Source: a virus. Taken from it: DNA of 57,992 bases. How positions within the stretch are numbered: position 1 is the stretch's first letter; every line of letters starts with the position of its first letter. Below, piece after piece: positions 1 to 57,992 of the stretch. A program made the position numbers and the translations under genes. The notes under the pieces are model-generated. The model had not been told where the DNA came from. It was given only the letters and a program-made list of their open reading frames with translations, and made no database searches. Location: IMG/VR virus record IMGVR_UViG_3300033141_003442; one strand, given 5' to 3'.

Positions 1-114
1 AAAATGATTGCTGGTATGTCAGAAAGAGAAAAAGAAGAGCTTGCACCAATTATTGAAGATTATGAAAGATATAAAAAATCTTTAGAACCAGGGTTAAAAT
101 CAGTTCCATTATCG
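1..114. repeat. Terminal duplication: window 1-114 is identical to 57879-57992 (circular or terminally redundant assembly overlap)
   Basis: Direct comparison of the first 114 nt with the last 114 nt; an ORF continues in frame across the junction. Confidence 0.9.
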
Positions 115-480
115 CTTGGTGGTAGATATATAGGTAGTGCTTTCCCAGCTAGAAGGGCAGATTTCTTACGCTTATTATTAGGAGAAGAAGCAAAAACCAT
201 AACACAATCTTATAATAGATTATTACAAGAAGCTCAAGAAAGAGAACGCTTAGCTGGTGCAAGATTGGGATTATTTGAATATCCTTATAGTTTGTATAAA
301 ACAATGCTTACTGCACGATATGGAGTTTCTCCAGTGCAAACGACAGGAGTATTACCAGGGCTTTTTGCAGGATTAGGAACGGCAGGAGGACAAATTTTGG
401 GACAAATTTTAACTAAAAAGCCAACTACAACAAATTTAGGGGCTAAATTCCCTACTAATTATGTGCCCTTAACTTATTAA
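1..480 (+). CDS. Virion-module hypothetical protein, C-terminal portion (ORF starts at 57573 and crosses the circular junction; about 261 aa in total)
   Basis: ORF track 4..480 is in frame with the ORF opening at ATG 57573 (SD AGGGGGTGA upstream); Gly/Ala-rich N-terminus. Confidence 0.6.
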   Translation, partial: KMIAGMSEREKEELAPIIEDYERYKKSLEPGLKSVPLSLGGRYIGSAFPARRADFLRLLLGEEAKTITQSYNRLLQEAQERERLAGARLGLFEYPYSLYKTMLTARYGVSPVQTTGVLPGLFAGLGTAGGQILGQILTKKPTTTNLGAKFPTNYVPLTY

Positions 481-490
481 GGAGGTAATA

Positions 491-2083
491 ATGGCTTTTT
501 CAGATTTTATAAAAAGTCCAGAATTTTTAGGATTACTTTTAGCAGGGTTAGGTGGAGCTTCTATGGCTAATTTGCCTCCCAGTATTGGCATTCCTGCTGC
601 CCAAAGTTTAGGAGCTGGTATAGGTGCAGGATTAGCCAAATATAGAGAAGCAAAGGATTTTAAAGAAAAGGTAAGAATTATTAGTGATGCTGTTAAAAAT
701 AAAAATATATCTATCTCTGAAATAAATGCAATGTTAAATGAAATTCCTGATGAAGATAGACGGAAAAAGATAGAACTTCTTATTAAGCCTTACTTAGAGC
801 AAAAAAAATTACAAGTAATGGATGAGATGTATAAAAGATATATAAATGGAGATATAAGTGGGGCTGAACAATTAGGGATGTTAAATGGTATTAATTTATA
901 TGATAAAGAAGTGCAAAATTATTTTGCTACAAAACATGCACTAGGGCCAGCAGGTATTACTCAAAATATATTTAGGCAGAACATCCCTCAAACGCCAATG
1001 GTTAATATAAATATTCCACAGACACGTCAAGAATTTATGAGAACTCCTGTAACTCAAGCAATAACTCCAATTGTTAGGTCAACAAGGCCATTAACATCTA
1101 TAACAGGGCAACCTACACAGCAACCGTCAATAGCAAGTATGCCTCCTAGTGGGATGGAGAGATTTCCTGCTAAAACAAGCTCTTATAATGTTCCTAGCAC
1201 AGGATTAGGGCAAGGAATTGCTAGTTATTTAAGTAGGCTTTCTGGCCCAGAATTATTATTAGCAAGCAAAAGTCCAGCTTTTCATCCTTTAGTAGATTAT
1301 CTATTTAAAGACATATTAGCAAGAGAACGATGGGTAAGAGAAAGGAAAGGAAAAGAATTAGATTGGCAAATAAAGATGCAAACTCCTAAAACAGAATTTA
1401 GAGTTATTAATAGTGAAGGTTATACAATAACTTATCTCCCAACTGGAGATATTGTGAATGTAAACAAAACAAAACTTTCAGAAGATTTAGGCAAGATTGA
1501 AAATATCATTGCTTATAATGATAAGGTTTATATTATTCCGCAAGGAAGAAAAGCTGTATCAATAAGTGATATTAAAGATAAAACACTTAAAAGAGACTAT
1601 TTAATGACAGCTCTAGGATTTGTAGATAATGAAATAAAGGCTCTTTTATCTAAAATAGGAACGGCTAAATTATCAGCTTCTGAATTGAGAAATTTAAGAA
1701 ATTTTGCTATGAGACTTAATATTAGTGATGAAGATTTAGATAAATTAATGAAAGAAGCAGAAGCACAAGGCGTTAATATAGGATTACCTAAAACAGAAGA
1801 AGTTAAAGACCCAGAAGAAATAATAAGGTATATGAATAAATTAGAAAATACAAGGCAAGTAATTTTAGATAATCTTAGTAAATTAGGAATGAAGAAAAAA
1901 GAAATAGAAAGGATTAAACGGTTAGATGCAGAAAAAATACCGCAGGGGATAGAAATTACTGAGAAAACTTCTACGCAAACCCTTAGTGATGAAGAAGTGC
2001 TTAAACGCTATCCAGATGCAAAGAAAGCACCTGATGGAAATTGGTATGTTAAAAGAAATGGGAAATGGTATAGAATTGAGTAA
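491..2083 (+). CDS. Hypothetical virion protein (530 aa) with Gly-rich hydrophobic N-terminus
   Basis: Long ORF, SD AAGGAGGT 7 nt before ATG; N-terminal GLLLAGLGGASMANLPPSIGIPAAQSLGAGIGAGLA segment; sits directly upstream of the giant ORF. Confidence 0.6.
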   Translation: MAFSDFIKSPEFLGLLLAGLGGASMANLPPSIGIPAAQSLGAGIGAGLAKYREAKDFKEKVRIISDAVKNKNISISEINAMLNEIPDEDRRKKIELLIKPYLEQKKLQVMDEMYKRYINGDISGAEQLGMLNGINLYDKEVQNYFATKHALGPAGITQNIFRQNIPQTPMVNINIPQTRQEFMRTPVTQAITPIVRSTRPLTSITGQPTQQPSIASMPPSGMERFPAKTSSYNVPSTGLGQGIASYLSRLSGPELLLASKSPAFHPLVDYLFKDILARERWVRERKGKELDWQIKMQTPKTEFRVINSEGYTITYLPTGDIVNVNKTKLSEDLGKIENIIAYNDKVYIIPQGRKAVSISDIKDKTLKRDYLMTALGFVDNEIKALLSKIGTAKLSASELRNLRNFAMRLNISDEDLDKLMKEAEAQGVNIGLPKTEEVKDPEEIIRYMNKLENTRQVILDNLSKLGMKKKEIERIKRLDAEKIPQGIEITEKTSTQTLSDEEVLKRYPDAKKAPDGNWYVKRNGKWYRIE

Positions 2084-2096
2084 ATAGGAGAAAAAC

Positions 2097-5000
2097 ATGC
2101 CATTAACCCCAGTTGACTATGACCCTTTTAAAGAAGAAAAACAATCTTCAAAAAAATTAACAAAAAAACAAAAAGCAAAATTAGTTCCCGTTGATTATGA
2201 CCCTTTTGCTTCTGAAAAAAAGCAACCAGAAATCAGTGCTGAAAAAGGTATCCCACAATACCTCATCCCTTTTAGTAAATACCTAGGTATAGAACCAACT
2301 TATGTAAAACCAGGCTCATTTCTTGGTAATTTATTGGCTGTGCCTCATGCCTTTTTTGAAGCTGGAACGACTGCATTTGAAAGCCCTTATTATATTTTAA
2401 AAGGGCTAGGGAAAATATTACGATTACCTTCTTTAGAAAAAGCTGGCGAATGGGGGATTAAAGGACTTGAACCTACAAGAAGACATCATGAATTAATGCG
2501 TAAACAATTATATGTGCCACCTACTTCACCAACAGCACGATTAGCCCATTCCATTAGTAAAAAAGTAGCAGAAGCAATAGGAAGTTTTGCCCGTCCTGAT
2601 TTGCCTGTTTTAGTAGCTAGTCCTACAGCTTATGGTTTTCTTAGTGGATTAGAAACATTAGGAGCAGGAGCTCCACCTACACAAGCTTTAACAGCAGGCA
2701 TACATGGAATGATAGCAGGTAAAACTTTTGAAGCTGTTAGAGGATTAAGTCCTATGCAGGCACTTACTAGAGCCGGGGCTGTTGGAGCTACACCTGAAGT
2801 TGCAAGAGGTCTTATTACTGGTAAACCAGAGCAAATTGGTAAAGGAATAGAGGAAGGACTAAGCCTTGGTATATTTTCTGCATTGGCTACAATAAAAACT
2901 CCCTTAGCAAGAGAAATATATAGAAATAAAGTAAAAGCAGGCGTTCCAAGAGAAAAAGCATTACAAACAGCCTCTTTAGTAGAAGAAACAATTAAATCCT
3001 TAGATATTGATAAAGCTAAAAGTCTACCTCTTAAAGAAAAAGAAATACAAAAAGTAGAGAAAATCATTAGGGAGATAAGTAAACAAATAGAAGATTTACC
3101 AGAAGTTATAAAAGGTAAACGGGGATATAAGACAGAGAAAGGAGCTAAAATAGGGTTAAGATTGTTTGCTAAAGAAAATAAATTACCAAAAGATATGGAT
3201 TTAACCCAACATTACAATTTAGAGAAGGACGAAGCAGGTAATTTTGTTTGGAGAAAGATAACTGAAAAGCCAACGGAAATTAAACCTGCAATTAAACCTA
3301 AAGAAGAAGTAAAGCCTCCAGAGGTAGAAATTCCTAAAGAAGAAAAACCTCCAGCAAAAGAAATCAAAGAAAAGGTTGAAGAAAAGCCTAAGAAAGCCAA
3401 ACCTTATGAAAGCGTTGAACCTGGCAGTGCAGAATGGATGAAAATCTGGAAAGAGCATCCAGAGCTACAAAAGGAGATGGCTGAGATACGCCAGAAACAA
3501 ATAGTTGAGGAAGGTAAGAAAGAAGAAGCTTTACCAGAGGCTAAACCTGAAAAAGAACCTCCCAAAGAAAAACCTCCAGTAGTGCCTTTAACTAAGACAC
3601 TTTATGAAAATTCCTATCCCATTGAATTAAGTAAGGCCAGTGAGGTGTTTCCTAAACATAGACTTGGCGTTGATTATGTAGTTAAGCTGGTGGATAAAAA
3701 TACAGGTAAGGTTACTTGGGCTAGTTTAAGTGAGAAAAGGGCAAGAGAGTTATTTCCACGGTCTTTTGAAGAAAAGGCTAAGGAAGTTCCTAAAGCAGAA
3801 GCTGAATGGCAACCTGTAAAGGATTACAGCAAAGAAATAACTGAAGGAACTCATGTCAAATGGAAATATAAAGGCAAAGAGGGTGAAGGAATAGCCACAG
3901 GCAAGACAGGAAGGCGTAAGACAGGATTTGTTTATCATAAAGTTAAAACTCCAGAAGGCAAAACAAAATATATGCCTTGGACACCTAAAGCAGAATATTG
4001 GATTAAGGCAGAGAAAAAAGTTAAACCTGTTAAAGAAACAAAGGCAGAGGTTAAAGAAAAAGAACCTATAATAGCTATTTCTAAACGTGAACCTAATTTA
4101 CAATTTGAAATTGACCGTATAGAAGGAAATAAATTTATTGTAAAACGTCCTGTTATTATAAGCACATTGAAAGGAGAAGAAGGGAAAATAGTAGAAACAC
4201 CTGATAAATATTTAATAGGGCGAGAATATCCCGTTGAGAATTTTAGATTTGTAACACCCAAAGAATATGTAGCAGAAGTAAAAACAAAAGAAGCAAAAAT
4301 AAAAGCAGAAAGAGAAGCACAAAGGGAAACAGAACGAAAAAAACAGGAAGAAATTAAACAAGCACTTAAAGCCAAGCCAGTTACAGATAAGTATTATATT
4401 TATTTAAAGGACAAAGGTTTTGAGGAAGTTGAGAAAGCCTATCCTGTTAAAATCTCAGGGTTTGAAAAGTATGATTTATTTGCCCATAAGGTAGGTAAAA
4501 AATGGAAAGTTTCTGAAAGTAAAACTGGTGTTGCTATAACAAAAGCCCTTCCAACCCGTAAAGAAGCAATAAAACAAGCTACTGAAATTTTAAATAGGCA
4601 TAAAGAAAAATCTGATGAAATGATAGAAGATGCTATAGCCTATGCGTTATCTCAGACAGGAATTTCTCCACGATATAAGCCTATTTCTAAAGAACCTACA
4701 ATAACTCAACCCAAAGAAAATTTATATGAAGTGCGTCATCCAGAGAAAAAGACATGGTATCAAATCAAAGAAGACCCAGAAACAGAGCAATGGAGAGTTA
4801 TAAAGTTTGAGCCTTATGAAACTATACATGAAGGACAAAAAGTAACTGTTAATAAAGCTACTGAAACAAAGTTTTTTAAAACTTTAGAAGAAGCAAAAGA
4901 TTTTGCTCAAAAAGGAATTATAGGCAAGCCAGTAGAAGTAAAAATAAGTTCTTTTGTAAAAGATGCTTATCTGGAAGAATATGGCAAAGAAAAAGGCACA

Positions 5001-8000
5001 CAAGAATTATCAAATTTAAAAAATAAAGTTCAAAAAGCATGGGATATTTTAAAAAAGAAATATCCTCAATATGCTAATAAAATTACTTCAATTACTATTC
5101 ATAGAATGTCCCCAGAAGATATAGCATTAGGTGGTGTTTCTTCTATTGGTAAGAAAGGAGATGTTATTGTTGACCCAACTCATGCTAAAACAGAGCCTAT
5201 GGAAACGCTTGCTCATGAAATGTTACATGCAACAGGAGCTACTGAAAAAGAAGCTCGTGCTTTTGAAAAAACTATATCTAAAGAAACTAAATTTTATTCT
5301 GGTATCCCTATTGATGAAATAGTTAAAACAGTCAATGAAACAACTAAGAAGGTTGTTGATTATATTAAACAAAAAAAGATTGAAAAAGTTGATAAAGCAG
5401 AAATAGAACATACAGATAGATTTCTTTCTTTTTATGCTAAACAAATACCTAAAGTATTAACTAGACTATATGAAAAAGAACACCTCAAAACAGCTCATCC
5501 AGAAACTGTTTATAGAGAGGCTTTAGGTGAATTACCTACTACTATGCCTGAAAAAGTTAAAAAGCCAATAGTTAATGCTTTGGATGCTTCAAGAGAACAC
5601 GATTATAAGCTTAGTGGTTATGAAATAAAAGTTAAAGAAAAATTATTAGGTAGTTACAATGCTATTTATAAAATATATGGCAAAAAAGGAATAAAAAGAT
5701 TTTTTGATTTACTTTCTGCTGAAGCACATAAACGCCATGCAATTAGTGAAAAACAGTTAAAAGAATTACCACCTGAGTTTCAATTAGCTTATAAAAGAAC
5801 AAAAGAATATTTATTAAACCCATTAAAAGAATATATGAAGTTTTTAGAAGAAAAATATCCTGAAGGATATAAAACAGAAGAAATGGCTAAAAAAGCATTA
5901 GCTGAAGTTGCAGAAAAGAAACAAATAGAAAATATAGAAAGCTTATATACTTTAAAACAAAATAAAGCCAACCTATTTTATTGGGAGAAAAACCCTAATG
6001 CTGAAAAAATAGCTAAAAAGAAATTACCTCAAATTATTACAAAATGGAATAAAGAATATCAAAAAGTAAAAGAGTTATTAAAACAGGCAGAAAAAGATTA
6101 TTTTTATCAACCTACTGTTAGAACTCATGAAGATATTATCCTTGTTCTTAAAAAACCTAAAAAAGAAGGTGCTAAATCTACCGTTGTAGGAGCTTTTGAA
6201 TTCCCTAATGAAAGGAAAGCTAAACAACAATACAATAGAATGCTTAAAGGTGATTATACAGCTATTCTTAATTGGTTTAGACGGGTAGGAGATTTAGAAG
6301 CTGGAAGAGATTTTGTAAATAACATTAAAAAGGGTGATTATACATTAAAGCTTATCAAATTTAAAACAGAGCCTACTTATACTCCTGAAGATATACCTCT
6401 ACAAAGTGTAATGGGCATTTTATCTAAATACAAAGGGAAACAAATCAAAGCTAAAAATCTTCAGGCTAAAGCTATTGCTGAAGATATACAGCGGTTTATT
6501 GAGAAGTTTGTTAATCCTATTAGTGTTAAAAGTTTTCATTTAGAAAAGAAGAATATCCCTGGATGGAGCTTAGACCCTCTTGATAGAAATGATATTTTAC
6601 TTAGAAGGGTGCTTTCTGAAAAATCTCTTATTGAGAAATTAAAACTTTCTGATGTTATAACTAATTCTTTTGCTCAAATAGACCCAGAACAACATCCACA
6701 ATATTATAAATGGCTTTCTGATTTTAATAAATATATGATGACGCCTAGAGAACCTGAAACTACTCGCCGTATTCTTTCTGCTTGGAGTATGTGGGGCAAT
6801 GCAATGTCTGTTATAGCTAATGCTACTCAGTCTTATATTTTAGGCCCCGCTGTAATAATAGAAAATAAATTAAATCCTGCTAAGTTTTTAAAATATGAAA
6901 CTGAGTATTTAAGAAAGTATATTGAAAGTGATTACGATAGTAAAGACTTAGCTTATCTTGAATGGGGAAAGAAAAACGGTGTATTTGCTCCTACAGCATG
7001 GAAAGAAGCTATGCTTGGTTTAACGGGAGAGAGAGGAGGAGTAATACCCAAGATAGAAGATATAGGTTATGCGGGATTTACTTTTGTTGAGTCTGTTAAA
7101 AACAGAATGAATACTTTTCTCTCTGTAGCTAAAATGCTTGAAGAAAAAGGAATGCCTTTTGAAGAAGCTATGAAAAAAGCTCGTGATATTACTTTTGATA
7201 TTCATTTTGATATGAATAAATGGAATACGTTGATTAGAAAGAAATATCCTAGATTATTTCAAACCTTAATGAGTTTTACATTTCATTCCTTTAAAACATT
7301 AAGAAGACTTATTTTTAAATCTTTTCCTTCTGCTAGAGAAAGAAAATATGCTATAGGTGCATTAGCTACTTTTTATTTAACTCATTTTTTAGTTGGCGGA
7401 ATGGCAGCTACTCCAGGCGGAGAACTTTTCTGGCAGATGGTTGATATTCCCTTTAAAAAAGTTTTTAGGCAATCTATAAAGACTTATTTAATGAATGAAT
7501 TTTCTGATAAAGAACGCAAAAAATTACGTTTGTTCATACAATATGGATTGTTGGGATTGGCAGGATTACCAAGTGTAGCAGATAGAATTGGATTTGGTTA
7601 TAGAGAAGTAAGTAAACTTAATAATTTTATAGCAGATGCAATGGCTCATTTAGCTCCTATTCCAGTAATGGTTGCTAATCAAGCTGTTAAAGCTATTAGA
7701 ATGACGCAAAAGGGATATTCTTGGCCGACTGCTATTTCTCAACAATTCTCTCCTACCGTTGTAAGGAATATTTCTAGAACGCTGTATGCAATTAAAAAAG
7801 GTTATTTGCCAACATCCTATGGTAAACCTCTGCAAGATATATATGGTAATAACTTTGTGCCTACTGGATTAGAAGAAATTGCTATGTCTTTTATTGGTGC
7901 AATTCCACCTGAACAACAAGAGATTTATGAAATTAAAGAAGCTCAAAGAAAAAAAGAAGATATAAGATTGGCTCACTTACACGATATTACTAATGATATA

Positions 8001-8324
8001 GTATTAGGATACCTTGATAAAGATTATGCACGAATAGGAAGAGGGTTTGCAAAATGGACAAAATATAATAAAGAAATAATTAAAAAGATAATTAAGGCAA
8101 AAAAAGAGAAAAGAAATGATTTAGCTCGCTTCTGGTCAACTCAGTTAATAGAGCAAAAAGCAGTTGAAACATCTATTAGAAATAGATTAGGAAGACATGA
8201 AAGTGCACCAAATTTGTTAATGATGAGCTGGTGGAAAAAAGGACAAAAAGGTTATGAAGAAGCTGTTAAAGTTATTCTCTTAAGGGAATATTTACGCAGG
8301 CTTAAACAAAGGTTAAGGAGGTAA
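2097..8324 (+). CDS. Giant protein (2075 aa): candidate tape-measure or ejected polyvalent virion protein with HExxH zincin-like motif
   Basis: Uninterrupted 6.2-kb ORF with SD; duplicated N-terminal motif PVDYDPF x2; K/E/P-rich low-complexity stretch; HEMLH motif (LAHEMLHATG); hydrophobic C-terminal segments. Confidence 0.6.
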   Translation: MPLTPVDYDPFKEEKQSSKKLTKKQKAKLVPVDYDPFASEKKQPEISAEKGIPQYLIPFSKYLGIEPTYVKPGSFLGNLLAVPHAFFEAGTTAFESPYYILKGLGKILRLPSLEKAGEWGIKGLEPTRRHHELMRKQLYVPPTSPTARLAHSISKKVAEAIGSFARPDLPVLVASPTAYGFLSGLETLGAGAPPTQALTAGIHGMIAGKTFEAVRGLSPMQALTRAGAVGATPEVARGLITGKPEQIGKGIEEGLSLGIFSALATIKTPLAREIYRNKVKAGVPREKALQTASLVEETIKSLDIDKAKSLPLKEKEIQKVEKIIREISKQIEDLPEVIKGKRGYKTEKGAKIGLRLFAKENKLPKDMDLTQHYNLEKDEAGNFVWRKITEKPTEIKPAIKPKEEVKPPEVEIPKEEKPPAKEIKEKVEEKPKKAKPYESVEPGSAEWMKIWKEHPELQKEMAEIRQKQIVEEGKKEEALPEAKPEKEPPKEKPPVVPLTKTLYENSYPIELSKASEVFPKHRLGVDYVVKLVDKNTGKVTWASLSEKRARELFPRSFEEKAKEVPKAEAEWQPVKDYSKEITEGTHVKWKYKGKEGEGIATGKTGRRKTGFVYHKVKTPEGKTKYMPWTPKAEYWIKAEKKVKPVKETKAEVKEKEPIIAISKREPNLQFEIDRIEGNKFIVKRPVIISTLKGEEGKIVETPDKYLIGREYPVENFRFVTPKEYVAEVKTKEAKIKAEREAQRETERKKQEEIKQALKAKPVTDKYYIYLKDKGFEEVEKAYPVKISGFEKYDLFAHKVGKKWKVSESKTGVAITKALPTRKEAIKQATEILNRHKEKSDEMIEDAIAYALSQTGISPRYKPISKEPTITQPKENLYEVRHPEKKTWYQIKEDPETEQWRVIKFEPYETIHEGQKVTVNKATETKFFKTLEEAKDFAQKGIIGKPVEVKISSFVKDAYLEEYGKEKGTQELSNLKNKVQKAWDILKKKYPQYANKITSITIHRMSPEDIALGGVSSIGKKGDVIVDPTHAKTEPMETLAHEMLHATGATEKEARAFEKTISKETKFYSGIPIDEIVKTVNETTKKVVDYIKQKKIEKVDKAEIEHTDRFLSFYAKQIPKVLTRLYEKEHLKTAHPETVYREALGELPTTMPEKVKKPIVNALDASREHDYKLSGYEIKVKEKLLGSYNAIYKIYGKKGIKRFFDLLSAEAHKRHAISEKQLKELPPEFQLAYKRTKEYLLNPLKEYMKFLEEKYPEGYKTEEMAKKALAEVAEKKQIENIESLYTLKQNKANLFYWEKNPNAEKIAKKKLPQIITKWNKEYQKVKELLKQAEKDYFYQPTVRTHEDIILVLKKPKKEGAKSTVVGAFEFPNERKAKQQYNRMLKGDYTAILNWFRRVGDLEAGRDFVNNIKKGDYTLKLIKFKTEPTYTPEDIPLQSVMGILSKYKGKQIKAKNLQAKAIAEDIQRFIEKFVNPISVKSFHLEKKNIPGWSLDPLDRNDILLRRVLSEKSLIEKLKLSDVITNSFAQIDPEQHPQYYKWLSDFNKYMMTPREPETTRRILSAWSMWGNAMSVIANATQSYILGPAVIIENKLNPAKFLKYETEYLRKYIESDYDSKDLAYLEWGKKNGVFAPTAWKEAMLGLTGERGGVIPKIEDIGYAGFTFVESVKNRMNTFLSVAKMLEEKGMPFEEAMKKARDITFDIHFDMNKWNTLIRKKYPRLFQTLMSFTFHSFKTLRRLIFKSFPSARERKYAIGALATFYLTHFLVGGMAATPGGELFWQMVDIPFKKVFRQSIKTYLMNEFSDKERKKLRLFIQYGLLGLAGLPSVADRIGFGYREVSKLNNFIADAMAHLAPIPVMVANQAVKAIRMTQKGYSWPTAISQQFSPTVVRNISRTLYAIKKGYLPTSYGKPLQDIYGNNFVPTGLEEIAMSFIGAIPPEQQEIYEIKEAQRKKEDIRLAHLHDITNDIVLGYLDKDYARIGRGFAKWTKYNKEIIKKIIKAKKEKRNDLARFWSTQLIEQKAVETSIRNRLGRHESAPNLLMMSWWKKGQKGYEEAVKVILLREYLRRLKQRLRR

Positions 8325-8328
8325 TATA

Positions 8329-8586
8329 ATGGGAGAGAACAAAGATAAACAGGCAGGATTACAGTGGCTTTGGCAACATGCTCTTTTCTTGCCTAAGAAT
8401 AGTGTAAGGGCAATTGCATTTCTGTTTACACTTATGCTTCTTGGTTATCTAGCATTAAATTTAAAAGGGCAAGTTCAAATGACGATTATAGGTGGACTTA
8501 TTAGCGTGCTTACAAGTGCTCTGCATTATTATTTTGGAGGAAGAGAAAAACAAGAGGAGAGAAATAATGAGCAAAGTAATAGCTGA
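8329..8586 (+). CDS. Small membrane protein with two predicted TM helices (holin-like)
   Basis: 85-aa ORF; hydrophobic stretches AIAFLFTLMLLGYLAL and MTIIGGLISVLTSALHYYF followed by a charged C-terminus. Confidence 0.35.
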   Translation: MGENKDKQAGLQWLWQHALFLPKNSVRAIAFLFTLMLLGYLALNLKGQVQMTIIGGLISVLTSALHYYFGGREKQEERNNEQSNS

Positions 8587-8884
8587 AAATGAGAATTGGA
8601 GAATAAGACAAGCAGAAGGAGACAATTATGCTCTTACTTGTGCAAAAGGCCACTTCACATTCTACATTAAGGGTAAAAATGAAAAGCTGGTATTCTATAA
8701 TACTCTTAAATCAGTAGAAGCAAAAATGAAAGAGGTAGCTTTTCTTACTTTTGGCGGATGGTTTGCTTTATGGTTAACTACAGAAGATGTAGCATTTCTT
8801 TTAGCAAATCTTCCTATGACTGATGCAGAAAAACAGGCAAGTATAAATGCTGAAGTAGTAGATGAAAAGATAACTATTCAGTAA
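8567..8884 (+). CDS. Hypothetical protein (start moved to ATG 8567, which has an SD)
   Basis: ORF track 8492..8884; an in-frame ATG at 8567 is preceded by GGAGAG and avoids most of the overlap with the holin-like ORF. Confidence 0.4.
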   Translation: MSKVIAENENWRIRQAEGDNYALTCAKGHFTFYIKGKNEKLVFYNTLKSVEAKMKEVAFLTFGGWFALWLTTEDVAFLLANLPMTDAEKQASINAEVVDEKITIQ

Positions 8885-9541
8885 ATGATGGAAAATAAAA
8901 AGATAATTTGTATCAGCGACCTTCACATTCCTTATACTAGCCGATATTTTATTCCTTTTGCTGGTTATGCTTGTAAAGCGGATAAGGTAATTTTTAATGG
9001 AGATATTCTGGATTTAGTGAGATGCAATACAAACGAAATTAAAAATAGCTATATTGGACAAAAGTTGATTAGTGCATTGAAAAAGATTGTAAAATCAACC
9101 CAAACAATGTTCATTGAGGGTAATCATGACCCAGAATTAGAAAAAAGTCTAACTGAATTATTAGGAATGGAAATTGCTACATTCCCTTTTTATCGTATAG
9201 GCAGGATAGGATTTGTGCATGGACATCAATTTGACCCCTTCTGCAAACATTGGAATTGGCAATTACTATCAAAGTTTGGGCCTTGGTTTTTTAATCCACC
9301 TTCTAGATGGAAACAGAAAGATAGAGAAAAATGGAAAGAGAAAATAGGAAAAATATATACAGAAGCATTTTCTTTCTTAGAAAAAGCTAGTTGGTGTAGA
9401 ATATTAGTTATTGGACATACTCATTATCCTTCTGTCCATAAATTGGAAACAGGACAAAAGCTAGCTGATTGTGGAGATTGGATAGATAGTAAGAGTTGGG
9501 TGGAAATTGAAAGAGGTAAAGTGGAAATTAAAACATTGTAA
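8885..9541 (+). CDS. Calcineurin-like metallophosphoesterase
   Basis: Motifs in order: ISDLH, GDILD, GNHD, GHQFD, GHTHYP. Confidence 0.75.
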   Translation: MMENKKIICISDLHIPYTSRYFIPFAGYACKADKVIFNGDILDLVRCNTNEIKNSYIGQKLISALKKIVKSTQTMFIEGNHDPELEKSLTELLGMEIATFPFYRIGRIGFVHGHQFDPFCKHWNWQLLSKFGPWFFNPPSRWKQKDREKWKEKIGKIYTEAFSFLEKASWCRILVIGHTHYPSVHKLETGQKLADCGDWIDSKSWVEIERGKVEIKTL

Positions 9542-9544
9542 GCT

Positions 9545-10815
9545 ACCCCTTTTTTACGGAAGGGGCTTTATCAGTGAGGAATAATCCTCCTGATTTAGGG
9601 CAGGCTTACAAACTGCCCAGCCCAAGAAGGAACTTTTGCCTTCAAGGGCAAAGATAGCAAGATTTTTGGAGGCATTGTAATCAGCATGGACTTGATAGCC
9701 ACAAGCCTTACAACAAAAAACAGAACCATTACGATTAGAAGATTGAATATGGCCACACTTACTACATCTTTGAGAACTGTATTTAGGGTCAACAAACCAA
9801 ACATCAATACCCTCTTCAAGTGCTTTGTATTGAATATAATTTGGGAGTTTAGAAAATGCCCAGAGAGAAACTTTATGTTTTTCAGCTTTTCTCCATTTTT
9901 TTACACTTCCTCTAATACTATTAAGATTTTCCATAGCAATTACTTGAGCACCAATCCTTTTTGCCTTCTCAACAATTTGCCGAGAAATATTATGCAAAAC
10001 CCAGTTAACAAAGCGGTTTTCTCGCCCACTCATTCTCTTAAGCAAGAGATGGGCAGAGCGAGTGCCTTTCTTTTGGATTTTGCTTCTCCGTTCGGCAAAC
10101 TGTCTTCTTTTATCATTAAGCATTCCTGCTTTAAAAAATTTGCCTATAGAGGTTACAGCAATATTCTTAACTCCCAAATCAACTCCCATAACAGTTTCAG
10201 GTTTTCTAACAAGAGCGGGTTTAATTATTGTAATATTAAGAAAGAAATCTTTGCCATTATAAGAAAGTGTAGCAGTCCTAAATTCATAATTTGTATTATC
10301 AAGTATTTTCTTTTGATAATCTCCAAGAAGATATTTGGCTTTTACTCTACCATTTACAGTAGAAAAAGTGCATTCTCTATTTTTAATAGTTACAGTTCTT
10401 TTATCAAGTTGAATTGCAGAAAAAGGCCTGAAGGTTGGTTTAGTTGCTTTTCTCTTTTTACTCCAATTGATAACACAAAGTTTAACCGCATCACAAGCTT
10501 TATTCCGAGCAGAACATATCAAATTAGCTTGAAGATTGGTTTGCTTTTTAAGTGGATAGTAAACAAGTTTATGGAGTTTAGATTTATTGATTATCTTCTT
10601 TTCAGGCTTCCATGCTTCATTTATGCAAAAATTAAGAGCAAAATTATATTGTCTAAAAGTTTCAAGAACATCTTGCTTTCTTTCTTGTGGAATATCCAGT
10701 TTTACTTTACAAGTCTTGATTATTTTTCTCATCGTGGTAAAATTATATCATGTTTATCTGAAATGTCAAGAAAGGAGTAAAAAGGCAATTCCTCCCCACC
10801 CTTACGGATGGGGTC
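9545..10815. mobile_element. Putative IS200/IS605-family (IS1341-like, tnpB-only) insertion bounded by similar subterminal hairpins
   Basis: Hairpin CCCCTTTTTTACGGAAGGGG at 9546-9565 and CCCCACCCTTACGGATGGGG at 10794-10813, same orientation, flanking tnpB; no tnpA present. Confidence 0.45.
9554..10732 (-). CDS. tnpB: TnpB-like RNA-guided endonuclease (IS200/IS605 OrfB family)
   Basis: 392 aa; RuvC-I (GVDLGVKNIAV), RuvC-II (IAMENLNS), zinc finger CSKCGH...CCKACG, RuvC-III (HADYNASKNLA). Confidence 0.85.
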   Translation of the reverse strand: MRKIIKTCKVKLDIPQERKQDVLETFRQYNFALNFCINEAWKPEKKIINKSKLHKLVYYPLKKQTNLQANLICSARNKACDAVKLCVINWSKKRKATKPTFRPFSAIQLDKRTVTIKNRECTFSTVNGRVKAKYLLGDYQKKILDNTNYEFRTATLSYNGKDFFLNITIIKPALVRKPETVMGVDLGVKNIAVTSIGKFFKAGMLNDKRRQFAERRSKIQKKGTRSAHLLLKRMSGRENRFVNWVLHNISRQIVEKAKRIGAQVIAMENLNSIRGSVKKWRKAEKHKVSLWAFSKLPNYIQYKALEEGIDVWFVDPKYSSQRCSKCGHIQSSNRNGSVFCCKACGYQVHADYNASKNLAIFALEGKSSFLGWAVCKPALNQEDYSSLIKPLP

Positions 10816-10832
10816 TCCTTGCCTAATTCTAG

Positions 10833-11018
10833 ATGAACCAGCAAGAGATAGAAGCAAGAAGACTTACTACTTTAATCAAGCAGTGGGCAATAGAAATTAG
10901 GACTAGATGTTCTGAAACAGAAGACCCAGAAGAGTGCAAAAGACTTATAGAACAATTACTTAAAGCATGTGAAAAGTTTGAACGGTTGATAAATTTAATT
11001 GGATATTTTAAAAATTAA
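10833..11018 (+). CDS. Hypothetical protein (61 aa)
   Basis: ORF immediately after the putative IS left end; no clear SD. Confidence 0.3.
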   Translation: MNQQEIEARRLTTLIKQWAIEIRTRCSETEDPEECKRLIEQLLKACEKFERLINLIGYFKN

Positions 11019-11031
11019 GCAGGAGGCAAAA

Positions 11032-11406
11032 ATGAAGAAATTACCTATTATTTTTCTCTGCTTTATATTTTTGGGTTGTGCTGGGCATACAGGTAAGCTT
11101 GTCAAGAATTATGATGATTTTATGAAACAGGCTAATGAGTTGGCCATTGTTCTTTGCACACATAGTGAATTCTCCACTTGTTATTGGCAGGCTGCACTAG
11201 GAGATGATATAAACAAACTGCCTGCTGAAGCTTTAAACATTCTGGATGAGATTGAACAAACAGTTAAAGGTAAAACGGTAGATGAACTAACGGAATGTGA
11301 AAAAGGGAAGTTATTAGGTTTATGGCAGAGATTTACTTATCTTGTAGGCAAGGATATAATAGAGAAGGTCGTGCCTTATATGATTAAGTTTGTAGGGGCT
11401 TTGTAA
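11032..11406 (+). CDS. Putative lipoprotein (signal peptide plus Cys)
   Basis: In-frame ATG at 11032 preceded by AGGAGG; N-terminus MKKLPIIFLCFIFLGCAG has a lipobox-like FLGC. Confidence 0.5.
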   Translation: MKKLPIIFLCFIFLGCAGHTGKLVKNYDDFMKQANELAIVLCTHSEFSTCYWQAALGDDINKLPAEALNILDEIEQTVKGKTVDELTECEKGKLLGLWQRFTYLVGKDIIEKVVPYMIKFVGAL

Positions 11407-11567
11407 TGACATGGAAAGAATTTAAAGAGAAAGTTGATAAAGAATTAAAAGAGCTTGAGATTAATGAGGATACTAATATTTGTTGGATTGATGTTACCTT
11501 TTATATTTCTACGGAAGTGAAAATTAGATATGACCGTGGTGGGAAGTGTTTAATAATTGAAAATTGA
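11406..11567 (+). CDS. Small hypothetical protein (about 53 aa, below the ORF-track cutoff)
   Basis: ATG overlaps the upstream stop (TAATG) and its stop overlaps the next start; fills a gap that would otherwise be non-coding. Confidence 0.3.
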   Translation: MTWKEFKEKVDKELKELEINEDTNICWIDVTFYISTEVKIRYDRGGKCLIIEN

Positions 11568-11752
11568 GATGGAAAATAGAGAAACATGCTGACGAATGGT
11601 GGATTAGAATTAAATATAACATGTTTCAGTTAAGGGAAACAGAGATAGTAGTTATAGAAATAGAGGACTTGCTTTATGCTGGCCCAAATAAAAAGATAAA
11701 AAATAAAATGGTTAGATTATTTAGGAAATTATATGGGAAGGAGGTTCGGTAA
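11564..11752 (+). CDS. Hypothetical protein (62 aa, TTG start)
   Basis: ORF track; tightly packed with neighbours. Confidence 0.35.
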   Translation: MRWKIEKHADEWWIRIKYNMFQLRETEIVVIEIEDLLYAGPNKKIKNKMVRLFRKLYGKEVR

Positions 11753-12270
11753 TGCCTGCTGAATTGCTTATAAAGGCTTGTGATGCAACCCACAGTAATG
11801 AGGTAAAAGACCTGCGGGGTTGTTATAAAAAAGGTTATGTGGTTGTAATTAAGCCTGATGGTTGGAAATGGGGCAAAGAAGAACTAAACAAGGAAAAGTT
11901 TTACATTGTCCGAGTTAAGGATGCTAATCCTGAAGACTTGCAACATCTAATACAATTCCATGAAATAAGCCTTGGAACTAGATACCATGCTATGTCAGAT
12001 AAACTCGGTGTTTTTGTTAGCAGTCCAGACAAGGATGCTGCCGAGAGTGAGTGTTTGAAGAAATGTCAACTTGTGGCTCAAGAGTTAACTCGCTTTGGGA
12101 TTAATGTAGGTGAAGAAGACTATAATATTAAAATTAAAGAAGAACCAGAAATCCATACAATAGCACGGAGGCGGTATAAAATTGATATTAGTGGAATGGA
12201 AGATAGTTTAAAGAAAGGCATAATTGAGGTAAATGCAAAAGATTTAAAAATCATTGACCAGAGACAATAA
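11752..12270 (+). CDS. Hypothetical protein (172 aa)
   Basis: ORF with SD GGAAGGAGG; start overlaps the upstream stop. Confidence 0.5.
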   Translation: MPAELLIKACDATHSNEVKDLRGCYKKGYVVVIKPDGWKWGKEELNKEKFYIVRVKDANPEDLQHLIQFHEISLGTRYHAMSDKLGVFVSSPDKDAAESECLKKCQLVAQELTRFGINVGEEDYNIKIKEEPEIHTIARRRYKIDISGMEDSLKKGIIEVNAKDLKIIDQRQ

Positions 12271-13868
12271 TGGCAACTGAAGTAGTAAAAGTGATTGACC
12301 CAGACAATGGCACGGGAGCGGATTATACCTCTCTTTCTGCTTGGGAAGCAGGAGAGGAGAAAGATTTACAACAGGCAGATGAGATAGCTGTTGCCAAGTG
12401 CCGATGCACAGGTGGAAGTGCAGATACTGATGCTGTGGTTATTGATGGTAGTTGGAATCCAGATGCTACTCGTTACATTAAAATCTGGACTGACCCAAGT
12501 GAAGGATATAGGCATGATGGGAAATGGAATGACAGTAAATACAGGTTAGTTAATAATGCTGATTCTTATGCACTTGATGTTAATGAGCCTTATACGAAAA
12601 TTGAGGGACTTCAAATCAGACAAACAGGGCCTGGTGATTACAATCACGCTTTGGATGTTAGGAATGCTTCTTATTTTGAAGTTTCATATACTATCGTTCG
12701 TGGATGCAACGGAAATAATGCAAAGGGGATTTATGGAAGTGTATCTGAAGGTCCTGTAAAACTTTGGAATAACATTGTTTATGATTTTAATAGCTCAGAT
12801 GGAATAGTATTAAGTATATCCACGGCAGGACAAAAAGCTTATGTTTATAACAACACAGTTTATAATTGCAATATAGGTATTTATTCAGGAGGATACCAAG
12901 ATATTGTAGCTAAAAATAACCTCGTTCAAGACTGCACTGATGGATATGAAGGTGATTTTGACTCTGATTCTGATTACAACATCTCAGACATCTCTGGCGA
13001 CGCACCAGGTGCAAATAGTAAGACCTGCACAGTTTCCTTTGTTGATGAAGCTAATGATGATTTCCATCTTGCATCCAGTGATACTTGTGCAAAGGATTCA
13101 GGTGTAGATTTATCCTCTGACACAAACTTGGCCTTTTCAGATGACATAGATGGCGAGACACGGAGCGGGACTTGGGATATTGGAGCGGATGAGTATGTAG
13201 TGGCTGGAGGCTTAATCAAAATAATGGATGAGACTGTTTCAATATCAGAGACTTTAATAAGAAGACTTTATGCAAATCGTTTTATCGGAGAGACAGTTGC
13301 AATTACTGAAACTATGCCAAGGAGAGGATATTCAAATCGTTTAATAAACGAGACAATTACTATATCTGAAGGAATATTAAGAAGGTTAAGGTCAAATAGG
13401 ATTATAAACGAGACAATATCAATTGCTGAGGCAATATCTCGTAGAGCATTCTCAAGTAGAGTTATAAATGAAACATTAAGCATAGCTGAAGCAGTGCTTA
13501 AGCGATTAAGGGCTGTAAGGATTATCAGTGAGACTGTATCTGTATCTGAAAGCTTAGTAAGAAGATTACGGTCGATAAGGATAATTAGTGAGACAATTGG
13601 TATAACAGAGAACTTTGTCCGTTCATGTGTTGCTACATTAGTAAAAATAATGAATGAAGTCATATCAATTACAGAAAATTTAGTTAAAATTAAAACTTTT
13701 ATTGAAACAGTAAGTGAAGTAACAATAGGTAAAATAATTTTTCATGCTCATCGTGCATCTATAGGGTTTAAAAATTTTTATTCATCTATAGAATTTAAGA
13801 AGTTTTGTTCGTCTATAAGTTTTAAAAAGTTTATGGCTAAAATAAGCTTTAAAAGAAAAGGAGATTAA
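12270..13868 (+). CDS. Beta-helix (pectin-lyase-fold-like) protein with C-terminal array of 20-aa tandem repeats; candidate receptor-binding or depolymerase protein
   Basis: NN/N-x-G-rich beta-helix-like middle region (YNNTVYNCNIGIYSGG); nine imperfect 20-aa repeats ET-x-SI-x-E...RR...R-I-N. Confidence 0.5.
   Translation: MATEVVKVIDPDNGTGADYTSLSAWEAGEEKDLQQADEIAVAKCRCTGGSADTDAVVIDGSWNPDATRYIKIWTDPSEGYRHDGKWNDSKYRLVNNADSYALDVNEPYTKIEGLQIRQTGPGDYNHALDVRNASYFEVSYTIVRGCNGNNAKGIYGSVSEGPVKLWNNIVYDFNSSDGIVLSISTAGQKAYVYNNTVYNCNIGIYSGGYQDIVAKNNLVQDCTDGYEGDFDSDSDYNISDISGDAPGANSKTCTVSFVDEANDDFHLASSDTCAKDSGVDLSSDTNLAFSDDIDGETRSGTWDIGADEYVVAGGLIKIMDETVSISETLIRRLYANRFIGETVAITETMPRRGYSNRLINETITISEGILRRLRSNRIINETISIAEAISRRAFSSRVINETLSIAEAVLKRLRAVRIISETVSVSESLVRRLRSIRIISETIGITENFVRSCVATLVKIMNEVISITENLVKIKTFIETVSEVTIGKIIFHAHRASIGFKNFYSSIEFKKFCSSISFKKFMAKISFKRKGD
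13229..13710 (+). repeat. About nine imperfect 60-nt tandem repeats inside CDS 12270..13868
   Basis: Periodic repetition in both nucleotide and protein sequence; also generates the spurious antisense ORF 13268..13663. Confidence 0.7.
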
Positions 13869-13988
13869 ATGTTTAAAAAATTACTTAGAAAAATCTTACG
13901 ATATGTAAGAGAGAAAATGATAAGAGAAAAGATTGATATTTCAGATAATATGATTGTAGTTTTTAAATCTAAAGAAAAGAGGTGAAAC

Positions 13989-14240
13989 ATGAATGAATTA
14001 AATGATTTTTTTAAATTTTTGGAAGAAAAAGAAGAGAATAAGTCTGTATTTAGTTTTGAAGCTCTTAAACTTATTTTTATGAAACTAGTAGCTCAAGAGA
14101 TTAAGGATAGTGGTTTTGACAGTTCAGTAGCATTTGAGGGTGATTTAGTAAAATGCAAACAGGTAGGCCATGACCAATTTCTTATGTTATTGAATGGAAA
14201 ACAATTAGACAGAATATTTAAAATGATTAAGGAGAAATGA
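13989..14240 (+). CDS. Hypothetical protein (83 aa)
   Basis: ORF with SD AGAGGTGA. Confidence 0.45.
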   Translation: MNELNDFFKFLEEKEENKSVFSFEALKLIFMKLVAQEIKDSGFDSSVAFEGDLVKCKQVGHDQFLMLLNGKQLDRIFKMIKEK

Positions 14241-14273
14241 AATTAAAATTATTTTAGAAGGAGGGAAAGAAGA

Positions 14274-14846
14274 ATGTTACTCGGTAAGAAAATTAAGTTA
14301 GGTAGGTTTGGAAAAATTTGGGTGCCGTTAAGGGTAATGTTTAATGAAGACTTAGCTTTACTGTCTGATGCTCTAGTTGTTCTTGTAAATGAAAAAACAG
14401 CAGACCGCATAATTATCCCTGGACGCAATATTGTAACTGATGAGGGTGATAAATATTATGCTCAAAAGGCTTGTGGTGAAACTCCAGATAATGACTTTAA
14501 TTCTCTTTATCTAGCGACGGCAGGTCCTGACCCTGTTGGTAAATCAGATAATTATGGCAGTTTTACTGTAGCTAGCGGTAGCGAAAAAGCCGTAAGTTCG
14601 GGTTATCCCAAGACCAATGACAGTGATAGTGATAATACAGGTGCTGGTGTTGATGTAATAACTTGGTTATTTCAATATTCAACCAGTGATGGGCCTTTTA
14701 GTAATATAACTCATTCATTTATTTCAATAGCTAGTGCTAGTGGCACTGACCCGATATTGAATAGTTACAAATGGGCATCTAGTTGGGATAAGGACGGCTC
14801 AACCTCTTGTAAAATATTTGCAAACCATACTGAAAATGGGACATAA
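14274..14846 (+). CDS. Hypothetical protein (190 aa), Ser/Thr/Asp-rich
   Basis: ORF with SD GGAGGG. Confidence 0.5.
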   Translation: MLLGKKIKLGRFGKIWVPLRVMFNEDLALLSDALVVLVNEKTADRIIIPGRNIVTDEGDKYYAQKACGETPDNDFNSLYLATAGPDPVGKSDNYGSFTVASGSEKAVSSGYPKTNDSDSDNTGAGVDVITWLFQYSTSDGPFSNITHSFISIASASGTDPILNSYKWASSWDKDGSTSCKIFANHTENGT

Positions 14847-14849
14847 AAG

Positions 14850-15203
14850 ATGCCGATAGATTTAAGTTTTAATATTACAGAGCAAAGCGGTGTAGTTATT
14901 GAAGCTAATTTTATGGATGTGGATGGTTCTACTATTCCTGTGGCTAATATCAAATCTATAAAGTGGACGTTGAAGGATGTGCTTACTGGTAATATTGTAA
15001 ATAATAGAGAAGATGTATCTGAAGATATAGATAATCCTGTTTATATTTTTCTGTCTGATGATGATTTAGCGATTGTTGATAGAACAAACAAATCAGAAAA
15101 GAAAGAGCTAATAGTAACTGTAATTTATGATAGTAAATATAAGACAAACGCAAAGCTTAATGAGTCATGTTTATTTAAAGTTGATAGGCTAACTTCTGGT
15201 TAA
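14850..15203 (+). CDS. Hypothetical protein (117 aa)
   Basis: ORF packed tightly against neighbours. Confidence 0.45.
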   Translation: MPIDLSFNITEQSGVVIEANFMDVDGSTIPVANIKSIKWTLKDVLTGNIVNNREDVSEDIDNPVYIFLSDDDLAIVDRTNKSEKKELIVTVIYDSKYKTNAKLNESCLFKVDRLTSG

Positions 15204-15212
15204 AGAGATTGG

Positions 15213-15704
15213 ATGATTAAATTTCTTGCATACAAAGGCACTGATTGGCTGGCTAAAGTAATTAAGTGGGAAACTCAGTCAGATTATTCCCACATAGCAT
15301 ATCTTTATGATGACAACCATATAATAGAATGTTGGCCTGAGCATTGGTATCAATTGTTGAATGTAAGGTGGAATATCAGGCCAATGTTTAAAGGATACAA
15401 AAAGGGTGATGAATACGAGATATGGGGCTTAGAGGTTTCGGACGGACAAGCTTGTGTTATTCATAATTTCTTTCTAGGGCTTGTAGAGAAGAAAGCCAAA
15501 TTTGATTATGTAGCTGGATTTGGATTATTTACAAAATGGAAGAAAGAAAAAATAGGACAATATTTTTGCAGTGAAGGATGTATTACTCCACTTGTAAGAA
15601 TATTTGATTGGACACATATTAAGCCTTGGAAAGTAACGCCTGAAAATTTCATACAAATTATTCAGGCTTGTGGTGGGAAGTTAATAGAAAAAGGTAAAGT
15701 TTAA
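15213..15704 (+). CDS. Putative permuted papain-fold hydrolase (YiiX/YaeF-like); assignment tentative
   Basis: His-containing motif (SHIAYLYDD) precedes a Cys motif (QYFCSEGC), consistent with permuted NlpC/P60-like enzymes. Confidence 0.35.
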   Translation: MIKFLAYKGTDWLAKVIKWETQSDYSHIAYLYDDNHIIECWPEHWYQLLNVRWNIRPMFKGYKKGDEYEIWGLEVSDGQACVIHNFFLGLVEKKAKFDYVAGFGLFTKWKKEKIGQYFCSEGCITPLVRIFDWTHIKPWKVTPENFIQIIQACGGKLIEKGKV

Positions 15705-16405
15705 TGTCAAATTCTAACAAGCCATATAGAGTTGTCTATTTTTCTGGTGGTAAAGATAGCACTGCCATGTTAATAGTGTTATTGGAAAACCAAATACCTT
15801 TTGATGAAATAATTTTTAATGATACTGAGGTAGAATTTCCAGAAATATACACACATATAAATTTAGTTCAAAAGAAGCTTGAGGTTAAAATAACATATTT
15901 AAAACCTAAGAAACATTTTGAATACTGGATGTGTGAACACAGAACTAGAAAAGGGAATATTGGTTATGGATGGCCTCGGATAAAATTGCGATGGTGCACT
16001 AAACTTTTTAAGCAACGAGCAGAAAGTTCATACTTTAAGAAAAAACAATTAAAAAATATCCGTAAACTAATAGGAATAAGTACAAGTGAAATAAATAGAA
16101 TGAAAAAATATTATAAGCAAGAAATTTATCCTCTTGTAAAATTTGGAATTGACAGCCAAGAAGCGTTAAAAATATGTTATCGTTATGGTTTTGATTGGAA
16201 TGGATTATATGAGAAATTAAGCCATACAGGCTGTTTTTGGTGTCCATTTCGGAGACTGAGAGAATTAGAAAATATTTATCGTTTTTATCCTCATTTATGG
16301 GTAAAAATGATGGAACTAGATGGTAAGTGTTGGAATAAATTTAGAGAAAATTGGACTTTGAAAGAATTAGAAAAACGATTTAAAAACACAGTTTATCTTT
16401 TTTAA
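15704..16405 (+). CDS. PP-loop ATP-pyrophosphatase family protein (PAPS reductase-like)
   Basis: N-terminal PP-loop SGGKDS (VVYFSGGKDSTAM); C-terminal Cys cluster; about 230 aa. Confidence 0.6.
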   Translation: MSNSNKPYRVVYFSGGKDSTAMLIVLLENQIPFDEIIFNDTEVEFPEIYTHINLVQKKLEVKITYLKPKKHFEYWMCEHRTRKGNIGYGWPRIKLRWCTKLFKQRAESSYFKKKQLKNIRKLIGISTSEINRMKKYYKQEIYPLVKFGIDSQEALKICYRYGFDWNGLYEKLSHTGCFWCPFRRLRELENIYRFYPHLWVKMMELDGKCWNKFRENWTLKELEKRFKNTVYLF

Positions 16406-16505
16406 GGCAATAAACTGCCACATATTTAGCCTCTGAGGCAGGTTTGAATTGAAACAGGATGTTTGATATGGGTAAGGCCGAGAAAATGCAATACGGGGCA
16501 ATCTC

Positions 16506-17075
16506 GTGCAAAAAACAGCTTTAGGAGAAAAAATTACACAACAAGACCATAATTTAAAAGTTAAGATTTATAAATATTTACTTTCTCTGCCTTTTGATGT
16601 TGTTCCTACTTCAGCAGAGATTGCAGAAAAGTTCCAGGTAGATGTTAAGGATGTTGAGAGGGTTCTTGGTTTATTATTGGAACGACTTTACGAATATAGA
16701 AGTAAGCATGTTAATAGAGTTCTGCTTATGCTTGAAAGCAAGTTACTTGAAAAAGCTATGGAAGGCAAACTTGGTGCTATTGAATTAGGATTAAAAATAT
16801 ATAATAAATTAAAAGAAACTTTAGAAATCAGACATAATATAAATGTTGATACTCCTTTATCTCAATACAATATAAATATTTTTACAGAGCAAGATAAGAA
16901 TTTAATAGATAGAATAAACAGAGCATTAAGTTCCATTCCTTCTCTATCTGATAAAGAGAAAGATAAAGGAGTAATTGATGCAGAAGTGGTTAAAGAAGAG
17001 GGGGGGAATATAAAATTTCCAGAGCGTCAATTTGTTAAAAATTTGATTAAGAAGGACAAAAAGAAAAAGAAATAA
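16506..17075 (+). CDS. Hypothetical protein (189 aa, GTG start), possible DNA-binding
   Basis: ORF track; convergent with terL; no ATG in frame upstream. Confidence 0.4.
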   Translation: MQKTALGEKITQQDHNLKVKIYKYLLSLPFDVVPTSAEIAEKFQVDVKDVERVLGLLLERLYEYRSKHVNRVLLMLESKLLEKAMEGKLGAIELGLKIYNKLKETLEIRHNINVDTPLSQYNINIFTEQDKNLIDRINRALSSIPSLSDKEKDKGVIDAEVVKEEGGNIKFPERQFVKNLIKKDKKKKK

Positions 17076-18764
17076 TTATTTACCTATCCAATGTCTTCTC
17101 TCTTTTTCTTGGTTTTGTAATTCTCTCCATCTATCTTTTCTTTTTTTAGCCATTTCACGGCGTTCAAAATAAGGGAATAAATATAAAATTATATATCCAA
17201 TACAATCCATGCCATGAGCTAAATATTCATCTCTTTCCCAAGTTAATTCATTAGTCTTTTTAGTTTTAAGATATTGGAAACATCTATGAATATAAGCACA
17301 ACTTTCTGTTGAAATAAAATTTTCTACAGGGTTATCAGGAATTTCATCATTTATCAAAAGCCCAGGTTTCCCATTATATTCATCAGTTAATTTATTTCTT
17401 ATTTGCACGGTCATCCGTTCTTTTCTGTTAGGAATAGGTATAACAGGAGATAAGCCAGCAGCTATTAAAGCTTCTACACTCATTCCTTTATCGGTTCTTT
17501 GTTGTCCTGCTTCATCTGCAAGATAAATAAATGATGCTGCTTTTCCAAACCATTGTTTTAATTTACTTTTTACATATTTAGCAAAGGGAAATATATCTAT
17601 TTGTTTACCAAGAATACATTTTAAAATAAGAAGACAATCATCATCATCTACTTGAGCACATACCACGCAGGGATGTAGAAAGCCATAATCTATGCCTACA
17701 TATACAGGTTTTTCTTTAATATATGTAAGCTGTCTTATATGCTTAAATTTATCATATTGGGGAAAATGTTTGCCTGATTGTGGAATATCAAAAGTTCCTA
17801 ATACATTTATAGCAAAGTCAATAGCTCCTCTTTGTTGTTTTTCTCTTTCCACATCCTTTTTAGACATCTCATCATCATATCTCCAATCAAACTCATAAAT
17901 ACTAGGTAACTTTAAATTTGGATTTGTCCTTAACGGTTGTCTTTTACTGAATAATTGATAGAAATAATAAGAAGTATAATCATTATCAGCAGGTATAAGT
18001 CTTTCTCTAGCAGGAGTTCCACAAGCTATTCTACATGATACTGTATCAGTTAATGTTGACCATGCTGCGGCGTCTGTATGATACCATAAAGTATATTCAT
18101 CTAAAAAGGCTGCTCTTGCTCTACCACCAGCTCCAAAATCTGCTGTATTTGCCTTTCCTCTAATAGATACTCCAGTTTCAGGATTGATTAAAAGGCGTGT
18201 CCTGTCATGTTCTCTCCATTTAAATCCTTTAGGTAATAACCAATCAGGTAGTGATTTCAATAAATATCTTACTTTTTCAAAAAGACTATCCATATCTCCT
18301 CTTCTATCTACTGTTTCTTCATTCACTGAACCAAGAAGAAAATCACTAGGAAAGAATGGATTAAGAAAAAAGAAAAGAAAAACTCCTGCTACTGTAAAAG
18401 TAAATCCGATACTTCTTTTTTTAAGAGCTATTAAATCGCCTCCATATAATATTCTTTCAACAATAGCTGGGACTAATATTTCTCTTTGATATTTCCATAA
18501 AATATATGGTCTATGAGGACTATTAGGATGTCTTACTGGACAATATATATAAAGAAAACAATCAAAGAAAAAGATTATATCTTTAAAAGTATATAATTTA
18601 ATATCCTGTCTGAATTTACTATCTTTCCTTGCTTTTTTGAGAAGTTCTCTTCTAAATTCTAAATTTGCCTTATATTCTATTGGATATTTTATCTTATTTT
18701 TAGGAAAAACAGCATTTAAATGTTCAATAGAGGGTGCAAACTCAGAGAATTTTTGGGATTTCAT
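17076..18764 (-). CDS. terL: Terminase large subunit
   Basis: 562 aa; ATPase motifs (LWKYQREIL, GGDLIALKKRSIGFT, Walker B-like AAFLDEYTLW); nuclease-domain acidic motifs (VGIDYG, LADEAG, HGMDCIGY). Confidence 0.75.
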   Translation of the reverse strand: MKSQKFSEFAPSIEHLNAVFPKNKIKYPIEYKANLEFRRELLKKARKDSKFRQDIKLYTFKDIIFFFDCFLYIYCPVRHPNSPHRPYILWKYQREILVPAIVERILYGGDLIALKKRSIGFTFTVAGVFLFFFLNPFFPSDFLLGSVNEETVDRRGDMDSLFEKVRYLLKSLPDWLLPKGFKWREHDRTRLLINPETGVSIRGKANTADFGAGGRARAAFLDEYTLWYHTDAAAWSTLTDTVSCRIACGTPARERLIPADNDYTSYYFYQLFSKRQPLRTNPNLKLPSIYEFDWRYDDEMSKKDVEREKQQRGAIDFAINVLGTFDIPQSGKHFPQYDKFKHIRQLTYIKEKPVYVGIDYGFLHPCVVCAQVDDDDCLLILKCILGKQIDIFPFAKYVKSKLKQWFGKAASFIYLADEAGQQRTDKGMSVEALIAAGLSPVIPIPNRKERMTVQIRNKLTDEYNGKPGLLINDEIPDNPVENFISTESCAYIHRCFQYLKTKKTNELTWERDEYLAHGMDCIGYIILYLFPYFERREMAKKRKDRWRELQNQEKERRHWIGK

Positions 18765-18811
18765 ATATATTTTTTATATTAAATCGTTCTTTTTGTCAAT
18801 TTACCATTGCC

Positions 18812-18840
18812 TTGACAAAATTATGATTATAATTTATCAT
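18812..18840 (+). promoter_or_regulatory. Sigma70-like promoter TTGACA-N17-TATCAT upstream of the portal gene
   Basis: TTGACA at 18812-18817, 17-nt spacer, TATCAT at 18835-18840; lies in the divergent terL/portal intergenic region. Confidence 0.4.
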
Positions 18841-18857
18841 ATCCATAATAAATTCTT

Positions 18858-20774
18858 ATGAGAAAAAAGAAAGAAATAGATGTTATTTTAGAACGATATG
18901 AAGAAACAAAGTCTGCCTATAAGGATTTTTGGAAAAAGGCTGAAGAAAGCTACGGCTTTGTTTATGGCAACAAATATCAATGGTATGTAGATGGAAGCGA
19001 CAAATACTATAAAGATTTAAAAGATGCAGAGCGCCCTACTTTATCTATAAATAGAATACAGGCCAAATTAAATCTCCTTGATGGTTATTTTCTTACTACC
19101 AGATATGATATTAAATTCCGTCCACAACAAAAGAAAGACCAAGAAATAGTTGATATAGCTAATCAATTATATAAATTAGTTTGGTATCAAATAAAAGGCG
19201 ATGCGATTGAAGGAGAAGTTTTTTATAATGGCATAATTTCAGGAGAGCATTATTTTTATATTTATCCTGATTATTCTAAAGATATTATTCGTGGTGATGT
19301 AGGTCTTTGTGCTTGTTCTCCATGGGAGATAATGTTTGACCCACGAGCAAAACGATATGATAAAACAGATGCTGAATATGTCTTTAGGTCTGTATGGCTT
19401 CCCATAGAAACAATTAAACGAAGATGGCCTCAAAAAGCCAGACAAATAGATAAATTAGTTAAAGTTTTAACTATTATCTCTACTGAAGGATTTGAAGCTC
19501 TTAAACAAAGCGTTCATATTACACATCCTTACGATAGATGGAGAGATGCTTTATCACGGCCTTATAATATTAAAGCAAATGAAGGAAGAATAGATGAGTA
19601 TTGGTATAAAACTTGGGAAAAAGTTGAAATTATTGTTGATGCTATTACAAAAAAAGTCATTGATGAAAGTGAAATAGACAAAGAAACCTTGGAAATTAGG
19701 AAAAAAGCTGGAGATATAGAAGTTTTAACCAGATATATTCCTAAAGTAAGAGTTAAATATTTGTTTGGAGATATAGAGCTTAGTGATGAACCTTCTCCTT
19801 GGACAAAAGGAGAATTAGCAAAGAATTTCCCTTTTGTTCCTTTTACAATATATAAAATATATTTACCTACAGAAAAGAAATATTTAATCTGGGGTGCTGT
19901 AGAAGTTCTTAAAGATGTTCAAAGAGAGATAAATAAAAGGCATAGTTATCTTGTAGAGGCTATGCTTAATGCTCCTTATAGTGTTTTAATATATGAAGAC
20001 CAAACTTTTACTCCTGAAAGTGAAGAAGCTTTAAGCAAAAAAGGTTTCCGCCCAGGTATGTCTTTAAAAACTTATCCAGGGAAAATAAATAGTTATAAAA
20101 TTGAAAACACTGTGCAATTCCCTGTAGGTTTATTGGAATTAGAAAATTTAGCTCTTAAAGACGCTGATATAGTTTCTCCTATTATTCCGCCTTCTGGTAA
20201 AGTTAAATCTGGTTCTGCAATGCTTCAAGAAGAAAGAATTATGCTTACAGATAAAGCAAGAATATTTAATAATTTCAAAGATACAAAAATACTTTTAGCT
20301 AGATATTTATTTAATGCTATTCAGCAAACTTATGATTATGAGAAAACTTTTAAGGCTGTTGACAGCGATGAAGAATATACTATAAATCAAGTAGTTTTTG
20401 CTACCAAAACAGAGCCTCATCCACTTACTGGTTCTCCTGTTGAAACTGTTGTTAGAGATAAATTTGGCAGGCCTGTAATAGAAAAAATAGTAAATGATAT
20501 TACAAATGAAGCTCTTGATTTTGATATTATTGCTACTGAAGTTAATGCTTCACCAAGTTATAGATTAGCAGTAGCCAATGATTTATTAAAAATAATTCAG
20601 ACAACGCCAAATCCGATTTTTATTAAAATGTTGTTTGAATATCTAGATTTACCTTCCCATATTAAAAAAGAATTAGAGCAACAAATGAATGCTCAAACGC
20701 AGCAAGCATTACAACAACAAAATTTGCCACAAAATATAAGACAGTTACAAACCCCATTCAAGCAAGGAGGATAA
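18858..20774 (+). CDS. Probable portal protein
   Basis: 638 aa, size and position next to terL; general resemblance to portal proteins; not verified by search. Confidence 0.5.
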   Translation: MRKKKEIDVILERYEETKSAYKDFWKKAEESYGFVYGNKYQWYVDGSDKYYKDLKDAERPTLSINRIQAKLNLLDGYFLTTRYDIKFRPQQKKDQEIVDIANQLYKLVWYQIKGDAIEGEVFYNGIISGEHYFYIYPDYSKDIIRGDVGLCACSPWEIMFDPRAKRYDKTDAEYVFRSVWLPIETIKRRWPQKARQIDKLVKVLTIISTEGFEALKQSVHITHPYDRWRDALSRPYNIKANEGRIDEYWYKTWEKVEIIVDAITKKVIDESEIDKETLEIRKKAGDIEVLTRYIPKVRVKYLFGDIELSDEPSPWTKGELAKNFPFVPFTIYKIYLPTEKKYLIWGAVEVLKDVQREINKRHSYLVEAMLNAPYSVLIYEDQTFTPESEEALSKKGFRPGMSLKTYPGKINSYKIENTVQFPVGLLELENLALKDADIVSPIIPPSGKVKSGSAMLQEERIMLTDKARIFNNFKDTKILLARYLFNAIQQTYDYEKTFKAVDSDEEYTINQVVFATKTEPHPLTGSPVETVVRDKFGRPVIEKIVNDITNEALDFDIIATEVNASPSYRLAVANDLLKIIQTTPNPIFIKMLFEYLDLPSHIKKELEQQMNAQTQQALQQQNLPQNIRQLQTPFKQGG

Positions 20775-20777
20775 GGC

Positions 20778-21752
20778 ATGGGTGAAGAAGAAACCAAAGA
20801 AACAATAGAAAACCCTGAGGAAACTTTATCTCCAGAAGGAACTGAAGAAACTACAAAGCCACAAGTATCTTCTGAAGAAACTGAAAAAGAACCTGAAACA
20901 CCGCCAGAGAAAAAAGATAAAGAATATAATTTTAAAGTTTTAAGAAATGAATTAGAAAAACAGAAGAAGTTAGTTGATTATTATGCTAATCTAGCAAAAC
21001 AAACACAAACTCAGCCAGTTCAACCACCTTATGATATTCCTAAGCAACCATTTCCACAGAATATTCCACAAACTCCTCTTATTCCTACACCAACAATGCC
21101 TACTTCTTTTAGTCCTGTGCCACCTAATGTTACTCCAACTTCGCCTACTTTATCTAAAGATATAACTGAGTTTAGCCCTGAAGAAGAAACACAAATAGCT
21201 GAAGCAGATGATCCTGCTGCTAAAGCAAAAGAAATTTTACAAAATAAAATTCGTGCTTATACTGATTATATTTATCAAGCACAAGCCCTACAGCAACCAC
21301 AAATCTCTCCAACAGATATTGCTCGTTTAATAGATGAAAAGGTAAATGAAAAATTAGAAATGGATAGAGTGCAAAGAGGATTAGAAGAAGTAAGCCAAAA
21401 CCCAGAATTTATTGAACTTGTTAAGAAACATGTAGAACCTACTAAAGATAGATTAGCATCTTTCTGGAATAGTTTTTATGTATTTGGAGAAAATGCAGGT
21501 AAGGTTTTGTATGAAGTTTTAAAGGCTTTAGATAAAAGTGAGCCAGAGGTAGCTAAGGAAGCTTTTAAAGCTGGGCAAAAACAAATTGTTGAAAAGTTAC
21601 AGCAAAGAGCAACAGCTCCAACTCCACCTATGGGTAGAGTATCTACAAAAACAGAATATACAGCAGAAGATTTAGAAAATATGTCTGTTGATGAGATAAT
21701 GAATGTTCCACCTGAAATAATAGAGAAATGGAGAAAAGGAGAATTGGATTAA
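20778..21752 (+). CDS. Hypothetical protein, acidic N-terminus and Pro/Gln-rich (scaffold-like?)
   Basis: 324 aa directly after the putative portal; low-complexity P/Q/T-rich region. Confidence 0.3.
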   Translation: MGEEETKETIENPEETLSPEGTEETTKPQVSSEETEKEPETPPEKKDKEYNFKVLRNELEKQKKLVDYYANLAKQTQTQPVQPPYDIPKQPFPQNIPQTPLIPTPTMPTSFSPVPPNVTPTSPTLSKDITEFSPEEETQIAEADDPAAKAKEILQNKIRAYTDYIYQAQALQQPQISPTDIARLIDEKVNEKLEMDRVQRGLEEVSQNPEFIELVKKHVEPTKDRLASFWNSFYVFGENAGKVLYEVLKALDKSEPEVAKEAFKAGQKQIVEKLQQRATAPTPPMGRVSTKTEYTAEDLENMSVDEIMNVPPEIIEKWRKGELD

Positions 21753-22183
21753 TCTTTTTTTGCTAAGTTTTTAAGTTGTTTTAATTTTCTCATAAGTTGT
21801 ATTTCTTTTTTTCTTTCTAACTGTATCATTTTATACATTTCCTGTTTGCTTAAACGGGCTTTTTCTTTTTCTTGTTCTATTTCTTTCACTCTCTTTTTCA
21901 CATCCATCTTAGCCAATTCCATTAATTCTAATACTTTTAAAAGAGGATTACCAAATTCTTTTGGATACAGCCAACATAATCTACTAACTCCTGTTACTTG
22001 TTCTAGCTTTTTTGCTAATTCTAAAGAAGGTCTTGTATCCTGATGAGCCCATCTACATAAAGAGCCAAATGAGGCCCCAGTTGCCTGAGACAACTTCTTT
22101 AAAATTTCATAATATTGCTTTCTTAGTTTGCGGTATCGTCTTTTTGGTTTTTCTATTGGTTCGTCAAACCACTTATTCTTCAT
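21749..22183 (-). CDS. HTH DNA-binding protein with coiled-coil, basic C-terminus
   Basis: Predicted HTH (SLELAKKLEQVTGVSRLCW); last gene of the minus-strand block; its stop overlaps the stop of the convergent plus gene. Confidence 0.5.
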   Translation of the reverse strand: MKNKWFDEPIEKPKRRYRKLRKQYYEILKKLSQATGASFGSLCRWAHQDTRPSLELAKKLEQVTGVSRLCWLYPKEFGNPLLKVLELMELAKMDVKKRVKEIEQEKEKARLSKQEMYKMIQLERKKEIQLMRKLKQLKNLAKKD

Positions 22184-22322
22184 TAGCAGTGCAACAGATT
22201 ATATATACTTGCCCATCAATAGTGCACATTCCTGATGGGAATGTCCCAATAGGACATATTTCACCTGCTGGCACTATAATACAAAAATAAAGAGCAAATA
22301 AAAGTGCAAGTATTCTTTTCAT
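22173..22322 (-). CDS. Small Cys-rich protein with signal peptide (49 aa, below ORF-track cutoff); possible lysis accessory
   Basis: Strong SD AGGAGG 6 nt before ATG; MKRILALLFALYFCIIVPAG hydrophobic N-terminus; next to the amidase. Confidence 0.5.
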   Translation of the reverse strand: MKRILALLFALYFCIIVPAGEICPIGTFPSGMCTIDGQVYIICCTANEE

Positions 22323-22337
22323 TTTTAACCTCCTAAT

Positions 22338-22565
22338 TTAATATTCTACTTCTTCTTTTTCCATCCAAATTCTAAATTTCCAACCACATTCGCTACAATT
22401 GAAGTTAATTGCATTGTCAGAAATATTTTTTTTATTTGGGCAAGAAAATATTATTTTAAGTTCTTCTCCTTCTGGCCAATGCCCAAATGTATATATTTTA
22501 CCACAATTTGGACACTGCCAAATAAGTTTACAAAGTTTTTCTTTCATTTTTTTCTCCTTATTCAA
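22338..22565 (-). CDS. Small Zn-ribbon protein
   Basis: CxxC pairs (CPNCGK, CSECG). Confidence 0.5.
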   Translation of the reverse strand: MNKEKKMKEKLCKLIWQCPNCGKIYTFGHWPEGEELKIIFSCPNKKNISDNAINFNCSECGWKFRIWMEKEEVEY

Positions 22566-23094
22566 TATTTAACAAATATCTTTTAATCCCATTATTAATT
22601 AAAAATGCTGCTTTTATTTGGGCATCGGAAGAATGTAATGGGAGAAGGGGATTATCTATAAAACCTACTTCAATTAAAACAGCAGGCATTTTGGTTTTCC
22701 TTAATACATAAAAATTTCCTTCTTTAATTCCTCTGAACTTGCCTGGGACAATCTCATCAATAAATGTAGCAATATTATCTGCTAGTTTAGCACTTTTAAT
22801 TGAACCAGGATAAATCCAGATTTCCTCTCCCTTAGCATTATGTTTAGGAGAAGCATTAACATGAATACTAACAAAGGCATCTGCTTTTACACTATTTGCA
22901 ATAAAAACCCTATCTCGCAATGGCACATATATATCAGCCGTTCTGGTATAAATACAGTTTACCATATTGGATAAAAAACCACCCAAATATAATGCAATAG
23001 GCAAAACTATATCTTTTTCTTTGTATCCTGCATAAACAGCCCCTGGGTCTTTACCTCCATGCCCTGGGTCAATTACTATGGTGTATTTTTTCAT
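22558..23094 (-). CDS. N-acetylmuramoyl-L-alanine amidase (Amidase_3-type endolysin)
   Basis: N-terminal IVIDPGHGGKDPGA and downstream Zn-ligand pattern typical of Amidase_3 / CwlV-like enzymes. Confidence 0.8.
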   Translation of the reverse strand: MKKYTIVIDPGHGGKDPGAVYAGYKEKDIVLPIALYLGGFLSNMVNCIYTRTADIYVPLRDRVFIANSVKADAFVSIHVNASPKHNAKGEEIWIYPGSIKSAKLADNIATFIDEIVPGKFRGIKEGNFYVLRKTKMPAVLIEVGFIDNPLLPLHSSDAQIKAAFLINNGIKRYLLNIE

Positions 23095-23282
23095 ATCTTT
23101 TCTACCTCACTTAACAACAAATAAAACTTCCCTCTATTTGGCACTTCAACCCTTACTTGTTTAGGCTCGTCATTGCATATATGCACTACAGTGGCCTCCT
23201 CTCCACATATATTAAGCTCCTTAGTGTAAAAATTAGGTAAAATCCTTACTTTATCACCTATTTTAAAGCTGGTTTGACTCAT
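23091..23282 (-). CDS. Hypothetical protein (start moved to ATG 23282)
   Basis: ORF track 23091..23345, but the first 21 codons overlap the neighbouring gene in another frame; the in-frame ATG at 23282 has an SD-like GGAGA..AAAGG. Confidence 0.4.
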   Translation of the reverse strand: MSQTSFKIGDKVRILPNFYTKELNICGEEATVVHICNDEPKQVRVEVPNRGKFYLLLSEVEKI

Positions 23283-23466
23283 TACCTTTCTCCATCTCCA
23301 ATTCAGGAATATAATTAGAACAATACTCAATAAAAGGCCCTCCATTTTTTGTCCCAGCTGAACAATTTTGACTAAAAAGATTATTCCAATATTTACATTT
23401 TGTATTAATACAGGGGGTTTCAGCAGATTTTGCTCTTTCCACTAATTCCATCTTTTTACCTTTCAT
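23263..23466 (-). CDS. Small Cys-rich hypothetical protein
   Basis: 67-aa ORF with several Cys (CINTKCKYW, CSAG, YCSNY). Confidence 0.4.
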   Translation of the reverse strand: MKGKKMELVERAKSAETPCINTKCKYWNNLFSQNCSAGTKNGGPFIEYCSNYIPELEMEKGNESNQL

Positions 23467-23995
23467 TACTTATTTCCTCCATCTCCAAAATTTTATCTGC
23501 AATTATCTTAGCAGTTTCTTTTGGCTTATTTTCAATAATATACACTTCCTCATAAGGCAATGTAAACCGCACTAACACTTTCCTAACTGCCTCGGTTACT
23601 TCAGCGTCCTCTCTTTCCTTAGACCTCATAAAGAAAGTATATAAATTAACTCCATGAAAATCCAATAAATGAATTGTATTTAATGGCAACTTGGCTAATA
23701 AACGGTAAGCACACATATCAACTATGCTTCTGTCTGCTACAATTATCTTGTCTCTATGAACCAAATAGCTACTAATAGTGCAAAAATCTAATGCATTTTC
23801 AAAGTAATTGTAAGCTGGACGGTTAGTAAAAATCTTTTCTTTCCAAGTATCCCTTATTCCCATTTGCACCAATATCCAATGAGCAAACTCACCTACAAAG
23901 GCAAACTTTTCAGGTGGCAATAGCTTTTCAAGATAGACAAATGTCATTGTCTTGCCAATACCGTGACTTCCGCTTAATGCGTAAACTTTAATCAT
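23456..23995 (-). CDS. P-loop kinase, deoxynucleoside/nucleotide kinase-like
   Basis: Walker A SGSHGIGKT; DRS-type motif (IVADRSIVD) as in dNK-family kinases. Confidence 0.5.
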   Translation of the reverse strand: MIKVYALSGSHGIGKTMTFVYLEKLLPPEKFAFVGEFAHWILVQMGIRDTWKEKIFTNRPAYNYFENALDFCTISSYLVHRDKIIVADRSIVDMCAYRLLAKLPLNTIHLLDFHGVNLYTFFMRSKEREDAEVTEAVRKVLVRFTLPYEEVYIIENKPKETAKIIADKILEMEEISNER

Positions 23996-24007
23996 AATTT
24001 AGCTCCT

Positions 24008-24232
24008 TTACCATTTAAAAGCATTCTCTATTATTCTTACCCGTGTTACCAATCTAGGATAATCTTCCTTAAACAACTCCAGTGCTTCTTGGCTCATTAA
24101 AAATCGGTTAAATCTCTCCACATCCTCCAATTCAATAGAGCTACGCACAAGAGAAATAATTGAATCTACCTGCAATGCAATGCGTAACCAATAGTCTATG
24201 TCTGGTTTTAATTGAGTTACTTTGTTTGGCAT
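24008..24232 (-). CDS. Hypothetical protein (74 aa)
   Basis: ORF in co-directional minus-strand block. Confidence 0.4.
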   Translation of the reverse strand: MPNKVTQLKPDIDYWLRIALQVDSIISLVRSSIELEDVERFNRFLMSQEALELFKEDYPRLVTRVRIIENAFKW

Positions 24233-24235
24233 AGT

Positions 24236-24493
24236 TTACTCCTTTTTAAATAAATTTCTTACCGAATTTGATATAAATAGTTTTTTACACTCTTCTTCAG
24301 CTTTCGTGTAAAATTTAGCTACCAATTCTATTTTCTCTAATTCTCTTTCATGCTCAAATCCATAATCTTTTATATCTAAGAAATCCCGATAAGTTTGATA
24401 AGCATCATCCAAATTATCAGATATTACATATACAGTCTTATATTGACTACCAAACCCTTTAACTGTTACTTTAAAAAGACAAAGTGTATTCAT
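24236..24493 (-). CDS. Hypothetical protein (85 aa)
   Basis: ORF in co-directional block. Confidence 0.4.
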   Translation of the reverse strand: MNTLCLFKVTVKGFGSQYKTVYVISDNLDDAYQTYRDFLDIKDYGFEHERELEKIELVAKFYTKAEEECKKLFISNSVRNLFKKE

Positions 24494-24809
24494 TTATTTC
24501 CTCCTTTTTTAAATATTCTAATGTAAACAATTTTGCACAATCAGGGCATAAAATCATAACTGGCATATCCAAGGAAAATAAATCACCCTCTTCAAATGCT
24601 TGATCAAATTCTTCTTCAGTTAATTCCCATGTTACGTAAAAACATTGTTCGATAGGATACCAAAGCCGTCTAGGATGTAAAATATGGTCATTATCACAAC
24701 GTAACTTTTTAGGCAATTTACCTTCCTTATATTCTTTCGTTTCTGTTACTGGTTTGGGTTTGCTCCACCTACCACGCCTTGGACCGCAAATGAAGCCTTT
24801 AATCTCCAT
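24471..24809 (-). CDS. Zn-ribbon-containing hypothetical protein
   Basis: CGPRRG ... CPDC cysteine pairs. Confidence 0.4.
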   Translation of the reverse strand: MEIKGFICGPRRGRWSKPKPVTETKEYKEGKLPKKLRCDNDHILHPRRLWYPIEQCFYVTWELTEEEFDQAFEEGDLFSLDMPVMILCPDCAKLFTLEYLKKEEINEYTLSF

Positions 24810-25353
24810 TTACTTTTCCTCCTTTAACTTTCCATTTTCCCTCTTTTCTATCATAATAATATCCCTGTTTTTTTAGATAAATTGCCAAATTAATAGAATG
24901 AACTTTACAAACTTTACTGAATTTTGCCATGCTTCCAAATTGTTTCAAAACTGCTTCTATTCCGCCATATTTTTCAAATGCTTCGCTAGCTAAACCATGT
25001 GGAGCGTTATTATATATTGGCGGTTTGATTTTAATACCCATTTTTTTAAGTCCTTCCTGTATTGTATGATAATCAAATCCCCATAATTTCCCCATTTCTA
25101 TCGTGCCTTTTTCTTTGTATTGCTTCCTTAATTCTTCCCTTACCTTTTCTGCATCACACTCATAATGATAAAATGCGTTCCAAAGAAAAGATCCTCTGGA
25201 ATATCCAGATAAAGCACAAGCAAGGGCATCTTTGACTTTTTTAGCAAGAGTAGGATTAAGCTTGTCAGCCCACTTAAATAATTCCTTGCCTTCTTGATTT
25301 GAGATATTTAGTTTAAGTTGTTTCCACATTTTTTCTCCTCTCCCAATCTTCAT
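24799..25353 (-). CDS. Hypothetical protein (184 aa)
   Basis: ORF in co-directional block. Confidence 0.45.
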   Translation of the reverse strand: MKIGRGEKMWKQLKLNISNQEGKELFKWADKLNPTLAKKVKDALACALSGYSRGSFLWNAFYHYECDAEKVREELRKQYKEKGTIEMGKLWGFDYHTIQEGLKKMGIKIKPPIYNNAPHGLASEAFEKYGGIEAVLKQFGSMAKFSKVCKVHSINLAIYLKKQGYYYDRKEGKWKVKGGKVNGD

Positions 25354-25561
25354 TTACAAGCAACTGCAACATTTTAACGGTTCTTGAATTTTTAAACTTT
25401 ACAGGCTTTTTCCTTCTACTAGCATACCTTATATACTGGTTTAACCAACATCCAACACAATACCTTCCCTTTGGAATAGCTGGCTTTCCACAGAGGATAC
25501 ATCTACCCTCTTCCATCATTTTCCTCTGCCATTTTAACTGTCTTGATATAATTTCTTTCAT
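25313..25561 (-). CDS. Zn-ribbon protein; N-terminus paralogous to the adjacent 25564..25755 gene
   Basis: CILCGK...CVGCW; N-terminus MKEIISRQLKW resembles MKEIISSQIKW of the neighbouring ORF. Confidence 0.45.
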   Translation of the reverse strand: MKEIISRQLKWQRKMMEEGRCILCGKPAIPKGRYCVGCWLNQYIRYASRRKKPVKFKNSRTVKMLQLLVNEDWERRKNVETT

Positions 25562-25563
25562 AA

Positions 25564-25755
25564 TTACCTCCTATAATATTCTCTCTTAGCAAGTTCAATC
25601 ACTAATTGGGTAAATTTCTTTTCAAAATTCTCAATAAAATTCTTTATTTCAAACATATCTTTTTTAAGCTCTTCAAGCTCTTTTTTTATTTCTTCTTTAG
25701 ATTCTTGCTCTATCTTCTTCGGCCATTTAATTTGGCTTGAGATAATTTCCTTCAT
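25564..25755 (-). CDS. Small coiled-coil protein; N-terminus paralogous to 25313..25561
   Basis: Shared N-terminal motif MKEIIS-Q-KW. Confidence 0.4.
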   Translation of the reverse strand: MKEIISSQIKWPKKIEQESKEEIKKELEELKKDMFEIKNFIENFEKKFTQLVIELAKREYYRR

Positions 25756-25777
25756 GATTGTCCTCCATTTAATTTAT

Positions 25778-26083
25778 TTACCATTTCATCCAACTCTCTA
25801 TTACTAACTGGATTCTTCTCAATACTGCCTTTCTACAATCATTCCAACCATCTTTGTATGCACGAAGTTCGTTTTCAGGAATTTTCCAATCTTTTTTCAT
25901 TTCTTTAAGATGTGCTTCAGGGGGCAGGAAGTCAAAAAAACAGCAATGTGCATAAACATTCATTATTTCTCTTACAAATGCTTCCCAACTAAAATTTCTA
26001 CTCCAAATTTTTCTTAATTCTTCTTCAAAATCCATTGATGTCTTTACTACAATAATCTTTCCTTCATTAACTTCTTGTCCCAT
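25778..26083 (-). CDS. Hypothetical protein (101 aa)
   Basis: ORF with SD. Confidence 0.45.
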   Translation of the reverse strand: MGQEVNEGKIIVVKTSMDFEEELRKIWSRNFSWEAFVREIMNVYAHCCFFDFLPPEAHLKEMKKDWKIPENELRAYKDGWNDCRKAVLRRIQLVIESWMKW

Positions 26084-26159
26084 TTTTTCCTCCTAGGCTC
26101 AAGACAAATAGTTATCTTTTTTCCTTAATAATATCCCAATCTCGCTTATACTCATCATA

Positions 26160-26423
26160 CTAAGCAAATATGAGGGTTGAGATATCATCAATTTTCTTAT
26201 ATCTCTTTTGTAAATACTTCTGTATTTTTTCAAATACAAACGGATAAAATAATCTTTCTTTGTCTTTATTCGTTAATTTTCTAAATTCTTTTTTGGAATA
26301 AGTTGAATTAATGATTATTATTCTTTTATGAGTTCTAACAGTATCATAAATAAATGATGGATTTTGTAAGTAATTTTTTTGACCAGCAACTCTAACTTTT
26401 ATTCCGAAAGTAATTCGCATCAT
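26160..26423 (-). CDS. Hypothetical protein (87 aa)
   Basis: ORF in co-directional block. Confidence 0.35.
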   Translation of the reverse strand: MMRITFGIKVRVAGQKNYLQNPSFIYDTVRTHKRIIIINSTYSKKEFRKLTNKDKERLFYPFVFEKIQKYLQKRYKKIDDISTLIFA

Positions 26424-27057
26424 GGCCTCCTATAATCATTAATAATTTAATTACCAATAACTCAATATACCTATCCCACTCTTTCTTTCTTCTAAGATGG
26501 TGATAACAAACTGTGCATAAACCTGCACTATGGTGTTTTCTCAATCTTTTACAATGGGTGCAAATTATCTTATTACCTCTTGTTACCTCTCTTATTCCAT
26601 ATCTTATTTTTTTATCCCGCTTGAGATATCCATAACAATGGACGCACATCCCTTTGCTTTTATGAATACGCAGTTGCCCACATCTCTTACAGATAATAAA
26701 ACGGATATGCCTTCTTCTGGGGTCATTAAAAAGAATTTCTTTGAAGTAATACTGAGGCTCGCCTAATAATATGGCAAAAAGGTATGTATCATCCTCAATT
26801 ATTTTGGGTATTAATGCTAATTTATCATCAAAAGTCATTTTCTTAATCTTAGCAACCATTTTTTCTATCAGCTTCATTTTGTTATTTTTTCTGGTGTTCA
26901 TTCCAACAAATTTAATCCTCGTCCATAACTCCATAATTTCTCCACTAACTCTTTTCTCTAATATCCAATCTAGTTGTCTCTCCGTAAAACATGCCTTTGC
27001 CGTGCTTAAATCAATAGGTGCATCAAGTTGTATTGATGGCTGTGGGCAAATCATCAC
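26392..27057 (-). CDS. Multi-Zn-ribbon protein
   Basis: Repeated CxxC...CxxC units (CKRCGQ...CVHCYGY; CTHCKR...CTVCYHH). Confidence 0.5.
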   Translation of the reverse strand: MMICPQPSIQLDAPIDLSTAKACFTERQLDWILEKRVSGEIMELWTRIKFVGMNTRKNNKMKLIEKMVAKIKKMTFDDKLALIPKIIEDDTYLFAILLGEPQYYFKEILFNDPRRRHIRFIICKRCGQLRIHKSKGMCVHCYGYLKRDKKIRYGIREVTRGNKIICTHCKRLRKHHSAGLCTVCYHHLRRKKEWDRYIELLVIKLLMIIGGHDANYFRNKS

Positions 27058-27441
27058 TCACCAGATATATTTACCTGCTATATCTACCAAAGCAAGAAAC
27101 ACATCATCCTTCACCTTTTCTCTTGGGTCTAATTTTTCATAGGGAACAAGGTCTGGATGTATTTTCCTATCTGGGTCATAAACTTTGCCATACTTCCATC
27201 CCATTTCCTTATACTTTCTCATCCAAGAGTCATGAGCAGTTTTGGGGTCAGAAAATGCCCGTTTCCCTGTAATTAAATCATCAACAAGCTCAATAAATTG
27301 TGATTTAAACTCACCTTCTCGTTCATTCCAAGGTTTAGGGATTACTGGGCAATTAAGCATCCTTGCATGTAGTCTTGCTCCTTCATAAACAAAGATTGCC
27401 CTACGAATTGCCTTACTCATTTCTAATGCATCTTTTTTCAT
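27058..27441 (-). CDS. RyR-domain (ryanodine-receptor-like domain) protein
   Basis: Motif AHDSWMRKYKEMGWKYGKVYDPDRKIHPDLVPYEKL fits the RyR-domain pattern known from phage proteins. Confidence 0.45.
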   Translation of the reverse strand: MKKDALEMSKAIRRAIFVYEGARLHARMLNCPVIPKPWNEREGEFKSQFIELVDDLITGKRAFSDPKTAHDSWMRKYKEMGWKYGKVYDPDRKIHPDLVPYEKLDPREKVKDDVFLALVDIAGKYIW

Positions 27442-27489
27442 TTGTTCCTCCTTATACTCGTTGTCTTAATTGCTTAACTTTTCTTGCAT

Positions 27490-27750
27490 TCATTTTTTGT
27501 CCTCTCCAATTTTGTATTTTGGCTCAGTAATTTCCAACCCTCTTTCAAGGCTAACTTCTATCCATGCCCTCTTTGCTTCTTGCAATCTTTTTAGAGCTTC
27601 TTCTCTAGTCTTGCCCTCAGCTCCACAACCAGGTAATTCAGGTATTTCTGCACCAAAATATTTCTCGCCATTGTATTCAGTGTATTTGAATATTCTGATA
27701 GTATAAGGCAAATTTAAATAATATTTTAAATCTTTCTTTAAAACTCCCAT
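27490..27750 (-). CDS. HicB-like (UPF0150 family) protein, orphan antitoxin-type domain
   Basis: YTEYNGEKYFGAEIPELPGCGAEGKTREEALKRLQEAKRAWIE matches the HicB/UPF0150 signature; no HicA partner seen. Confidence 0.6.
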   Translation of the reverse strand: MGVLKKDLKYYLNLPYTIRIFKYTEYNGEKYFGAEIPELPGCGAEGKTREEALKRLQEAKRAWIEVSLERGLEITEPKYKIGEDKK

Positions 27751-28169
27751 ACCACATATTCTCCTTTATAAAACTTCCTTCTAATTATTTTTCCAATCAA
27801 ATGTAAACTATCACATCCCAGCATAAAAATATCCACATGCCCATCTTCTCTTTTAACCCATATTTGCACCATGTCCTCTTTGCCCCAAGGCACTGTTTGC
27901 AAGGCTTTCTTTTTTTCTCCTAGACCTGTATGTAGTGTAGCTTGTATCCATAAAGTAGGCTTATTCTCTTTTTTAGCAATTAAATCCACACAACCAAATA
28001 CATCGTTTCGTTGGCTAATATAGATTTGTTTCTTTTTACCAAACTTATCTTTTGTAACAATCATCCGTCCCACAGGTTTCTGGTTATGAATAATCCACCC
28101 TAATTCCTCAAGCCATTTTTTAATCCAGTCTTGAAAGGCTAGTCCTTTTTTTCTGCGAGTGTCTTTCAT
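27738..28169 (-). CDS. Hypothetical protein (143 aa); possible nuclease-like fold, unassigned
   Basis: Start-overlap coupled to the HicB-like gene. Confidence 0.45.
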   Translation of the reverse strand: MKDTRRKKGLAFQDWIKKWLEELGWIIHNQKPVGRMIVTKDKFGKKKQIYISQRNDVFGCVDLIAKKENKPTLWIQATLHTGLGEKKKALQTVPWGKEDMVQIWVKREDGHVDIFMLGCDSLHLIGKIIRRKFYKGEYVVWEF

Positions 28170-28712
28170 TTATTTCTCCCTACACAATTTTTCTTTCAAA
28201 GCTTTATAATCTTCATCAGATACTTCAATTTCTATACCATCAATAATTATTGTATGCTTTTTAGGAATGGGGCGGGCATACTCATAAAATACACAGTCAA
28301 AACTCTTACCTTCTCTAAATCTATTCTCATCAAGTGAGTGCACGCATACATAAGGACGACTACTTCCATCAGCATAAGCTACATAAATTCTTTTTTTCCA
28401 TTCTCCATCAGGCTGAGTAATTTCAATACCAGACCGACTAACTTCAATAAGTTCTCCAAATTTAAAGGCGTAACCTTCAAACATTTCATCAATCCAACAG
28501 CACCGCCCATTGTCTTCTTCAATATGATAATAGTCGTCCCTGACTTCTCTTATAGTTACAACTTGTCCGCAAAATTTCCTGTTCGTCTTGAGAAATAGGA
28601 ATGATTTCCCAAGAAAGCTAATGTTATCACATACCAATTTATTTCCTCTTAACATTGCTTTCCACTGACGAACCCTTACTCTATTTCCTACTTTATAACG
28701 CATTCTATTCAT
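28170..28712 (-). CDS. Hypothetical protein (180 aa)
   Basis: ORF in co-directional block. Confidence 0.45.
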   Translation of the reverse strand: MNRMRYKVGNRVRVRQWKAMLRGNKLVCDNISFLGKSFLFLKTNRKFCGQVVTIREVRDDYYHIEEDNGRCCWIDEMFEGYAFKFGELIEVSRSGIEITQPDGEWKKRIYVAYADGSSRPYVCVHSLDENRFREGKSFDCVFYEYARPIPKKHTIIIDGIEIEVSDEDYKALKEKLCREK

Positions 28713-29640
28713 CCTCCTTCTCTCTTAATATTTCTTTTAATTGTCCTCTATGATGACAATCCTCTAAATGAACTAAACGACCATTCTCTTCAAACTGCAA
28801 GTAAATTTCTTTACCCTCTGTATAATATTCGCTCTGCCTAACCTTTGTAAATTGCAGGATAGGATATTCTTTCCGTTTATCTTCGCCGTCATACAGAATT
28901 TCAAAACCATAGGCAGGCCGCTGCAATGAGCTTTCCCTGCCATAAGGTTTTAACTTCCCATATTCTTCTTTGGCCTGCCAGAATAAAAAGATTAAACTTC
29001 TATGTCCTTCCTGTAACTTACGAATAAACTTATTTACTCTATCATACCTGCCAGTTAAATCTGCCCAGTCCCAAATGATTATGCTGTTTTTACTTATTGC
29101 TAAAGGTTTCATGAAAGGGTCTGTAATGGGAATAAATCTAACTTTTCCTTGTTCTTCCCATTCAATCATTTGTTCTACATCAACCAGTTTAGCAAATCTG
29201 TAAGCGATATTTTCCTTACATTCAGAATAATAGTAATGGACGGTCAATCCTCTTTGTAAATAAAAAAGAGCTATGTTAATAGCAAAGTAACTCTTTCCCT
29301 GTCCATAACTCGCATAAATCAAAATGATGTCTGAAGGAAACAATAAACATTTATATCTAATGCCAAACGGTAAGGGTATCTTAAGCTCTGGCTTTAACAT
29401 ATCTTGGAAAGAAGTGGGCGTGGTATGCTTGATGATGCGGTAATCTCTTGAATTGACTTTCTCTACCTTGCCAAATTCAACAGCCTTGTTCAATATTTTA
29501 TATGCCGTTGAATATTGACTGCTGTTTAGTCCTAAAGTTTGCATCATCTCTTTTATAGTAAAAACAAATTCACCGTCATAGTCTTGGAAACTGTCTAAAT
29601 ACTCCAAGACCAACTTTAAAACAGAACCTTTCTGCGTCAT
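28705..29640 (-). CDS. RecA-superfamily P-loop ATPase (DnaB-C/KaiC-like) with N-terminal wHTH-like region; putative replication protein
   Basis: Walker A ASYGQGKSYF; Walker B-like IIIWDWADL. Confidence 0.5.
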   Translation of the reverse strand: MTQKGSVLKLVLEYLDSFQDYDGEFVFTIKEMMQTLGLNSSQYSTAYKILNKAVEFGKVEKVNSRDYRIIKHTTPTSFQDMLKPELKIPLPFGIRYKCLLFPSDIILIYASYGQGKSYFAINIALFYLQRGLTVHYYYSECKENIAYRFAKLVDVEQMIEWEEQGKVRFIPITDPFMKPLAISKNSIIIWDWADLTGRYDRVNKFIRKLQEGHRSLIFLFWQAKEEYGKLKPYGRESSLQRPAYGFEILYDGEDKRKEYPILQFTKVRQSEYYTEGKEIYLQFEENGRLVHLEDCHHRGQLKEILREKEDE

Positions 29641-29663
29641 TCAGCTCAAGTCCAGATGCCACT

Positions 29664-29816
29664 TTAGTCTTTGATTTTAAAATATTGCTTCAATGCCTGC
29701 CTTATTATATAGCTCCGATTGACATCTTTTTTCTCGCATTCTTTATCAATCCTTACCAAATAATCAAGAGGTAAAGAAACAGTTACCGTGGTATTTCTTC
29801 CTCGTTGCATTTTCAT
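29664..29816 (-). CDS. Ribbon-helix-helix (CopG/Arc-like) DNA-binding protein (50 aa, missed by ORF track)
   Basis: Manual translation gives MKMQRGRNTTVTVSLPLDYLVRIDKECEKKDVNRSYIIRQALKQYFKIKD; ATGA overlap with the upstream stop. Confidence 0.5.
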   Translation of the reverse strand: MKMQRGRNTTVTVSLPLDYLVRIDKECEKKDVNRSYIIRQALKQYFKIKD

Positions 29817-30454
29817 TTTGTTTTGTCCTCCTTATCAATTTTAATATATTCTTTTAAAGCCTGTCTTGTTAATTGTTCAATTAACATTCTTCCAACTGGC
29901 ATTCTGATAGGATGTGGTATCACAAAAGTTTCTTGATATATATCAAGGGCTACAGTAAGAGCCTGTCTTAATTCAAAAGGAGTAAGTGAACAATCCAAAA
30001 TAAGATTTAACATAAAATCAACCACTTCTTTAAATTCATCATCATAAAGATACCTTTCTCTTGGATTATCCTTTCTAATTGCATTTCTTTCATTATTAAA
30101 TTGTTTTATACAAAATGAGCTAAAATTATATGTATGTCTTATATCTTCTAATTGCTTTTCATCCAATACCATCAAATACTTTTCTGTATCTATATCAAAC
30201 ATCATACTTTTCAATGTTTCGCCTGCAACTTCCAATGCTCCAAATCCATTTTCTTCTATTTCTTGAGCGATTAATTTCATAATCTCACGCAGTATTCTCA
30301 CTCTTGACCTACGCTTTATTTCTTCTTCAAATTGTGCATACTCATATTTATTAAATGTTTCTATTATTTTAAGAGCAAATATTCTTTCAATACTAACACC
30401 AAAACTTTCATTTCTAATTCTTAAATCCAAATAATCATCTATTTTCTTACTCAT
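29813..30454 (-). CDS. Hypothetical protein (213 aa)
   Basis: ORF in co-directional block. Confidence 0.45.
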   Translation of the reverse strand: MSKKIDDYLDLRIRNESFGVSIERIFALKIIETFNKYEYAQFEEEIKRRSRVRILREIMKLIAQEIEENGFGALEVAGETLKSMMFDIDTEKYLMVLDEKQLEDIRHTYNFSSFCIKQFNNERNAIRKDNPRERYLYDDEFKEVVDFMLNLILDCSLTPFELRQALTVALDIYQETFVIPHPIRMPVGRMLIEQLTRQALKEYIKIDKEDKTK

Positions 30455-30713
30455 AAGCTTTCCTTTATTAAAATAAGTTTTTCTTTTATTTCAAGTTTGC
30501 TTAATAAATTGAAATAATGTTTATTCTTCATTTCCTCCTTTAATCTTCTTTAATTCCATTGGGTGCAAATAAAAAATGTTATCACCTATCTTTACTTTAA
30601 TTTTGACTATTGTGTTGAAAAAGGAAATACCTCCAATTACTTTCGCCGTCTTCCCTATATGGGCAGGGCAAAACTTCAACAATGTCTCCTATTTCAAAAG
30701 GGTGTTCCATTTT

Positions 30714-31130
30714 TTAAAGCCCTTCAAAACTACTTGGTATGTCATTCTCTGTTACAATTGGATTTATGGTCTTTTCTGGCAAAGATTTAACCCACTTTAT
30801 AAATTTTTTTCTTAAAGTATTAGGTATCCCAAACCAATTATCCTTATCACTCCACCCGTAAGTTGCTATTCCAAAAAGTTTTTTACTAGTGTTTGGGTCA
30901 TCAACAATTACAAATATAGCATCGTAAGACAATTTAAAGCGTTCTATATATAAATAAAAAGAGTTACCTTCTAATTCTCCATTATAAACAGAAATTGTTT
31001 TGCCTTCAATTCTCAAATAAATCCGATTTTTATATAATTCTATTAATGTGCCATCTAAGCATTTGATAATCGGCACGGTATTCTTCCCATTTTCATCCCA
31101 TGCCATATAGTCCCAATTAAAAGAAGACAT
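30714..31130 (-). CDS. Hypothetical protein (138 aa)
   Basis: ORF with SD AAGGAGGA. Confidence 0.5.
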   Translation of the reverse strand: MSSFNWDYMAWDENGKNTVPIIKCLDGTLIELYKNRIYLRIEGKTISVYNGELEGNSFYLYIERFKLSYDAIFVIVDDPNTSKKLFGIATYGWSDKDNWFGIPNTLRKKFIKWVKSLPEKTINPIVTENDIPSSFEGL

Positions 31131-31228
31131 TTTATCCTCCTTAATACAATAATTTAATTTCGTGAAAAAGTTTGAATTTGCTAACTTCTCTATAATCCAT
31201 TAAAAACTTAACCAATTTTACCTCGTTA

Positions 31229-31241
31229 TTCAAACTTTGAA
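31229..31241. promoter_or_regulatory. Perfect 13-bp palindrome TTCAAACTTTGAA (operator-like) upstream of gene 30714..31130
   Basis: Palindrome read directly; related half-site AGTTTGAATTT at 31168-31179; overlaps a candidate minus-strand -35 (TTGAAT). Confidence 0.4.
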
Positions 31242-31354
31242 TTTCACCACTTTAGCTAAATATCCAATATATCATTCTTAAAAGCACCTTTTAAAATTTT
31301 GCTCAAAATGTATGAGGGTAATAGTAATAAATAATAAATATATATAATAACTTA

Positions 31355-31537
31355 CTATGTTTCATCCTTTTCAAGCTCGTCAATAATTCTTTTAATATCA
31401 AGTAATGTATCTGCACAAATATTTACTACTCCATTACCTTGGTATGTAGCTGTATAAGTTGCACTACTTGCTGTTAATTCTCTATTGTCTTCTAGATAGA
31501 TATGATAGCCTTTATAAACTTCTATAAAGGTTTTCAT
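31355..31537 (-). CDS. Hypothetical protein (60 aa)
   Basis: ORF track. Confidence 0.35.
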   Translation of the reverse strand: MKTFIEVYKGYHIYLEDNRELTASSATYTATYQGNGVVNICADTLLDIKRIIDELEKDET

Positions 31538-31878
31538 TTAAAAGCTCCTTTATATTTGCTTTCAATTAGTAATATTTCCTCATAAGTTTCTATTGCAACC
31601 TTAAAATAATCTTCTATCTTTTGAATGTTCTCATATCTCGTTTTAAAATTACTTATTATTCTTGTAAGGTCTTCAGAGCTAAATGGTGTTGACTTTGGAC
31701 TATGTTTAAGTTCTATTTTAATAAGACCAAGAGAAGTTGGAATTATTTGTGTTTTAATTCTCATCTCCCATATTTTATCTTGCATTTCTTCAACAAATAT
31801 ATCTACATTGGCTTTTATCCATTGTTCTTTTGCATTATAATTACCTACACTATCAATCAAGTCCTTTGTTATTTTCAT
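31534..31878 (-). CDS. Hypothetical protein (114 aa)
   Basis: ORF with SD GGAGGAG; preceded by a roughly 150-nt structured leader. Confidence 0.5.
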   Translation of the reverse strand: MKITKDLIDSVGNYNAKEQWIKANVDIFVEEMQDKIWEMRIKTQIIPTSLGLIKIELKHSPKSTPFSSEDLTRIISNFKTRYENIQKIEDYFKVAIETYEEILLIESKYKGAFK

Positions 31879-32044
31879 TTATTAAACTCCTCCATATTTT
31901 GTTTCTGAGCGAGGTTTAATGGCTTAGACAATGTTTTTATATGTCTTTTGGGTTGAAACTAGCTCAGCGGTTAAATATGTGCGTCTGAGAGCGGATGAGA
32001 TGTTGTTTAGATACCCGATTTTAAATTGGCTTTTCATTATCTTA

Positions 32045-32073
32045 ATGATAAAACAAGTAATTTATTTTGTCAA
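32045..32073 (-). promoter_or_regulatory. Sigma70-like promoter TTGACA-N17-TATCAT (minus strand)
   Basis: Plus-strand tgtcaa 32068-32073 and atgata 32045-32050, 17-nt spacer; part of a 35-bp element also present at 39935-39965. Confidence 0.45.
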
Positions 32074-32607
32074 GGGTCTAATTTTTTTAAGTATAATTTT
32101 TTTCCCTTCCTGTGTTGTCCTGATGCCTGTGATAAAGTAATTAACCTTTCTTAACTGTTTCCACCATTTCGTTGCTATTTCACTGTCTGCCATGGTTATT
32201 GAATGAACCTTATTGCTGTCATAGGCACTTATCACTCGCAATAGTGCATTATATTCCATATCATTAGGGTTAGGTAGTTTGCAATTTTTTACTTTAAATC
32301 TATTATAAGGGTTTGGCTGAGGTTCTTCTGGATGTTTGTGGTGATATTTAATTCTAATTTTATTTATGACTTGTTGTGAGGATAATATACCTTTTTTTAA
32401 CTTATCATATAAAAACAAACAGAAAGCTGCAAAACAATTTTTCTTGGCTCTAAGCTTGCAAAGGTTTTCCACTGCCTCAATGAATTGCAGGTCTGTATAA
32501 TCATCACTAATAGTAATCAACCTTATCATTTCTTTCTCATGAACCACTACATCATTTTTTTTGGCAATATCCTTAAAAATTTCAAGCCTGCTGTCTGAGT
32601 TAGTCAT
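32062..32607 (-). CDS. Hypothetical protein (181 aa)
   Basis: ORF with SD GGAGG. Confidence 0.5.
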   Translation of the reverse strand: MTNSDSRLEIFKDIAKKNDVVVHEKEMIRLITISDDYTDLQFIEAVENLCKLRAKKNCFAAFCLFLYDKLKKGILSSQQVINKIRIKYHHKHPEEPQPNPYNRFKVKNCKLPNPNDMEYNALLRVISAYDSNKVHSITMADSEIATKWWKQLRKVNYFITGIRTTQEGKKIILKKIRPLTK

Positions 32608-32610
32608 TAT

Positions 32611-33039
32611 TCAGCCTCCTTGGTTGAAGGTTATGTATCCATTTTCTCTTAACCAAATTGCCATTTTGGCTCGTGCATTAGCTTCAATTTTTTCTATAGC
32701 ATACCATTCTGTAATATTTAATCTATCATAGTAATAATCGAAACCATCTTCATTTTTTTCTATTCTTAAAAATCCCAGTTCTGGCAAATAAAATGGCAAC
32801 CATTCACCCAATTCTGAGTTAGTAGGAGCTTTAATTACTTCTCTATAACTAGGGTTGCAATTTCTTAGCATCTGCCAAAACTTTTTGTCCCGTTCTCTTT
32901 CAAGCAGCAATTGGACTCTATCCCCATCTTTATCATGATAAACTACCCAAAACCAGCCTGGCTCTTTTTGAGGAAACCCTAATTCTTTTAGCCTCCTACT
33001 TAATTCCAAACTAGTTACTTCTTTTTCTGCCCAATGCAT
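32611..33039 (-). CDS. Hypothetical protein (142 aa)
   Basis: ORF in co-directional block. Confidence 0.5.
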   Translation of the reverse strand: MHWAEKEVTSLELSRRLKELGFPQKEPGWFWVVYHDKDGDRVQLLLERERDKKFWQMLRNCNPSYREVIKAPTNSELGEWLPFYLPELGFLRIEKNEDGFDYYYDRLNITEWYAIEKIEANARAKMAIWLRENGYITFNQGG

Positions 33040-33040
33040 T

Positions 33041-33316
33041 TTATCCCTCCTTATTAGGGTATAAATTATTCATAAGATTTAATCCGGGATATGTTTCAAG
33101 TTCTTTATATGTAGGTTCTTTTCCTTCCGCAATTCTGTTCATGATTGCATATATTTCATCATATTTTCGGCGTGCTTCTGCTGTTTGCTTCCTTAATGTT
33201 TCATATTTTTTGATATTCCGTTCTTTTAACAACTCAGCTCTTAATTTTTGCCAAGCTTCTCGGTATTTTTGCATAATAGTATGTGCTTGTTTAAAACTTA
33301 TTTCATTTTCTTTCAT
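33041..33316 (-). CDS. Hypothetical coiled-coil protein (91 aa)
   Basis: ORF with SD AAAGGAGG. Confidence 0.5.
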   Translation of the reverse strand: MKENEISFKQAHTIMQKYREAWQKLRAELLKERNIKKYETLRKQTAEARRKYDEIYAIMNRIAEGKEPTYKELETYPGLNLMNNLYPNKEG

Positions 33317-33368
33317 ATTTGCCTCCTTTATTCAAAAAAATTTCAAGTCTGCTGTCTGGATTGGTTAT
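33306..33368 (-). pseudogene. Vestigial duplicated gene start (paralogous to the 5' end of gene 32062..32607, ATG replaced by ATA)
   Basis: About 47 nt including GGAGG and the first 11 codons (ITNPDSRLEIF vs MTNSDSRLEIF) are about 80% identical to 32571-32620. Confidence 0.3.
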
Positions 33369-33652
33369 TGTTTATCCTCCTTATCCTTCATTTGTTTTCT
33401 ACATTCCAAATAAGATTGGCAAAAGAGTTCTAAAGTAAATTTATCTTGCTCGCTTAAAAAATCTACTTGTGCCAAATCCCGCCCAAATTTTTGGTAGCTT
33501 AATTGAGTAAAACTATTATCAAGATGTCTTCTACTATTTAAATTGCTAGTAATAGAAAATATTGGTCTCCCATTTCCATCCCTGTGAAACTGTAAGGACA
33601 AAAGTGCATCGGTATGTGCTTTGTGTTTGTATTTATATTTTGGCCATTTCAT
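33365..33652 (-). CDS. Hypothetical protein (95 aa)
   Basis: ORF track. Confidence 0.45.
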   Translation of the reverse strand: MKWPKYKYKHKAHTDALLSLQFHRDGNGRPIFSITSNLNSRRHLDNSFTQLSYQKFGRDLAQVDFLSEQDKFTLELFCQSYLECRKQMKDKEDKQ

Positions 33653-33855
33653 TATTTACTCCTTTCATTATAAATTGAATATATTGTTTCAGGTGGGGTT
33701 GCAGTTGAATTTTGGCGTCCCATTAATGGACGAATAAGAATTTCAAACAAAGGAGCAAGCAGGGGCATTTCCTTTTTTAATTCTATCCATGCAGTGCTCT
33801 GTAAATTTCCTGAAGAAGATATTAGTTTTGCTATCTCTCTTTTAATTTCTTTCAT
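33652..33855 (-). CDS. Hypothetical protein (67 aa)
   Basis: ORF track. Confidence 0.35.
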   Translation of the reverse strand: MKEIKREIAKLISSSGNLQSTAWIELKKEMPLLAPLFEILIRPLMGRQNSTATPPETIYSIYNERSK

Positions 33856-34036
33856 AATTGTCTCCTTTGCTTAAACTTAAATAAGCCCTTCGGAGAAGCT
33901 TTAAATCTTGGATATATTCTGGGCAGTAGTTGTTGTTTTTTAAGGCTTCATTGTAACTAGCTTCGTTTGTAATATCTTTATAAACCTCGTGATGAAGCCA
34001 TCTTAAAGCAGCTTCAAAAGCTATTTTGTAATCCAT
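33842..34036 (-). CDS. Hypothetical protein (64 aa)
   Basis: ORF track. Confidence 0.35.
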   Translation of the reverse strand: MDYKIAFEAALRWLHHEVYKDITNEASYNEALKNNNYCPEYIQDLKLLRRAYLSLSKGDNYERN

Positions 34037-34045
34037 TTTTACCTC

Positions 34046-35173
34046 CTATATATCCTTTAAAATGCCTGAAATGACAGGTTTAATATAGCTATCGTATAAA
34101 CCGTCTCTTTCTTCTTCAGTAGTCGTCCAGACTTTTTCAGGTTTGGGATATTGAACGCCTGGCTTATCCTCCCACCGCCGTTGAGCAAGGAATGTGCTGG
34201 GATATATAATATATTCTAGTTCCATATTAGGCCATTCATACTTTATGTAATTATCTAAGCCTTCCATTATTTGGTTAAATAAAGCTTCATCAGGATTTAT
34301 TTTTAACCACTCTGCTAAAGCTCCTACTTTGTTTACTTTTCTGGGATAGTTTAGCCAAAACTTCTCAAATAGAATTCGTTGCTTTTTAATATTTTGTAGT
34401 AGTAAATTATCTGGTGGTTTATAGGGCGGAAAAGGTTGTTGTTTTTCTTTTCCACTGATGAATTCACTTTTCTTATTTGAATCTTTAGAGCTATATAGAT
34501 TATTATTTATATATTTTTTATTATTTTCTTTAAAAGAGTTATTTAAAGAAGATTTTATATCTGTAGTATTCTTTGTAGTATTCTTTGTATTTGTCCTAAC
34601 TTCAGGAGAAGGAGGTGGTAACTTTGAAGTAGGGGGGTGGTTACTTTGAAGTAAAGAGGTATTTACTTCGGAATTAGGAGGTGGTGATTCTGAAGTAGGA
34701 AGGTGGTTATCTTGAGGTAAAGAGGGGGTTTTTTTAGATTTGCGTTGGTCGTATGTAATTTTAAGGACATTGTCAATAATTGGTTCTATAAACATGACAT
34801 TTGAAAGTTTTAAACCTTCGTTAGTTTCTATTGTTTTAAATTCTCTTTTAACAAGTTTTAATCTTATCAAATCATCAAAAGCTCTTTTAACCTGTATTTT
34901 TGTGAAACCAAATAAATCCACATAAGACTGGTAATTCTTTTGTAATCTATCAGCTTTAAACTTTTGTCTATAACCAATTACTTCGCCTGTTTCTGGATTT
35001 CTTTCTTCAACTGGCCTATACCAAAAAACAATGTCCGCCAATAATGTTATAGCTACATGATTCACTGTTCCGTTTTGAGTTTTTATATATCTATACCAAC
35101 TTAAGGGGACAGTATTACCAGAAAATTCAACGCCAATTAGTTTTTTACATTGTTCATTTATTTCATTTCTCAT
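34046..35173 (-). CDS. Putative replication initiator / replisome organiser (DnaD-like C-terminal region) with internal low-complexity linker
   Basis: 375 aa; N- and C-terminal globular parts separated by a P/S/T-rich linker encoded by iteron-like DNA repeats; C-terminal F..FW..YP...A.WLK pattern. Confidence 0.45.
   Translation of the reverse strand: MRNEINEQCKKLIGVEFSGNTVPLSWYRYIKTQNGTVNHVAITLLADIVFWYRPVEERNPETGEVIGYRQKFKADRLQKNYQSYVDLFGFTKIQVKRAFDDLIRLKLVKREFKTIETNEGLKLSNVMFIEPIIDNVLKITYDQRKSKKTPSLPQDNHLPTSESPPPNSEVNTSLLQSNHPPTSKLPPPSPEVRTNTKNTTKNTTDIKSSLNNSFKENNKKYINNNLYSSKDSNKKSEFISGKEKQQPFPPYKPPDNLLLQNIKKQRILFEKFWLNYPRKVNKVGALAEWLKINPDEALFNQIMEGLDNYIKYEWPNMELEYIIYPSTFLAQRRWEDKPGVQYPKPEKVWTTTEEERDGLYDSYIKPVISGILKDI
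34611..34722. repeat. Five imperfect roughly 22-bp direct repeats (iteron-like) inside the replication gene; adjacent 12-bp tandem repeat at 34564-34587
   Basis: ggaggtggtaactttgaagtagg / ggggtggttactttgaagtaaag / aggtatttacttcggaattagg / aggtggtgattctgaagtagg / aaggtggttatcttgaggtaaag. Confidence 0.6.
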
Positions 35174-35243
35174 TTAACTCCTCCTGAAATATATTATGGA
35201 ATTTTTTATGGCAATTATCACATAGCACTATTAAATCTTCTTT

Positions 35244-35777
35244 TCATGTTAAATATTCTCTTCCTCTATTTTCATAGGTTTTATGGTGAACATTTAAATT
35301 TTGGTTTGAACCACATAATGAGCAAGTAGGGTTTTTCCATTTGACATATCTAGATACAACTCGCCAATAAAGGGTCTGGAGAAAATCTTTATAATTCATA
35401 CTAGATAGGATTTCTATATCCTCTTTAGTTATTAAATCAAATAATAAATAAAAATCACAAGCTGGAGTATTTTTGCCTGTCCCAAAATTTGCTAGTTTTC
35501 TCTGTTGTCTTTCTTTTTCTCTTTTCTGGCGTTCTAATTCGGCTTTTTCTTCTCTTTCTTTGCGTTTTTCGTATCGTATTCTTTTACATTCAGGGCAAAT
35601 TGCATTTTTGAAATCCCATTTATTATTTACAATTATAGTTTTCCCACAAATTGAACAAGCGATTTTATATTGTCTTAGTTTTAAAAATTCTCTTACTTTA
35701 TTAAAAACTTCTGTTTGATTTACTTCAATAGGCACTAATAAACAGGCTTCTTTTAATGCCTCTTCCCATTTCTCCAT
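35244..35777 (-). CDS. Zn-ribbon protein with C-terminal HNH-like motif
   Basis: CSICGK...CPECK and C-terminal CSLCGSNQNLNVHHK; coiled-coil K/E/R-rich middle. Confidence 0.4.
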   Translation of the reverse strand: MEKWEEALKEACLLVPIEVNQTEVFNKVREFLKLRQYKIACSICGKTIIVNNKWDFKNAICPECKRIRYEKRKEREEKAELERQKREKERQQRKLANFGTGKNTPACDFYLLFDLITKEDIEILSSMNYKDFLQTLYWRVVSRYVKWKNPTCSLCGSNQNLNVHHKTYENRGREYLT

Positions 35778-35828
35778 TTTAATTCCCTAAAAATAAAAAA
35801 CCCACACAGACAGAACAAGACTTTTTTG

Positions 35829-35894
35829 ACATGGTGAAAGGCCAAGGTGTCTTGCTTGTCCGTGCGGGCTTGGTTTCAAAATGCCTTTCACCAT
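35829..35894. promoter_or_regulatory. 12-bp perfect inverted repeat (ATGGTGAAAGGC ... GCCTTTCACCAT) with 40-nt GC-rich spacer, just downstream of a candidate minus-strand promoter
   Basis: Arms at 35831-35842 and 35883-35894; candidate promoter TTGACA-N17-TAAGAA at 35904-35932 (minus); related GC-rich motifs CCGTGCGGGC / CCCGTGCAGGC. Confidence 0.45.
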
Positions 35895-36012
35895 ATTGAT
35901 TTATTCTTACCAGATTATTTTTAACTTGTCAATATCAAAAATGCCTACACAAGCAAACAGGTGAGAAAGGGAGGAGAAAAGGTGGGACCTGTCTGCCCGT
36001 GCAGGCTGTGAT

Positions 36013-37260
36013 TTAAAATAATTCTTCTAATTCTTTTGCTTTGGTGTCAATCATCAAGTAGATTTCTGTAGCTTCCGCCTCATCCGAAATATCATAAATA
36101 CTATTATAACCCTTTTCTTTCAAAACCTCATTCACTAGTTCACGGTCATAATTTGACAATTGCTCTTCTAATTCCACAAGCCATTGTGCGGGAGGTTGAG
36201 CTTTCTTTTCTGGTTTAGCCTTTTTAGGTTTTGGAGGAGAAGTAGCAGGCTTATTCTTTGCTTCCCATTCCTTAAATTTTTCTACAAACCTATCTATTTT
36301 CTTTGTAGCTTTTTCTTTTACATATTCCATCGAGCAATTAACACTCTTTGCTACTGTTTCAATGTATTCTTCTACTCTTTCTTTATCTAATTTTTTTTTA
36401 GCAATCACATCATCAAAAAATATTATTCGTTCAGGTTCAGGAGCTTGGTCTTCAATTTGTTTGGGTTTGTCGTCCTTTTTTTCTTTTCCAGCCTCCATAT
36501 CCTTTATATCAATCACTTTACCTTGGAAAGTTACTTCTTCCTTTTTAGGTTCTTCTTCAATTGTAGACAATACAATGTCCTCTTCTTCCTCAGAAATTGC
36601 TATATCTAATTCAGGTGTTTTGCGTTTCATTTTAAGCATTTTCAAAACTGCACTCTTTCTCATCATAGCTTCAGGCCATAAATGCCAAGGACTATCTTTA
36701 GTTCCAGCTTGTTCAGCCTTTCTCCATGAAAGAGACATTTTTCTTCTTTTTTCAATTTCTTCCATTCTGATTATATCGAAATCCACTCTATCATCCTTTT
36801 TCCAAAGAGCGTAAGCACAAACAGCTTTCCCTCTGTCTTTTAATGCAATTTTATGGTGCAAATAAGCATCAGTGCCCAATTGATAATTAAACTCATCATT
36901 CTCATAAACTACATGGGCTTCCACTTCAGCATCTGTTACTCTGTTTACCAACTCAATAAGACCTTGATAACCAATTTGGGCATTGCATTCTATTGGATGT
37001 CCTTGTTTTCTATTATTACGCCTAGGTATCAAATAAACATTATCTCCGCCTGGTAGTAATCCCCACTCTGCACATTTCAATAATGCACTGAGCAAACTTT
37101 CAGGAGTGCATTGTTGCAATTGAGGGTTTTTGAAAAGAGCGTTCCAAAAGGCTGCAATCAGGACATCTTTCTTCATTCCTTTAGGTAGCACTTTTAACTT
37201 CTCACTTGTTTCAGGAGAAACTAATTTGGCCTTGATTTCTGCTAGTTGATTTTTTTTCAT
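36013..37260 (-). CDS. recT: RecT-family single-strand annealing recombinase
   Basis: N-terminal region (TPESLLSALLKCAEWGLLPGGDNVYLIPRRN) fits the RecT family; acidic/basic C-terminal tail. Confidence 0.65.
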   Translation of the reverse strand: MKKNQLAEIKAKLVSPETSEKLKVLPKGMKKDVLIAAFWNALFKNPQLQQCTPESLLSALLKCAEWGLLPGGDNVYLIPRRNNRKQGHPIECNAQIGYQGLIELVNRVTDAEVEAHVVYENDEFNYQLGTDAYLHHKIALKDRGKAVCAYALWKKDDRVDFDIIRMEEIEKRRKMSLSWRKAEQAGTKDSPWHLWPEAMMRKSAVLKMLKMKRKTPELDIAISEEEEDIVLSTIEEEPKKEEVTFQGKVIDIKDMEAGKEKKDDKPKQIEDQAPEPERIIFFDDVIAKKKLDKERVEEYIETVAKSVNCSMEYVKEKATKKIDRFVEKFKEWEAKNKPATSPPKPKKAKPEKKAQPPAQWLVELEEQLSNYDRELVNEVLKEKGYNSIYDISDEAEATEIYLMIDTKAKELEELF

Positions 37261-37263
37261 TGC

Positions 37264-37458
37264 CTATCCTCCTACATTTATTATTTTAAAAACTAAATCT
37301 ATTGCTACGACAATACAAGAAAAAAGGATAATAGAAAATAATACCATACCAAGAAAGAAAAAAGGTGGACTTAGTTCTTCAAATTTTGTTTCTATTTTAA
37401 GCCCAATATTATTAAGCAAGATAAAAAATATAACTACAAAATAACAAAATGTTTTCAT
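37264..37458 (-). CDS. Small membrane protein (two TM segments)
   Basis: Two hydrophobic segments in 64 aa. Confidence 0.4.
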   Translation of the reverse strand: MKTFCYFVVIFFILLNNIGLKIETKFEELSPPFFFLGMVLFSIILFSCIVVAIDLVFKIINVGG

Positions 37459-37667
37459 TATTTTTCTCCTTTATTTATTAAATCTTCAAGAGCTTCTCTT
37501 TCTTTCACATAGTCTATCCATAGTTTAACTTCATCAACAGTCTTTCCATAGATATTTGTAAATTTTGGTTTTGGCACAGCTATATATTCATTGCCTTCCA
37601 AATAAATTGCATAATTCCGATACTTTTCTATAAATCTTTTTCCTTCTTTGGTTTTTATTTTCCCCAT
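37458..37667 (-). CDS. Hypothetical protein (69 aa)
   Basis: ORF track. Confidence 0.4.
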   Translation of the reverse strand: MGKIKTKEGKRFIEKYRNYAIYLEGNEYIAVPKPKFTNIYGKTVDEVKLWIDYVKEREALEDLINKGEK

Positions 37668-38342
37668 TCAAATCCTCCTTGTTGCTATTTCTACTTCTTG
37701 ATATATTTCAAGGCCATCAATATTTCTTACTCCTGCCCTAATAGCTGCATTAACTTTTTTGTTATCTACCATTAAATATTCTTTTGGTATTTTGTCAAAG
37801 TCCACTATTTTAAATGTCCAATATTTTCTTTCATATACAGTGCCATTGTCCGTGCTTACTTTTAATTTTTCTTTAGGCATAGCAATTTCAGGTAGCTTGA
37901 CTGGTTCAATACCTTTTTCTTTAGCTTCCTTATCCAGTTGCTCTTGTAATTTTTTCCTTTCTTCTTCAGCTTTCTTTTCCATTTCTCTGCGTTCCATTTC
38001 AAGACGAGTTTTGTAATTTTTTAACTTCAATTTTACTATTTTCTTTGAATTAGAAAGAGGTTTAACTACTTCATTAACCCTAGCTTTCACCTTTTTTATA
38101 AATGTTTTAGGGACAATTATTCTTTTCTCACACTCTTCATTAATTCGTTTTTCGTATTTTGCTATTGTAGCCAATAGCTCAGCAGCCTTTTGGCAATTTT
38201 CTTCATTTGTTATTTCTAGCATCTTTACTTCTTTTTCTAACTGAGTAAATCTTTTCTTCCAAACCAAAAAGGCATTTTGTGCCTCTATTAAAGCTAAATT
38301 AGCCTTGAATTCCGTAAATACTCCATTACTTTTCTCCATCAT
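37668..38342 (-). CDS. Coiled-coil protein associated with the recombination module
   Basis: 224 aa, heptad-like K/E-rich sequence, adjacent to recT. Confidence 0.45.
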   Translation of the reverse strand: MMEKSNGVFTEFKANLALIEAQNAFLVWKKRFTQLEKEVKMLEITNEENCQKAAELLATIAKYEKRINEECEKRIIVPKTFIKKVKARVNEVVKPLSNSKKIVKLKLKNYKTRLEMERREMEKKAEEERKKLQEQLDKEAKEKGIEPVKLPEIAMPKEKLKVSTDNGTVYERKYWTFKIVDFDKIPKEYLMVDNKKVNAAIRAGVRNIDGLEIYQEVEIATRRI

Positions 38343-38689
38343 TTATCTCCTTTTAATAAATTTGGATTTTCCCATACATTTCCTATTACTTCTAAATCAT
38401 ACCAATTTATTATCTCGCTTGATAAATCCATATAACTGCTGGTTATGGGATTTTTTAAATAAAAAGAACCGTTCCCAAAGCTAACTATCCATTTATCATA
38501 AAAAGAAGATATAATATCTTCTTCATAAATTTCTTTGCCGTTTATATCGGTCAATCCAGTAAATAGCATAAGAATAACATTTTTATAAAAACAACCTTCT
38601 ATACTTATTTCTTGATGTTTTAACCATATAGCATCAGGGTATAACATTTTTCTATTCTTTTTATCCCAAGCCCTAACTTTAATCTGCAT
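38339..38689 (-). CDS. YopX-family protein
   Basis: N-terminus MQIKVRAWDKKNRKMLYPD and C-terminus EVIGNVWENPNLL match the YopX pattern. Confidence 0.65.
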   Translation of the reverse strand: MQIKVRAWDKKNRKMLYPDAIWLKHQEISIEGCFYKNVILMLFTGLTDINGKEIYEEDIISSFYDKWIVSFGNGSFYLKNPITSSYMDLSSEIINWYDLEVIGNVWENPNLLKGDK

Positions 38690-39203
38690 TTAAATACCTC
38701 CATCCATTCAAAAAATTTAAAAATGCCTGAAAGCCCTTATTCAGGTCATCAATAAAAATAGTGTCAACAATAGCAGGTTTCCCGTCTTTTTTAAGCCTTA
38801 CCGCCGCCACTTTATTAGGTTTCAATTCTTCAGGCAGAGCATAATAATAAGCACTTAACTGCATTATCCATGCCTTGTTAGCTACCTCAGAGGTTTTTAA
38901 ATCCCATAGCCATTTTTCACCTTTCCATTCAACCAACATATCTGGATGCCCGATGTAGCCAAACTGCTTATGTTTAACTTCAAATTCAGCCTTGATTAGT
39001 TTCACAGGTAACAAGTTTCTAAAGGATTGAATATATCCTTCCAACTCTCCATATTCAGGCACAAACAAATTTTCAAGTTCAGCTACACAATACTTATGAA
39101 TTAGCTTGCCTCTTTCACAAGCTAGCTCTAGCGTATTGCTTGAAACAGGAAATTCTAGGAAAGGTGATATTACTTCTGTAACTCTGGGATAACGCATAAT
39201 CAC
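38679..39203 (-). CDS. PD-(D/E)xK-family nuclease (recombination exonuclease-like)
   Basis: Motif GHPDMLV...LWDLKTS (D...D-x-K) ; co-located with recT. Confidence 0.45.
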   Translation of the reverse strand: MIMRYPRVTEVISPFLEFPVSSNTLELACERGKLIHKYCVAELENLFVPEYGELEGYIQSFRNLLPVKLIKAEFEVKHKQFGYIGHPDMLVEWKGEKWLWDLKTSEVANKAWIMQLSAYYYALPEELKPNKVAAVRLKKDGKPAIVDTIFIDDLNKGFQAFLNFLNGWRYLNAD

Positions 39204-39208
39204 TCCTT

Positions 39209-39409
39209 TTAAGCTAAGTCTCTTATTCTTCCTTCTTCTTCTGAAACTTCGTGCAGAAAAGAACTAATCCTTTCAATTTCTGTATCAGAAAGCCGTTTTT
39301 CTATAGGCAAAAGATTATTTAAGGCGTAAAGGAAATTATGAACTCTACGTTTGTGGTCAAGTGGAATGTATTTTCCATTTTTTTCTTTGTAATTAATTTC
39401 GTAATTCAT
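39209..39409 (-). CDS. Hypothetical protein (66 aa)
   Basis: ORF track. Confidence 0.35.
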   Translation of the reverse strand: MNYEINYKEKNGKYIPLDHKRRVHNFLYALNNLLPIEKRLSDTEIERISSFLHEVSEEEGRIRDLA

Positions 39410-39424
39410 ATTTGCCTCCTTTTT

Positions 39425-39652
39425 TTATTCTACAAATGAATGATTACAAATAATACATCCTGTAATCCGTTTATTTGACACAATGAAAGCTCCACAAATA
39501 GGACAGCTATCCCAGTTAAACAAATCCCACTTCTGTTGCACTTTTTCTAAATGCCCTGTTTCCCATAACTCTACCACTTCAGAAGCCTCTTTTTCAGTAA
39601 AGCCTTCAAAGTGGTAATTTGACCGTCTTGCTACAATCTTTCTTCCATTCAT
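39425..39652 (-). CDS. Zn-ribbon protein
   Basis: CPICGAF...CIICNH. Confidence 0.45.
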   Translation of the reverse strand: MNGRKIVARRSNYHFEGFTEKEASEVVELWETGHLEKVQQKWDLFNWDSCPICGAFIVSNKRITGCIICNHSFVE

Positions 39653-39665
39653 TCCGACCTCCCTC

Positions 39666-39911
39666 TTATATAAAAACTTTCAATCTAATTCCATCCGTTC
39701 CATATTTTGAATACCTAAAATTTTTACACCAAATAATTCCTGATTCCATAATTCCAATAAAGTCTTCAATACCATCCTCATCTAAAGCAAAAATAAAAAC
39801 AGGGATTACAGTGTAGGATACTGGGATAATGAAGAATTCTTTAGAAAGAGCTGGATAATAATGACAAAATACGCCTTCCTCATTAATTGTAATCAATTTT
39901 AATTCATCCAT
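39666..39911 (-). CDS. Hypothetical protein (81 aa), first gene downstream of promoter 39935-39963
   Basis: ORF with SD GGGAGGAG; consensus promoter immediately upstream. Confidence 0.5.
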   Translation of the reverse strand: MDELKLITINEEGVFCHYYPALSKEFFIIPVSYTVIPVFIFALDEDGIEDFIGIMESGIIWCKNFRYSKYGTDGIRLKVFI

Positions 39912-39934
39912 CTTTCTCCTCCCTTTTTTTCTTT

Positions 39935-39963
39935 ATTATAAAACAGTTAAATTATTTTGTCAA
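39935..39963 (-). promoter_or_regulatory. Consensus sigma70 promoter TTGACA-N17-TATAAT (minus strand)
   Basis: Plus-strand tgtcaa 39958-39963 and attata 39935-39940 with exact 17-nt spacer. Confidence 0.6.
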
Positions 39964-39996
39964 GGGTAAATTTAAATTAAATCCCCAAAAACTATC

Positions 39997-40025
39997 TTGC
40001 ACCTTGTATGCTGTTAGGTTATAAT
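39997..40025 (+). promoter_or_regulatory. Divergent plus-strand promoter TTGCAC-N17-TATAAT driving gene 40075..40350
   Basis: TTGCAC 39997-40002, 17-nt spacer, TATAAT 40020-40025; back-to-back with the minus-strand promoter. Confidence 0.5.
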
Positions 40026-40074
40026 CTTCTTTTAAGTATTCTACTGTATGCTTCTTATGGAGGGATAGTAAATC

Positions 40075-40350
40075 ATGCCAAAACGGCTTGTTTACCACAC
40101 CAAAACAGAAGAAAATAAAATCGTAACCCTCTATCCGCCAAGGCTTCATTCTTTTGAACAGATTTTGAATTACATTGCATTCATTTGCAAAGGAGTAGAG
40201 AAAGGTTTGATTTCTGAAACTCAAGCCACCACAGTTAAGGAGTTGATTAGCATTGCAATAGAGGCCGTCCGTAAGAAACAAGAATTTGAGAAGTATGATG
40301 AAGTAGTAAGGTTCAGAGAGAAAGATGAAGAGGAAGACGAGGAAGAATAA
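40075..40350 (+). CDS. Small protein with acidic C-terminal tail (EEEDEEE); lone plus-strand gene inside the minus-strand block
   Basis: SD GGAGGG 9 nt before ATG; own promoter; the antisense minus ORF 39952..40374 looks spurious. Confidence 0.5.
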   Translation: MPKRLVYHTKTEENKIVTLYPPRLHSFEQILNYIAFICKGVEKGLISETQATTVKELISIAIEAVRKKQEFEKYDEVVRFREKDEEEDEEE

Positions 40351-40373
40351 ATTTATATTGGCACTATTTAGCA

Positions 40374-40706
40374 TTATTTATCTTCCCTCCAAATTACCCA
40401 AACATTTGTTTTGACTGTATATAAAATAGTAATTCGCTTTATCTTAGCCGTTTTACATCTCTGCTTAACAAAATATTGTGCTATTTTTATTGCATCAATA
40501 GGAGAAAGGTTAGGTTTAAGGGAAATAGAAGTTTTATAAGTGTTTCTGGTAATTTTTCTAGTGGAAACCCAGTTTGCAGGCTCACTATTTACTATTTGGT
40601 CTTGGGATGGAAAGTTATGGGGCAATTCTATTTCTTGCCAGATATGGTAACCTATAGCAACTGAGGCAATCCAGAGAGCAATTAGTAAGATAATTAAGTC
40701 TTTCAT
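40374..40706 (-). CDS. Membrane-anchored hypothetical protein (N-terminal TM helix)
   Basis: N-terminus MKDLIILLIALWIASVAIGY. Confidence 0.45.
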   Translation of the reverse strand: MKDLIILLIALWIASVAIGYHIWQEIELPHNFPSQDQIVNSEPANWVSTRKITRNTYKTSISLKPNLSPIDAIKIAQYFVKQRCKTAKIKRITILYTVKTNVWVIWREDK

Positions 40707-40969
40707 TAATCAACTCCTAGAATTGCTTTTAAACATTCAACCTCAGTTTCTACTTGGCAGACAATACATAATTTGCCAAGGTGAAGACCATATCGCCATT
40801 CAGTACACCATACTCCACCTTTCTCTAAGTCTCCGATATAGACTAAACTATTATACATTTCCACTTTCAATGGCGAAAAAGAGAGAGGCACGCCTATAAT
40901 TTTATCTTCACAAAAATATAAAATAGTTTCATTTTTTGTTACATGAATATTGTAAGGTGGCAATTTCAT
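40706..40969 (-). CDS. Hypothetical protein (87 aa)
   Basis: ORF track; ATGA overlap with the upstream small ORF. Confidence 0.45.
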   Translation of the reverse strand: MKLPPYNIHVTKNETILYFCEDKIIGVPLSFSPLKVEMYNSLVYIGDLEKGGVWCTEWRYGLHLGKLCIVCQVETEVECLKAILGVD

Positions 40970-41142
40970 TTAACAAGCTCCTTTTCCAGTCTTTTGCATT
41001 GATTATGTAGGGCACTTTCAATTACTTTCCTAAACGATTTATTTGCCATTATCCGTCTTGTGCCTTTTACATGCGACCTATGTCCATAACGGCTAAACCC
41101 CACCTTGGGCAATTTCTTCTTGAGTATTTTTTCTTTAAACAT
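40966..41142 (-). CDS. Small basic protein (about 58 aa, below ORF-track cutoff)
   Basis: SD GGAGG 6 nt before ATG at 41142; stop overlaps the next start. Confidence 0.45.
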   Translation of the reverse strand: MFKEKILKKKLPKVGFSRYGHRSHVKGTRRIMANKSFRKVIESALHNQCKRLEKELVK

Positions 41143-41144
41143 TG

Positions 41145-41765
41145 CTAGCCTCCTTTTTCATCTAAGCAAACTAATAAACCTTTCATTTTTTGCTCCGTTA
41201 TAGTGTTAACGACTTCAAACTTAATAAATTTGTTATATTCATCTTGATAAATAGAAATAGTAACGGGTTTATTTTTCTCATCATTAAATTTTTCAACTTG
41301 AGTGGCTATTTCTTTTAAGAGCTTTGCATTTACAGTTAGTGTTATAATTGGATTTTCTTTAGGATATGCTTTATCTGTATCAGGATATGAAATATCTTTG
41401 TTTTTTATGGACATTGTAAAGACATTATCTAAATCTGTTGTTACCAAGATTGTCTTATCTTCTTTTTGAGATACCATGACATTTTCAAGAATAGGAAGAG
41501 GGCTTTTAGGGATTAACTTTCGAATTTTTGTTACTTCATTTTTGCTAAGATAGAAATCTCGCTCTTGTTTATATTCAAGCCCAGTTTCAGGATATTCCTC
41601 ATAAGGTAAATTTGGCCTTGTTACTTCTATTAATAAATACCTATCAGTAACAACTGTTTTTTCTTTAGTCACTTTAATAACTTGTGAAATATCAAAGTCA
41701 TCTGAACTGTAATCACTTTCCTTTTCAAGTAAATTTGCTATTTGAAGATTGTATTTATTTAGCAT
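41145..41765 (-). CDS. Hypothetical protein (206 aa)
   Basis: ORF with SD. Confidence 0.5.
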   Translation of the reverse strand: MLNKYNLQIANLLEKESDYSSDDFDISQVIKVTKEKTVVTDRYLLIEVTRPNLPYEEYPETGLEYKQERDFYLSKNEVTKIRKLIPKSPLPILENVMVSQKEDKTILVTTDLDNVFTMSIKNKDISYPDTDKAYPKENPIITLTVNAKLLKEIATQVEKFNDEKNKPVTISIYQDEYNKFIKFEVVNTITEQKMKGLLVCLDEKGG

Positions 41766-41789
41766 TTTTATTACCTCCTTCTCTTTTTT

Positions 41790-42311
41790 TTATAAATAAA
41801 ATTCTTTTCCCAAAACATACTGCAATGCTTCAGCAATATGGGTTGTCTTGATATTATCTTCTTTGTCTATTTCGCTAATAGTTTTAGCAACTCTTAAAGT
41901 TGTCTCTAATTCAGAAGGAAGCATCCCTTTGGTTTTATATGCAGTTTCCAGAAGATTTAACCCTTCTTTATCTATTTTGCTTTTATCAAATTCAAGATAC
42001 TCAAAGTTAAAGCAGTTAATTGCTGTAAAAGTCATATCCGTTTGAGGAAGATTTATTTGATACTTTTTAATTTCTTCTGGCGTGCATTTACATATTCTAT
42101 TTGTGGAATTGAAGTTACCGCAAGGGCAAGGTTTTTTGACATAAATGATTTCTTCCAAAAGGTATCTTTGTTCTTCAGGAATGGTCTTTTTTAATCCGAA
42201 TACTACTTGTTGAATGAAATATACATCACTCGTAATAATCAATAATGAATGTTTGCCATTTAAAGCAACATCTAAAACTCTTAAAAAATGTGGTGAATTA
42301 AATTTAATCAT
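41790..42311 (-). CDS. ComM/YifB (Mg-chelatase-like AAA+) C-terminal-domain-like protein; tentative
   Basis: CPCGNFNSTNRICKCT Zn-binding-like motif and C-terminal helix TTHIAEALQYVLG. Confidence 0.35.
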   Translation of the reverse strand: MIKFNSPHFLRVLDVALNGKHSLLIITSDVYFIQQVVFGLKKTIPEEQRYLLEEIIYVKKPCPCGNFNSTNRICKCTPEEIKKYQINLPQTDMTFTAINCFNFEYLEFDKSKIDKEGLNLLETAYKTKGMLPSELETTLRVAKTISEIDKEDNIKTTHIAEALQYVLGKEFYL

Positions 42312-42396
42312 TTTAGCCTCCTTTCTTAATCATTTATCCATTTACAAATAATCCATCCTGTTAACCAAAACGCTATTAAATAACCAAAAAAATCAA

Positions 42397-42588
42397 TCAT
42401 CTTTGCTTCCTCCTTGTTTCTTTTGCAATTTTGTTTCTTCTTCTTCGTTTTAGAAATGTCTTTATAAGATGTCCTCTTTTTCTAGTAGAAGGCCTTTTAC
42501 CAGTAAGATTGAATTTATTTTGGCCAAATAAAATGTCATGATATTCAAAGAATTTTGTTAATAGTTGTTGGTATGTTTTATAATTCAT
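42397..42588 (-). CDS. Small basic protein (63 aa)
   Basis: ORF track; Arg/Lys-rich C-terminus. Confidence 0.35.
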   Translation of the reverse strand: MNYKTYQQLLTKFFEYHDILFGQNKFNLTGKRPSTRKRGHLIKTFLKRRRRNKIAKETRRKQR

Positions 42589-42857
42589 TTTGTTCTCCTT
42601 TTCACAAGCAATTTAGTCAAGCCGTCCTCTGCACCATCAACTTGCTTTCTTCTTTGTTCTTCCCTAATTTCTGCCTGTAAATAATAAATAGCACTTTCAA
42701 TATTATTTAATTCTCTTTGTTTAGCTACCTCAGTCATCATAGTATGCGATTTTTCTAATATTTCTTTTGTTTTTAGCAATCTTTGTAAAGTTTCTAATTT
42801 CCCCATTTCAAGCCCTCCTTTCAAAATAAAAAAGCCCGATGCTCCATAAAGGAACAC
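42585..42857 (-). CDS. Hypothetical protein (90 aa)
   Basis: ORF track. Confidence 0.4.
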   Translation of the reverse strand: MFLYGASGFFILKGGLEMGKLETLQRLLKTKEILEKSHTMMTEVAKQRELNNIESAIYYLQAEIREEQRRKQVDGAEDGLTKLLVKRRTK

Positions 42858-42893
42858 CGAGCCTAAATTTTTAGGGTGGGTGCTTAATTATTC

Positions 42894-43082
42894 TTATAAA
42901 TCAACTTCTGAATGCTTCCCGCAATACTCTTTTTCCATTTCCTCCCATTTTTGTTTTTCTTTATAATAGCAATCTTCACAAAGTCCGTGTGCCCATTCTG
43001 CTTGAGGTGGAAAAATCCTTCCACATCTTTTACAAGTAAAAGTTTCTTCTTCCCATCCTATTTCTTCTTTTTCTTTTGTCAT
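42894..43082 (-). CDS. Zn-ribbon protein
   Basis: CKRCGR...CEDCY. Confidence 0.45.
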   Translation of the reverse strand: MTKEKEEIGWEEETFTCKRCGRIFPPQAEWAHGLCEDCYYKEKQKWEEMEKEYCGKHSEVDL

Positions 43083-43262
43083 TTACTTTACCTCCTTTCT
43101 CTTAAATTCTTAGATATTCAACGCTTCTTTTATTTTTGCTATTTTCTCTGCTTCAGTTTCAAATGTTTTCATTTTTGAGATATTTTCAAGAAACTCTTCA
43201 AGTGCGACGCTGGCATCCTTTATATTGATATATGTCAGTTCAATAATATATACAGGCACAAC

Positions 43263-43526
43263 TCAATCTGATATTTCAATCACCGCTTTACCATTTCTCA
43301 AGGCGAAATTAGCCTCCCCACCACAATTATTATGCCAATTATGTCCATCCCAGTAGTCATATTTAACAATGAATTTCTGCTTTGTATCATATCCTGTTAC
43401 AGCATCAGGCACTTGCTTAGACACCCAATCCAATATTGCTTGGATATCTTCTTTAGCCTTTTTGGTTGCTCTTTCCCTTCTTTTCATTCTTTCAATTATC
43501 CCTGTAATTCTTTCTATTTCTTGCAT
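43263..43526 (-). CDS. Hypothetical protein (87 aa)
   Basis: ORF track. Confidence 0.4.
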   Translation of the reverse strand: MQEIERITGIIERMKRRERATKKAKEDIQAILDWVSKQVPDAVTGYDTKQKFIVKYDYWDGHNWHNNCGGEANFALRNGKAVIEISD

Positions 43527-43541
43527 TGTTACTTACCTCCT

Positions 43542-43790
43542 TTAAATAAATTTAGCTAAATTATTTACTTCTTTGGCAAAAGGTGAAAATAAAGGCGGTT
43601 TATAAGGTCTTTTTCTACACCAAATGTCAATTATGGCCTTAGCTAATAAATAGTTGTCTTCTAGCATGTCATTTGAACAAGCTCCGCTATTTAGTGCTTG
43701 CTGAGCCATTTCATACATTGTTTGTTTAGAGTTTTCTAGCATTTCATTTATTTGCTCTTTAACTTGTTTGAGTTTTTGTTCTTCAGTCAT
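43542..43790 (-). CDS. Hypothetical protein (82 aa)
   Basis: ORF track. Confidence 0.4.
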   Translation of the reverse strand: MTEEQKLKQVKEQINEMLENSKQTMYEMAQQALNSGACSNDMLEDNYLLAKAIIDIWCRKRPYKPPLFSPFAKEVNNLAKFI

Positions 43791-43809
43791 TTTTACTTAC
43801 CTCCTTTCT

Positions 43810-44040
43810 TTATATAGTATTATTTAATGCATTTTTAATAGCTTGTATCTTGCCTCTTTCATAATCATTGTAAGGTTTATGCTTTACAACTTTCTTTAAA
43901 ATATTCATAGATGCTCTTTTAGCGATTTGACAGCCATGATAATACCCCAATTTATACGTTTTTTCCCCATCGTTGTTTGTTACAAACTCTCCATTATGAT
44001 AATAGCCTTTTCCTATATAATGTTTACCATTTTGATACAT
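43810..44040 (-). CDS. Hypothetical protein (76 aa)
   Basis: ORF track. Confidence 0.4.
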   Translation of the reverse strand: MYQNGKHYIGKGYYHNGEFVTNNDGEKTYKLGYYHGCQIAKRASMNILKKVVKHKPYNDYERGKIQAIKNALNNTI

Positions 44041-44042
44041 CG

Positions 44043-44255
44043 TTACTCCTCTCCTTTCTTCAAAATTTTCTCCGTCACCCGCTCAGTACCAATAAGATGC
44101 CGACGGAGAGTAGTTATTTCAGCCTGCAATTTGGCAAGGCATTGAGGGCAAATTCCATGTGTTACGCCCGTGCCTTGCTTTTGCCCTATTACCTTTTTGC
44201 ACCAAGCACAGATGATAGTCATAGTATCACCTCCCTTCAAAATATTCCTTTTCAC
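44043..44255 (-). CDS. Zn-ribbon protein
   Basis: CAWCKK...CPQC. Confidence 0.45.
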   Translation of the reverse strand: MKRNILKGGDTMTIICAWCKKVIGQKQGTGVTHGICPQCLAKLQAEITTLRRHLIGTERVTEKILKKGEE

Positions 44256-44430
44256 AATGCCTAGAGCAGAAAACTAAATGCAAATCCGTTTCAAAAGCAC
44301 GCCGTATTTTTACGGGATAGCGTGCTTTCTTTTCATAGCAATTAGAACAAACATCAGGATAGTTTCCCTTTTTGAGCCAGTCCCGATGAGGATGAAATAC
44401 TTCCCAGTTTTCAGGATATTTGATTTTCAT
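44227..44430 (-). CDS. Zn-ribbon protein
   Basis: CSNCYEKK...CSRHCEKE. Confidence 0.4.
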   Translation of the reverse strand: MKIKYPENWEVFHPHRDWLKKGNYPDVCSNCYEKKARYPVKIRRAFETDLHLVFCSRHCEKEYFEGR

Positions 44431-44447
44431 TTTATCACCTCCTTTTT

Positions 44448-44744
44448 TTATTTCAACGGGATAACTATCCCGTCATACCGCCAGTATTTCAATTTATCTT
44501 TGTCAGAATGCAAACAAAGAGGCATTCCTCTAGGGTCTGAGCAAATATCAACATGAAGTCCCCATTTCTTGGCTATTTCCTTAACTTTCTTTTCAAGTTT
44601 TATTACTCTTTTTTCTTGTCTAGGAGTTAGGCCGTAATTGCAATGCTGTGTGTATAGATTGTGTAGAGAGCGAGCCAACCTTTTCAATTCTTCATAATCT
44701 GCTAGAAACTCTTTTAAATCCTCAATGTTTTTGATGTTTTTCAT
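44448..44744 (-). CDS. Hypothetical protein (start placed at ATG 44744, which has an SD)
   Basis: GGGAGG 6-7 nt upstream of ATG at 44742-44744; the ORF track used an upstream TTG. Confidence 0.45.
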   Translation of the reverse strand: MKNIKNIEDLKEFLADYEELKRLARSLHNLYTQHCNYGLTPRQEKRVIKLEKKVKEIAKKWGLHVDICSDPRGMPLCLHSDKDKLKYWRYDGIVIPLK

Positions 44745-44757
44745 TTTCAAACCTCCC

Positions 44758-44889
44758 TTATTGTTCTTTCTTTAAAAAGCTTACGATTAATATTTTCCTG
44801 TCTTCAAAGCACCACCACATTAAAAAGTGTAATCTTTCAAGCCTTAGTCCTTTTGTTACCTTTACCACTTCTTTGATTTTTTCTAACAT
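44758..44889 (-). CDS. Small hypothetical protein (43 aa), first ORF of the leftward early transcript
   Basis: SD GGAGGTGA 7 nt before ATG; lies just downstream of promoter 44922-44951. Confidence 0.4.
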   Translation of the reverse strand: MLEKIKEVVKVTKGLRLERLHFLMWWCFEDRKILIVSFLKKEQ

Positions 44890-44921
44890 TTTTTAATCAC
44901 CTCCCTTTCTCATGATACCCT

Positions 44922-44951
44922 ATTTTAGCATAATTAAATTTTGTTTGTCAA
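44922..44951 (-). promoter_or_regulatory. Sigma70-like promoter TTGACA-N18-TAAAAT (leftward, early)
   Basis: Plus-strand tgtcaa 44946-44951 and atttta 44922-44927. Confidence 0.45.
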
Positions 44952-45172
44952 GCCCTATTTTAAATTTCTTTGAAAACCACATTAGACAAGGCTTTGAAAA
45001 GAATTTGCACATAACTAGCCTGTAAGCTTGATTAAAACTTATATACCTTAGCCTTCAACCCTTGCTCACAATTGAAATATGACAATATATGTCAATATAT
45101 TTATTTGCTGACCTGCTTAGCTTGCTTATGTCTTCTGCTTCCTTTTATTTTGTCTTGCCTAAATAAATTAAA

Positions 45173-45235
45173 ACCATTCCTAGTCTAAAATAATTCCTAA
45201 TTTAGAACCATTCTAAACTAACACTCATTCTAAAT
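45173..45235. promoter_or_regulatory. Cluster of four ATTC(C)TAA(A/T) half-sites (operator-like) in the early control region
   Basis: aaccattcctag, aattcctaattt, gaaccattctaaac, ctcattctaaat; same half-site forms a perfect palindrome at 46142-46160. Confidence 0.45.
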
Positions 45236-45323
45236 AATATGTTTCCTTTGTTTCTGTAGAAATGATGCGTGTTTTATAAGATATGGCTGACTTAAAAAGT
45301 GTGGGAAAGGATGTCTTGCCCGC

Positions 45324-45351
45324 GTTAACCTCGTTAACTCACTTGGTTAAC
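45324..45351. promoter_or_regulatory. Three GTTAAC palindromic hexamers within 28 bp
   Basis: GTTAAC at 45324-45329, 45333-45338, 45346-45351, upstream of the HNH gene. Confidence 0.3.
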
Positions 45352-45420
45352 CAGTTTAGTCTAGTAAAATTGCCTAATTATATTGATTAAATAAGGGTTT
45401 TAGGGTATTATAATAGTATT

Positions 45421-45936
45421 ATGAAGCAAGGATATAAAGTAAAAAAGGAAGAAATTAGAGAAATTGTAAGACTTTATGTTAAAGAGCATTTGTCTTGTGG
45501 GAAGATTGCCAAAAAGATAGGAAAGATTAGCAGACAACAAGTATGGAATGTATTGAAAAGTTATGGAGTAAATACAACTAAAAAAGATAATGCAGAAGTT
45601 GAGGTTAGATGTGAGTATTGTGGCCAAGTTTTTAAACGGAAACGCTATATTTATTTGAAAAGTCATAAACATTTCTGTTCTTTATCATGTTACCACAAAT
45701 ATTTAAAATTGTCTTCTTATTTTGAGTGGAGACAAGGCCAAAGGATTGCTAGAAAAGTAATTCAATCACACTTTCCTGAAATTGATAGTTTATATCCTAA
45801 TTGGGTAGCCCATCACATTGACGGTGATTGCACTAACAATCATATTTCTAATCTTATGGCTTTTAAATGCCAAGGAGACCATATTAAATGGCATCGTTCC
45901 AAAAATAAACCTAAGCCAATTTGGCCAAAGCAATAG
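45421..45936 (+). CDS. HNH endonuclease with N-terminal HTH and Zn-finger
   Basis: HTH-like SCGKIAKKIGKISRQQVWNVL; CEYCGQ...CSLSC; HNH motif WVAHHIDGDCTNNHISNLMAFKCQGDHIKWH. Confidence 0.7.
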   Translation: MKQGYKVKKEEIREIVRLYVKEHLSCGKIAKKIGKISRQQVWNVLKSYGVNTTKKDNAEVEVRCEYCGQVFKRKRYIYLKSHKHFCSLSCYHKYLKLSSYFEWRQGQRIARKVIQSHFPEIDSLYPNWVAHHIDGDCTNNHISNLMAFKCQGDHIKWHRSKNKPKPIWPKQ

Positions 45937-46059
45937 CCTGCCTTTTTAATTCCTGTCAAACTGTGCCCATGTGCCCTATTTTACTTTGCTTTTCACAACC
46001 AGAGCATTGCCCTTATGCGTTCTAGTTTACTTTGTTGCTTGATTGCTTGGCTGTTTTTT

Positions 46060-46125
46060 TAGGCAGATGGGGGGGTAGGAAAAGGCAGGGGTGAGGGGCG
46101 TTATGAGGGGGTTATATTCCCACCT
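46060..46125. other. G-rich tract cluster followed by a C-rich partially complementary segment (potential G-quadruplex or strong hairpin)
   Basis: gatgggggggtaggaaaaggcaggggtgaggggcgttatgagggggttat then tcccacctcactctccacgcc; stands out in an AT-rich genome. Confidence 0.4.
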
Positions 46126-46141
46126 CACTCTCCACGCCATG

Positions 46142-46160
46142 ATTTAGAATAATTCTAAAT
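46142..46160. promoter_or_regulatory. Perfect 19-bp palindrome ATTTAGAAT-A-ATTCTAAAT immediately upstream of the late-operon -35
   Basis: Read directly; followed by taagaatggttc and TTGACA at 46173-46178. Confidence 0.55.
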
Positions 46161-46172
46161 TAAGAATGGTTC

Positions 46173-46201
46173 TTGACAAACAGTTACAAATGTGTTATAG
46201 G
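46173..46201 (+). promoter_or_regulatory. Candidate late promoter TTGACA-N17-TATAGG (TG at -15/-14) upstream of the capsid gene
   Basis: TTGACA 46173-46178, 17-nt spacer, TATAGG 46196-46201; capsid gene follows with a strong SD. Confidence 0.4.
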
Positions 46202-46347
46202 ATATATATCTGGCAGTATAGGAGTTCGCCACTCCGTTCTTTTATTTCTTAGTTTTCCTATTATTGGCTGTAGTAGGTTTCGCCAGCCTAAAGATAAATG
46301 GGTTTACGTGTAAACGTATAATAAATTTATATAGGAGGTAAAGAAAG

Positions 46348-47352
46348 ATGGCAGATTGGAAACCTGGGAGTTCAATGTATGCAAAGAGGTATGCCACATC
46401 TACCTTTATTGAATATAAGACTGGTATTTGGTGGGACAAGCATGGATATGTGGGGAAGGATGAGAACAATGTAATACAGTTAATAGAGGATTTCACGAGG
46501 GAACCTGGTAATAGTATGAGGTTTTATTTGACTATGGTGCCTGAAGGAGACCCGATTGTTGATGATGATACCTTAGAAGGCAACGAGATGAATATTACCA
46601 ATTACTATCAGGACGTAACGCTTCATGAGTATCGTGGTGGTATTCGTCTTTATGGTAATATGGAAGAGAAGGCGGTTGCCTTTAATATGAGGGAGACAGC
46701 GAGGAGAGTATTAGGAATTTGGAAGAGGCAGGAAACGGGTGATGCTATATTTAGTGCATTAGCCAGTTCTCCGACCAAGGTTATATATGGTGGGGATGCT
46801 ACTTCTACTTCTACTTTAGAGTCTAGTGATTTATGCAATCTTAAGCTTTTATTGCATGCTGCTACTTATGCGGAAAGTGTAGCTGACCCTCGTATTCCTC
46901 CGTTAATAATAGATGGTGAGGAGAAGTATATAGTTATTTTGCACAAGCATTGTTTATCTGATATGCAGTTATATGATAGTGATTTTCGTGCATTAGGGCA
47001 GAGTGTATATCAGAGAAATAGTGATAATCCTTTGATTAAGAGGGCTGCTTTTGTTTACAATAATCTTATTGTTTATTCTACTGATAAGATACCCACTGCT
47101 GATAATTGGGGTTCTGGCGGTGATGTTCATGGAGCTACCAATTTATTGCTTGGTGCTCAAGCAGCTCTTTTAGGTAGGGGCAAGACCAAAGGTGGAGTTA
47201 TTCCTCAATTTGATTGGAGAGAGCAGACTTGGGATTATGGGCATAAATATGGTATTGCTGTTGGTGAAACCAGAGCATTAGCCAAGACTGTTTTTAATTC
47301 CAAGGACTTTTCTACTGTAGCTATTAGGACTGCTGCTAATAGTTATGCTTAA
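46348..47352 (+). CDS. Probable major capsid protein
   Basis: 334 aa; very strong SD (TATAGGAGGTAAAGAAAG-ATG); first gene after the late promoter; size typical of capsid proteins; not verified by search. Confidence 0.45.
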   Translation: MADWKPGSSMYAKRYATSTFIEYKTGIWWDKHGYVGKDENNVIQLIEDFTREPGNSMRFYLTMVPEGDPIVDDDTLEGNEMNITNYYQDVTLHEYRGGIRLYGNMEEKAVAFNMRETARRVLGIWKRQETGDAIFSALASSPTKVIYGGDATSTSTLESSDLCNLKLLLHAATYAESVADPRIPPLIIDGEEKYIVILHKHCLSDMQLYDSDFRALGQSVYQRNSDNPLIKRAAFVYNNLIVYSTDKIPTADNWGSGGDVHGATNLLLGAQAALLGRGKTKGGVIPQFDWREQTWDYGHKYGIAVGETRALAKTVFNSKDFSTVAIRTAANSYA

Positions 47353-47369
47353 TAAACAAGGAGGATTTT

Positions 47370-47906
47370 ATGCCAAAAAGTAAATTATCCGAGGAAGAAT
47401 TGGAAAAGATTAAGGAAGAAGTAATAAAGGAAGCTTCTCCTTATTCTGAAGGTAATCTTATAATTAAGGCAAAAAAACTGCGTGAGCCAGCTCCTCCACT
47501 TGAAAAATTAGGAATAAAAGCTTCTGATGTAATTAAATGGGTTGGTCCCGTTTCAGAGGATTATCAAAATTATCCATCTATACCTGTTAAGATAAGAGGC
47601 AGGTTTGTAGATGTGGTTTTTGATAGAGTTTATAAAGGATATAAGTATTGTGCTCATGTTCCTAATGATGTTATTAAGGCTGAAATATTTTGTAAATTCT
47701 TTTTTAATCCAGCGACAGATAGGACTGAGGTAGTTGTTAATAAGGATGTAGCTTTTGTTCTTCCCAAAGCTCAGGCAAAACAAAAGATTAGGCAGTTAAA
47801 GAGCATTTTTCTTAAAAGACATCGCAATTCTCCTGAAGCTTATGATATAGCAGACCATGTGGTGACTGTAGCTGATGTTGCAGCAGCCTTAGGGGAGGGT
47901 TTGTGA
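47370..47906 (+). CDS. Hypothetical structural-module protein (178 aa)
   Basis: ORF with SD AAGGAGGA. Confidence 0.5.
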   Translation: MPKSKLSEEELEKIKEEVIKEASPYSEGNLIIKAKKLREPAPPLEKLGIKASDVIKWVGPVSEDYQNYPSIPVKIRGRFVDVVFDRVYKGYKYCAHVPNDVIKAEIFCKFFFNPATDRTEVVVNKDVAFVLPKAQAKQKIRQLKSIFLKRHRNSPEAYDIADHVVTVADVAAALGEGL

Positions 47907-48223
47907 TGGCTAGGGCTAAAAAGAAAAAGAAGGTTAAAGAAGGCCCTTTTTTACAAACGCCAAGAGCTAAAAAAAGACCTGGGAAGACAGTTGCTCCTAG
48001 TGGAATACAGGTAATTAAGCCTGTTAAAAAAGGGCAGAAGCCTATTGCTTTTAAAAAAGGAGCATTAACAAAACAGGCTGCCAAATATGGTATGACGCCT
48101 AGAGAGTTTTGCCAGAGCAAAAAAGGAGATTCTCCTTTAAAACGCAAGAGATGCACTCTTGCCTTTAAGGGAGCATTAGCTGCGGGAAGAAAAACATTAG
48201 CTGCTAAAAGGAAGAAAAAATAG
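47903..48223 (+). CDS. Highly basic Lys/Ala-rich protein (histone- or protamine-like; candidate DNA-binding internal protein)
   Basis: 106 aa with KKKKK runs throughout; no hydrophobic core; embedded in the structural module. Confidence 0.5.
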   Translation: MMARAKKKKKVKEGPFLQTPRAKKRPGKTVAPSGIQVIKPVKKGQKPIAFKKGALTKQAAKYGMTPREFCQSKKGDSPLKRKRCTLAFKGALAAGRKTLAAKRKKK

Positions 48224-48237
48224 GGGAGGTTAAGGTT

Positions 48238-48699
48238 ATGGGAATAGAAAAATATATTATCAGTCCATATGAGCCTGCTTCTGCATGGGCTGGTTTAATC
48301 TGGGTGGATACTTCTGCTACTCCTTATATAGTGAAGATGAGAAATAGCACTAATACAGCTTGGATTAATATATTTGGTAAAGCTAGAATAGTGGATAAGA
48401 CAAGTAATTACACTGTTACTAAAGAGGATTCGTTTACTGTTTTTACCAATAAAGGTGCTACCAGCACAGTTACATTTACATTGCCTGCTGCTGAAGCTGG
48501 ATTGAAATATACTTTTGTTAGAATAGCAAGCCAAGAAGTTCGTATTGACCCTAATGGAAGTGAAACTATTGCTGGTGGTAGTGCTGGTAAATATGCTATT
48601 TTGGATGCTGACTATGAAAGTATTACTGTTCAAGCTACCCAGACAGGCAAATGGGAAGTTGTGGCTTATTATGGCTGGGGAGGAACTTTTGAATCTTAA
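48238..48699 (+). CDS. Hypothetical structural-module protein (153 aa)
   Basis: ORF with SD GGGGAGG. Confidence 0.5.
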   Translation: MGIEKYIISPYEPASAWAGLIWVDTSATPYIVKMRNSTNTAWINIFGKARIVDKTSNYTVTKEDSFTVFTNKGATSTVTFTLPAAEAGLKYTFVRIASQEVRIDPNGSETIAGGSAGKYAILDADYESITVQATQTGKWEVVAYYGWGGTFES

Positions 48700-48729
48700 T
48701 TAAAATAAAAATAAAGGAGGAAATAGCAA

Positions 48730-49149
48730 ATGGCAACTGATAGTTATTTTTTAAAACATTGCAGGACAAATTTACAAGTAGGGGCAGTTGAGGGTAATTG
48801 TCTTTGTTATGTAGATACCAGTGAACATAATCTTGCCAGTGGAGATACCTGCCCAGTGCTTTATATTCCTGAGAATTGTCTTGTTAGGCGTGTTACTGTG
48901 ATAAATGTTACTGCTGAAGGTGCGGCTGCTACCCTTAAAGTAGGTGATGGTAGCGATGATGATGGTTGGGATACCGATGCTAATGTGAACTCTGCTGGAA
49001 CGATTACCATTGGTGATGGTGCTTATGCCAGTGCTAATGGGAAAATATATGCTTCAGCGGATACAATTGATGTTATTCCAAGCACTGATTTAGACCAAGC
49101 TACTTTTTGGGTAATAGCAGAATTTTTCAAACTGCCTGATAATGATTAA
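48730..49149 (+). CDS. Hypothetical structural-module protein (139 aa)
   Basis: ORF with SD AAAGGAGG. Confidence 0.5.
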   Translation: MATDSYFLKHCRTNLQVGAVEGNCLCYVDTSEHNLASGDTCPVLYIPENCLVRRVTVINVTAEGAAATLKVGDGSDDDGWDTDANVNSAGTITIGDGAYASANGKIYASADTIDVIPSTDLDQATFWVIAEFFKLPDND

Positions 49150-49155
49150 GTTTTG

Positions 49156-49216
49156 TTGGGGAATAAGGTATAAAAAGTGTTGATTTTTACCCATTAACTT
49201 CTGCCTTATTCCCCAA
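49156..49216. other. 13-bp perfect inverted repeat (TTGGGGAATAAGG ... CCTTATTCCCCAA) with 35-nt loop inside the late operon
   Basis: Arms 49156-49168 and 49204-49216, followed by TTTTAAAAT; candidate attenuator, terminator or RNA element. Confidence 0.45.
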
Positions 49217-49237
49217 TTTTAAAATAGGAGAAGTTAA

Positions 49238-49882
49238 TTGTCTCAAGTATCTACTATAATTCAATATATTGGGGATGAATTAGGGCAGGGTATAACAATA
49301 ACTTCTACTTCAAGACCTTCTACCGCAGAGATTATAAGGCGGATAAATAGAACAACCAAAACTTTTGCTAAAATTCTTGCTCAATACCAGAGTGATTTAT
49401 CTAGAGAAGAAGGCACTATAACAACTATTGCTGGCACGGCAGAATATGCTGATTTAGCAAGTGAAATGTTAACTCCAGATGACACAGCTTATTATATAGA
49501 TGGAGATAGTAAAGTTCCTATTTATAAAAAAAATTACCAAGAAATTCTTTATTTACCAACTGATTCTGCTGCACCTTATTACTTTTATGTAACTAAAAAC
49601 AATCATATAGGATTTTATCCTACTCCAGATGATACTTATACAATAAAAGTGCCGTATTGGCATATTGGAAAAGAAGTTTCAAGTGAGAATGATGATATGC
49701 CATTTAAAGGAATGTTAGATGATATTTATGTGGAAGCTATTGTAAGACGGCTTTTGAATAGAGATGAATTTAATGTTGATTTTGAAAGTAAATGGTTACA
49801 GTTTGTAACTATGAATATATTAAGCACACTTAACTTAAGGAGAGAAAATTTAACACAATTAGGGAAGAATGACTACTTATGA
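49238..49882 (+). CDS. Hypothetical structural protein (214 aa, TTG start)
   Basis: ORF with SD GGAGAAG before TTG. Confidence 0.45.
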   Translation: MSQVSTIIQYIGDELGQGITITSTSRPSTAEIIRRINRTTKTFAKILAQYQSDLSREEGTITTIAGTAEYADLASEMLTPDDTAYYIDGDSKVPIYKKNYQEILYLPTDSAAPYYFYVTKNNHIGFYPTPDDTYTIKVPYWHIGKEVSSENDDMPFKGMLDDIYVEAIVRRLLNRDEFNVDFESKWLQFVTMNILSTLNLRRENLTQLGKNDYL

Positions 49883-51483
49883 GCATACGGTCTTCTAAAC
49901 ATCAAGGACAAACATATATATTTATTAAAAAATTTAAAGGAGTAAATATTGCCAATAGTCCTTGGTATGTAAGTGAAGAAGATGTTGGTTCTCTTTCAGT
50001 AGGAACTAATGTTATTTTTGATAGAAATGGGGTTTTAAGAACTCGCTACGGTTTAACTCAAAAAACTTCCACTGCTTTATCAAATCCGATAGATTGTATT
50101 CATTATTTTATATATGATAAAGTAAATAATAAAAAACAATATTTAGTTACTTCAGGACATAAATTATATAAAGTCGTTCAAGGCACTACAGATTGGTCAT
50201 TTACTTCAATAGGAAATTTAACAGGAACTAATCGCCCTACTATATTTTCTTCAGAAGCTTTATTTAATGGCAAAGCTATTATAGCTTCTGGAGGTAAATT
50301 ACAATCTTATGATTATACTAATTTAGAGACTATAACAGGTGTGAGTTTACCAGAGTTTACCAGTGGTGATGGAACGCTGGACGATTTAAGTGCTCAGGGA
50401 ACTTATACAGGCTCTGCTGATTATACAGATTATGTAGTTAAAATAGATGCTAAGGGTAGTCCTGATACTTTTAAATGGTCTGATGATGGTGGTGATACTT
50501 GGGAAGCTACAGGAGTAAGTATTACTGGTGATTGGCAGGATTTAAATAATGGTATTCAAATTAAATTTGATAACACTACTGGGCATGAAGTAGATGATTA
50601 TTGGACTTTTAGGGCTTATTACGCTCCTAAAGCAAAATGGGTAATAATGCAAACAGCCTCTTTAATTGTTTCTGGAGATTCAAATAATCCAAGTTATGTA
50701 TATGCCAGTGGAGTAGGAGATGAAACAGGATGGTATACAGATAATCCAGTTAACTGGGCAAAGCGTATAGATACAGGAAATGTTATTGGATTAACTTCAG
50801 TTGGTGATTATGTTATTGCTTTTTGCCGAGACCCAGAAGAAATAAATTTATTAGATTTTATTGATTGTAAATTACGCCAGTTAGTTAAAGGTGTATCTGC
50901 AATAAATCATTATTCTATTGTTACTATTGGCTCGTTTGTTTTTATTATTGATAATGATGGAATAAAACAAATTGCTTTAGGACGGTCAACAGGTAAAGGT
51001 AGATTAAGTGACCCTATAGGAGAAAATTTTGTTTCTCCAGATGAAGACCATGCTTTTGCTTTTTATTATCCTCCACATGCCCAATTATGGTTTATTTTTG
51101 AAAACTCAAATTATGCTTGGTGTTATCATGTTATACATAAAGCTTGGACTAAATTAGTTTTCCCAATTACTATAACATCAGCTTATTACAATCCAGATGC
51201 CCAAGAGCTTATTTTAGGTGGGAATGATGGGCATCTTTATTTATATGACCCTGATAATTTTATAGAAAGTTTTGATGTAGAAATAATTACCAAATTCTTT
51301 GAAGCAGACCCTCTTAATGAGGCTTTATATGATGTATTGGAATATACATTTGAAAAATTAAGACCAGGAACTATTACAGCTTATGCTGTTGATGAATTAG
51401 AAAATGAAACTGAAATCGGCTCTACTACATTTGGTGGTTATGGTAGAGGAACTTATGGAAGTAGTAATTATGGAGAAGGATAG
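49879..51483 (+). CDS. Hypothetical tail/baseplate-like structural protein (534 aa)
   Basis: Long ORF with start/stop overlap to neighbours; Gly/Thr/Ser-rich. Confidence 0.5.
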   Translation: MSIRSSKHQGQTYIFIKKFKGVNIANSPWYVSEEDVGSLSVGTNVIFDRNGVLRTRYGLTQKTSTALSNPIDCIHYFIYDKVNNKKQYLVTSGHKLYKVVQGTTDWSFTSIGNLTGTNRPTIFSSEALFNGKAIIASGGKLQSYDYTNLETITGVSLPEFTSGDGTLDDLSAQGTYTGSADYTDYVVKIDAKGSPDTFKWSDDGGDTWEATGVSITGDWQDLNNGIQIKFDNTTGHEVDDYWTFRAYYAPKAKWVIMQTASLIVSGDSNNPSYVYASGVGDETGWYTDNPVNWAKRIDTGNVIGLTSVGDYVIAFCRDPEEINLLDFIDCKLRQLVKGVSAINHYSIVTIGSFVFIIDNDGIKQIALGRSTGKGRLSDPIGENFVSPDEDHAFAFYYPPHAQLWFIFENSNYAWCYHVIHKAWTKLVFPITITSAYYNPDAQELILGGNDGHLYLYDPDNFIESFDVEIITKFFEADPLNEALYDVLEYTFEKLRPGTITAYAVDELENETEIGSTTFGGYGRGTYGSSNYGEG

Positions 51484-51498
51484 TTAGGAGGTTTAAAT

Positions 51499-53004
51499 AT
51501 GGCAAGGTTACCAGTAATTGGTCAAGATGAAGATAGCTGGGGTGGTATTTTAAATGAGTTTTTACAAGTAGGACATTATGAAGATGGAACATTAAAGAGT
51601 GGATTAGGAGCATATTCAGCAATTGTTTATATTGATGGTAGTTCTGTAATTGCAAGGGATTATAAAGGCGATTTGATTGCTTCAGGCACAGCAGGCACAG
51701 ATGATTACTCTGTATTACAGGCTGCTATAAACAATCAATCAGGTCTAATCAAAGTTATAAGTGATTTGACTTTGACTAATAAAGTAGAACCTGCAAGCAA
51801 TATAATTTTAGATTTCCGTGGGCAGACTATAAAATCTGCCTTTACTAATGCCATCATTCAAAAAACAACTACGGGTAATGATATTACTATAATTGGAGGG
51901 ATTTTTGATTCTCAAAACAGCTATGCCACTCCAATTGCCTTTTACAATATAACTAATTTGAGAATAATTGATGTAGAGGTTAAAGATGTCAATGTTACAG
52001 ATGGTGGATATGGGATATACATTGAGGATTGTGATTATGTTTGGATAATAAATCCAAAAATCTCAAATATAACTTCAAGAGATGGATTACAATTCAAGGG
52101 CGTGCATAATGGTTGGATTATCAATCCTTATGTGAATTCGGCTTCTATTTATGGGATTGATTGCCATGCTTCCACAACTCCAAGATATTGTGAGGATATT
52201 TATATTGTTAATCCTAAAGTTTATAACTCTCAGAATGGAATTCATCTTGCTGATACATCCTTTCATTTAATTAATCCCCGAATTACTGGGTCATCTGCTA
52301 ATGGATTGACCATTGATGGTGATGGAACTGTAGTATATATAATTTCTCCTTACATTTATAATTCGGGTCAAAATGGTATTAATACTTACGATGCTACTAG
52401 TATAAGCTTTCTTCAGGTGATAGGTGGTGAAATAGATACGACGGGAGCAGATAAGGATGGAATGTATCTTAAGAACATAACTAAGACAAAAATTGAGAAT
52501 ATTTTTATTCATAATGCAGGAAGATATGGAGTGAATGTTCAGAGTGATAATATTGATATTAGTTTTGCTGAAATAAAAGATTGTGGTAATCATGGTATTT
52601 TCATTGGAGGAAAAAGTCATACTCGTATAATCAACAATGTCATTAAAAATAATGGAGGATATGGCATTCTTGAATACACTGGTAGCGATAATAATGTGAT
52701 AGAATTGAATGAATTTAGCGGTAATACTTCTGGTGCTGTTTCTAAGGTTGGCAGTAATACTAAAGTGCAAAATAATATTGGTTATGTTACCGAAAATGAA
52801 AGTTCAGCTACAATCACTAATGGCAATACCTCTGTAACGGTAAATCATGGCCTTGTTGATACTCCTACTAATATTCAGTTGACTGGCACTCATAGCGAAG
52901 TAAAAGATGCTTATGTTACAAACCCGGGTGCTACGAGTTTTGATATTACTGTAGATGCTGCAGTAACAGCAGACAGAACAGTTTATTGGAAAGCTAAGGT
53001 ATGA
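51499..53004 (+). CDS. Tailspike / tail fibre with right-handed beta-helix (pectate-lyase-like) repeats
   Basis: Recurrent beta-helix motifs (GGYGIYIED, NGIHLAD, NGLTIDG, NGINTYD, GRYGVNVQ, NHGIFIGG, GGYGILEYTG). Confidence 0.6.
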   Translation: MARLPVIGQDEDSWGGILNEFLQVGHYEDGTLKSGLGAYSAIVYIDGSSVIARDYKGDLIASGTAGTDDYSVLQAAINNQSGLIKVISDLTLTNKVEPASNIILDFRGQTIKSAFTNAIIQKTTTGNDITIIGGIFDSQNSYATPIAFYNITNLRIIDVEVKDVNVTDGGYGIYIEDCDYVWIINPKISNITSRDGLQFKGVHNGWIINPYVNSASIYGIDCHASTTPRYCEDIYIVNPKVYNSQNGIHLADTSFHLINPRITGSSANGLTIDGDGTVVYIISPYIYNSGQNGINTYDATSISFLQVIGGEIDTTGADKDGMYLKNITKTKIENIFIHNAGRYGVNVQSDNIDISFAEIKDCGNHGIFIGGKSHTRIINNVIKNNGGYGILEYTGSDNNVIELNEFSGNTSGAVSKVGSNTKVQNNIGYVTENESSATITNGNTSVTVNHGLVDTPTNIQLTGTHSEVKDAYVTNPGATSFDITVDAAVTADRTVYWKAKV

Positions 53005-53143
53005 AATTAACAAGATGGAGAATATTTCCACCTACTTTATTAAGAGATAGAAGTTATAAATTTAAAATAACCAGTAGTGGAATTATGTTTAAATTATATT
53101 CTTTAAGTATAAGTATTAAAACAGTTAAAAAGGTAGGAAATTA

Positions 53144-54331
53144 ATGACTATTACGGACGGGAAAGGTGATTTAATTTATTCCAGTAGAGATTTAAAAAGA
53201 AAATTTCCAGAACAAGGTTTTTATAACCATATCAAAATTGATACTAGTGGTATAGTTTTAAGTAATAGTTGCCGTCCTTTTTTAGATATAGATGGGAATG
53301 CTATAAATGATGGTAGTATTCCTGATAGTAAAATAATAGATGTAGATTTTGCCAAAATAAAAAATGTTTTAATAGATACAGCACAAATTAAAGATGCTGC
53401 CATTACAACTGCTAAGATAGCCGACCTTGCCGTAACAAATGCCAAAATAGCAAATGCTGCTATTACTAATGCCAAAATAGCTAATTTAGCCGTAACAAAT
53501 GCTAAAATAGCTGACTTATCTGCTTCAAAAATCAATGCAGGATATATTGTTACTACTCAATTAGAGGCAGGTTCTAATCCTTCCACTGGATGTATTTTGG
53601 ACGGTAATGGTTTACGAGCCTATAAATCAGGCACAAAGATGGTGGATATAAGCGAAGACCCATTTTTTAGAGGTGTAGGGCATTTTGGGGATGATAATTT
53701 TTTTATAGAAATAGGGAATGATACTTATCCAGGATATATTTTGTTTGAAAAAGATAGTGAATACAAAACGCAGATTTATATAGCAGGGACAAATTATAAT
53801 GAGTTATATATTACTGCAAAAAGTAGAATACACTTTTTCCCTGGAAGCGCAGTGCGGTTTAGGGTCACTGATACAGAAAATATTTCAATCACTCTTCGTC
53901 CTTGGTCAGATGCCGCTTCTGACCTTGGAACATCCTCTTATGCATGGAACAATGTTTATTATTGTGTGGCAAATGATGTTTGCTCGCTTGGAGTAGTAGA
54001 AGAAATATCAAATCCACTTGAACTGCTTAAAAATATTAAGGTCAGTAAAGACAAATATACCCCAAAAGAAATCCCTAAGGCAGATTACAAAACTCTACCC
54101 AAATTTATTAAAACGGTAAAGTATAGTGATTTAAAAAAGAGTAAGAAAAACTTTAAAGAACATTTACAAAGCGTTTTATCTAAAAATGCAGAAGTAACTT
54201 ATGAGGATGATAAAAAAGTAACTGTAAAAATAGAGGCATTAGATATAACAGCAACAATAAGTCTATTATTAGGGGCTATAAGACAATTAAGTGAGAAGAT
54301 AGAAGCATTAGAAAGGGGTAATATACAATGA
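53144..54331 (+). CDS. Tail fibre protein with tandem A/T-K-I-A repeats
   Basis: Repeats AAITTAKIADLAVTNAKIANAAITNAKIANLAVTNAKIADL; C-terminal coiled-coil-like region. Confidence 0.55.
   Translation: MTITDGKGDLIYSSRDLKRKFPEQGFYNHIKIDTSGIVLSNSCRPFLDIDGNAINDGSIPDSKIIDVDFAKIKNVLIDTAQIKDAAITTAKIADLAVTNAKIANAAITNAKIANLAVTNAKIADLSASKINAGYIVTTQLEAGSNPSTGCILDGNGLRAYKSGTKMVDISEDPFFRGVGHFGDDNFFIEIGNDTYPGYILFEKDSEYKTQIYIAGTNYNELYITAKSRIHFFPGSAVRFRVTDTENISITLRPWSDAASDLGTSSYAWNNVYYCVANDVCSLGVVEEISNPLELLKNIKVSKDKYTPKEIPKADYKTLPKFIKTVKYSDLKKSKKNFKEHLQSVLSKNAEVTYEDDKKVTVKIEALDITATISLLLGAIRQLSEKIEALERGNIQ
53389..53520 (+). repeat. Tandem roughly 30-nt coding repeats in the tail fibre gene
   Basis: Repeated gccgtaacaaatgccaaaatagc-like units; these create the spurious antisense ORF 53221..53535. 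Confidence 0.65.
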
Positions 54332-54516
54332 AAGAATTAAAACAAAAAATTATGGAAATACTTGCTGTATTTAAACAAGAAGAATTAGGTAATAGGCTTT
54401 CTCAATTTTCTATAAATGGTCTAATTATAGCAATTGATAATGTATTTGAGGAAGAAATGAAGAAAGATAAAAAGGAGGAAAAGATAAATGGCAAAGATGT
54501 TCAAAAGAACAAGTGA
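54328..54516 (+). CDS. Hypothetical protein (62 aa)
   Basis: ORF track; stop/start overlaps. Confidence 0.35.
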   Translation: MKELKQKIMEILAVFKQEELGNRLSQFSINGLIIAIDNVFEEEMKKDKKEEKINGKDVQKNK

Positions 54517-55099
54517 TACTGATATGGTAGGAACTTTTCTTGCACTGCAAAAAGTAAGTGATAAGTATCCCTGGGGTAATGGTTTTACTTATCTTTTAAT
54601 GCTTAATCCTTCTCCTTCAGATTTGGATGGTGATGATACATTGGATTATGAAGAAAAAACAAATATTACTGATACTTCTGAAGCATTACAAATTGGTAAG
54701 ACTTTTGTATTTGCAGATTTATTACCTGCAGATGGTAATTTACCAAGAGTTGCACGTGGCGGTTATGTTAGGGCTGTGGTGCAGGCTGGCATTGCAAGAA
54801 CAGGTAGCACTGATGGAAATGTTTATCTGACTAAAATCACTTTTGACCTGGGCTATGTAGATTCCAGCAGCAACTTTATTTCTAAATCTAGTGCAAACGC
54901 AACACCTAATTTTCACACAAATGAGACGGATTATCAGCTTTGTAGTAGCCAAGTTTGGCTTGATTATAATTTTGATATACCTAGCGGGTATATGCTTGCT
55001 CTGCGAGTAAGGCTTTATGGTTATATTGCTACAACTGAAAGTGGTAAGATGAAATTGTGTTGTAGTAGGGGCTCTTCCGACAGTTATCTGGAGTTTTAG
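54488..55099 (+). CDS. Hypothetical structural protein (203 aa)
   Basis: ORF with SD AAAAGGAGGAAAAG. Confidence 0.5.
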   Translation: MAKMFKRTSDTDMVGTFLALQKVSDKYPWGNGFTYLLMLNPSPSDLDGDDTLDYEEKTNITDTSEALQIGKTFVFADLLPADGNLPRVARGGYVRAVVQAGIARTGSTDGNVYLTKITFDLGYVDSSSNFISKSSANATPNFHTNETDYQLCSSQVWLDYNFDIPSGYMLALRVRLYGYIATTESGKMKLCCSRGSSDSYLEF

Positions 55100-55102
55100 G
55101 AG

Positions 55103-55291
55103 GTGAATATGAAAGTTTTGGGCTTGTCATATTATCCACTGGATTGCAGGTTAGGAAAATGGTCGCCAGATGAAGTCCGTGAAAACATGTATCGCTCACC
55201 AATTTACAGAATGTTGCGAAGCTTGCCACACAGCATGATATATACGAGAGTGCCTTGGAAACAGATACAAGGAGGAAATTGTGCCAAGTAG
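55103..55291 (+). CDS. Hypothetical protein (62 aa)
   Basis: ORF with SD AGGAGGTGAATATG. Confidence 0.4.
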   Translation: MNMKVLGLSYYPLDCRLGKWSPDEVRENMYRSPIYRMLRSLPHSMIYTRVPWKQIQGGNCAK

Positions 55292-55487
55292 AAGTAGGGC
55301 TCAACACCGTTTAATGAGTATGGCTTATTGTTATAAGAAAGGACAATGCAAATTATCAAATTTTCCTATAGGTGTAAGAAAGAAAATACAAAAAATAGCT
55401 AAGAATATGACTTTGAGCCAATTAAGAGATTTTGCTAAGACAAAAGAAACTGGATTGCCATATAGAAAGAAAAAACGGAGGAAATGA
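55281..55487 (+). CDS. Small basic protein (68 aa)
   Basis: ORF track; Lys/Arg-rich C-terminus. Confidence 0.35.
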   Translation: MPSRSRAQHRLMSMAYCYKKGQCKLSNFPIGVRKKIQKIAKNMTLSQLRDFAKTKETGLPYRKKKRRK

Positions 55488-55708
55488 AAATGCCATCTAA
55501 CAGTAATAATCTTATTGGGATTATTAACAGAGAGACATTTGAAACATTAGATACTGAACAAAAGTTGCAATTGATTTATGGAATTTTACTTGAGATACAA
55601 AAAGAAATGAAAACAAAAAAGCGAGCAGATAAATTTTTTAGTTTTGTTGGCGGAGTTATAGGTGGCATTCTTTTTTGGTTAGGCATAAAAATAAATAAAG
55701 GAGGATAG
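55484..55708 (+). CDS. Small protein with C-terminal TM helix
   Basis: C-terminus FFSFVGGVIGGILFWLGIKI. Confidence 0.4.
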   Translation: MKMPSNSNNLIGIINRETFETLDTEQKLQLIYGILLEIQKEMKTKKRADKFFSFVGGVIGGILFWLGIKINKGG

Positions 55709-55716
55709 AATATATT

Positions 55717-56688
55717 ATGTATCAGGCAAGTGGTTATTTAGAAGTAAATGGCACTAAATTTCCTGTTGTTATGGATAATGGTATTTATTATTTAATGGAC
55801 CCAAATACAGAACAAGCCATTGCTTATTTTAATCCTAGCGACCCTAATTTACAAATTATGGATTATAATACAAATCAACCTATAGGAGTATTTGACTATA
55901 ATAATAACAGAGTAATTGGTATTGGTGCTTATGAAGGGATTGTAGGTTCTTATAGACCTTTTACATCTGCAACAATAAATGAAGTTTTTACTCCTATTGG
56001 AGAAACTGTTATAGGCAATACTCAATATTTTGTTGCTCCATATCAAGGTAAGAATTGGCTTATAAATCCACAAACAGGTGAAGCTCCTTTTTATGCAGAT
56101 GATAATGGGAATATTTATGATGCTGTAACAGGCCAAATAGTGGGGAAAGGACAACCAGACCCAACTTCACCTACTGGTGCATGGACTGTTACTATTGGTA
56201 ATGCCATAGGTGCTTATCAGCCTTATCAAGCAGGATTTAATATTCCTACTAATTTATTTCCTTTTACCACAAGAGAGCAAGAAGAGCAAAGTTGGCAAGA
56301 AAGTCAAAGCCGTCAATATTTGCCTGAATGGGCAGCTAAATTATTAGAAGAAATAGTAACTACTTTAAAAAATCCATCTGCTTTTGCTTATTCTGTTAAA
56401 CCTGCAATAAATCAAGCATTTACTAGAACATTAGGAGAGTTAGCTAAAAGAGGAGTGATAGGTGGACGTGCTGGCGGTAGTAGTGTTGTTTCTAAAGCGT
56501 TAGGAGAAGTAGGTAGAGCTATACCTCAAGCATGGGGACAAACATTAATAGGTGCAGGAGGGTTGTTAGGGCAGGCAAGAGAAGCTACTGCACAAAGTAG
56601 TGGTGGTGGTTGGGGACGGTCTTATACTTACCAGGCCAATCCTTTAGCACCATATACTTTAATGGGAAGTTTATTAGACTTATTATAG
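55717..56688 (+). CDS. Hypothetical virion protein (323 aa), Gly-rich C-terminus
   Basis: ORF with SD AAAGGAGGATAG. Confidence 0.5.
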   Translation: MYQASGYLEVNGTKFPVVMDNGIYYLMDPNTEQAIAYFNPSDPNLQIMDYNTNQPIGVFDYNNNRVIGIGAYEGIVGSYRPFTSATINEVFTPIGETVIGNTQYFVAPYQGKNWLINPQTGEAPFYADDNGNIYDAVTGQIVGKGQPDPTSPTGAWTVTIGNAIGAYQPYQAGFNIPTNLFPFTTREQEEQSWQESQSRQYLPEWAAKLLEEIVTTLKNPSAFAYSVKPAINQAFTRTLGELAKRGVIGGRAGGSSVVSKALGEVGRAIPQAWGQTLIGAGGLLGQAREATAQSSGGGWGRSYTYQANPLAPYTLMGSLLDLL

Positions 56689-56698
56689 GAGGCTAAAG

Positions 56699-57097
56699 AT
56701 GGATTATATTAAAATTAAAGCTATATTAACAAATGCTTTAATGAATGGAGATATGCAAACTACTGCAGCTATTCTTGCTCAATTAGGTATTGACCCTAAT
56801 ATTGCTTTAACATATATGAATGCTATTACTCCAAGGATACCAGGTGAAGTTCCAGCAAATAGTTTATTTGATTTATTAGGAGCAACTCCTAGAATGTCTC
56901 AATTACAGCCTCCCCCTGCTACTACTCAGCAACAACAACCACAAATTCCTACTCTTCCTCAATCTCAATTTAAATTAAATCTTAAATCTTCTACTCCTGA
57001 TATAAATAAGAATTTGTATTGGCAACCTGGGCAAACGCCTAATACTACAACTACTACCAGTCGTAAGAAAGACCTTATTTCTTTATTAGGGCTATAA
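56699..57097 (+). CDS. Hypothetical protein (132 aa), Gln/Pro/Thr-rich
   Basis: ORF with SD GGAGG. Confidence 0.45.
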   Translation: MDYIKIKAILTNALMNGDMQTTAAILAQLGIDPNIALTYMNAITPRIPGEVPANSLFDLLGATPRMSQLQPPPATTQQQQPQIPTLPQSQFKLNLKSSTPDINKNLYWQPGQTPNTTTTTSRKKDLISLLGL

Positions 57098-57099
57098 AA

Positions 57100-57558
57100 A
57101 TGAAAGGCATTTTAATTGCAAATGATGCTATTTGGCAAAAGTATAAAGAGCAATTACTTCCCTTAATGGAAGATTATAATAAAAGAGCTAAAAAGCATTG
57201 TGTATTTAATGATTATAAAGATTGGGATATGGTAGAGTGGATAGATAATTTTATAAATTATCCACAAATTATGATGTGTGCTATTTGGGATGAAGAAAAA
57301 GATAAATTTATTGGATTTGTTGTTTTTGAGATAGTAAATTTCGTAGATATGATAATCTTATTCTGGAGACAAACTTATGTTATTCCTGAAATAAACTTTT
57401 CAAAAATTATTGGGAATATAATAGAAATTATAACGCCAATTTCTTTATTTTTAGGAATAAATTTATGGATAACTTTAAGTTTGAGTGATTCAATAAATAA
57501 AGTTTTAAAGAAATATGATGTTACTCATAGTGGATATTTTTGGAAGATAAAAATATAG
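57100..57558 (+). CDS. Membrane protein (hydrophobic C-terminal segments)
   Basis: IITPISLFLGINLWITLSL segment. Confidence 0.4.
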   Translation: MKGILIANDAIWQKYKEQLLPLMEDYNKRAKKHCVFNDYKDWDMVEWIDNFINYPQIMMCAIWDEEKDKFIGFVVFEIVNFVDMIILFWRQTYVIPEINFSKIIGNIIEIITPISLFLGINLWITLSLSDSINKVLKKYDVTHSGYFWKIKI

Positions 57559-57572
57559 TAAGGGGGTGAATT

Positions 57573-57992
57573 ATGCCAGCACCAGTAGCTGCAGCAGGAA
57601 TAATTGGAGCGAGCACTTTAGGTGCAGCAGCTTTGAGTAAAGGAGGCCAAAAAGCAGGTAAAGTTCCTAGACCTTCAGCAGAAGAAAGGTCACTTCAAAA
57701 AGCTTTATTACCTTTATTATTATCTTCTTTATATGAAAAACCTGAAGATGCTTTACGTGCTCCTAAAAGTTGGACACAAGAAGAATGGGAAGCTTATTTA
57801 AGGGAAACAGGTATCCCTGTTGATTTAGTTAAATCAGGTATTTTAAGTAAGTATAAAAAAACAATTGATGAGATTGAGAAAATGATTGCTGGTATGTCAG
57901 AAAGAGAAAAAGAAGAGCTTGCACCAATTATTGAAGATTATGAAAGATATAAAAAATCTTTAGAACCAGGGTTAAAATCAGTTCCATTATCG
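57573..57992 (+). CDS. N-terminal portion of the junction-spanning ORF (continues at window position 115-480)
   Basis: ATG 57573 with SD AGGGGGTGA; open to the window end, in frame with ORF 4..480 through the duplicated 114 bp. Confidence 0.6.
   Translation, partial: MPAPVAAAGIIGASTLGAAALSKGGQKAGKVPRPSAEERSLQKALLPLLLSSLYEKPEDALRAPKSWTQEEWEAYLRETGIPVDLVKSGILSKYKKTIDEIEKMIAGMSEREKEELAPIIEDYERYKKSLEPGLKSVPLS

Follow-up and report, generated by a model that had tools for sequence, protein, structure and literature searches.

The replication initiator gene and its genome context

The DNA analysed (the window, 57,992 bp in length) is the genome of a phage, ~57.9 kb in size, which was assembled as a circle and has ends that overlap by 114 bp. 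It encodes a terminase, a portal, a major head protein, an endolysin, RecT and exonuclease-like proteins. The replication initiator gene, the features of which are listed in Table 1, has RecT and two exonuclease-like genes beside it. The open reading frames (ORFs) downstream of the initiator gene encode products of 64–181 amino acids that matched neither a loader nor a helicase, and the 29 ORFs scanned yielded no phage helicase, loader, primase or polymerase. No relative turned up when genome contigs were scanned for a host or for a copy integrated as a prophage. Recoding of TGA was considered as the cause of an interrupted HNH gene and was rejected, as TGA served as an ordinary stop codon in 10 of 49 long ORFs.

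The 375-amino-acid product matched the PHROG family phrog_270 ('replication initiation protein', E 7e-24) and, over residues 67–206, phrog_391 ('replication initiation O-like', E 8.4e-6). Residues 1–172 were ~40% identical to the initiators of Bacillus, Staphylococcus and Acinetobacter phages, which are annotated as 'replisome organizer and ori-binding protein', 'O-like' or 'DnaD-like'; genes for a helicase loader or a DnaB helicase come after the initiator genes of these homologues, including those of the Bacillus and Acinetobacter phages. On the evidence of these matches the product is a phage replication initiator, which agrees with the putative assignment made in an earlier note on this DNA.

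Table 1. Coordinates of the initiator gene and of the features that lie within it (for single iteron units the starting position is given)
Feature	Position	Strand	Basis or sequence
Replication initiator gene, 375 aa	34046..35173	(-)	ORF, PHROG matches, phage homologues, AF2 model
N-terminal domain, aa 1-144, predicted DNA-binding winged helix	34742..35173	(-)	AF2 model
Six 22-bp iterons	34599..34730		Coding-strand consensus AACCACCTCCCTACTTCAAAGT
Iteron unit 1	34599		ACTTCAGGAGAAGGAGGTGGTA
Iteron unit 2	34621		ACTTTGAAGTAGGGGGGTGGTT
Iteron unit 3	34643		ACTTTGAAGTAAAGAGGTATTT
Iteron unit 4	34665		ACTTCGGAATTAGGAGGTGGTG
Iteron unit 5	34687		ATTCTGAAGTAGGAAGGTGGTT
Iteron unit 6	34709		ATCTTGAGGTAAAGAGGGGGTT
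12-mer array	34560..34598	(-)	Local copy of the family-wide ACA-RAG-ANT-ACT element
AT-rich tract, predicted DNA-unwinding element	34499..34559		AT content
C-terminal domain, aa about 255-375, ILFEKFWLNYPRKV...	34049..34411	(-)	PHROG matches, module exchange, AF2

In the AlphaFold2 (AF2) model the N-terminal domain was confidently predicted (pLDDT about 90–97) and had a winged-helix fold, with the predicted recognition helix around FGFTKIQVKRA (residues 88–98). Residues 145–263, which are encoded by the repeats and the AT-rich tract described below, had a pLDDT of <50 and were disordered, and the C-terminal domain was helical and of low confidence. The repeats had been supposed to encode a linker between two halves of the protein, and the model places them there. 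Residues 194–341 matched phrog_9474 and phrog_9327 ('primosomal protein').

Searches of Pfam and NCBIfam with the initiator and with each of its halves gave nothing significant (Pfam E ≤ 0.01), and the protein fell below the thresholds of these collections for Phage_rep_O, RepA_N and the replisome-organizer N-terminal domain. A profile search of PDB sequences with the N-terminal domain produced only marginal helix-turn-helix matches. The DnaD/DnaB_2 C-terminal domain (PF07261) is present in many relatives that carry the window's N-terminal domain and had no match in the window protein, therefore only the N-terminal module is common to both. By profile criteria, the initiator cannot be filed in the Phage_rep_O, RepA_N or SPP1 organizer families.

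Two repeat arrays and an AT-rich tract inside the gene

All the repeats are located inside the initiator coding sequence, in which positions 34560–34730 encode residues 148–204. Along the direction of transcription the 22-bp repeats are followed by a 12-bp tandem repeat and then by the AT-rich tract. A period-22 array of 5.2 copies was detected at 34612–34725 by Tandem Repeats Finder, and a repeat search returned four 61-nt copies, starting at 34599 and spaced exactly 22 nt apart. When placed in register, the direct repeats form six units with an exact 22-bp spacing. Five repeats of ~22 bp had been described previously; they are real and do lie inside this gene, but the count is six and the array extends to 34730.

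Each iteron unit is composed of a C-rich spacer and a palindromic core, TTACTTcaAAGTAA, and so has internal dyad symmetry. The best copy of the palindrome is in the unit at 34643 (TTACTT-ca-AAGTAA, with 6-bp arms), and the most degenerate iteron is the unit adjoining the 12-mers. When the array was compared with itself displaced by 22, 44 and 66 nt, base identity was 0.65, 0.61 and 0.77, respectively, and ~0.3 at other shifts. These values show that three 22-mers came first and that this 66-bp block was duplicated later; the six iterons make up two 66-bp triplets, of which 34599–34664 is the closest to the 12-mers.

The six 22-mers are read in codon phases 2, 0, 1, 2, 0 and 1, and translation of the iteron core yields three different peptides (PSLPQD, LPTSE and PPNSEV). 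The use of three phases and three peptides indicates that the repeat is kept as DNA and not as protein, and selection on the peptide cannot explain it. Elsewhere in the 58-kb window, comparable periodicity was found at just two places, both with periods that are multiples of three. As alternative origins, a 27-nt repeat at 13756–13832 and a 30/60-nt repeat at 53394–53511 were considered; each was rejected on account of its period, a multiple of three, and its location in a structural-region ORF. A search of the window with the consensus, permitting ≤3 mismatches, recovered just one of the six known iterons and was replaced by a position-weight-matrix scan, in which the six units scored 22.9–29.7 bits, the next best site scored 14.9 bits and no second iteron cluster was found in the window. 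Rfam, promoter and terminator scans of the locus gave nothing above chance.

The 12-bp repeat was detected as 2.3 perfect copies at 34562–34589 (Tandem Repeats Finder). On the coding strand the array reads AAT ACA AAG AAT ACT ACA AAG AAT ACT ACA GAT, encoding N-T-K-N-T-T-K-N-T-T-D. A reading of the 12-mer as a DnaA box or DnaA-trio was dropped, as by eye there were at best five matches in nine to TTATCCACA. The DNA that follows the array is the most AT-rich in the genome: positions 34500–34559 are 92% AT, ranking first of all 60-nt windows in the 57,992-bp sequence, and 40-nt windows reach 95%. The 12-mer array is probably the sequence-specific part of an unwinding element.

Cumulative GC skew had been suggested as a check on the position of an origin. 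The peak at about 17–20 kb and the bottom at about 45 kb are indeed far from the locus, but both coincide with switches in gene orientation; as the extremes mirror the coding strand, the skew speaks neither for nor against an origin here. The skew also returned locally to about zero at 33–36 kb, reflecting the C-rich iterons. The extremes of the AT skew likewise tracked the blocks of gene orientation.

Iterons and the N-terminal domain in related phages

All six iterons are kept in the close relatives (L001–L004 and L098, with proteins 78–95% identical), and the 12-mers number two in the window and three in these relatives. Mean pairwise identity among the close relatives was 0.939 for the iteron triplet next to the 12-mers and 0.909 for the other. 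The earlier note had named relatives that keep the gene and lack the repeats as evidence against an origin; the related genomes keep both.

The wider family consisted of the window and a further 80 IMG/VR loci encoding the N-terminal domain; at an identity of ≥80% these 81 genes fell into 29 clusters. At least two tandem ACTACAGAGAAT-like 12-mers were present in 28 of the 29 clusters, in one constant frame throughout. Significant periodicity was found in the 170 nt upstream of the 12-mers in 20 of these 28 clusters (22 nt in 10, 23 nt in nine and 24 nt in one), and the order of palindrome-containing 22–24-bp repeats followed by ACTACAGAGAAT-like 12-mers is common to these 20. Most relatives have three or four iterons, compared with six in the window. 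The half-sites of the palindrome vary by lineage and include TACTT..AAGTA, TACGTT..AACGTA, TCACTTT..AAAGTGA, TGACG..CGTCA and TACCCTGCAGGG.

This variation was associated with residue 93, which lies in the predicted recognition helix (FGFTK-I-QVKRA). Where residue 93 is Ile, Leu, Val or Phe, eight of nine clusters have half-sites of the AAGT/ACTT type and none has the CG type; where it is Arg, half-sites are of the ACGT/AACG type in 12 of 16 clusters (Fisher p = 0.002, a value that carries no correction for phylogeny). Across the clusters compared, half-site and recognition-helix residue change together. The iterons and the N-terminal domain are physically linked, so co-inheritance adds to the covariation statistic. 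Two divergent clusters, L020 and L030, have both the helix SKKQVREA and the palindrome in common.

The domains have also been exchanged. The C-terminal domain of the window protein is joined to three other types of N-terminal domain in L005–L008, P0007 and L112. In the N-terminal swaps (L005–L008 and P0007 compared with the window) the iterons differ, travelling with the N-terminal domain. Taken together, the periodicity, the covariation and the module swaps suggest that the 22-mers are the sites to which the N-terminal domain specifically binds.

The 12-mer across phage initiators

To avoid selection by DNA sequence, arrays were picked out solely by the peptide that they encode (T-[EK]-x-T, two or more consecutive copies) in 20 clusters. 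The codon for the first Thr of these arrays was ACA in 63 of 63 cases. Glu was encoded by GAG in 36 of 37 cases, compared with 38% in the rest of these genes (p = 9e-14), Lys was AAG in nine of nine, and the Thr codons ACC and ACG were never used, compared with 41% elsewhere (p = 3e-25). The middle base of the third codon is free, giving Asn, Ile, Thr or Ser; across the 12-mer, positions 7 and 11 vary freely and the remaining positions are nearly invariant. Fixed synonymous sites beside a free non-synonymous site indicate that the constraint acts on the nucleotides, and the freedom is of the kind typical of a recognition motif. The tandem 12-mer had been noted as lying adjacent to the longer repeats; it is present as described, but is a conserved element and not an incidental neighbour, and it lies at a fixed distance from the last iteron.

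In a scan with the DNA pattern, at least 120 IMG/VR contigs contained the array. Among the matches listed, 63 of 120 arrays were in genes with the window's N-terminal domain family and 57 of 120 were in other winged-helix initiators with various C-terminal domains. Among cultured phages the array was present in 122 records, and the feature under the match was almost always annotated as a replication initiator; the phages concerned include those of Acinetobacter, Bacillus, Klebsiella, Staphylococcus, Erwinia, Synechococcus, Burkholderia and Geobacillus, as well as Stx-converting and other E. coli phages. Conservation of the synonymous sites spans several or more families of initiator N-terminal domain, in phages of Firmicutes, Proteobacteria, cyanobacteria and uncultured hosts. 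No description of the 12-mer element or of its architecture was found in the searchable literature, in which string searches gave only unrelated primer matches.

Comparison with known origins

An iteron origin inside the initiator gene is an arrangement that is already known, from lambda O and ori-lambda, SPP1 G38P and oriL, and pSK41 RepA. Ori-lambda lies at 39034–39160 inside gene O (PMC3349717). It has four 18-bp dyad iterons, ATCCCTCAAAACGAGGGA, which start 20, 24 and 23 nt apart and are read in codon phases 0, 2, 2 and 1; these are followed by GACA|CAAAAGACACTATTACAAAAGAAAAAAG (peptide D-T-K-D-T-I-T-K-E-K), degenerate 12-mer units that open a 38-bp AT-rich region. Lambda O also binds the single-stranded DNA of its AT-rich region, and Stx phages have six iterons to lambda's four, the four nearest the AT-rich region being bound well (PMC7466680).

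The likeness of the window locus to ori-lambda, which had been proposed from the placement of the repeats alone, extends to the whole layout. In both, the middle of the gene, between the sequences for the N- and C-terminal domains, holds at least three dyad-bearing repeats of ~18–22 bp, about two helical turns (~22 nt) apart, which are read in several frames and encode a linker, and an A-rich or AT-rich unwinding region, in the window a predicted one, adjoins the iterons on their downstream side in the direction of transcription; the two are collinear. The junctions are alike, GGGGGACA|CAAAAGACACT in lambda and GGGGGACA|AATACAGAGACT in the window family, and iteron number varies in both groups (four in lambda and six in Stx phages; six in the window and three or four in most of its relatives). 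The window locus differs in its iteron sequence, in 12-mers that are sharply tandem here but only degenerate in lambda, in an unrelated C-terminal domain and in having no P-like helicase-loader gene downstream. The window protein also has no significant Pfam match to Phage_rep_O, its similarity being to the PHROG O-like family alone (E 8e-6). The locus is probably an evolutionary relative of ori-lambda.

In SPP1, gene 38 contains oriL, which is made up of iterons and an unwinding element (PMC5737612, PMC6316719), and 356 bp suffice in vitro (PMC5737612). Here too the iterons and an AT-rich element lie in the organizer gene between an origin-binding N-terminal domain and a C-terminal domain, RecT and exonuclease genes are located upstream, and the linker repeats, AGAAACGACACG (4.6 copies of 11–12 nt), resemble the 12-mer and precede AT-rich DNA. 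However, SPP1 has these 11–12-nt repeats only, without 22-mers, it has a second binding region, oriR, in place of the single cluster of the window, and it encodes its own loader and helicase (G39P and G40P), neither of which is found among the window's downstream genes. G38P has no detectable similarity to the window protein (BLASTP E 5.9), and the latter has no NCBIfam match. The window thus has neither the loader and helicase genes nor the similarity to G38P or TIGR01714 of an SPP1-type organizer module.

In pSK41 RepA a winged-helix N-terminal domain binds Rep boxes in the middle of the rep gene itself, the linker for which the origin codes is dispensable, and a host-specific C-terminal domain binds DnaG (PMC5703833). 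The tripartite logic of N-terminal domain, origin-encoded linker and C-terminal domain is that of the window protein, which differs in having no Pfam RepA_N match, in belonging to a phage and not a plasmid, and in the sequence and length of the repeats. The 12-mers occupy the position of the 13-mers of E. coli oriC and RK2 oriV, which are short tandem repeats between initiator-binding sites and AT-rich DNA; in RK2 and F, Rep binds one strand of the repeats of the unwinding element specifically (PMC10797057). Unlike these 13-mers, the 12-mers lie in coding sequence and are conserved across phages of unrelated hosts and families of initiator N-terminal domain.

A candidate origin and the alternatives

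The earlier suggestion of a candidate iteron origin at this locus is supported by the presence of an initiator gene, of dyad repeats maintained at the DNA level and of an AT-rich tract, and by the recurrence of the arrangement in distant relatives. We consider it likely that 34499–34730 is a theta-replication origin, built like ori-lambda, which lies where the gene of its own initiator codes for the linker. On the model of lambda O, SPP1 G38P and pSK41 RepA, the winged-helix N-terminal domain would bind the palindromic cores of the six iterons, probably as dimers spaced about two helical turns apart. The resulting nucleoprotein complex would destabilise the DNA next to it, namely the 12-mer array and the tract that is 92% AT; the initiator or a host factor may hold one strand of the 12-mers, and the C-terminal domain would bring the host helicase or primosome. 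This proposed recruitment of a host helicase stands beside the finding of no phage helicase, loader or primase in the ORFs tested.

It is also conceivable, though we think it improbable, that the iterons are initiator-binding sites with a regulatory role (autoregulation, titration or handcuffing, or a fork barrier as proposed for SPP1 oriR) and that replication starts elsewhere or by recombination. Recombination-dependent replication is available to this phage, given the RecT and two exonuclease-like genes beside the initiator; G38P bound at SPP1 oriR has been proposed to stall forks (PMC3485210); and the computed data do not tell a site of initiation apart from one that only binds the initiator. 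Nevertheless, the iterons have beside them the most AT-rich tract of the genome and conserved 12-mers, lying to the same side as the AT-rich region does in lambda, as is expected of an unwinding element, and the genome has no second iteron cluster. That the repeats are only a by-product of slippage in a low-complexity linker rich in Pro, Ser and Thr, with no function as DNA, we regard as very improbable. The segment does encode a disordered linker, a duplication of 66 bp (22 amino acids) is evident and the number of 12-mers differs among close relatives, as slippage predicts. Yet 22 nt is not a multiple of three, the units are read in three frames as unrelated peptides and contain palindromes, the periods of the relatives are 22 or 23 nt in 19 of 20 cases, and the 12-mers have almost fixed synonymous sites and one free non-synonymous site. 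The linker by-product reading is largely refuted by these frame and codon analyses.

The remaining alternative concerns the 12-mers and is compatible with the main explanation of the 22-mers: the array may be mainly a patch of homology at which phage recombinases swap the N-terminal, origin-specific module and the C-terminal, host-specific module. The array is positioned exactly at the junction of the shuffled modules, one C-terminal domain is found with at least four types of N-terminal domain and one N-terminal domain with several C-terminal domains, 57 of 120 arrays found by DNA pattern, among the matches listed, are in genes with no match to the window's N-terminal family, and RecT-type recombinases are encoded nearby. 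A patch of this kind should offer uninterrupted identity, but positions 7 and 11 are free amid near-invariance, as in a recognition motif; moreover, the junction between L005–L007 and the window falls downstream of the 12-mers, and the distance from the array to the last iteron is fixed. We therefore judge that recombination is unlikely to be the main role of the array.

The conserved 12-mer is the one lead from this work that could be new. A tentative proposal, which we put forward with more doubt than belief, is that ACA-RAG-ANT-ACT is a widely shared, undescribed cis-acting core of the unwinding element in lambda-O-like and DnaD-like phage origins. A conserved surface of the initiators or a universal host replication factor would then recognise this core, probably in single-stranded form.

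Implications for phage replication

For this phage, the analysis provides a testable candidate origin, about 230 bp long, and a function for a gene that Pfam leaves without annotation. For the phages related to it, these data describe a large family of initiators in which variable palindromic iterons, an invariant 12-mer array and AT-rich DNA occur in a fixed order inside the gene, and the pairing of half-site with recognition-helix residue offers a way of predicting origin specificity and incompatibility between phages. In uncultured phages, origins could be found with the invariant 12-mer as a sequence tag. If functional, the 12-mer would represent a common step in origin opening that has no description in the searchable papers. 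If the proposed reading of the 12-mer is true, origins would be locatable by sequence alone in very many phage and prophage genomes.

Genome ends and local composition

The first 114 bases of the window were found to be an exact copy of the last 114 (positions 1-114 and 57879-57992), and the window is therefore a complete phage genome of ~57,878 bp in a circular or terminally redundant assembly. GC skew rose locally from ~-0.25 to ~0 across 33000-36000, inside a block of minus-strand genes. The rise is due to the iterons, whose coding strand is rich in C, and does not mark a switch of skew on the genome scale.

Other genes and repeats of the window

The features recorded in addition to the iterons and the 12-mer array are listed in the table. 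None of the six small ORFs that follow the initiator gene gave a match to a helicase loader or a helicase. The HNH-like gene on the other side is interrupted by an in-frame TGA (at REYLT*KEDLIVLCDNCHKKFH), where two close relatives, L002 and L003, have TGG (Trp); the resulting ORF is shortened by ~29 C-terminal residues, including the CxxCH motif. Recoding of TGA was ruled out because 10 of the 49 long ORFs in the window terminate with this codon; the interruption arose either by nonsense mutation or through an error in sequencing. Both tandem repeats in the table have periods divisible by three, and for this reason the 60-nt one is probably a protein repeat.

Further features of the window
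Feature	Coordinates	Strand	Context
Six small ORFs (64-181 aa)	32062-34036	-	downstream of initiator gene
HNH-like gene, in-frame TGA	35174-35777	-	directly upstream of initiator gene
27-nt x2.9 tandem repeat (CATCTATAGGATTTAAAAAGTTTTATT)	13756-13832		3' end of ORF 12270..13868 (+)
60-nt tandem repeat, 30-nt sub-period	53394-53511		inside ORF 53144..54331 (+), structural-gene region

The 12-mer array and the modules of the initiator

Among the matches listed, the (ACAGAGANTACT)n array was also present, in some of the IMG/VR contigs L099-L218, in initiator genes whose N-terminal domains are unrelated by profile to that of the window. In cultured-phage records (H31-H90) it was found in phages of Acinetobacter, Bacillus, Klebsiella, Staphylococcus, E. 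coli (Stx phages), Erwinia, Synechococcus, Burkholderia and Geobacillus. Similar units occur in known origins: degenerate 12-mer units open the AT-rich region of the lambda origin (L219, 39119-39160; ACA AAA GAC ACT ATT ACA AAA GAA), and the 11-12-nt repeats of SPP1 oriL (ACGACAGAGAAA...; L095, gene 38, gene positions 360-450) resemble the 12-mer of the window.

The C-terminal domain of the initiator (FEKFWLNYPRKV...) was found fused to at least four distinct N-terminal domains (L005-L008, P0007, P0017 and L112, sequences sharing this domain), each type accompanied by its own repeats. Conversely, the N-terminal domain is partnered elsewhere by DnaD-like (PF07261), Phg_2220_C (PF09524), DUF6017 (PF19481) and other C-terminal domains. 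The initiator is a mosaic, and the junction between its modules lies in the origin-coding linker.

What the first reader, a model, noticed from the sequence alone, without database searches (positions are those of the whole stretch)
35778..36012. GC-rich structured intergenic element downstream of recT with a 12-bp perfect inverted repeat
This 235-bp intergenic region in the minus-strand block contains ATGGTGAAAGGC (35831-35842) and its exact reverse complement (35883-35894) separated by 40 nt that include a small internal hairpin (caaggtgtcttg) and the GC-rich motif CCGTGCGGGC. A related motif, CCCGTGCAGGC, lies at 35991-36010. A candidate minus-strand promoter (35904-35932) sits just upstream, so the repeat would be an operator at the transcription start or a 5' stem-loop of the transcript. 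Given the adjacent replication genes, a replication or recombination site is also possible.
Basis: seen in the sequence. Interest (0 to 1): 0.5.

Follow-up and report, generated by a model that had tools for sequence, protein, structure and literature searches.

The report
Two-state phage leader RNA with terminator
The 12-bp inverted repeat is the 5' stem of a conserved ~105-nt phage RNA with its own promoter, and it competes with a very strong terminator hairpin just upstream of the phage's DNA-replication genes, so it most likely acts as an RNA gate on replication-gene transcription.

Summary
The perfect 12-bp inverted repeat, its inner hairpin, the related GC-rich motifs and a minus-strand promoter are all present. 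The element is RNA on the minus strand: the fold z-score is -6.8, against -0.5 on the plus strand. About 25 related phage contigs from environmental metagenomes each carry one copy, always as promoter, then RNA, then U-tract, then ribosome-binding site. Across 10 haplotypes the repeat (helix P1) changed on both sides at 7 of its 12 pairs and stayed 94% paired. Its 5' arm lies inside the P1 loop. Partial transcripts fold into P1 plus the inner hairpin (P2). Full-length RNA folds into T. I read this as a promoter-proximal attenuator that also yields a small RNA and gates the replication module. The second GC-rich motif belongs to a paralogous hairpin (A) that follows recT. What flips the switch is not known. 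P1 varies at least as much as recT third-codon positions and falls into poorly cross-pairing types. That pattern hints at RNA self-recognition like phage P4 immunity. An invariant AUG near the predicted start, with an open frame, is an alternative. Rfam has no match. I rate it a new variant of a known kind.

The parts
35943..36006 (-). Hairpin A, a paralog of hairpin T. It starts 6 nt after the recT stop codon. 5' arm 36006..35987, 24-nt pyrimidine loop 35986..35963 (CCCACCUUUUCUCCUCCCUUUCUC), 3' arm 35962..35943, then AUUUUUGAUAUU. Probably the recT 3' terminator or stabiliser hairpin.
   Evidence: I2; 20 pairs in the minimum-free-energy fold. It follows recT in every relative examined. 99.6% of cells are paired, and 8 pairs vary on one side only, through G.U. 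The model built on element B hits it at 39 bits.
35904..35932 (-). Promoter of element B: -35 TTGACA 35932..35927, 17-nt spacer with a conserved AAATAAT, extended -10 TGG-TAAGAA (TG 35912..35911, hexamer 35909..35904). Predicted start at about 35898-35894.
   Evidence: consensus scan. Conservation among relatives begins exactly at the -35 element, whatever lies upstream. Core identity is 0.95 in the set of relatives found through RecT. The start site itself is inferred, not shown.
35883..35894 (-). P1 5' arm (AUGGUGAAAGGC). It begins with an invariant AUG.
35869..35882 (-). Linker L1 (AUUUUGAAACCAAG), 14-22 nt in relatives.
35849..35868 (-). T 5' arm (CCCGCACGGACAAGCAAGAC), inside the P1 loop. 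Its last part, CAAG (35854..35851), is also the 5' strand of the inner hairpin P2.
35843..35854 (-). It stacks on P1 and ties up the top of the T 5' arm in the P1 conformer.
   Evidence: folds of partial transcripts. (RNAalifold: CG, AU, AU, GU/GC kept in 14 of 14).
35831..35842 (-). P1 3' arm (GCCUUUCACCAU). In the T conformer it sits in the apical loop above a UUGGC/GUCAA stem.
35822..35830 (-). L3, GUCAAAAAA. GUCAAA is kept in all relatives. The A-run is 5-8 long and is interrupted only in L142.
35801..35821 (-). T 3' arm (GUCUUGUUCUGUCUGUGUGGG), G/U-rich and nearly invariant.
35789..35800 (-). U-tract (UUUUUUAUUUUU) directly after hairpin T. Predicted 3' end of the short RNA.
   Evidence: It is a terminator by anatomy only. 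The scan cannot score it because it allows loops of at most 8 nt.
35775..35788 (-). Ribosome-binding site (AGGGA) and ATG (35777) of the first gated gene. Here that gene is a 177-aa protein with a weak HNH-like match, and the replication initiator follows at 34046-35173.
   Evidence: The first downstream gene differs among relatives.
35787..35894 (-). Possible leaderless mini-ORF (35 codons here) that starts at the invariant AUG and runs through hairpin T. Its status is unresolved.
   Evidence: Frame 0 is open in 17 of 17 sequences, but the peptide and the reading frame are not conserved.

Best explanation
Element B (35932..35789, minus strand) is a self-contained transcription unit and a cis-acting attenuator. 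It sits between the recombination genes (exonuclease, recT) and the replication module. P1 and the stacked 4-bp hairpin P2 can form as soon as about 70 nt have been made. They enclose the 5' arm of a 20-21-bp G.U-rich hairpin T, and P2 pairs with its top. T is followed by a U-tract and, 0-10 nt later, by the ribosome-binding site of the next gene. If T forms, transcription stops and a roughly 105-nt small RNA is released. If P1 and P2 hold, the polymerase reads on into the replication genes, and P1 remains as a 5'-terminal stem on the long mRNA. Whatever occupies the P1 5' arm during the roughly 50-nt interval before its partner is made would therefore cause termination. Shown here: the sequence anatomy, strand specificity, conservation as a unit, covariation of P1, conservation of T, and the predicted order of folding. 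Inferred: the transcription start, termination at T, that P1/P2 and T really exclude each other in the cell, and the trigger. My preferred trigger, held with low confidence, is RNA-RNA self-recognition through the hypervariable P1 arms.
For: Strand-specific structure: minus strand -83.9 kcal/mol, z = -6.8, with 0 of 200 shuffles as stable; plus strand z = -0.5. About 17% of T cells and 21% of hairpin A cells are G.U pairs, which would be A.C mismatches on the other strand (my tally).

One copy per genome. The covariance model R1 gives 73-130 bits in every relative. That includes 15 distinct loci found through RecT alone, so their retrieval did not depend on the element. There are no hits in more distant RecT or replication-protein relatives.

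Conservation starts at the -35 element and ends at the ribosome-binding site. The flanking genes differ, with at least 8 different first downstream genes.

P1: 10 haplotypes, 94.2% of cells paired, 7 of 12 pairs changed on both sides. No shuffle in 500 reaches the covariation score, and registers slid by 1-3 columns pair at 34-61%. Stepwise paths are visible, for example A-U, then G.U, then G-C at positions 4 and 7.

T: 98.5% paired against 32-58% when slid. All one-sided changes are A-U to G.U. L142 carries a compensatory top pair, GAU/AUC.

Folding order: transcripts cut before the T 3' arm fold into P1 (-19 to -27 kcal/mol at 37 C, still -6 to -12 at 65-75 C apart from the weaker L063 hybrid). 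Full-length RNA folds into T (-38 to -53 kcal/mol). In a model without pseudoknots, refolding from P1 to T must cross 23-32 kcal/mol at 37 C and 13-17 at 65-75 C, less in the L063 hybrid.

P2 competes directly: CAAG pairs either with CUUG in L2 or with GUCUUG in the T 3' arm.

Context: RecT (PF03837), exonucleases and YopX lie upstream. A replication initiator (phrog_270) with internal 22-bp iteron-like repeats lies downstream.
Against: There are no transcript data, so the promoter, the start site and termination at T are all inferred. The -10 hexamer TAAGAA is weak. P1 and T are interleaved (a, b, a', b'), so they could coexist as an H-type pseudoknot. The loops (L1 14-22 nt, L3 8-11 nt and A-rich) look long enough for that, and in that case there is no switch. 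The folding tools used cannot model pseudoknots. No effector was identified, and no recognisable antiterminator or RNA-binding protein was found in the window. T shows almost no double compensatory change, so its support is conservation plus G.U-tolerant variation. All homologs come from one narrow phage clade. Many of them were retrieved with a pattern taken from the T 3' arm, which inflates that arm's apparent conservation. The RecT-anchored subset corrects for this.
Confidence: 0.6

Rival explanations
1. RNA immunity or copy control of the P4 CI / P1 c4 type. This is a specific version of the trigger. The terminated ~105-nt RNA displays the P1 3' arm in the apical loop of T. It pairs in trans with the P1 5' arm of nascent leaders, blocks P1, and so forces termination ahead of the replication genes. 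The P1 sequence types would then be specificity (hetero-immunity or incompatibility) classes.
For: The variable part of P1 shows only 0.58-0.63 identity. That is below recT third-codon positions (0.70), although pairing must be kept, while the promoter (0.95) and the T arms (0.87-0.90) are conserved. There are at least 9 arm types. Four were tested for cross-pairing: cognate duplexes give -19 to -21 kcal/mol and non-cognate ones -7.5 to -14, with the G.U intermediate Ia' bridging Ia and Ib. Different types occur in the same metagenomes. In the T conformer the 3' arm lies in a 10-nt loop closed by an invariant UUGGC/GUCAA stem. In P4, replication genes are silenced by premature termination driven by an RNA made from the same leader (PMC4825925).
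Against: There is no match to Rfam C4, IsrK or any other family. No third complementary site, like P4's seqC, lies in the fetched flanks. Pairing within one molecule should outcompete pairing in trans unless the RNA is processed or very abundant. Natural hybrids with mismatched arms exist (L063, L052). The identity figures come from ungapped comparison, which exaggerates divergence between types that differ by a 1-nt shift. No integrase or repressor was recognised, so lysogeny is unproven.
Confidence: 0.2
2. Leader-peptide attenuation of the pyrBI type, from a leaderless mini-ORF. Ribosomes load on the AUG at or near the 5' end. P1 hides that AUG. A ribosome following the polymerase through the T 5' arm prevents the terminator from forming.
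For: AUG is invariant at the first three P1 positions in all sequences. This holds even in L142, where its pairing partner CAU is lost. It lies 7-9 nt after the -10 element and has no Shine-Dalgarno sequence. Frame 0 is open for 35 to more than 45 codons in 17 of 17 sequences. There are 40 stop triplets in the other two frames, roughly 10 of them independent sites, which by my arithmetic gives (2/3)^10, about 0.02 (L142 by inspection). The frame runs through T, as the leader ORF does in pyrBI (my own knowledge).
Against: The T 5' arm has no U and the T 3' arm has no A, so no frame there can contain a stop. The same nucleotides are read in different frames in types I and II. The A-run polymorphism (5-8 A) shifts the frame between close relatives, so the peptide is not conserved. 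The position of the stop relative to the next gene varies. AUG could be conserved for start-site or helix-end reasons instead.
Confidence: 0.15
3. No switch. P1 and T form together as a compact pseudoknotted RNA. The unit is then a constitutive small-RNA gene and/or a strong terminator, with P1 protecting the 5' end. Readthrough would depend on an unidentified protein antiterminator.
For: The arrangement a, b, a', b' is the topology of an H-type pseudoknot. By rough geometry (my estimate), L1 (14-22 nt) and the A-rich L3 (8-11 nt) are long enough to span helices of 20 and 12 bp. GUCAAA followed by an A-run, placed where it could lie in the P1 minor groove, is conserved in all relatives. P1 starts at or within a few nucleotides of the predicted 5' end, as 5'-stabilising stems do. 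One paralog of T (hairpin A) exists with no P1 at all.
Against: Essential replication genes lie directly behind T with no room for another promoter, because the ribosome-binding site follows the U-tract by 0-10 nt. Readthrough must therefore be provided somehow. P2 and the UUGGC/GUCAA stem overlap with T and P1 respectively, which points to alternative rather than simultaneous pairing. No antiterminator was recognised.
Confidence: 0.2
4. A DNA-level site: the inverted repeat is an operator for a phage repressor at the transcription start, or part of an origin or recombination site.
For: Operator half-sites that co-evolve with a repressor would also change in concert. The 5' arm covers about +1 to +12. 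The element lies next to recombination and replication genes.
Against: The arms are not palindromic in themselves and lie 52 bp apart centre to centre. Single-sided changes are G.U-compatible on the transcribed strand (Ia', L139, position 12 of IIb). The hairpins are strongly strand-asymmetric. A U-tract and ribosome-binding site follow. Iteron-like 22-bp repeats inside the initiator gene are a better origin candidate. Hairpin A and element B are separated by whole genes in many relatives.
Confidence: 0.05
5. Counter-transcript control, as in plasmids pT181 and pIP501. A plus-strand promoter inside the leader makes an antisense RNA that decides between the two folds.
For: The conserved CAUGUCAAAAA reads TTTTTGACATG on the plus strand, which is a perfect -35. 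Sixteen nt further on lies GATAAT in type IIb and L036, and TATCTT in L062 and L044 (my reading).
Against: The -10 is poor or absent in other types (TGTCTT in the window, GATAGC in IIa). The predicted antisense RNA would cover most of the T 5' arm, which would block the terminator rather than induce it. No plus-strand terminator is conserved.
Confidence: 0.07
6. A riboswitch: P1 closes a small ligand-binding core and T is the expression platform.
For: A variable but always paired closing stem around a more conserved core, followed by a terminator that uses core nucleotides, is classic riboswitch layout.
Against: The 40-nt core consists mostly of the terminator arm itself. The remaining linkers differ between types I and II. 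No junction or internal helix other than P2 is conserved. There is no Rfam match even at E = 10.
Confidence: 0.04

Closest known systems
Phage P4 CI RNA (and P1/P7 c4, N15 CA RNA): immunity by RNA-driven premature termination
   Same: A short RNA comes from the leader of the very operon it controls. The leader contains sequences complementary to that RNA. The outcome is termination ahead of replication or antirepressor genes. Related phages differ in the complementary sequences. (P4 as summarised in PMC4825925; the rest is my own knowledge.)
   Different: There is no sequence or structure match to the Rfam C4 family. Only one complementary pair was found, not seqA plus seqC. Here the complementarity forms a helix within one molecule that competes with an intrinsic terminator. 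No processing signal is evident. Action in trans is not shown.
Gifsy-1 IsrK (one promoter gives a short RNA and a readthrough mRNA)
   Same: A promoter-proximal Rho-independent terminator splits transcripts into a small RNA and a long mRNA. Alternative helices in the leader decide downstream expression (PMC4825925).
   Different: IsrK acts on translation of a downstream ORF. There is no Rfam IsrK match. The genes controlled are different.
Terminator/antiterminator attenuators (pT181/pIP501 rep leaders, trp and pyrBI leaders, riboswitch expression platforms)
   Same: An early-forming helix competes with an intrinsic terminator placed directly in front of the regulated genes. In the plasmid cases the regulated gene is also a replication initiator. 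(My own knowledge.)
   Different: The competing helices here are interleaved (a, b, a', b') rather than consecutive (1:2, 2:3, 3:4). Exclusion is therefore largely topological, plus the 4-bp P2. No conserved antisense promoter, regulatory codons or ligand pocket was found.
Lambda pR-nutR-tR1 in front of cII-O-P
   Same: A terminator guards entry into the replication genes of a phage early operon, and the origin iterons lie inside the initiator gene (my own knowledge; iteron-like repeats here).
   Different: Lambda uses the N protein and a small boxB hairpin. No N-like protein or nut-like site was recognised here, and this element has its own promoter.
5'-terminal stabilising stem-loops and phage T7 intergenic RNase III hairpins
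   Same: P1 starts at or within a few nucleotides of the predicted 5' end. Hairpins A and T share sequence with each other, as T7 processing sites do, and A sits between genes with only a weak U-tract. (My own knowledge.)
   Different: There are only two such hairpins in 58 kb. Their 24-27-nt loops are unlike T7 sites. Nothing about processing was tested.

Membership tests
Intrinsic (Rho-independent) terminator (hairpin T) | Stable G+C-containing stem directly followed by a U-tract on the transcribed strand | tested here: met
   20-21 pairs, 98.5% kept in 18 distinct sequences, followed by runs of 4-8 U within a 12-nt U-rich tract. The loop is atypically large and structured (27 nt), so the simple scan does not list it.
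Intrinsic (Rho-independent) terminator (hairpin T) | Transcripts end in the U-tract | not testable with these tools
   Needs Term-seq or in vitro transcription.
Transcription attenuator (antiterminator versus terminator) | An upstream helix that forms first and cannot coexist with the terminator | tested here: inconclusive
   P1/P2 form in partial transcripts and T forms in full-length RNA. The barrier in a nested model is 23-32 kcal/mol at 37 C. P2 shares CAAG with T. P1 and T are interleaved, so coexistence as a pseudoknot cannot be excluded with the tools used.
Transcription attenuator (antiterminator versus terminator) | Both alternative helices conserved in evolution | tested here: met
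   P1: 7 of 12 pairs changed on both sides, 94% paired. T: 98.5% paired. P2 kept in 14 of 14.
Transcription attenuator (antiterminator versus terminator) | A signal (ribosome, RNA, protein or ligand) that shifts the balance | not testable with these tools
   Candidates only. See the rival explanations.
C4 / P4 CI antisense RNA family (Rfam C4) and IsrK | Match to the family covariance model | tested here: not met
   No hit at gathering threshold in the window. No hit at E up to 10 in 35700-36100. No hit at E up to 0.1 in five related loci.
C4 / P4 CI antisense RNA family (Rfam C4) and IsrK | RNA segment complementary to sites in the leader of the operon it controls | tested here: met
   The P1 3' arm complements the P1 5' arm in every type. 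This also forms a helix within one molecule, and no further site was found.
C4 / P4 CI antisense RNA family (Rfam C4) and IsrK | Action in trans, and processing of the precursor | not testable with these tools
   Needs genetics or biochemistry.
Riboswitch | Conserved ligand-binding core closed by P1, and membership of a described class | tested here: not met
   No Rfam class matches. The core is mainly the terminator arm, and the linkers differ between types.
Leader-peptide attenuator / leaderless small ORF | Start codon with a translation-initiation signal, and an open frame conserved across relatives | tested here: inconclusive
   The AUG is invariant, lies 7-9 nt after the -10 element and has no Shine-Dalgarno sequence. 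Frame 0 is open in 17 of 17 with 0 stops, against 40 in the other frames. Base composition explains part of this, and the frame and peptide are not conserved.
Repressor operator | Dyad-symmetric site of the size and spacing bound by a dimer, overlapping the promoter | tested here: not met
   The 12-bp arms are not palindromic and lie 52 bp apart centre to centre, downstream of the -10 element. One-sided changes are G.U-type.
Replication origin | Iterons and an AT-rich region recognised by the initiator | tested here: not met
   Six 22-bp tandem repeats lie inside the initiator gene at 34599-34725 instead. Only two copies of the hairpin motif occur per genome, and they are separable.

The most novel reading that the evidence does not exclude
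The hypervariable P1 arms are address labels of an RNA-only self-recognition system. The short terminated RNA of each phage type binds nascent leaders of its own type and forces termination ahead of the replication genes. That would give copy-number control or superinfection immunity with at least nine largely non-cross-pairing specificities in a clade of thermophile-associated phages. Mechanistically it would parallel P4 immunity, but it would have arisen independently and would be built on an interleaved (pseudoknot-topology) terminator switch.
Probability: 0.2. Interest if true: 0.75.

Novelty: new variant of a known kind. Interest (0 to 1): 0.55.

Why it matters
This is an undescribed structured RNA with no Rfam match. 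It has clear covariation and a defined transcription-unit anatomy, and it sits at the entry to the replication module of uncultivated phages linked by CRISPR spacers to thermophilic bacteria. If the two folds really alternate, it is a compact, portable, protein-independent gate on transcription. The interleaved helix arrangement is unusual for an attenuator. If the P1 types are specificity classes, it would be a second, independent case of RNA-based phage immunity or copy control, and a natural set of orthogonal RNA switches that work at high temperature. If instead it is a static pseudoknot, it is an ordinary small RNA and terminator cassette and of modest interest.

Tried and rejected
- **tRNA or tmRNA:** none in the window.
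- **Known RNA families:** none matched at gathering threshold or at permissive E-values, in the window or in five related loci.
- **Cultured phages:** blastn of 35200-37300 against 50,697 phage records found nothing.
- **Reference genomes:** an element-derived pattern gave no hit in 185,579 species genomes.
- **Third copy of the P1 arm as a trans target:** none consistent across relatives. The 1-mismatch sites inside recT (window) and just upstream of recT (L003) are not shared by other relatives.
- **Other copies of the promoter or hairpin motif in the window:** only hairpin A.
- **Conserved protein from the small ORF:** rejected, because homologous nucleotides are read in different frames and the A-run length shifts the frame.
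- **Plus-strand 9-codon ORF inside hairpin A behind GGGAGGAG:** rejected by reading the relatives, because the stop is not conserved (L003) and the similarity follows from the hairpin.
- **Pairing of the hairpin A loop with the P1 5' arm or with the next ribosome-binding site:** only 5-7 bp of generic purine-pyrimidine complementarity with no covariation, so I did not pursue it.
- **Same architecture upstream of distant replication-initiator homologs (L131, L132):** absent.
- **Promoter-anchored scan for divergent copies:** returned only the known set plus two unrelated loci.
- **Recognisable antiterminator or RNA-binding proteins in the early block:** none found.
Full report
**1. The observation.** ATGGTGAAAGGC lies at 35831-35842 and its perfect reverse complement at 35883-35894, 40 nt apart. 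The small hairpin caag-gtgt-cttg lies inside. CCGTGCGGGC has a relative at 35996-36006 (family D2). A minus-strand promoter match starts at TTGACA 35932. By my arithmetic a perfect 12-bp inverted repeat this close together is expected about 8e-4 times in 235 random bases. The region lies between the recT-like gene (36013-37260, PF03837) and a 177-aa ORF (35244-35777). Both are on the minus strand.

**2. It is RNA, on the minus strand.** Folded as the minus-strand transcript, the 235 nt reach -83.9 kcal/mol (z = -6.8, with 0 of 200 shuffles as stable). The plus strand is unremarkable (z = -0.5). The difference comes from many G.U pairs.

Two long hairpins dominate the fold:
- **Hairpin A (36006..35943)** starts 6 nt after the recT stop codon. 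It has 20 pairs and a 24-nt pyrimidine-rich loop.
- **Hairpin T** pairs CCCGCACGGACAAGCAAGAC (35868..35849) with GUCUUGUUCUGUCUGUGUGGG (35821..35801). UUUUUUAUUUUU follows, and 11 nt later comes the ATG at 35777.

Both hairpins rank among the five most stable 110-nt folds of the 58-kb window. No tRNA, tmRNA or Rfam family matches, even at permissive thresholds.

**3. Relatives.** No cultured phage resembles the locus. RecT-based and pattern-based scans of viral and metagenome collections gave about 25 related contigs. A RecT protein search followed by contig look-ups added loci that were chosen without reference to the element.

A covariance model of the element (R1, from alignment A1) finds exactly one full copy per relative at 73-130 bits. 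It also finds hairpin A as a weak paralog at 28-42 bits, and nothing in more distant RecT or replication-protein relatives.

Sequence conservation begins exactly at the -35 hexamer and ends at the ribosome-binding site. Upstream lies either hairpin A or the end of various small genes. Downstream there are at least eight different first genes, including the replication initiator itself. The element is thus a portable cassette: promoter (TTGACAA, 5 variable nt, then AAATAATyTGGTAAGAA), RNA, U-tract.

**4. Helix P1 covaries strongly.** Ten arm haplotypes were found:

| Type | 5' arm / 3' arm | Note |
|---|---|---|
| Ia | AUGGUGAAAGGC / GCCUUUCACCAU | the window |
| Ia' | differs from Ia by a G.U pair | |
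| Ib | GGUGGAAAGC / GCUUUCCACC | |
| Ic | GGCGGAAAGC / GCUUUCCGCC | |
| IIa | AUGAGCGGAGG / CCUCCGCUCAU | |
| L139 | IIa with G.U at position 4 | intermediate |
| IIb | AUGAUGGAGGG / CCCUCCAUCAU | |
| IIc | AUGGGUGGAGG / CCUCCGCCCAU | |
| IId | AUGGAUGGAGG / CCUCCAUCCAU | |
| Hybrids | L063 and L052 | two natural recombinants |

I aligned the arms alone, joined by a constant AAAA linker that I added, because MAFFT put type IIa one column out of register. On that alignment 94.2% of cells pair and 7 of 12 pairs changed on both sides (21 cells). No shuffle in 500 reaches the covariation score. Registers slid by 1-3 columns pair at only 34-61% (an earlier version is). RNAalifold on an ordinary MAFFT alignment of the P1 domain recovers those parts of P1 that the register shift does not disturb. 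It also recovers the inner 4-bp hairpin P2, CAAG/CUUG.

**5. Hairpin T is conserved rather than covarying.** 98.5% of cells pair, against 32-58% when slid. Eleven of the 19 main-stem pairs never vary. Six vary on one side only, almost all by A-U to G.U or G.U to G-C changes. The most divergent copy, L142, has a compensatory top pair. Hairpin A behaves the same way: 99.6% paired, with 8 pairs varying on one side only.

A caveat applies here. Many copies were retrieved with a pattern taken from the T 3' arm. I therefore repeated the comparison on 16 RecT-anchored sequences:

| Segment | Mean pairwise identity |
|---|---|
| Promoter core | 0.95 |
| T 3' arm | 0.90 |
| T 5' arm | 0.87 |
| recT, all positions | 0.83 |
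| recT, third codon positions | 0.70 |
| P1 arms | 0.68-0.69 |
| P1 arms without the invariant AUG/CAU | 0.58-0.63 |

. The arm figures come from ungapped comparison and are somewhat underestimated. Even so, P1 is the fastest-changing part of a cassette that is otherwise strongly conserved.

**6. Two folds.** Transcripts cut just before the T 3' arm fold into P1 plus P2 in every relative. The energies are -19 to -27 kcal/mol at 37 C and still -6 to -12 at 65-75 C, apart from the weaker L063 hybrid. Full-length RNAs fold into T at -38 to -53 kcal/mol. In T, the P1 3' arm sits in a 10-nt apical loop above an invariant UUGGC/GUCAA stem.

Every T pair crosses every P1 pair. In a model without pseudoknots, refolding therefore has to cross 23-32 kcal/mol at 37 C, or 13-17 at 65-75 C, less in the L063 hybrid. 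P2 competes directly for the CAAG that nucleates T.

This is the logic of an antiterminator and a terminator, but with interleaved helices. The same topology would also allow an H-type pseudoknot. The loop lengths and the conserved A-rich L3 (GUCAAA followed by an A-run, 5-8 A's in all) are compatible with one. I could not model this, and it is the main uncertainty.

**7. Context and likely role.** Upstream on the same strand lie two exonuclease-like genes, YopX and RecT. Downstream lie a 177-aa protein with a weak HNH-like match and a replication initiator (phrog_270). The initiator gene contains six 22-bp tandem repeats, resembling the iterons inside lambda gene O. No room exists for another promoter between T and the next ribosome-binding site. 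Transcription of the replication module therefore has to pass T.

I conclude that element B is a promoter-proximal attenuator that gates the replication module. Its terminated product is a roughly 105-nt small RNA. On readthrough transcripts P1 is a 5'-terminal stem. Hairpin A is a paralog that marks the end of the recT transcript, or stabilises it. In relatives where no copy of element B follows directly, a conserved ribosome-binding site follows it instead.

**8. What flips it?** Three leads, none decisive.
- **(a) RNA self-recognition.** P1 diverges at least as much as recT third-codon positions although it must stay paired. The types tested pair poorly with each other: cognate -19 to -21 kcal/mol against -7.5 to -14 for non-cognate. 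Different types occur in the same metagenomes. In the T fold one arm is presented in a loop and the other in a free 5' tail. This recalls phage P4, where an RNA processed from the leader pairs with complementary leader sequences and causes premature termination ahead of the replication genes. It also recalls IsrK of Gifsy-1, where one promoter gives a short RNA and a readthrough mRNA (PMC4825925). Against this, there is no family match, no additional target site was found, and pairing within one molecule should compete.
- **(b) Translation.** The first three P1 nucleotides are always AUG, even in L142 where they are unpaired. They lie 7-9 nt after the -10 element with no Shine-Dalgarno sequence. 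The frame from this AUG is open through T in all 17 sequences tested, with 40 stop triplets in the other two frames. But the T arms cannot contain stops, because one lacks U and the other lacks A. The frame used differs between types, and the A-run length shifts it. Only the act of translation could matter, not the peptide.
- **(c) A plus-strand promoter.** TTGACA, formed by the conserved GUCAA, is followed by GATAAT in some types. This could give an antisense RNA, but the -10 element is not conserved.

**9. Rejected readings.** An operator or origin is unlikely, for four reasons:
- The arms are not palindromic and lie 52 bp apart centre to centre.
- One-sided changes are of the G.U type on the transcribed strand.
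- A better origin candidate lies inside the initiator gene.
- Hairpin A and element B are separable.

A riboswitch is unlikely because the 'core' is mostly the terminator arm and the linkers are not conserved.

**10. Host and source.** Two metagenome hits are CRISPR arrays whose spacers match the L3 and T 3' arm segment of the element. Their repeat occurs in Thermodesulfobacterium, Caldimicrobium, Thermodesulfovibrio and similar genomes. An array binned to a 'Deltaproteobacteria' genome from a hydrothermal site carries a 34-nt spacer that is 97% identical to window 34164-34197. NCBI names the identical RecT as coming from a 'Candidatus Heimdallarchaeaceae archaeon' genome bin, and the longest contig on record is 57,992 bp, the length of this window. 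The window nevertheless has perfect sigma-70 promoters, Shine-Dalgarno sites, an N-acetylmuramoyl-L-alanine amidase (PF01520, 3.6e-47) and a P22-like portal. It is therefore almost certainly a bacteriophage that was binned by mistake. A thermophilic host would explain the unusually long helices.

**11. Verdict.** The element is a new, well-supported structured RNA cassette whose general logic (leader, terminator, small RNA) is known. I rate it a new variant of a known kind. The unusual features are the interleaved design and the hypervariable P1. Interest is moderate. It would be high if the P1 types prove to be RNA specificity classes.

Noticed in passing
L051 and L061 (metagenome contigs Ga0190360_1022299 and Ga0190361_1013031); protospacer in window 35795-35826: Two CRISPR arrays (repeat GTATTATCTGAACCATGTGGGATATAAAG) carry a spacer against the L3, T 3' arm and U-tract segment of element B. 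L051 may hold a second spacer against window 41905-41940 (89% identity).
   Followed up: partly
L097 (MAG AUK045, labelled Deltaproteobacteria) versus window 34164-34197; repeat hits L066-L122: A 34-nt spacer 97% identical to the replication-initiator gene links this phage to a host with this CRISPR repeat. The same repeat occurs in Thermodesulfobacterium, Caldimicrobium, Thermodesulfovibrio and other thermophile genomes.
   Followed up: partly
whole window (57992 bp); RecT 36013-37260: NCBI names the identical RecT 'MAG: recombinase RecT [Candidatus Heimdallarchaeaceae archaeon]', on a contig of the same length as the window. The contig has sigma-70 promoters, a peptidoglycan amidase (22558-23094, PF01520) and a P22-like portal (18858-20774). 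It looks like a bacteriophage wrongly binned into an Asgard archaeal genome. A homolog is binned as 'Ca. Cloacimonas'.
   Followed up: partly
window 9554-10732 (-) and 9538-9650: A TnpB gene (PF07282 Cas12f1-like TNB domain, 4e-22; PF01385 OrfB_IS605) sits among the plus-strand structural genes. The most stable local fold of the whole window (-49 and -44 kcal/mol on the two strands) abuts its 3' end. It could be the guide (omega) RNA scaffold or a bidirectional terminator.
   Followed up: no
window 34599-34725: Six tandem 22-bp repeats (ACTTTGAAGTAGGGGGGTGGTT-like) lie inside the replication-initiator gene. They are probable origin iterons, as in lambda gene O.
   Followed up: partly
window 39966..39935 and 32076..32045 (minus strand): Two nearly identical, near-perfect promoters: CCCTTGACAAAATAATTTAACTGTTTTATAAT and CCCTTGACAAAATAAATTACTTGTTTTATCAT. 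They form a different class from the promoter of element B and suggest several timed transcription units in the 23-kb minus-strand block.
   Followed up: no
L063 and L052 (metagenome contigs): These are natural recombinant elements whose two P1 arms come from different types. L063 has a IIb 5' arm and a IIa 3' arm (P1 weakened to -18.7 kcal/mol). L052 has a IId-like 5' arm and a IIb 3' arm, with a bulge. Recombination evidently occurs inside the element.
   Followed up: partly
window 35822-35830 and homologous positions in relatives: The A-run in L3 varies from 5 to 8 A between otherwise near-identical copies. This looks like slippage-prone length polymorphism in a conserved motif.
   Followed up: no
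window 35963-35986 (loop of hairpin A) and relatives: The 24-nt loop CCACCUUUCCUCCUCCCUUUCU is nearly invariant. It resembles the pyrimidine-rich 3' tail of 16S rRNA (the anti-Shine-Dalgarno sequence). It could pair with the GGAGGA ribosome-binding site that follows hairpin A by about 12 nt in relatives lacking an adjacent element B. I did not test this.
   Followed up: no
L064 7128-7200 (-): A tRNA gene (Rfam RF00005, 48 bits) lies in a related 75.8-kb contig, about 3.3 kb from its copy of the element.
   Followed up: no
L133 75-115 (IMGVR_UViG_3300005613_000359): An unrelated G+C-rich phage contig carries the same promoter pattern (TTGACAATGTGGAAATAATATGGTAAGAAT). An ATG follows 6 nt after TAAGAA, with no Shine-Dalgarno sequence, and opens an ORF that reads like a small terminase subunit. 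This may be an example of a leaderless gene behind this promoter type, or it may be a chance match.
   Followed up: no

What the first reader, a model, noticed from the sequence alone, without database searches (positions are those of the whole stretch)
39930..40350. Back-to-back consensus promoters with a lone opposite-strand acidic-tail gene splitting the minus-strand block
A consensus minus-strand promoter (TTGACA-N17-TATAAT, 39935-39963) and a plus-strand promoter (TTGCAC-N17-TATAAT, 39997-40025) are arranged divergently within about 90 bp. The plus promoter drives a single 91-aa gene ending in EEEDEEE, convergent with upstream minus-strand genes. This resembles a genetic switch or an insulated regulator/anti-defence gene (acidic DNA-mimic-like tail). 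No integrase was found, so a lysis-lysogeny switch is not implied.
Basis: partly seen in the sequence, partly recalled or inferred. Interest (0 to 1): 0.5.

Follow-up and report, generated by a model that had tools for sequence, protein, structure and literature searches.

The report
Optional small-gene cassette beside strong promoter
A small add-on gene of unknown function, with its own promoter, sits backwards just upstream of a strong conserved promoter in a complete 58-kb phage genome. Sister phages keep that promoter but lack the gene, so this is an ordinary optional phage gene and not a genetic switch.

Summary
A perfect TTGACA-17-TATAAT promoter lies at 39963..39935 (-). A TTGCAC-17-TATAAT site lies at 39997-40025 (+), followed by a Shine-Dalgarno sequence and a 91-aa ORF (40075-40350) ending in EEEDEEE. 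This is the only plus-strand gene in the 23.6-kb minus block of a complete phage genome (114-bp terminal repeat).

The ORF is a real gene: sense dN/dS is 0.06-0.16, while the fully overlapping 140-aa antisense ORF gives about 1.

Four sister phages have the flanking 110-aa and 81-aa genes only 77-104 bp apart. They carry the same consensus promoter and no 91-aa gene. The strong promoter therefore belongs to the phage backbone. The gene and its own promoter (about 410 bp) form an optional, moron-like cassette at an insertion hot spot.

The protein family is tiny. It comprises two phage groups and one integrase/primase island, where it is translationally coupled to a YbjQ-like gene next to an Mrr nuclease. 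It matches no Pfam, PHROG, NCBIfam, PADLOC or PDB entry.

The core is basic (pI about 9.2) and only the tail is acidic, so it is not a DNA mimic. The switch reading is not supported. Function is unknown; my best guess is a small antitoxin-like binder or regulator.

The parts
39935..39963 (-). Perfect sigma-70-type promoter TTGACA-17-TATAAT heading the 81-aa gene and the recombination operon. It is a backbone element, not part of the cassette.
   Evidence: 12/12 match. Only exact match in the window, 0.08 expected. Conserved in relatives both with and without the 91-aa gene. A 33/38-identical twin lies at 32077..32040.
39916..39923 (-). Shine-Dalgarno sequence GGGAGGAG of the 81-aa gene, whose ATG is at 39911..39909.
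   Evidence: Read from the sequence. Conserved in all relatives.
39964..40373 (.). Optional cassette of about 410 bp: AT-rich spacer, plus-strand promoter, leader, 91-aa gene and 23-bp tail. In sister phages without the gene, about 30-60 bp of unrelated sequence occupies this position.
   Evidence: Presence/absence alignment A7. tblastn map of flanking genes in L039-L050. Junction sequences.
39997..40025 (+). Candidate promoter of the cassette, TTGCAC-17-TATAAT (-35 matches 3 of 6, -10 matches 6 of 6).
   Evidence: Not significant on its own. The hexamers are conserved and the spacer varies in the cassette-bearing relatives. The group-2 and island homologues also have their own sigma-70-like promoter within 70 nt of the gene.
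40005..40052 (+). Two copies of TGTATGCT (40005-40012 and 40045-40052), one in the promoter spacer and one in the leader. Candidate auto-operator, unproven.
   Evidence: These are 2 of only 6 copies of TRTATGCT in the genome. Only partly conserved in relatives.
40059..40064 (+). Shine-Dalgarno sequence GGAGGG of the 91-aa gene.
   Evidence: AGGGATAG is invariant in alignment A1.
40075..40350 (+). 91-aa protein-coding gene. Predicted N-terminal beta-hairpin, helix 27-42, long helix 48-90, and a poly-acidic tail.
   Evidence: Codon-position pattern 7/7/26. dN/dS 0.06-0.16. AF2 pLDDT 68.5. Homologues P0001-P0005 and P0010.
39952..40374 (-). 140-aa antisense ORF in the exact codon-on-codon frame. 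Not a gene.
   Evidence: Antisense dN/dS is about 1. The ORF is broken in group 2. It stays open only because the sense gene has no TTA, CTA or TCA codons.
40374..40706 (-). Flanking backbone gene (110 aa, N-terminal hydrophobic helix), the last gene of the upstream minus operon and convergent with the cassette.
   Evidence: Relatives found in 12 IMG/VR contigs, 8 of them without the cassette.
39666..39911 (-). Flanking backbone gene (81 aa), the first gene driven by the consensus promoter.
32040..32077 (-). Twin copy of the consensus promoter (ACCCTTGACAAAATAAATTACTTGTTTTATCATTAAGA).
   Evidence: 33/38 identical including the spacer. Further family members occur in relatives.

Best explanation
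The region is an optional, independently transcribed gene cassette of the kind phage biologists call a moron. It is inserted in reverse orientation at the junction between two early minus-strand operons of a complete, integrase-less 57.9-kb phage.

Shown:
- The perfect minus-strand promoter is a backbone element. It heads the 81-aa gene, PD-(D/E)XK nuclease, YopX and RecT operon, and it is kept with its spacer in sister phages that lack the 91-aa gene.
- The 91-aa gene is a real gene under strong purifying selection.
- The gene brings its own promoter-like site and ribosome-binding site.
- Its base composition and codon usage are atypical for this phage.
- It is present in some members of the lineage and absent from others.
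- The junction is an insertion hot spot.
- The same gene family occurs in a second phage group in the same back-to-back position, and in an integrase/primase island as the first gene of a translationally coupled pair with a YbjQ-like gene.

Inferred:
- Host sigma-70 RNA polymerase transcribes the cassette from TTGCAC-17-TATAAT, independently of the phage operons. Because group 1 has no terminator, this transcription is convergent with read-through from the upstream operon.
- The product is a small, probably dimeric protein with a basic helical core and an acidic tail, and it acts by binding a partner.
- My most likely specific guess (about 0.3) is an antitoxin-like neutraliser or autoregulator. 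In the island it would control the YbjQ-like partner or its operon. In the phage it would be an orphan copy serving counter-defence or competition between mobile elements.

The 'back-to-back promoters' are a by-product of where the cassette landed, not a purpose-built switch.
For: Cassette polymorphism:
- L043, L044, L045/46 and L048 have the 110-aa and 81-aa-type genes 77-104 bp apart. They carry CCTTGACAAAA(C/A)AATTTA..T.TTTTATAAT..GGGAGGAG and have no 91-aa gene.
- Two near-genome-length contigs, of 61 and 59 kb, lack any homologue.
- L047 and L049 carry other small genes at the same junction.

Real gene:
- Codon-position pattern 7/7/26 and dN/dS 0.06-0.16.

Own expression signals:
- The -35, -10 and SD are conserved while the spacer varies.
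- Group 2 has TTGACT-16-TGcTATTAT. The island gene has TGgTATAAT.

Atypical composition:
- GC3 is 0.38, against 0.19-0.31 in all but one of the 14 genes compared (one small neighbour reaches 0.37).
- There are no TTA, CTA or TCA codons (P about 0.005 from this genome's codon usage).

Family distribution:
- Three clusters only among about 15 billion proteins, and none in GTDB representative genomes.

Island context:
- Mrr_cat, then P0005, then YbjQ_1 with an 11-nt overlap, then primase, HTH_17 and integrase.
- Cassette-bearing phage L021, cassette-less phage L043 and island L009 all come from sample 3300021509/Ga0190304.

Definition:
- Morons are obvious additions with differing GC content and their own promoter and terminator (PMC3594210).
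- A precedent exists for strong sigma-70 promoter cassettes flanking non-essential genes in hyperplastic regions (PMC2839356).
Against: - There is no terminator in the window, so the 'own terminator' part of the moron definition is not met.
- The classic moron concept concerns prophages, and this phage shows no lysogeny genes.
- The plus-strand promoter is weak by consensus and not statistically distinguishable from chance. No transcript data exist.
- The antitoxin-like guess has no direct support. YbjQ-family proteins are not known toxins or defence effectors (no PADLOC hit; the literature searches listed no paper whose title or abstract concerns this). No partner gene exists in the phage.
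- The island host flank is 41% GC against 33% for the phage, so a shared host is not established.
- The fold is of modest confidence (pLDDT 68) and matches nothing specific.
- The direction of the polymorphism, gain or loss, is not resolved.
Confidence: 0.65

Rival explanations
1. Genetic switch or dedicated regulator. The 91-aa protein is a DNA-binding repressor or activator that controls the adjacent perfect promoter and its twin at 32 kb, in the manner of CI/Cro at PRM/PR or phi29 p4 at A2b/A2c/A3.
For: - It is divergently arranged 33 bp from the strongest promoter in the locus. The same holds in group 2, where the neighbouring promoter is again 12/12.
- The core is basic (pI 9.2-9.7).
- The predicted beta-hairpin plus two helices loosely recalls ribbon-helix-helix proteins.
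- The consensus promoter family has a conserved spacer in several copies.
- Short repeats lie in its own promoter and leader.
Against: - Sister phages keep the identical promoter, spacer included, without the gene. The promoter does not need the protein.
- No HTH, RHH or other DNA-binding family hit appeared even at E = 10.
- No operator motif is shared between group 1, group 2 and the island.
- No integrase or other lysogeny gene was found.
- In the island the gene has no divergent partner promoter.
Confidence: 0.15
2. Host-takeover or replisome/RNA-polymerase binder. An early protein uses its acidic C-terminal tail to dock on a host or phage DNA-metabolism protein, in the way acidic tails of SSB-type proteins recruit partners.
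For: - A poly-acidic tail is kept in both phage groups, with variable length of 4-8 D/E residues.
- The gene lies between clamp-like and Mg-chelatase-like genes on one side and recombination genes on the other.
- Its early-type sigma-70 promoter fits an early role.
Against: - The tail is not conserved in the island homologue.
- There is no OB fold; the model is helical.
- The gene is dispensable in sister phages.
- There is no homology to any known RNAP or replisome inhibitor.
Confidence: 0.12
3. DNA-mimic anti-restriction protein of the Ocr/ArdA type.
For: The acidic EEEDEEE tail. The only distant homologue sits beside an Mrr-type nuclease.
Against: - Net charge is only -5, and residues 1-70 have pI 9.2 with charge +2.7.
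- The island homologue has pI 9.2 overall.
- There are no Pfam or PDB hits to DNA-mimic families.
- The acidity is a disordered tail, not a surface array.
Confidence: 0.03
4. The cassette works mainly at the RNA level. Convergent transcription from the plus-strand promoter, with no terminator, interferes with read-through from the upstream minus operon and produces antisense RNA to the 110-aa gene.
For: No terminator lies on either strand between the convergent genes in the window. In cassette-less phages the upstream operon runs straight into the consensus promoter region.
Against: Strong purifying selection on the protein sequence shows that the protein itself matters. Group 2 has a strong hairpin that stops the upstream operon before the cassette, so interference is not a conserved feature.
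Confidence: 0.04
5. The real gene is the 140-aa minus-strand ORF (39952-40374), which would continue the minus block without interruption. Its ATG overlaps the stop of the 110-aa gene as TAATG.
For: The ORF is open in all five aligned group-1 sequences and starts 1 nt inside the upstream stop codon.
Against: - Antisense dN/dS is about 1, and substitutions pile up at its first codon position.
- The ORF is broken in group 2.
- It runs through the intergenic promoter region.
Confidence: 0.01

Closest known systems
Morons (for example HK97 gene 15 and the lambda and HK022 add-on genes; Cumby et al. 2012, PMC3594210)
   Same: An extra gene sits between two genes that are adjacent in related phages. 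It has its own promoter, atypical base composition and spread between elements, and it is non-essential.
   Different: Group 1 has no terminator. The host phage shows no lysogeny module, so expression 'from a repressed prophage' does not apply. Function is unknown.
PeSL regulatory cassettes and hyperplastic regions of T4-type phages (Arbiol et al. 2010, PMC2839356)
   Same: Repeated, strongly conserved sigma-70-type early promoters (here CTTGACAA.A.AATT.AACT.T..TATAAT, two copies in the window and up to three in relatives) flank small non-essential ORFan genes. These sites coincide with insertion, deletion and replacement differences between close relatives.
   Different: No conserved stem-loop accompanies the promoter copies here. 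Recombination between copies was not demonstrated. The phage lineage is unrelated (portal about 23% identical to any cultured phage).
Lambdoid PRM/PR (cI/cro) divergent-promoter switch
   Same: Two divergent promoters with start sites about 100 bp apart, and a small gene reading away from a strong early promoter.
   Different: There is no HTH protein, no tripartite operators, no partner Cro-type gene shown and no integrase. The strong promoter persists unchanged in phages lacking the small gene.
Type II antitoxins and phage-borne orphan antitoxin or anti-toxin proteins (for example T4 Dmd against RnlA/LsoA; recalled from my own knowledge, not tested here)
   Same: The island homologue is a small first gene translationally coupled to a second gene in a defence-rich island. 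The phage carries a solitary copy.
   Different: The partner, a YbjQ-like protein, is not a known toxin. No sequence or fold match to any antitoxin family was found. Neutralisation is untested.
DNA-mimic anti-restriction proteins (Ocr, ArdA)
   Same: A small phage early protein with a run of acidic residues.
   Different: The core is basic. The acidity is limited to a ~10-residue tail that is absent in the island homologue. There is no homology.

Membership tests
Moron / accessory transcription unit | An extra gene lies between two genes that are adjacent in related phages. | tested here: met
   The 110-aa and 81-aa-type genes are 77-104 bp apart in L043, L044, L045/46 and L048, against 462 bp with the gene in the window.
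Moron / accessory transcription unit | Own promoter. | tested here: inconclusive
   A conserved TTGCAC-17-TATAAT site plus SD lies upstream, and homologues in two other contexts also have their own sigma-70-like sites. The site is not above chance on its own, and no transcript data exist.
Moron / accessory transcription unit | Own terminator. | tested here: not met
   No hairpin beyond the shuffle expectation at 40330-40400 on either strand (z -0.6 and -0.5). Group 2 has a hairpin (z -4.4), but its U-tract serves the opposite strand.
Moron / accessory transcription unit | Base composition differs from the surrounding genes. | tested here: met
   GC3 is 0.38, against 0.19-0.31 in all but one of the 14 genes compared. 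There are no TTA, CTA or TCA codons although TTA is the main Leu codon (P about 0.005). The difference is modest: the whole cassette is 35% GC against 33% in the flanks.
Lambda-type lysis-lysogeny switch | A repressor with a recognised DNA-binding domain. | tested here: not met
   No Pfam, NCBIfam or PHROG DNA-binding family hit at E up to 10 for any of the 6-7 family members tested.
Lambda-type lysis-lysogeny switch | Repeated operators between or over the divergent promoters. | tested here: inconclusive
   Only an 8-bp direct repeat (TGTATGCT, two copies), partly conserved. No motif is shared among the three contexts.
Lambda-type lysis-lysogeny switch | Lysogeny functions (integrase or partition system) in the genome. 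| tested here: not met
   The genome is complete (114-bp terminal repeat). No integrase or recombinase was found among the scanned ORFs of about 140 aa and longer. The only transposase-like gene is a TnpB. Small ORFs were not all scanned.
Lambda-type lysis-lysogeny switch | The regulated promoter depends on or co-occurs with the regulator. | tested here: not met
   The same promoter is present without the gene in 4 or more sister phages.
DNA-mimic anti-restriction proteins (Ocr/ArdA) | A strongly acidic protein overall, with surface-wide negative charge. | tested here: not met
   pI is 5.16 and net charge -5.3 overall. Residues 1-70 have pI 9.17 and charge +2.7. The homologue P0005 has pI 9.19.
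DNA-mimic anti-restriction proteins (Ocr/ArdA) | Sequence or fold similarity to a known mimic. | tested here: not met
Ribbon-helix-helix (Arc/MetJ/CopG) regulators and antitoxins | A match to an RHH profile. | tested here: not met
   No RHH family hit at E up to 10, and no RHH chain in the PDB profile search.
Ribbon-helix-helix (Arc/MetJ/CopG) regulators and antitoxins | A beta-alpha-alpha fold forming an intertwined dimer. | tested here: inconclusive
   The monomer AF2 model has a beta-hairpin at 7-19, helix 27-42 and helix 48-90, with pLDDT 68. The first helix is longer than in canonical RHH proteins. No dimer model was possible.
Type II toxin-antitoxin pair (island homologue P0005 with the YbjQ-like gene) | A small first gene translationally coupled to a second gene. 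| tested here: met
   An 11-nt overlap in six independent contigs.
Type II toxin-antitoxin pair (island homologue P0005 with the YbjQ-like gene) | The second gene is a toxin neutralised by the first. | not testable with these tools
   The match to YbjQ_1 (PF01906) has E = 5.5e-12. There is no PADLOC hit, and the literature searches listed no paper whose title or abstract links the family to toxins or defence.
PeSL-like mobile promoter cassettes | Multiple near-identical strong sigma-70 promoters in the early region. | tested here: met
   Copies at 39967..39930 and 32077..32040 are 33/38 identical. Relatives carry 2-3 copies.
PeSL-like mobile promoter cassettes | An associated stem-loop terminator, and recombination between copies. 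| tested here: not met
   No hairpin lies next to either window copy. Recombination was not tested.

The most novel reading that the evidence does not exclude
The 91-aa family is a new kind of antitoxin or neutraliser. In the satellite-like island it would hold a YbjQ-fold effector in check, forming a previously unrecognised two-gene defence module beside an Mrr nuclease. Some phages of the same community would then have captured an orphan copy, expressed from its own early promoter, to disarm that module. That would give both a new defence system and its phage-encoded antidote.
Probability: 0.12. Interest if true: 0.65.

Novelty: new member of a known kind. Interest (0 to 1): 0.3.

Why it matters
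It matters mainly as a correction. A striking pair of back-to-back promoters around a lone reversed gene looks like a switch. Comparison with sister genomes shows it is an optional add-on gene that landed next to a backbone promoter.

The gene family itself is an uncharacterised ORFan shared only by two uncultivated phage groups and a satellite-like integrative island. That sharing makes it a reasonable candidate for a role in conflict between mobile elements. The pairing with a YbjQ-fold protein is a testable lead for a new small defence or TA-like module. Nothing here is yet surprising to a phage genomicist.

Tried and rejected
Family and structure searches that found nothing useful:
- Pfam, PHROGs, NCBIfam and PADLOC scans of the protein and its homologues gave no hits.
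- A PDB profile search gave only a chance CheA segment at E about 0.7.
- tblastn against INPHARED phages found nothing. blastn of the region found nothing.
- AF2 with a single sequence and with a 6-sequence alignment gave pLDDT 67-68.
- An exhaustive phmmer search over 1.8 billion representatives added only P0005, plus spurious repeat proteins.
- Two scans of GTDB genomes found nothing, so the host is unknown.
- Rfam gave no match in the window.

Ideas tested and dropped:
- Operator hunt. No inverted repeat of note was found. No motif is shared among group 1, group 2 and the island. TRTATGCT is not enriched genome-wide.
- Ribbon-helix-helix idea, from the pattern VTLYPP-helix-G-x-x-S-helix. 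Profiles did not support it.
- Antisense 140-aa ORF as the real gene. Rejected by dN/dS.
- A YbjQ-like partner in the phage. None was found. The searches for relatives of the island YbjQ-like protein returned only the protein itself or nothing.
- Cassette-less relatives of group 2. None is available in IMG/VR.
- Relatives of the 81-aa gene. The pattern scan found none, although tblastn on fetched loci did.
Full report
**1. What is in the sequence**

The window carries an exact 114-bp direct repeat at its two ends. It is therefore a complete, circularly assembled genome of 57,878 bp with 33% GC.

The genome has two strand blocks.
- The plus block runs from about 45.4 kb through the ends to 21.75 kb. 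It holds the structural genes: major head protein 46348-47352, portal 18858-20774, and tail and fibre proteins.
- The minus block runs from about 45.4 kb down to 21.75 kb. It holds small early ORFans, a clamp-like and a Mg-chelatase-like gene, a PD-(D/E)XK nuclease, YopX, RecT, a replication initiator and an amidase endolysin.

No integrase or recombinase was found. The only transposase-like gene is a TnpB. The phage is far from anything cultured. There was no DNA match in INPHARED, and the portal is about 23% identical to the best hits.

**2. The observation**

The minus-strand promoter TTGACA-17-TATAAT at 39963..39935 matches 12 of 12 positions. It is the only exact match in the genome, against 0.08 expected. 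It sits 24 nt upstream of the ATG of the 81-aa gene, with GGGAGGAG as the ribosome-binding site.

The plus-strand site TTGCAC-17-TATAAT at 39997-40025 is present, but its -35 matches only 3 of 6 positions. As a pattern it is no rarer than chance. It is followed by GGAGGG (40059-40064) and the ATG at 40075 of a 91-aa ORF ending in EEEDEEE. That ORF stops 23 bp from the convergent 110-aa gene. This is the only plus-strand gene inside the 23.6-kb minus block.

**3. Which strand codes**

A 140-aa minus-strand ORF (39952-40374) overlaps the 91-aa ORF completely, in the exact codon-on-codon antisense frame. Its ATG overlaps the stop of the upstream 110-aa gene.

Five homologous sequences settle the question.
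- Variable sites fall 7/7/26 on positions 1/2/3 of the plus-strand codons.
- Nei-Gojobori dN/dS is 0.06-0.16 for the plus frame and 0.9-1.2 for the antisense frame.
- The antisense ORF is broken in the more distant phage group.

The 91-aa gene is real and the antisense ORF is not. The antisense frame stays open only because the gene contains no TTA, CTA or TCA codons. That is unusual here, since TTA makes up about half of Leu codons in this genome (P about 0.005). It goes with the highest GC3 among the 14 genes compared (0.38; all others but one are 0.19-0.31, and one small neighbour reaches 0.37).

**4. Relatives of the protein**

Searches of about 15 billion proteins found only three clusters.
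- Group 1: 83-98% identical, from IMG/VR and JGI contigs of the same sample series.
- Group 2: P0010, 87 aa, 69% identical.
- Island group: P0005, 106 aa, 48% identical.

Nothing was found in 185,579 GTDB species genomes.

There is no hit in Pfam, PHROGs, NCBIfam, PADLOC, PDB sequences or annotated phages.

Residues 1-70 are basic (pI 9.2-9.7). The acidic tail, 4-8 D/E residues long, is kept in both phage groups. The island protein lacks it and has pI 9.2 overall. This rules out a DNA mimic in the Ocr/ArdA sense.

**5. Contexts of the relatives**

*Group 2.* The anatomy repeats. The gene is a lone plus-strand gene in a minus block, placed back-to-back with a promoter that is again 12/12 and is the only 12/12 site in the 15-kb locus. 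It has its own TTGACT-16-TGcTATTAT promoter. The flanking genes differ from those in the window. A strong hairpin (z = -4.4) ends the upstream minus operon.

*Island.* The gene follows an Mrr_cat nuclease and has an extended -10 promoter. It overlaps by 11 nt a YbjQ_1-family gene (E = 5.5e-12). The island also carries a Toprim/DUF3987 primase, an HTH_17 protein and a tyrosine integrase, which is a satellite-like layout. The YbjQ-like gene has no counterpart in the phage. The searches for its relatives returned only the protein itself or nothing.

**6. The decisive comparison**

I searched IMG/VR with the flanking 110-aa protein and found 12 contigs. Four carry the 91-aa gene. In L043, L044, L045/46 and L048, the 110-aa gene is followed after 77-104 bp by the 81-aa-type gene and then the 75-aa zinc-ribbon gene, with no 91-aa gene.

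Their short intergenic region contains the same promoter with the same spacer and the same ribosome-binding site: CCTTGACAAAACAATTTAGTTATTTTATAATTAAAGAAAAAGGGAGGAG.

The alignment shows a clean presence/absence block. About 410 bp in the window (39964-40373) replaces 30-60 bp of unrelated sequence.

L047 and L049 carry other small genes at the same junction. Two of the cassette-less contigs are 59 and 61 kb long, and no homologue was found in them.

Three conclusions follow.
- The perfect promoter is a backbone element that works without the 91-aa protein.
- The gene with its promoter is an optional cassette.
- The junction is an insertion hot spot.

The consensus promoter also belongs to a small family of near-identical promoters. 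A twin lies at 32077..32040, 33/38 identical including the spacer, and relatives carry 2-3 copies. This recalls the strong sigma-70 promoter cassettes that flank non-essential genes in the hyperplastic regions of T4-type phages (PMC2839356). No stem-loop accompanies the copies here.

**7. Interpretation**

The best-supported description is a moron-like accessory transcription unit. It is an obvious addition relative to sister genomes, it has its own promoter, its composition is atypical, and it is shared horizontally (definition in PMC3594210). The terminator criterion is not met in the window, and there is no evidence of lysogeny.

The back-to-back promoter geometry is a consequence of where the cassette sits. 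Because group 1 has no terminator, transcription of the cassette should converge with read-through from the upstream operon. This is inferred, not shown.

What the protein does is unknown. I can offer no more than an antitoxin-like binder or autoregulator (about 0.3). The basis is the translationally coupled pair in the island, the basic N-terminal part with a long C-terminal helix, and the solitary copy in phages from the same samples. Cassette-bearing L021, cassette-less L043 and island L009 all come from 3300021509/Ga0190304.

A dedicated regulator of the adjacent promoter is less likely (0.15), because the promoter is unchanged in phages lacking the gene and no operator or DNA-binding domain is detectable. 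The DNA-mimic, RNA-only and antisense-gene readings are essentially excluded.

**8. Verdict**

The 'switch' and 'DNA mimic' interpretations are not supported, while 'accessory, possibly defence-related gene' remains open. This is a new member of a known kind, an optional gene cassette in a phage early region, from an uncharacterised ORFan family. Interest is modest. The YbjQ-paired island homologue is the one lead worth an experiment.

Noticed in passing
window 1-114 and 57879-57992: An exact 114-bp direct terminal repeat. The window is a complete, circularly assembled phage genome of 57,878 bp.
   Followed up: yes
window 9554-10732 (-): A TnpB / IS605 OrfB-type gene (OrfB_IS605 plus Cas12f1-like TNB domains) is inserted on the opposite strand inside the structural block. 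A second TnpB occurs in the group-2 relative L013 at 2129-3100, so these elements seem active in this phage population. No omega-RNA or element ends were looked for.
   Followed up: partly
window 18790-18840: A second back-to-back promoter-like pair: TTGACAAAAA (-) at 18799..18790 and TTGACAAAAT-N13-TATCAT (+) at 18812-18840. It lies in the 93-bp gap between a terminase-large-like gene on the minus strand (17076-18764) and the portal gene (18858-20774).
   Followed up: no
window 32040-32077 (-): A near-duplicate of the consensus promoter (33/38 identical including the spacer). Its -35 overlaps the end of the 181-aa gene, and a leader of about 160 nt precedes the next gene (31878). Relatives carry further copies (L016 at 4842, 11114 and 12774). 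This is a promoter family with a conserved spacer, CTTGACAA.A.AATT.AACT.T.
   Followed up: partly
L047 3279-3630; L049 3117-3653 (junction equivalent to window 39964-40373): The same gene junction carries other small inserted genes in sister phages. L047 has an ORF of about 85 aa downstream of the promoter. L049 has an ORF of about 69 aa upstream of the promoter and a truncated 110-aa gene. This marks an insertion hot spot.
   Followed up: partly
L005-L010 (for example L009 87-7540): An integrative, satellite-like island carries an Mrr_cat nuclease with an N-terminal hydrophobic segment, the P0005 homologue, a YbjQ_1-family gene, a TubC_N-like gene, a Toprim/DUF3987 primase, an HTH_17 protein, a 243-aa protein and a tyrosine integrase. 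A SocA_Panacea (PanA-type) antitoxin pair follows. The P0005 promoter and leader hold three copies of TGTG(G/C)TATA.
   Followed up: partly
window 40075-40350: The gene has no TTA, CTA or TCA codons, although TTA makes up about half of Leu codons in this genome (P about 0.005). It has the highest GC3 among the 14 genes compared. This may reflect foreign origin. As a side effect it keeps a 140-aa antisense ORF open.
   Followed up: yes
L011 7021-7047 (-): Group-2 phages have a strong hairpin (z = -4.4) between the cassette and the convergent gene. Its U-tract is on the minus strand, so it terminates the upstream operon rather than the cassette transcript. Group 1, including the window, has nothing comparable.
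   Followed up: yes
window 41145-41765 (-) and 41790-42311 (-): A short, 206-aa protein with weak similarity to the N-terminal domain of the DNA polymerase III beta clamp, and a 173-aa protein matching only the C-terminal parts of Mg-chelatase/ComM-type ATPases. These may be a reduced clamp and an ATPase remnant, located just upstream of the cassette.
   Followed up: no
window 15704-16405 (+): A PAPS-reductase-like gene (phrog_424, E = 1e-39) lies within the plus block. Group-2 relatives carry ThiF-like and metallophosphatase genes nearby.
   Followed up: no
samples 3300021509 / Ga0190304: A cassette-bearing phage (L021), a cassette-less sister phage (L043) and the island carrying the distant homologue (L009) all come from the same metagenome. 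The island's host flank is 41% GC against 33% for the phage, so a shared host is not established.
   Followed up: partly
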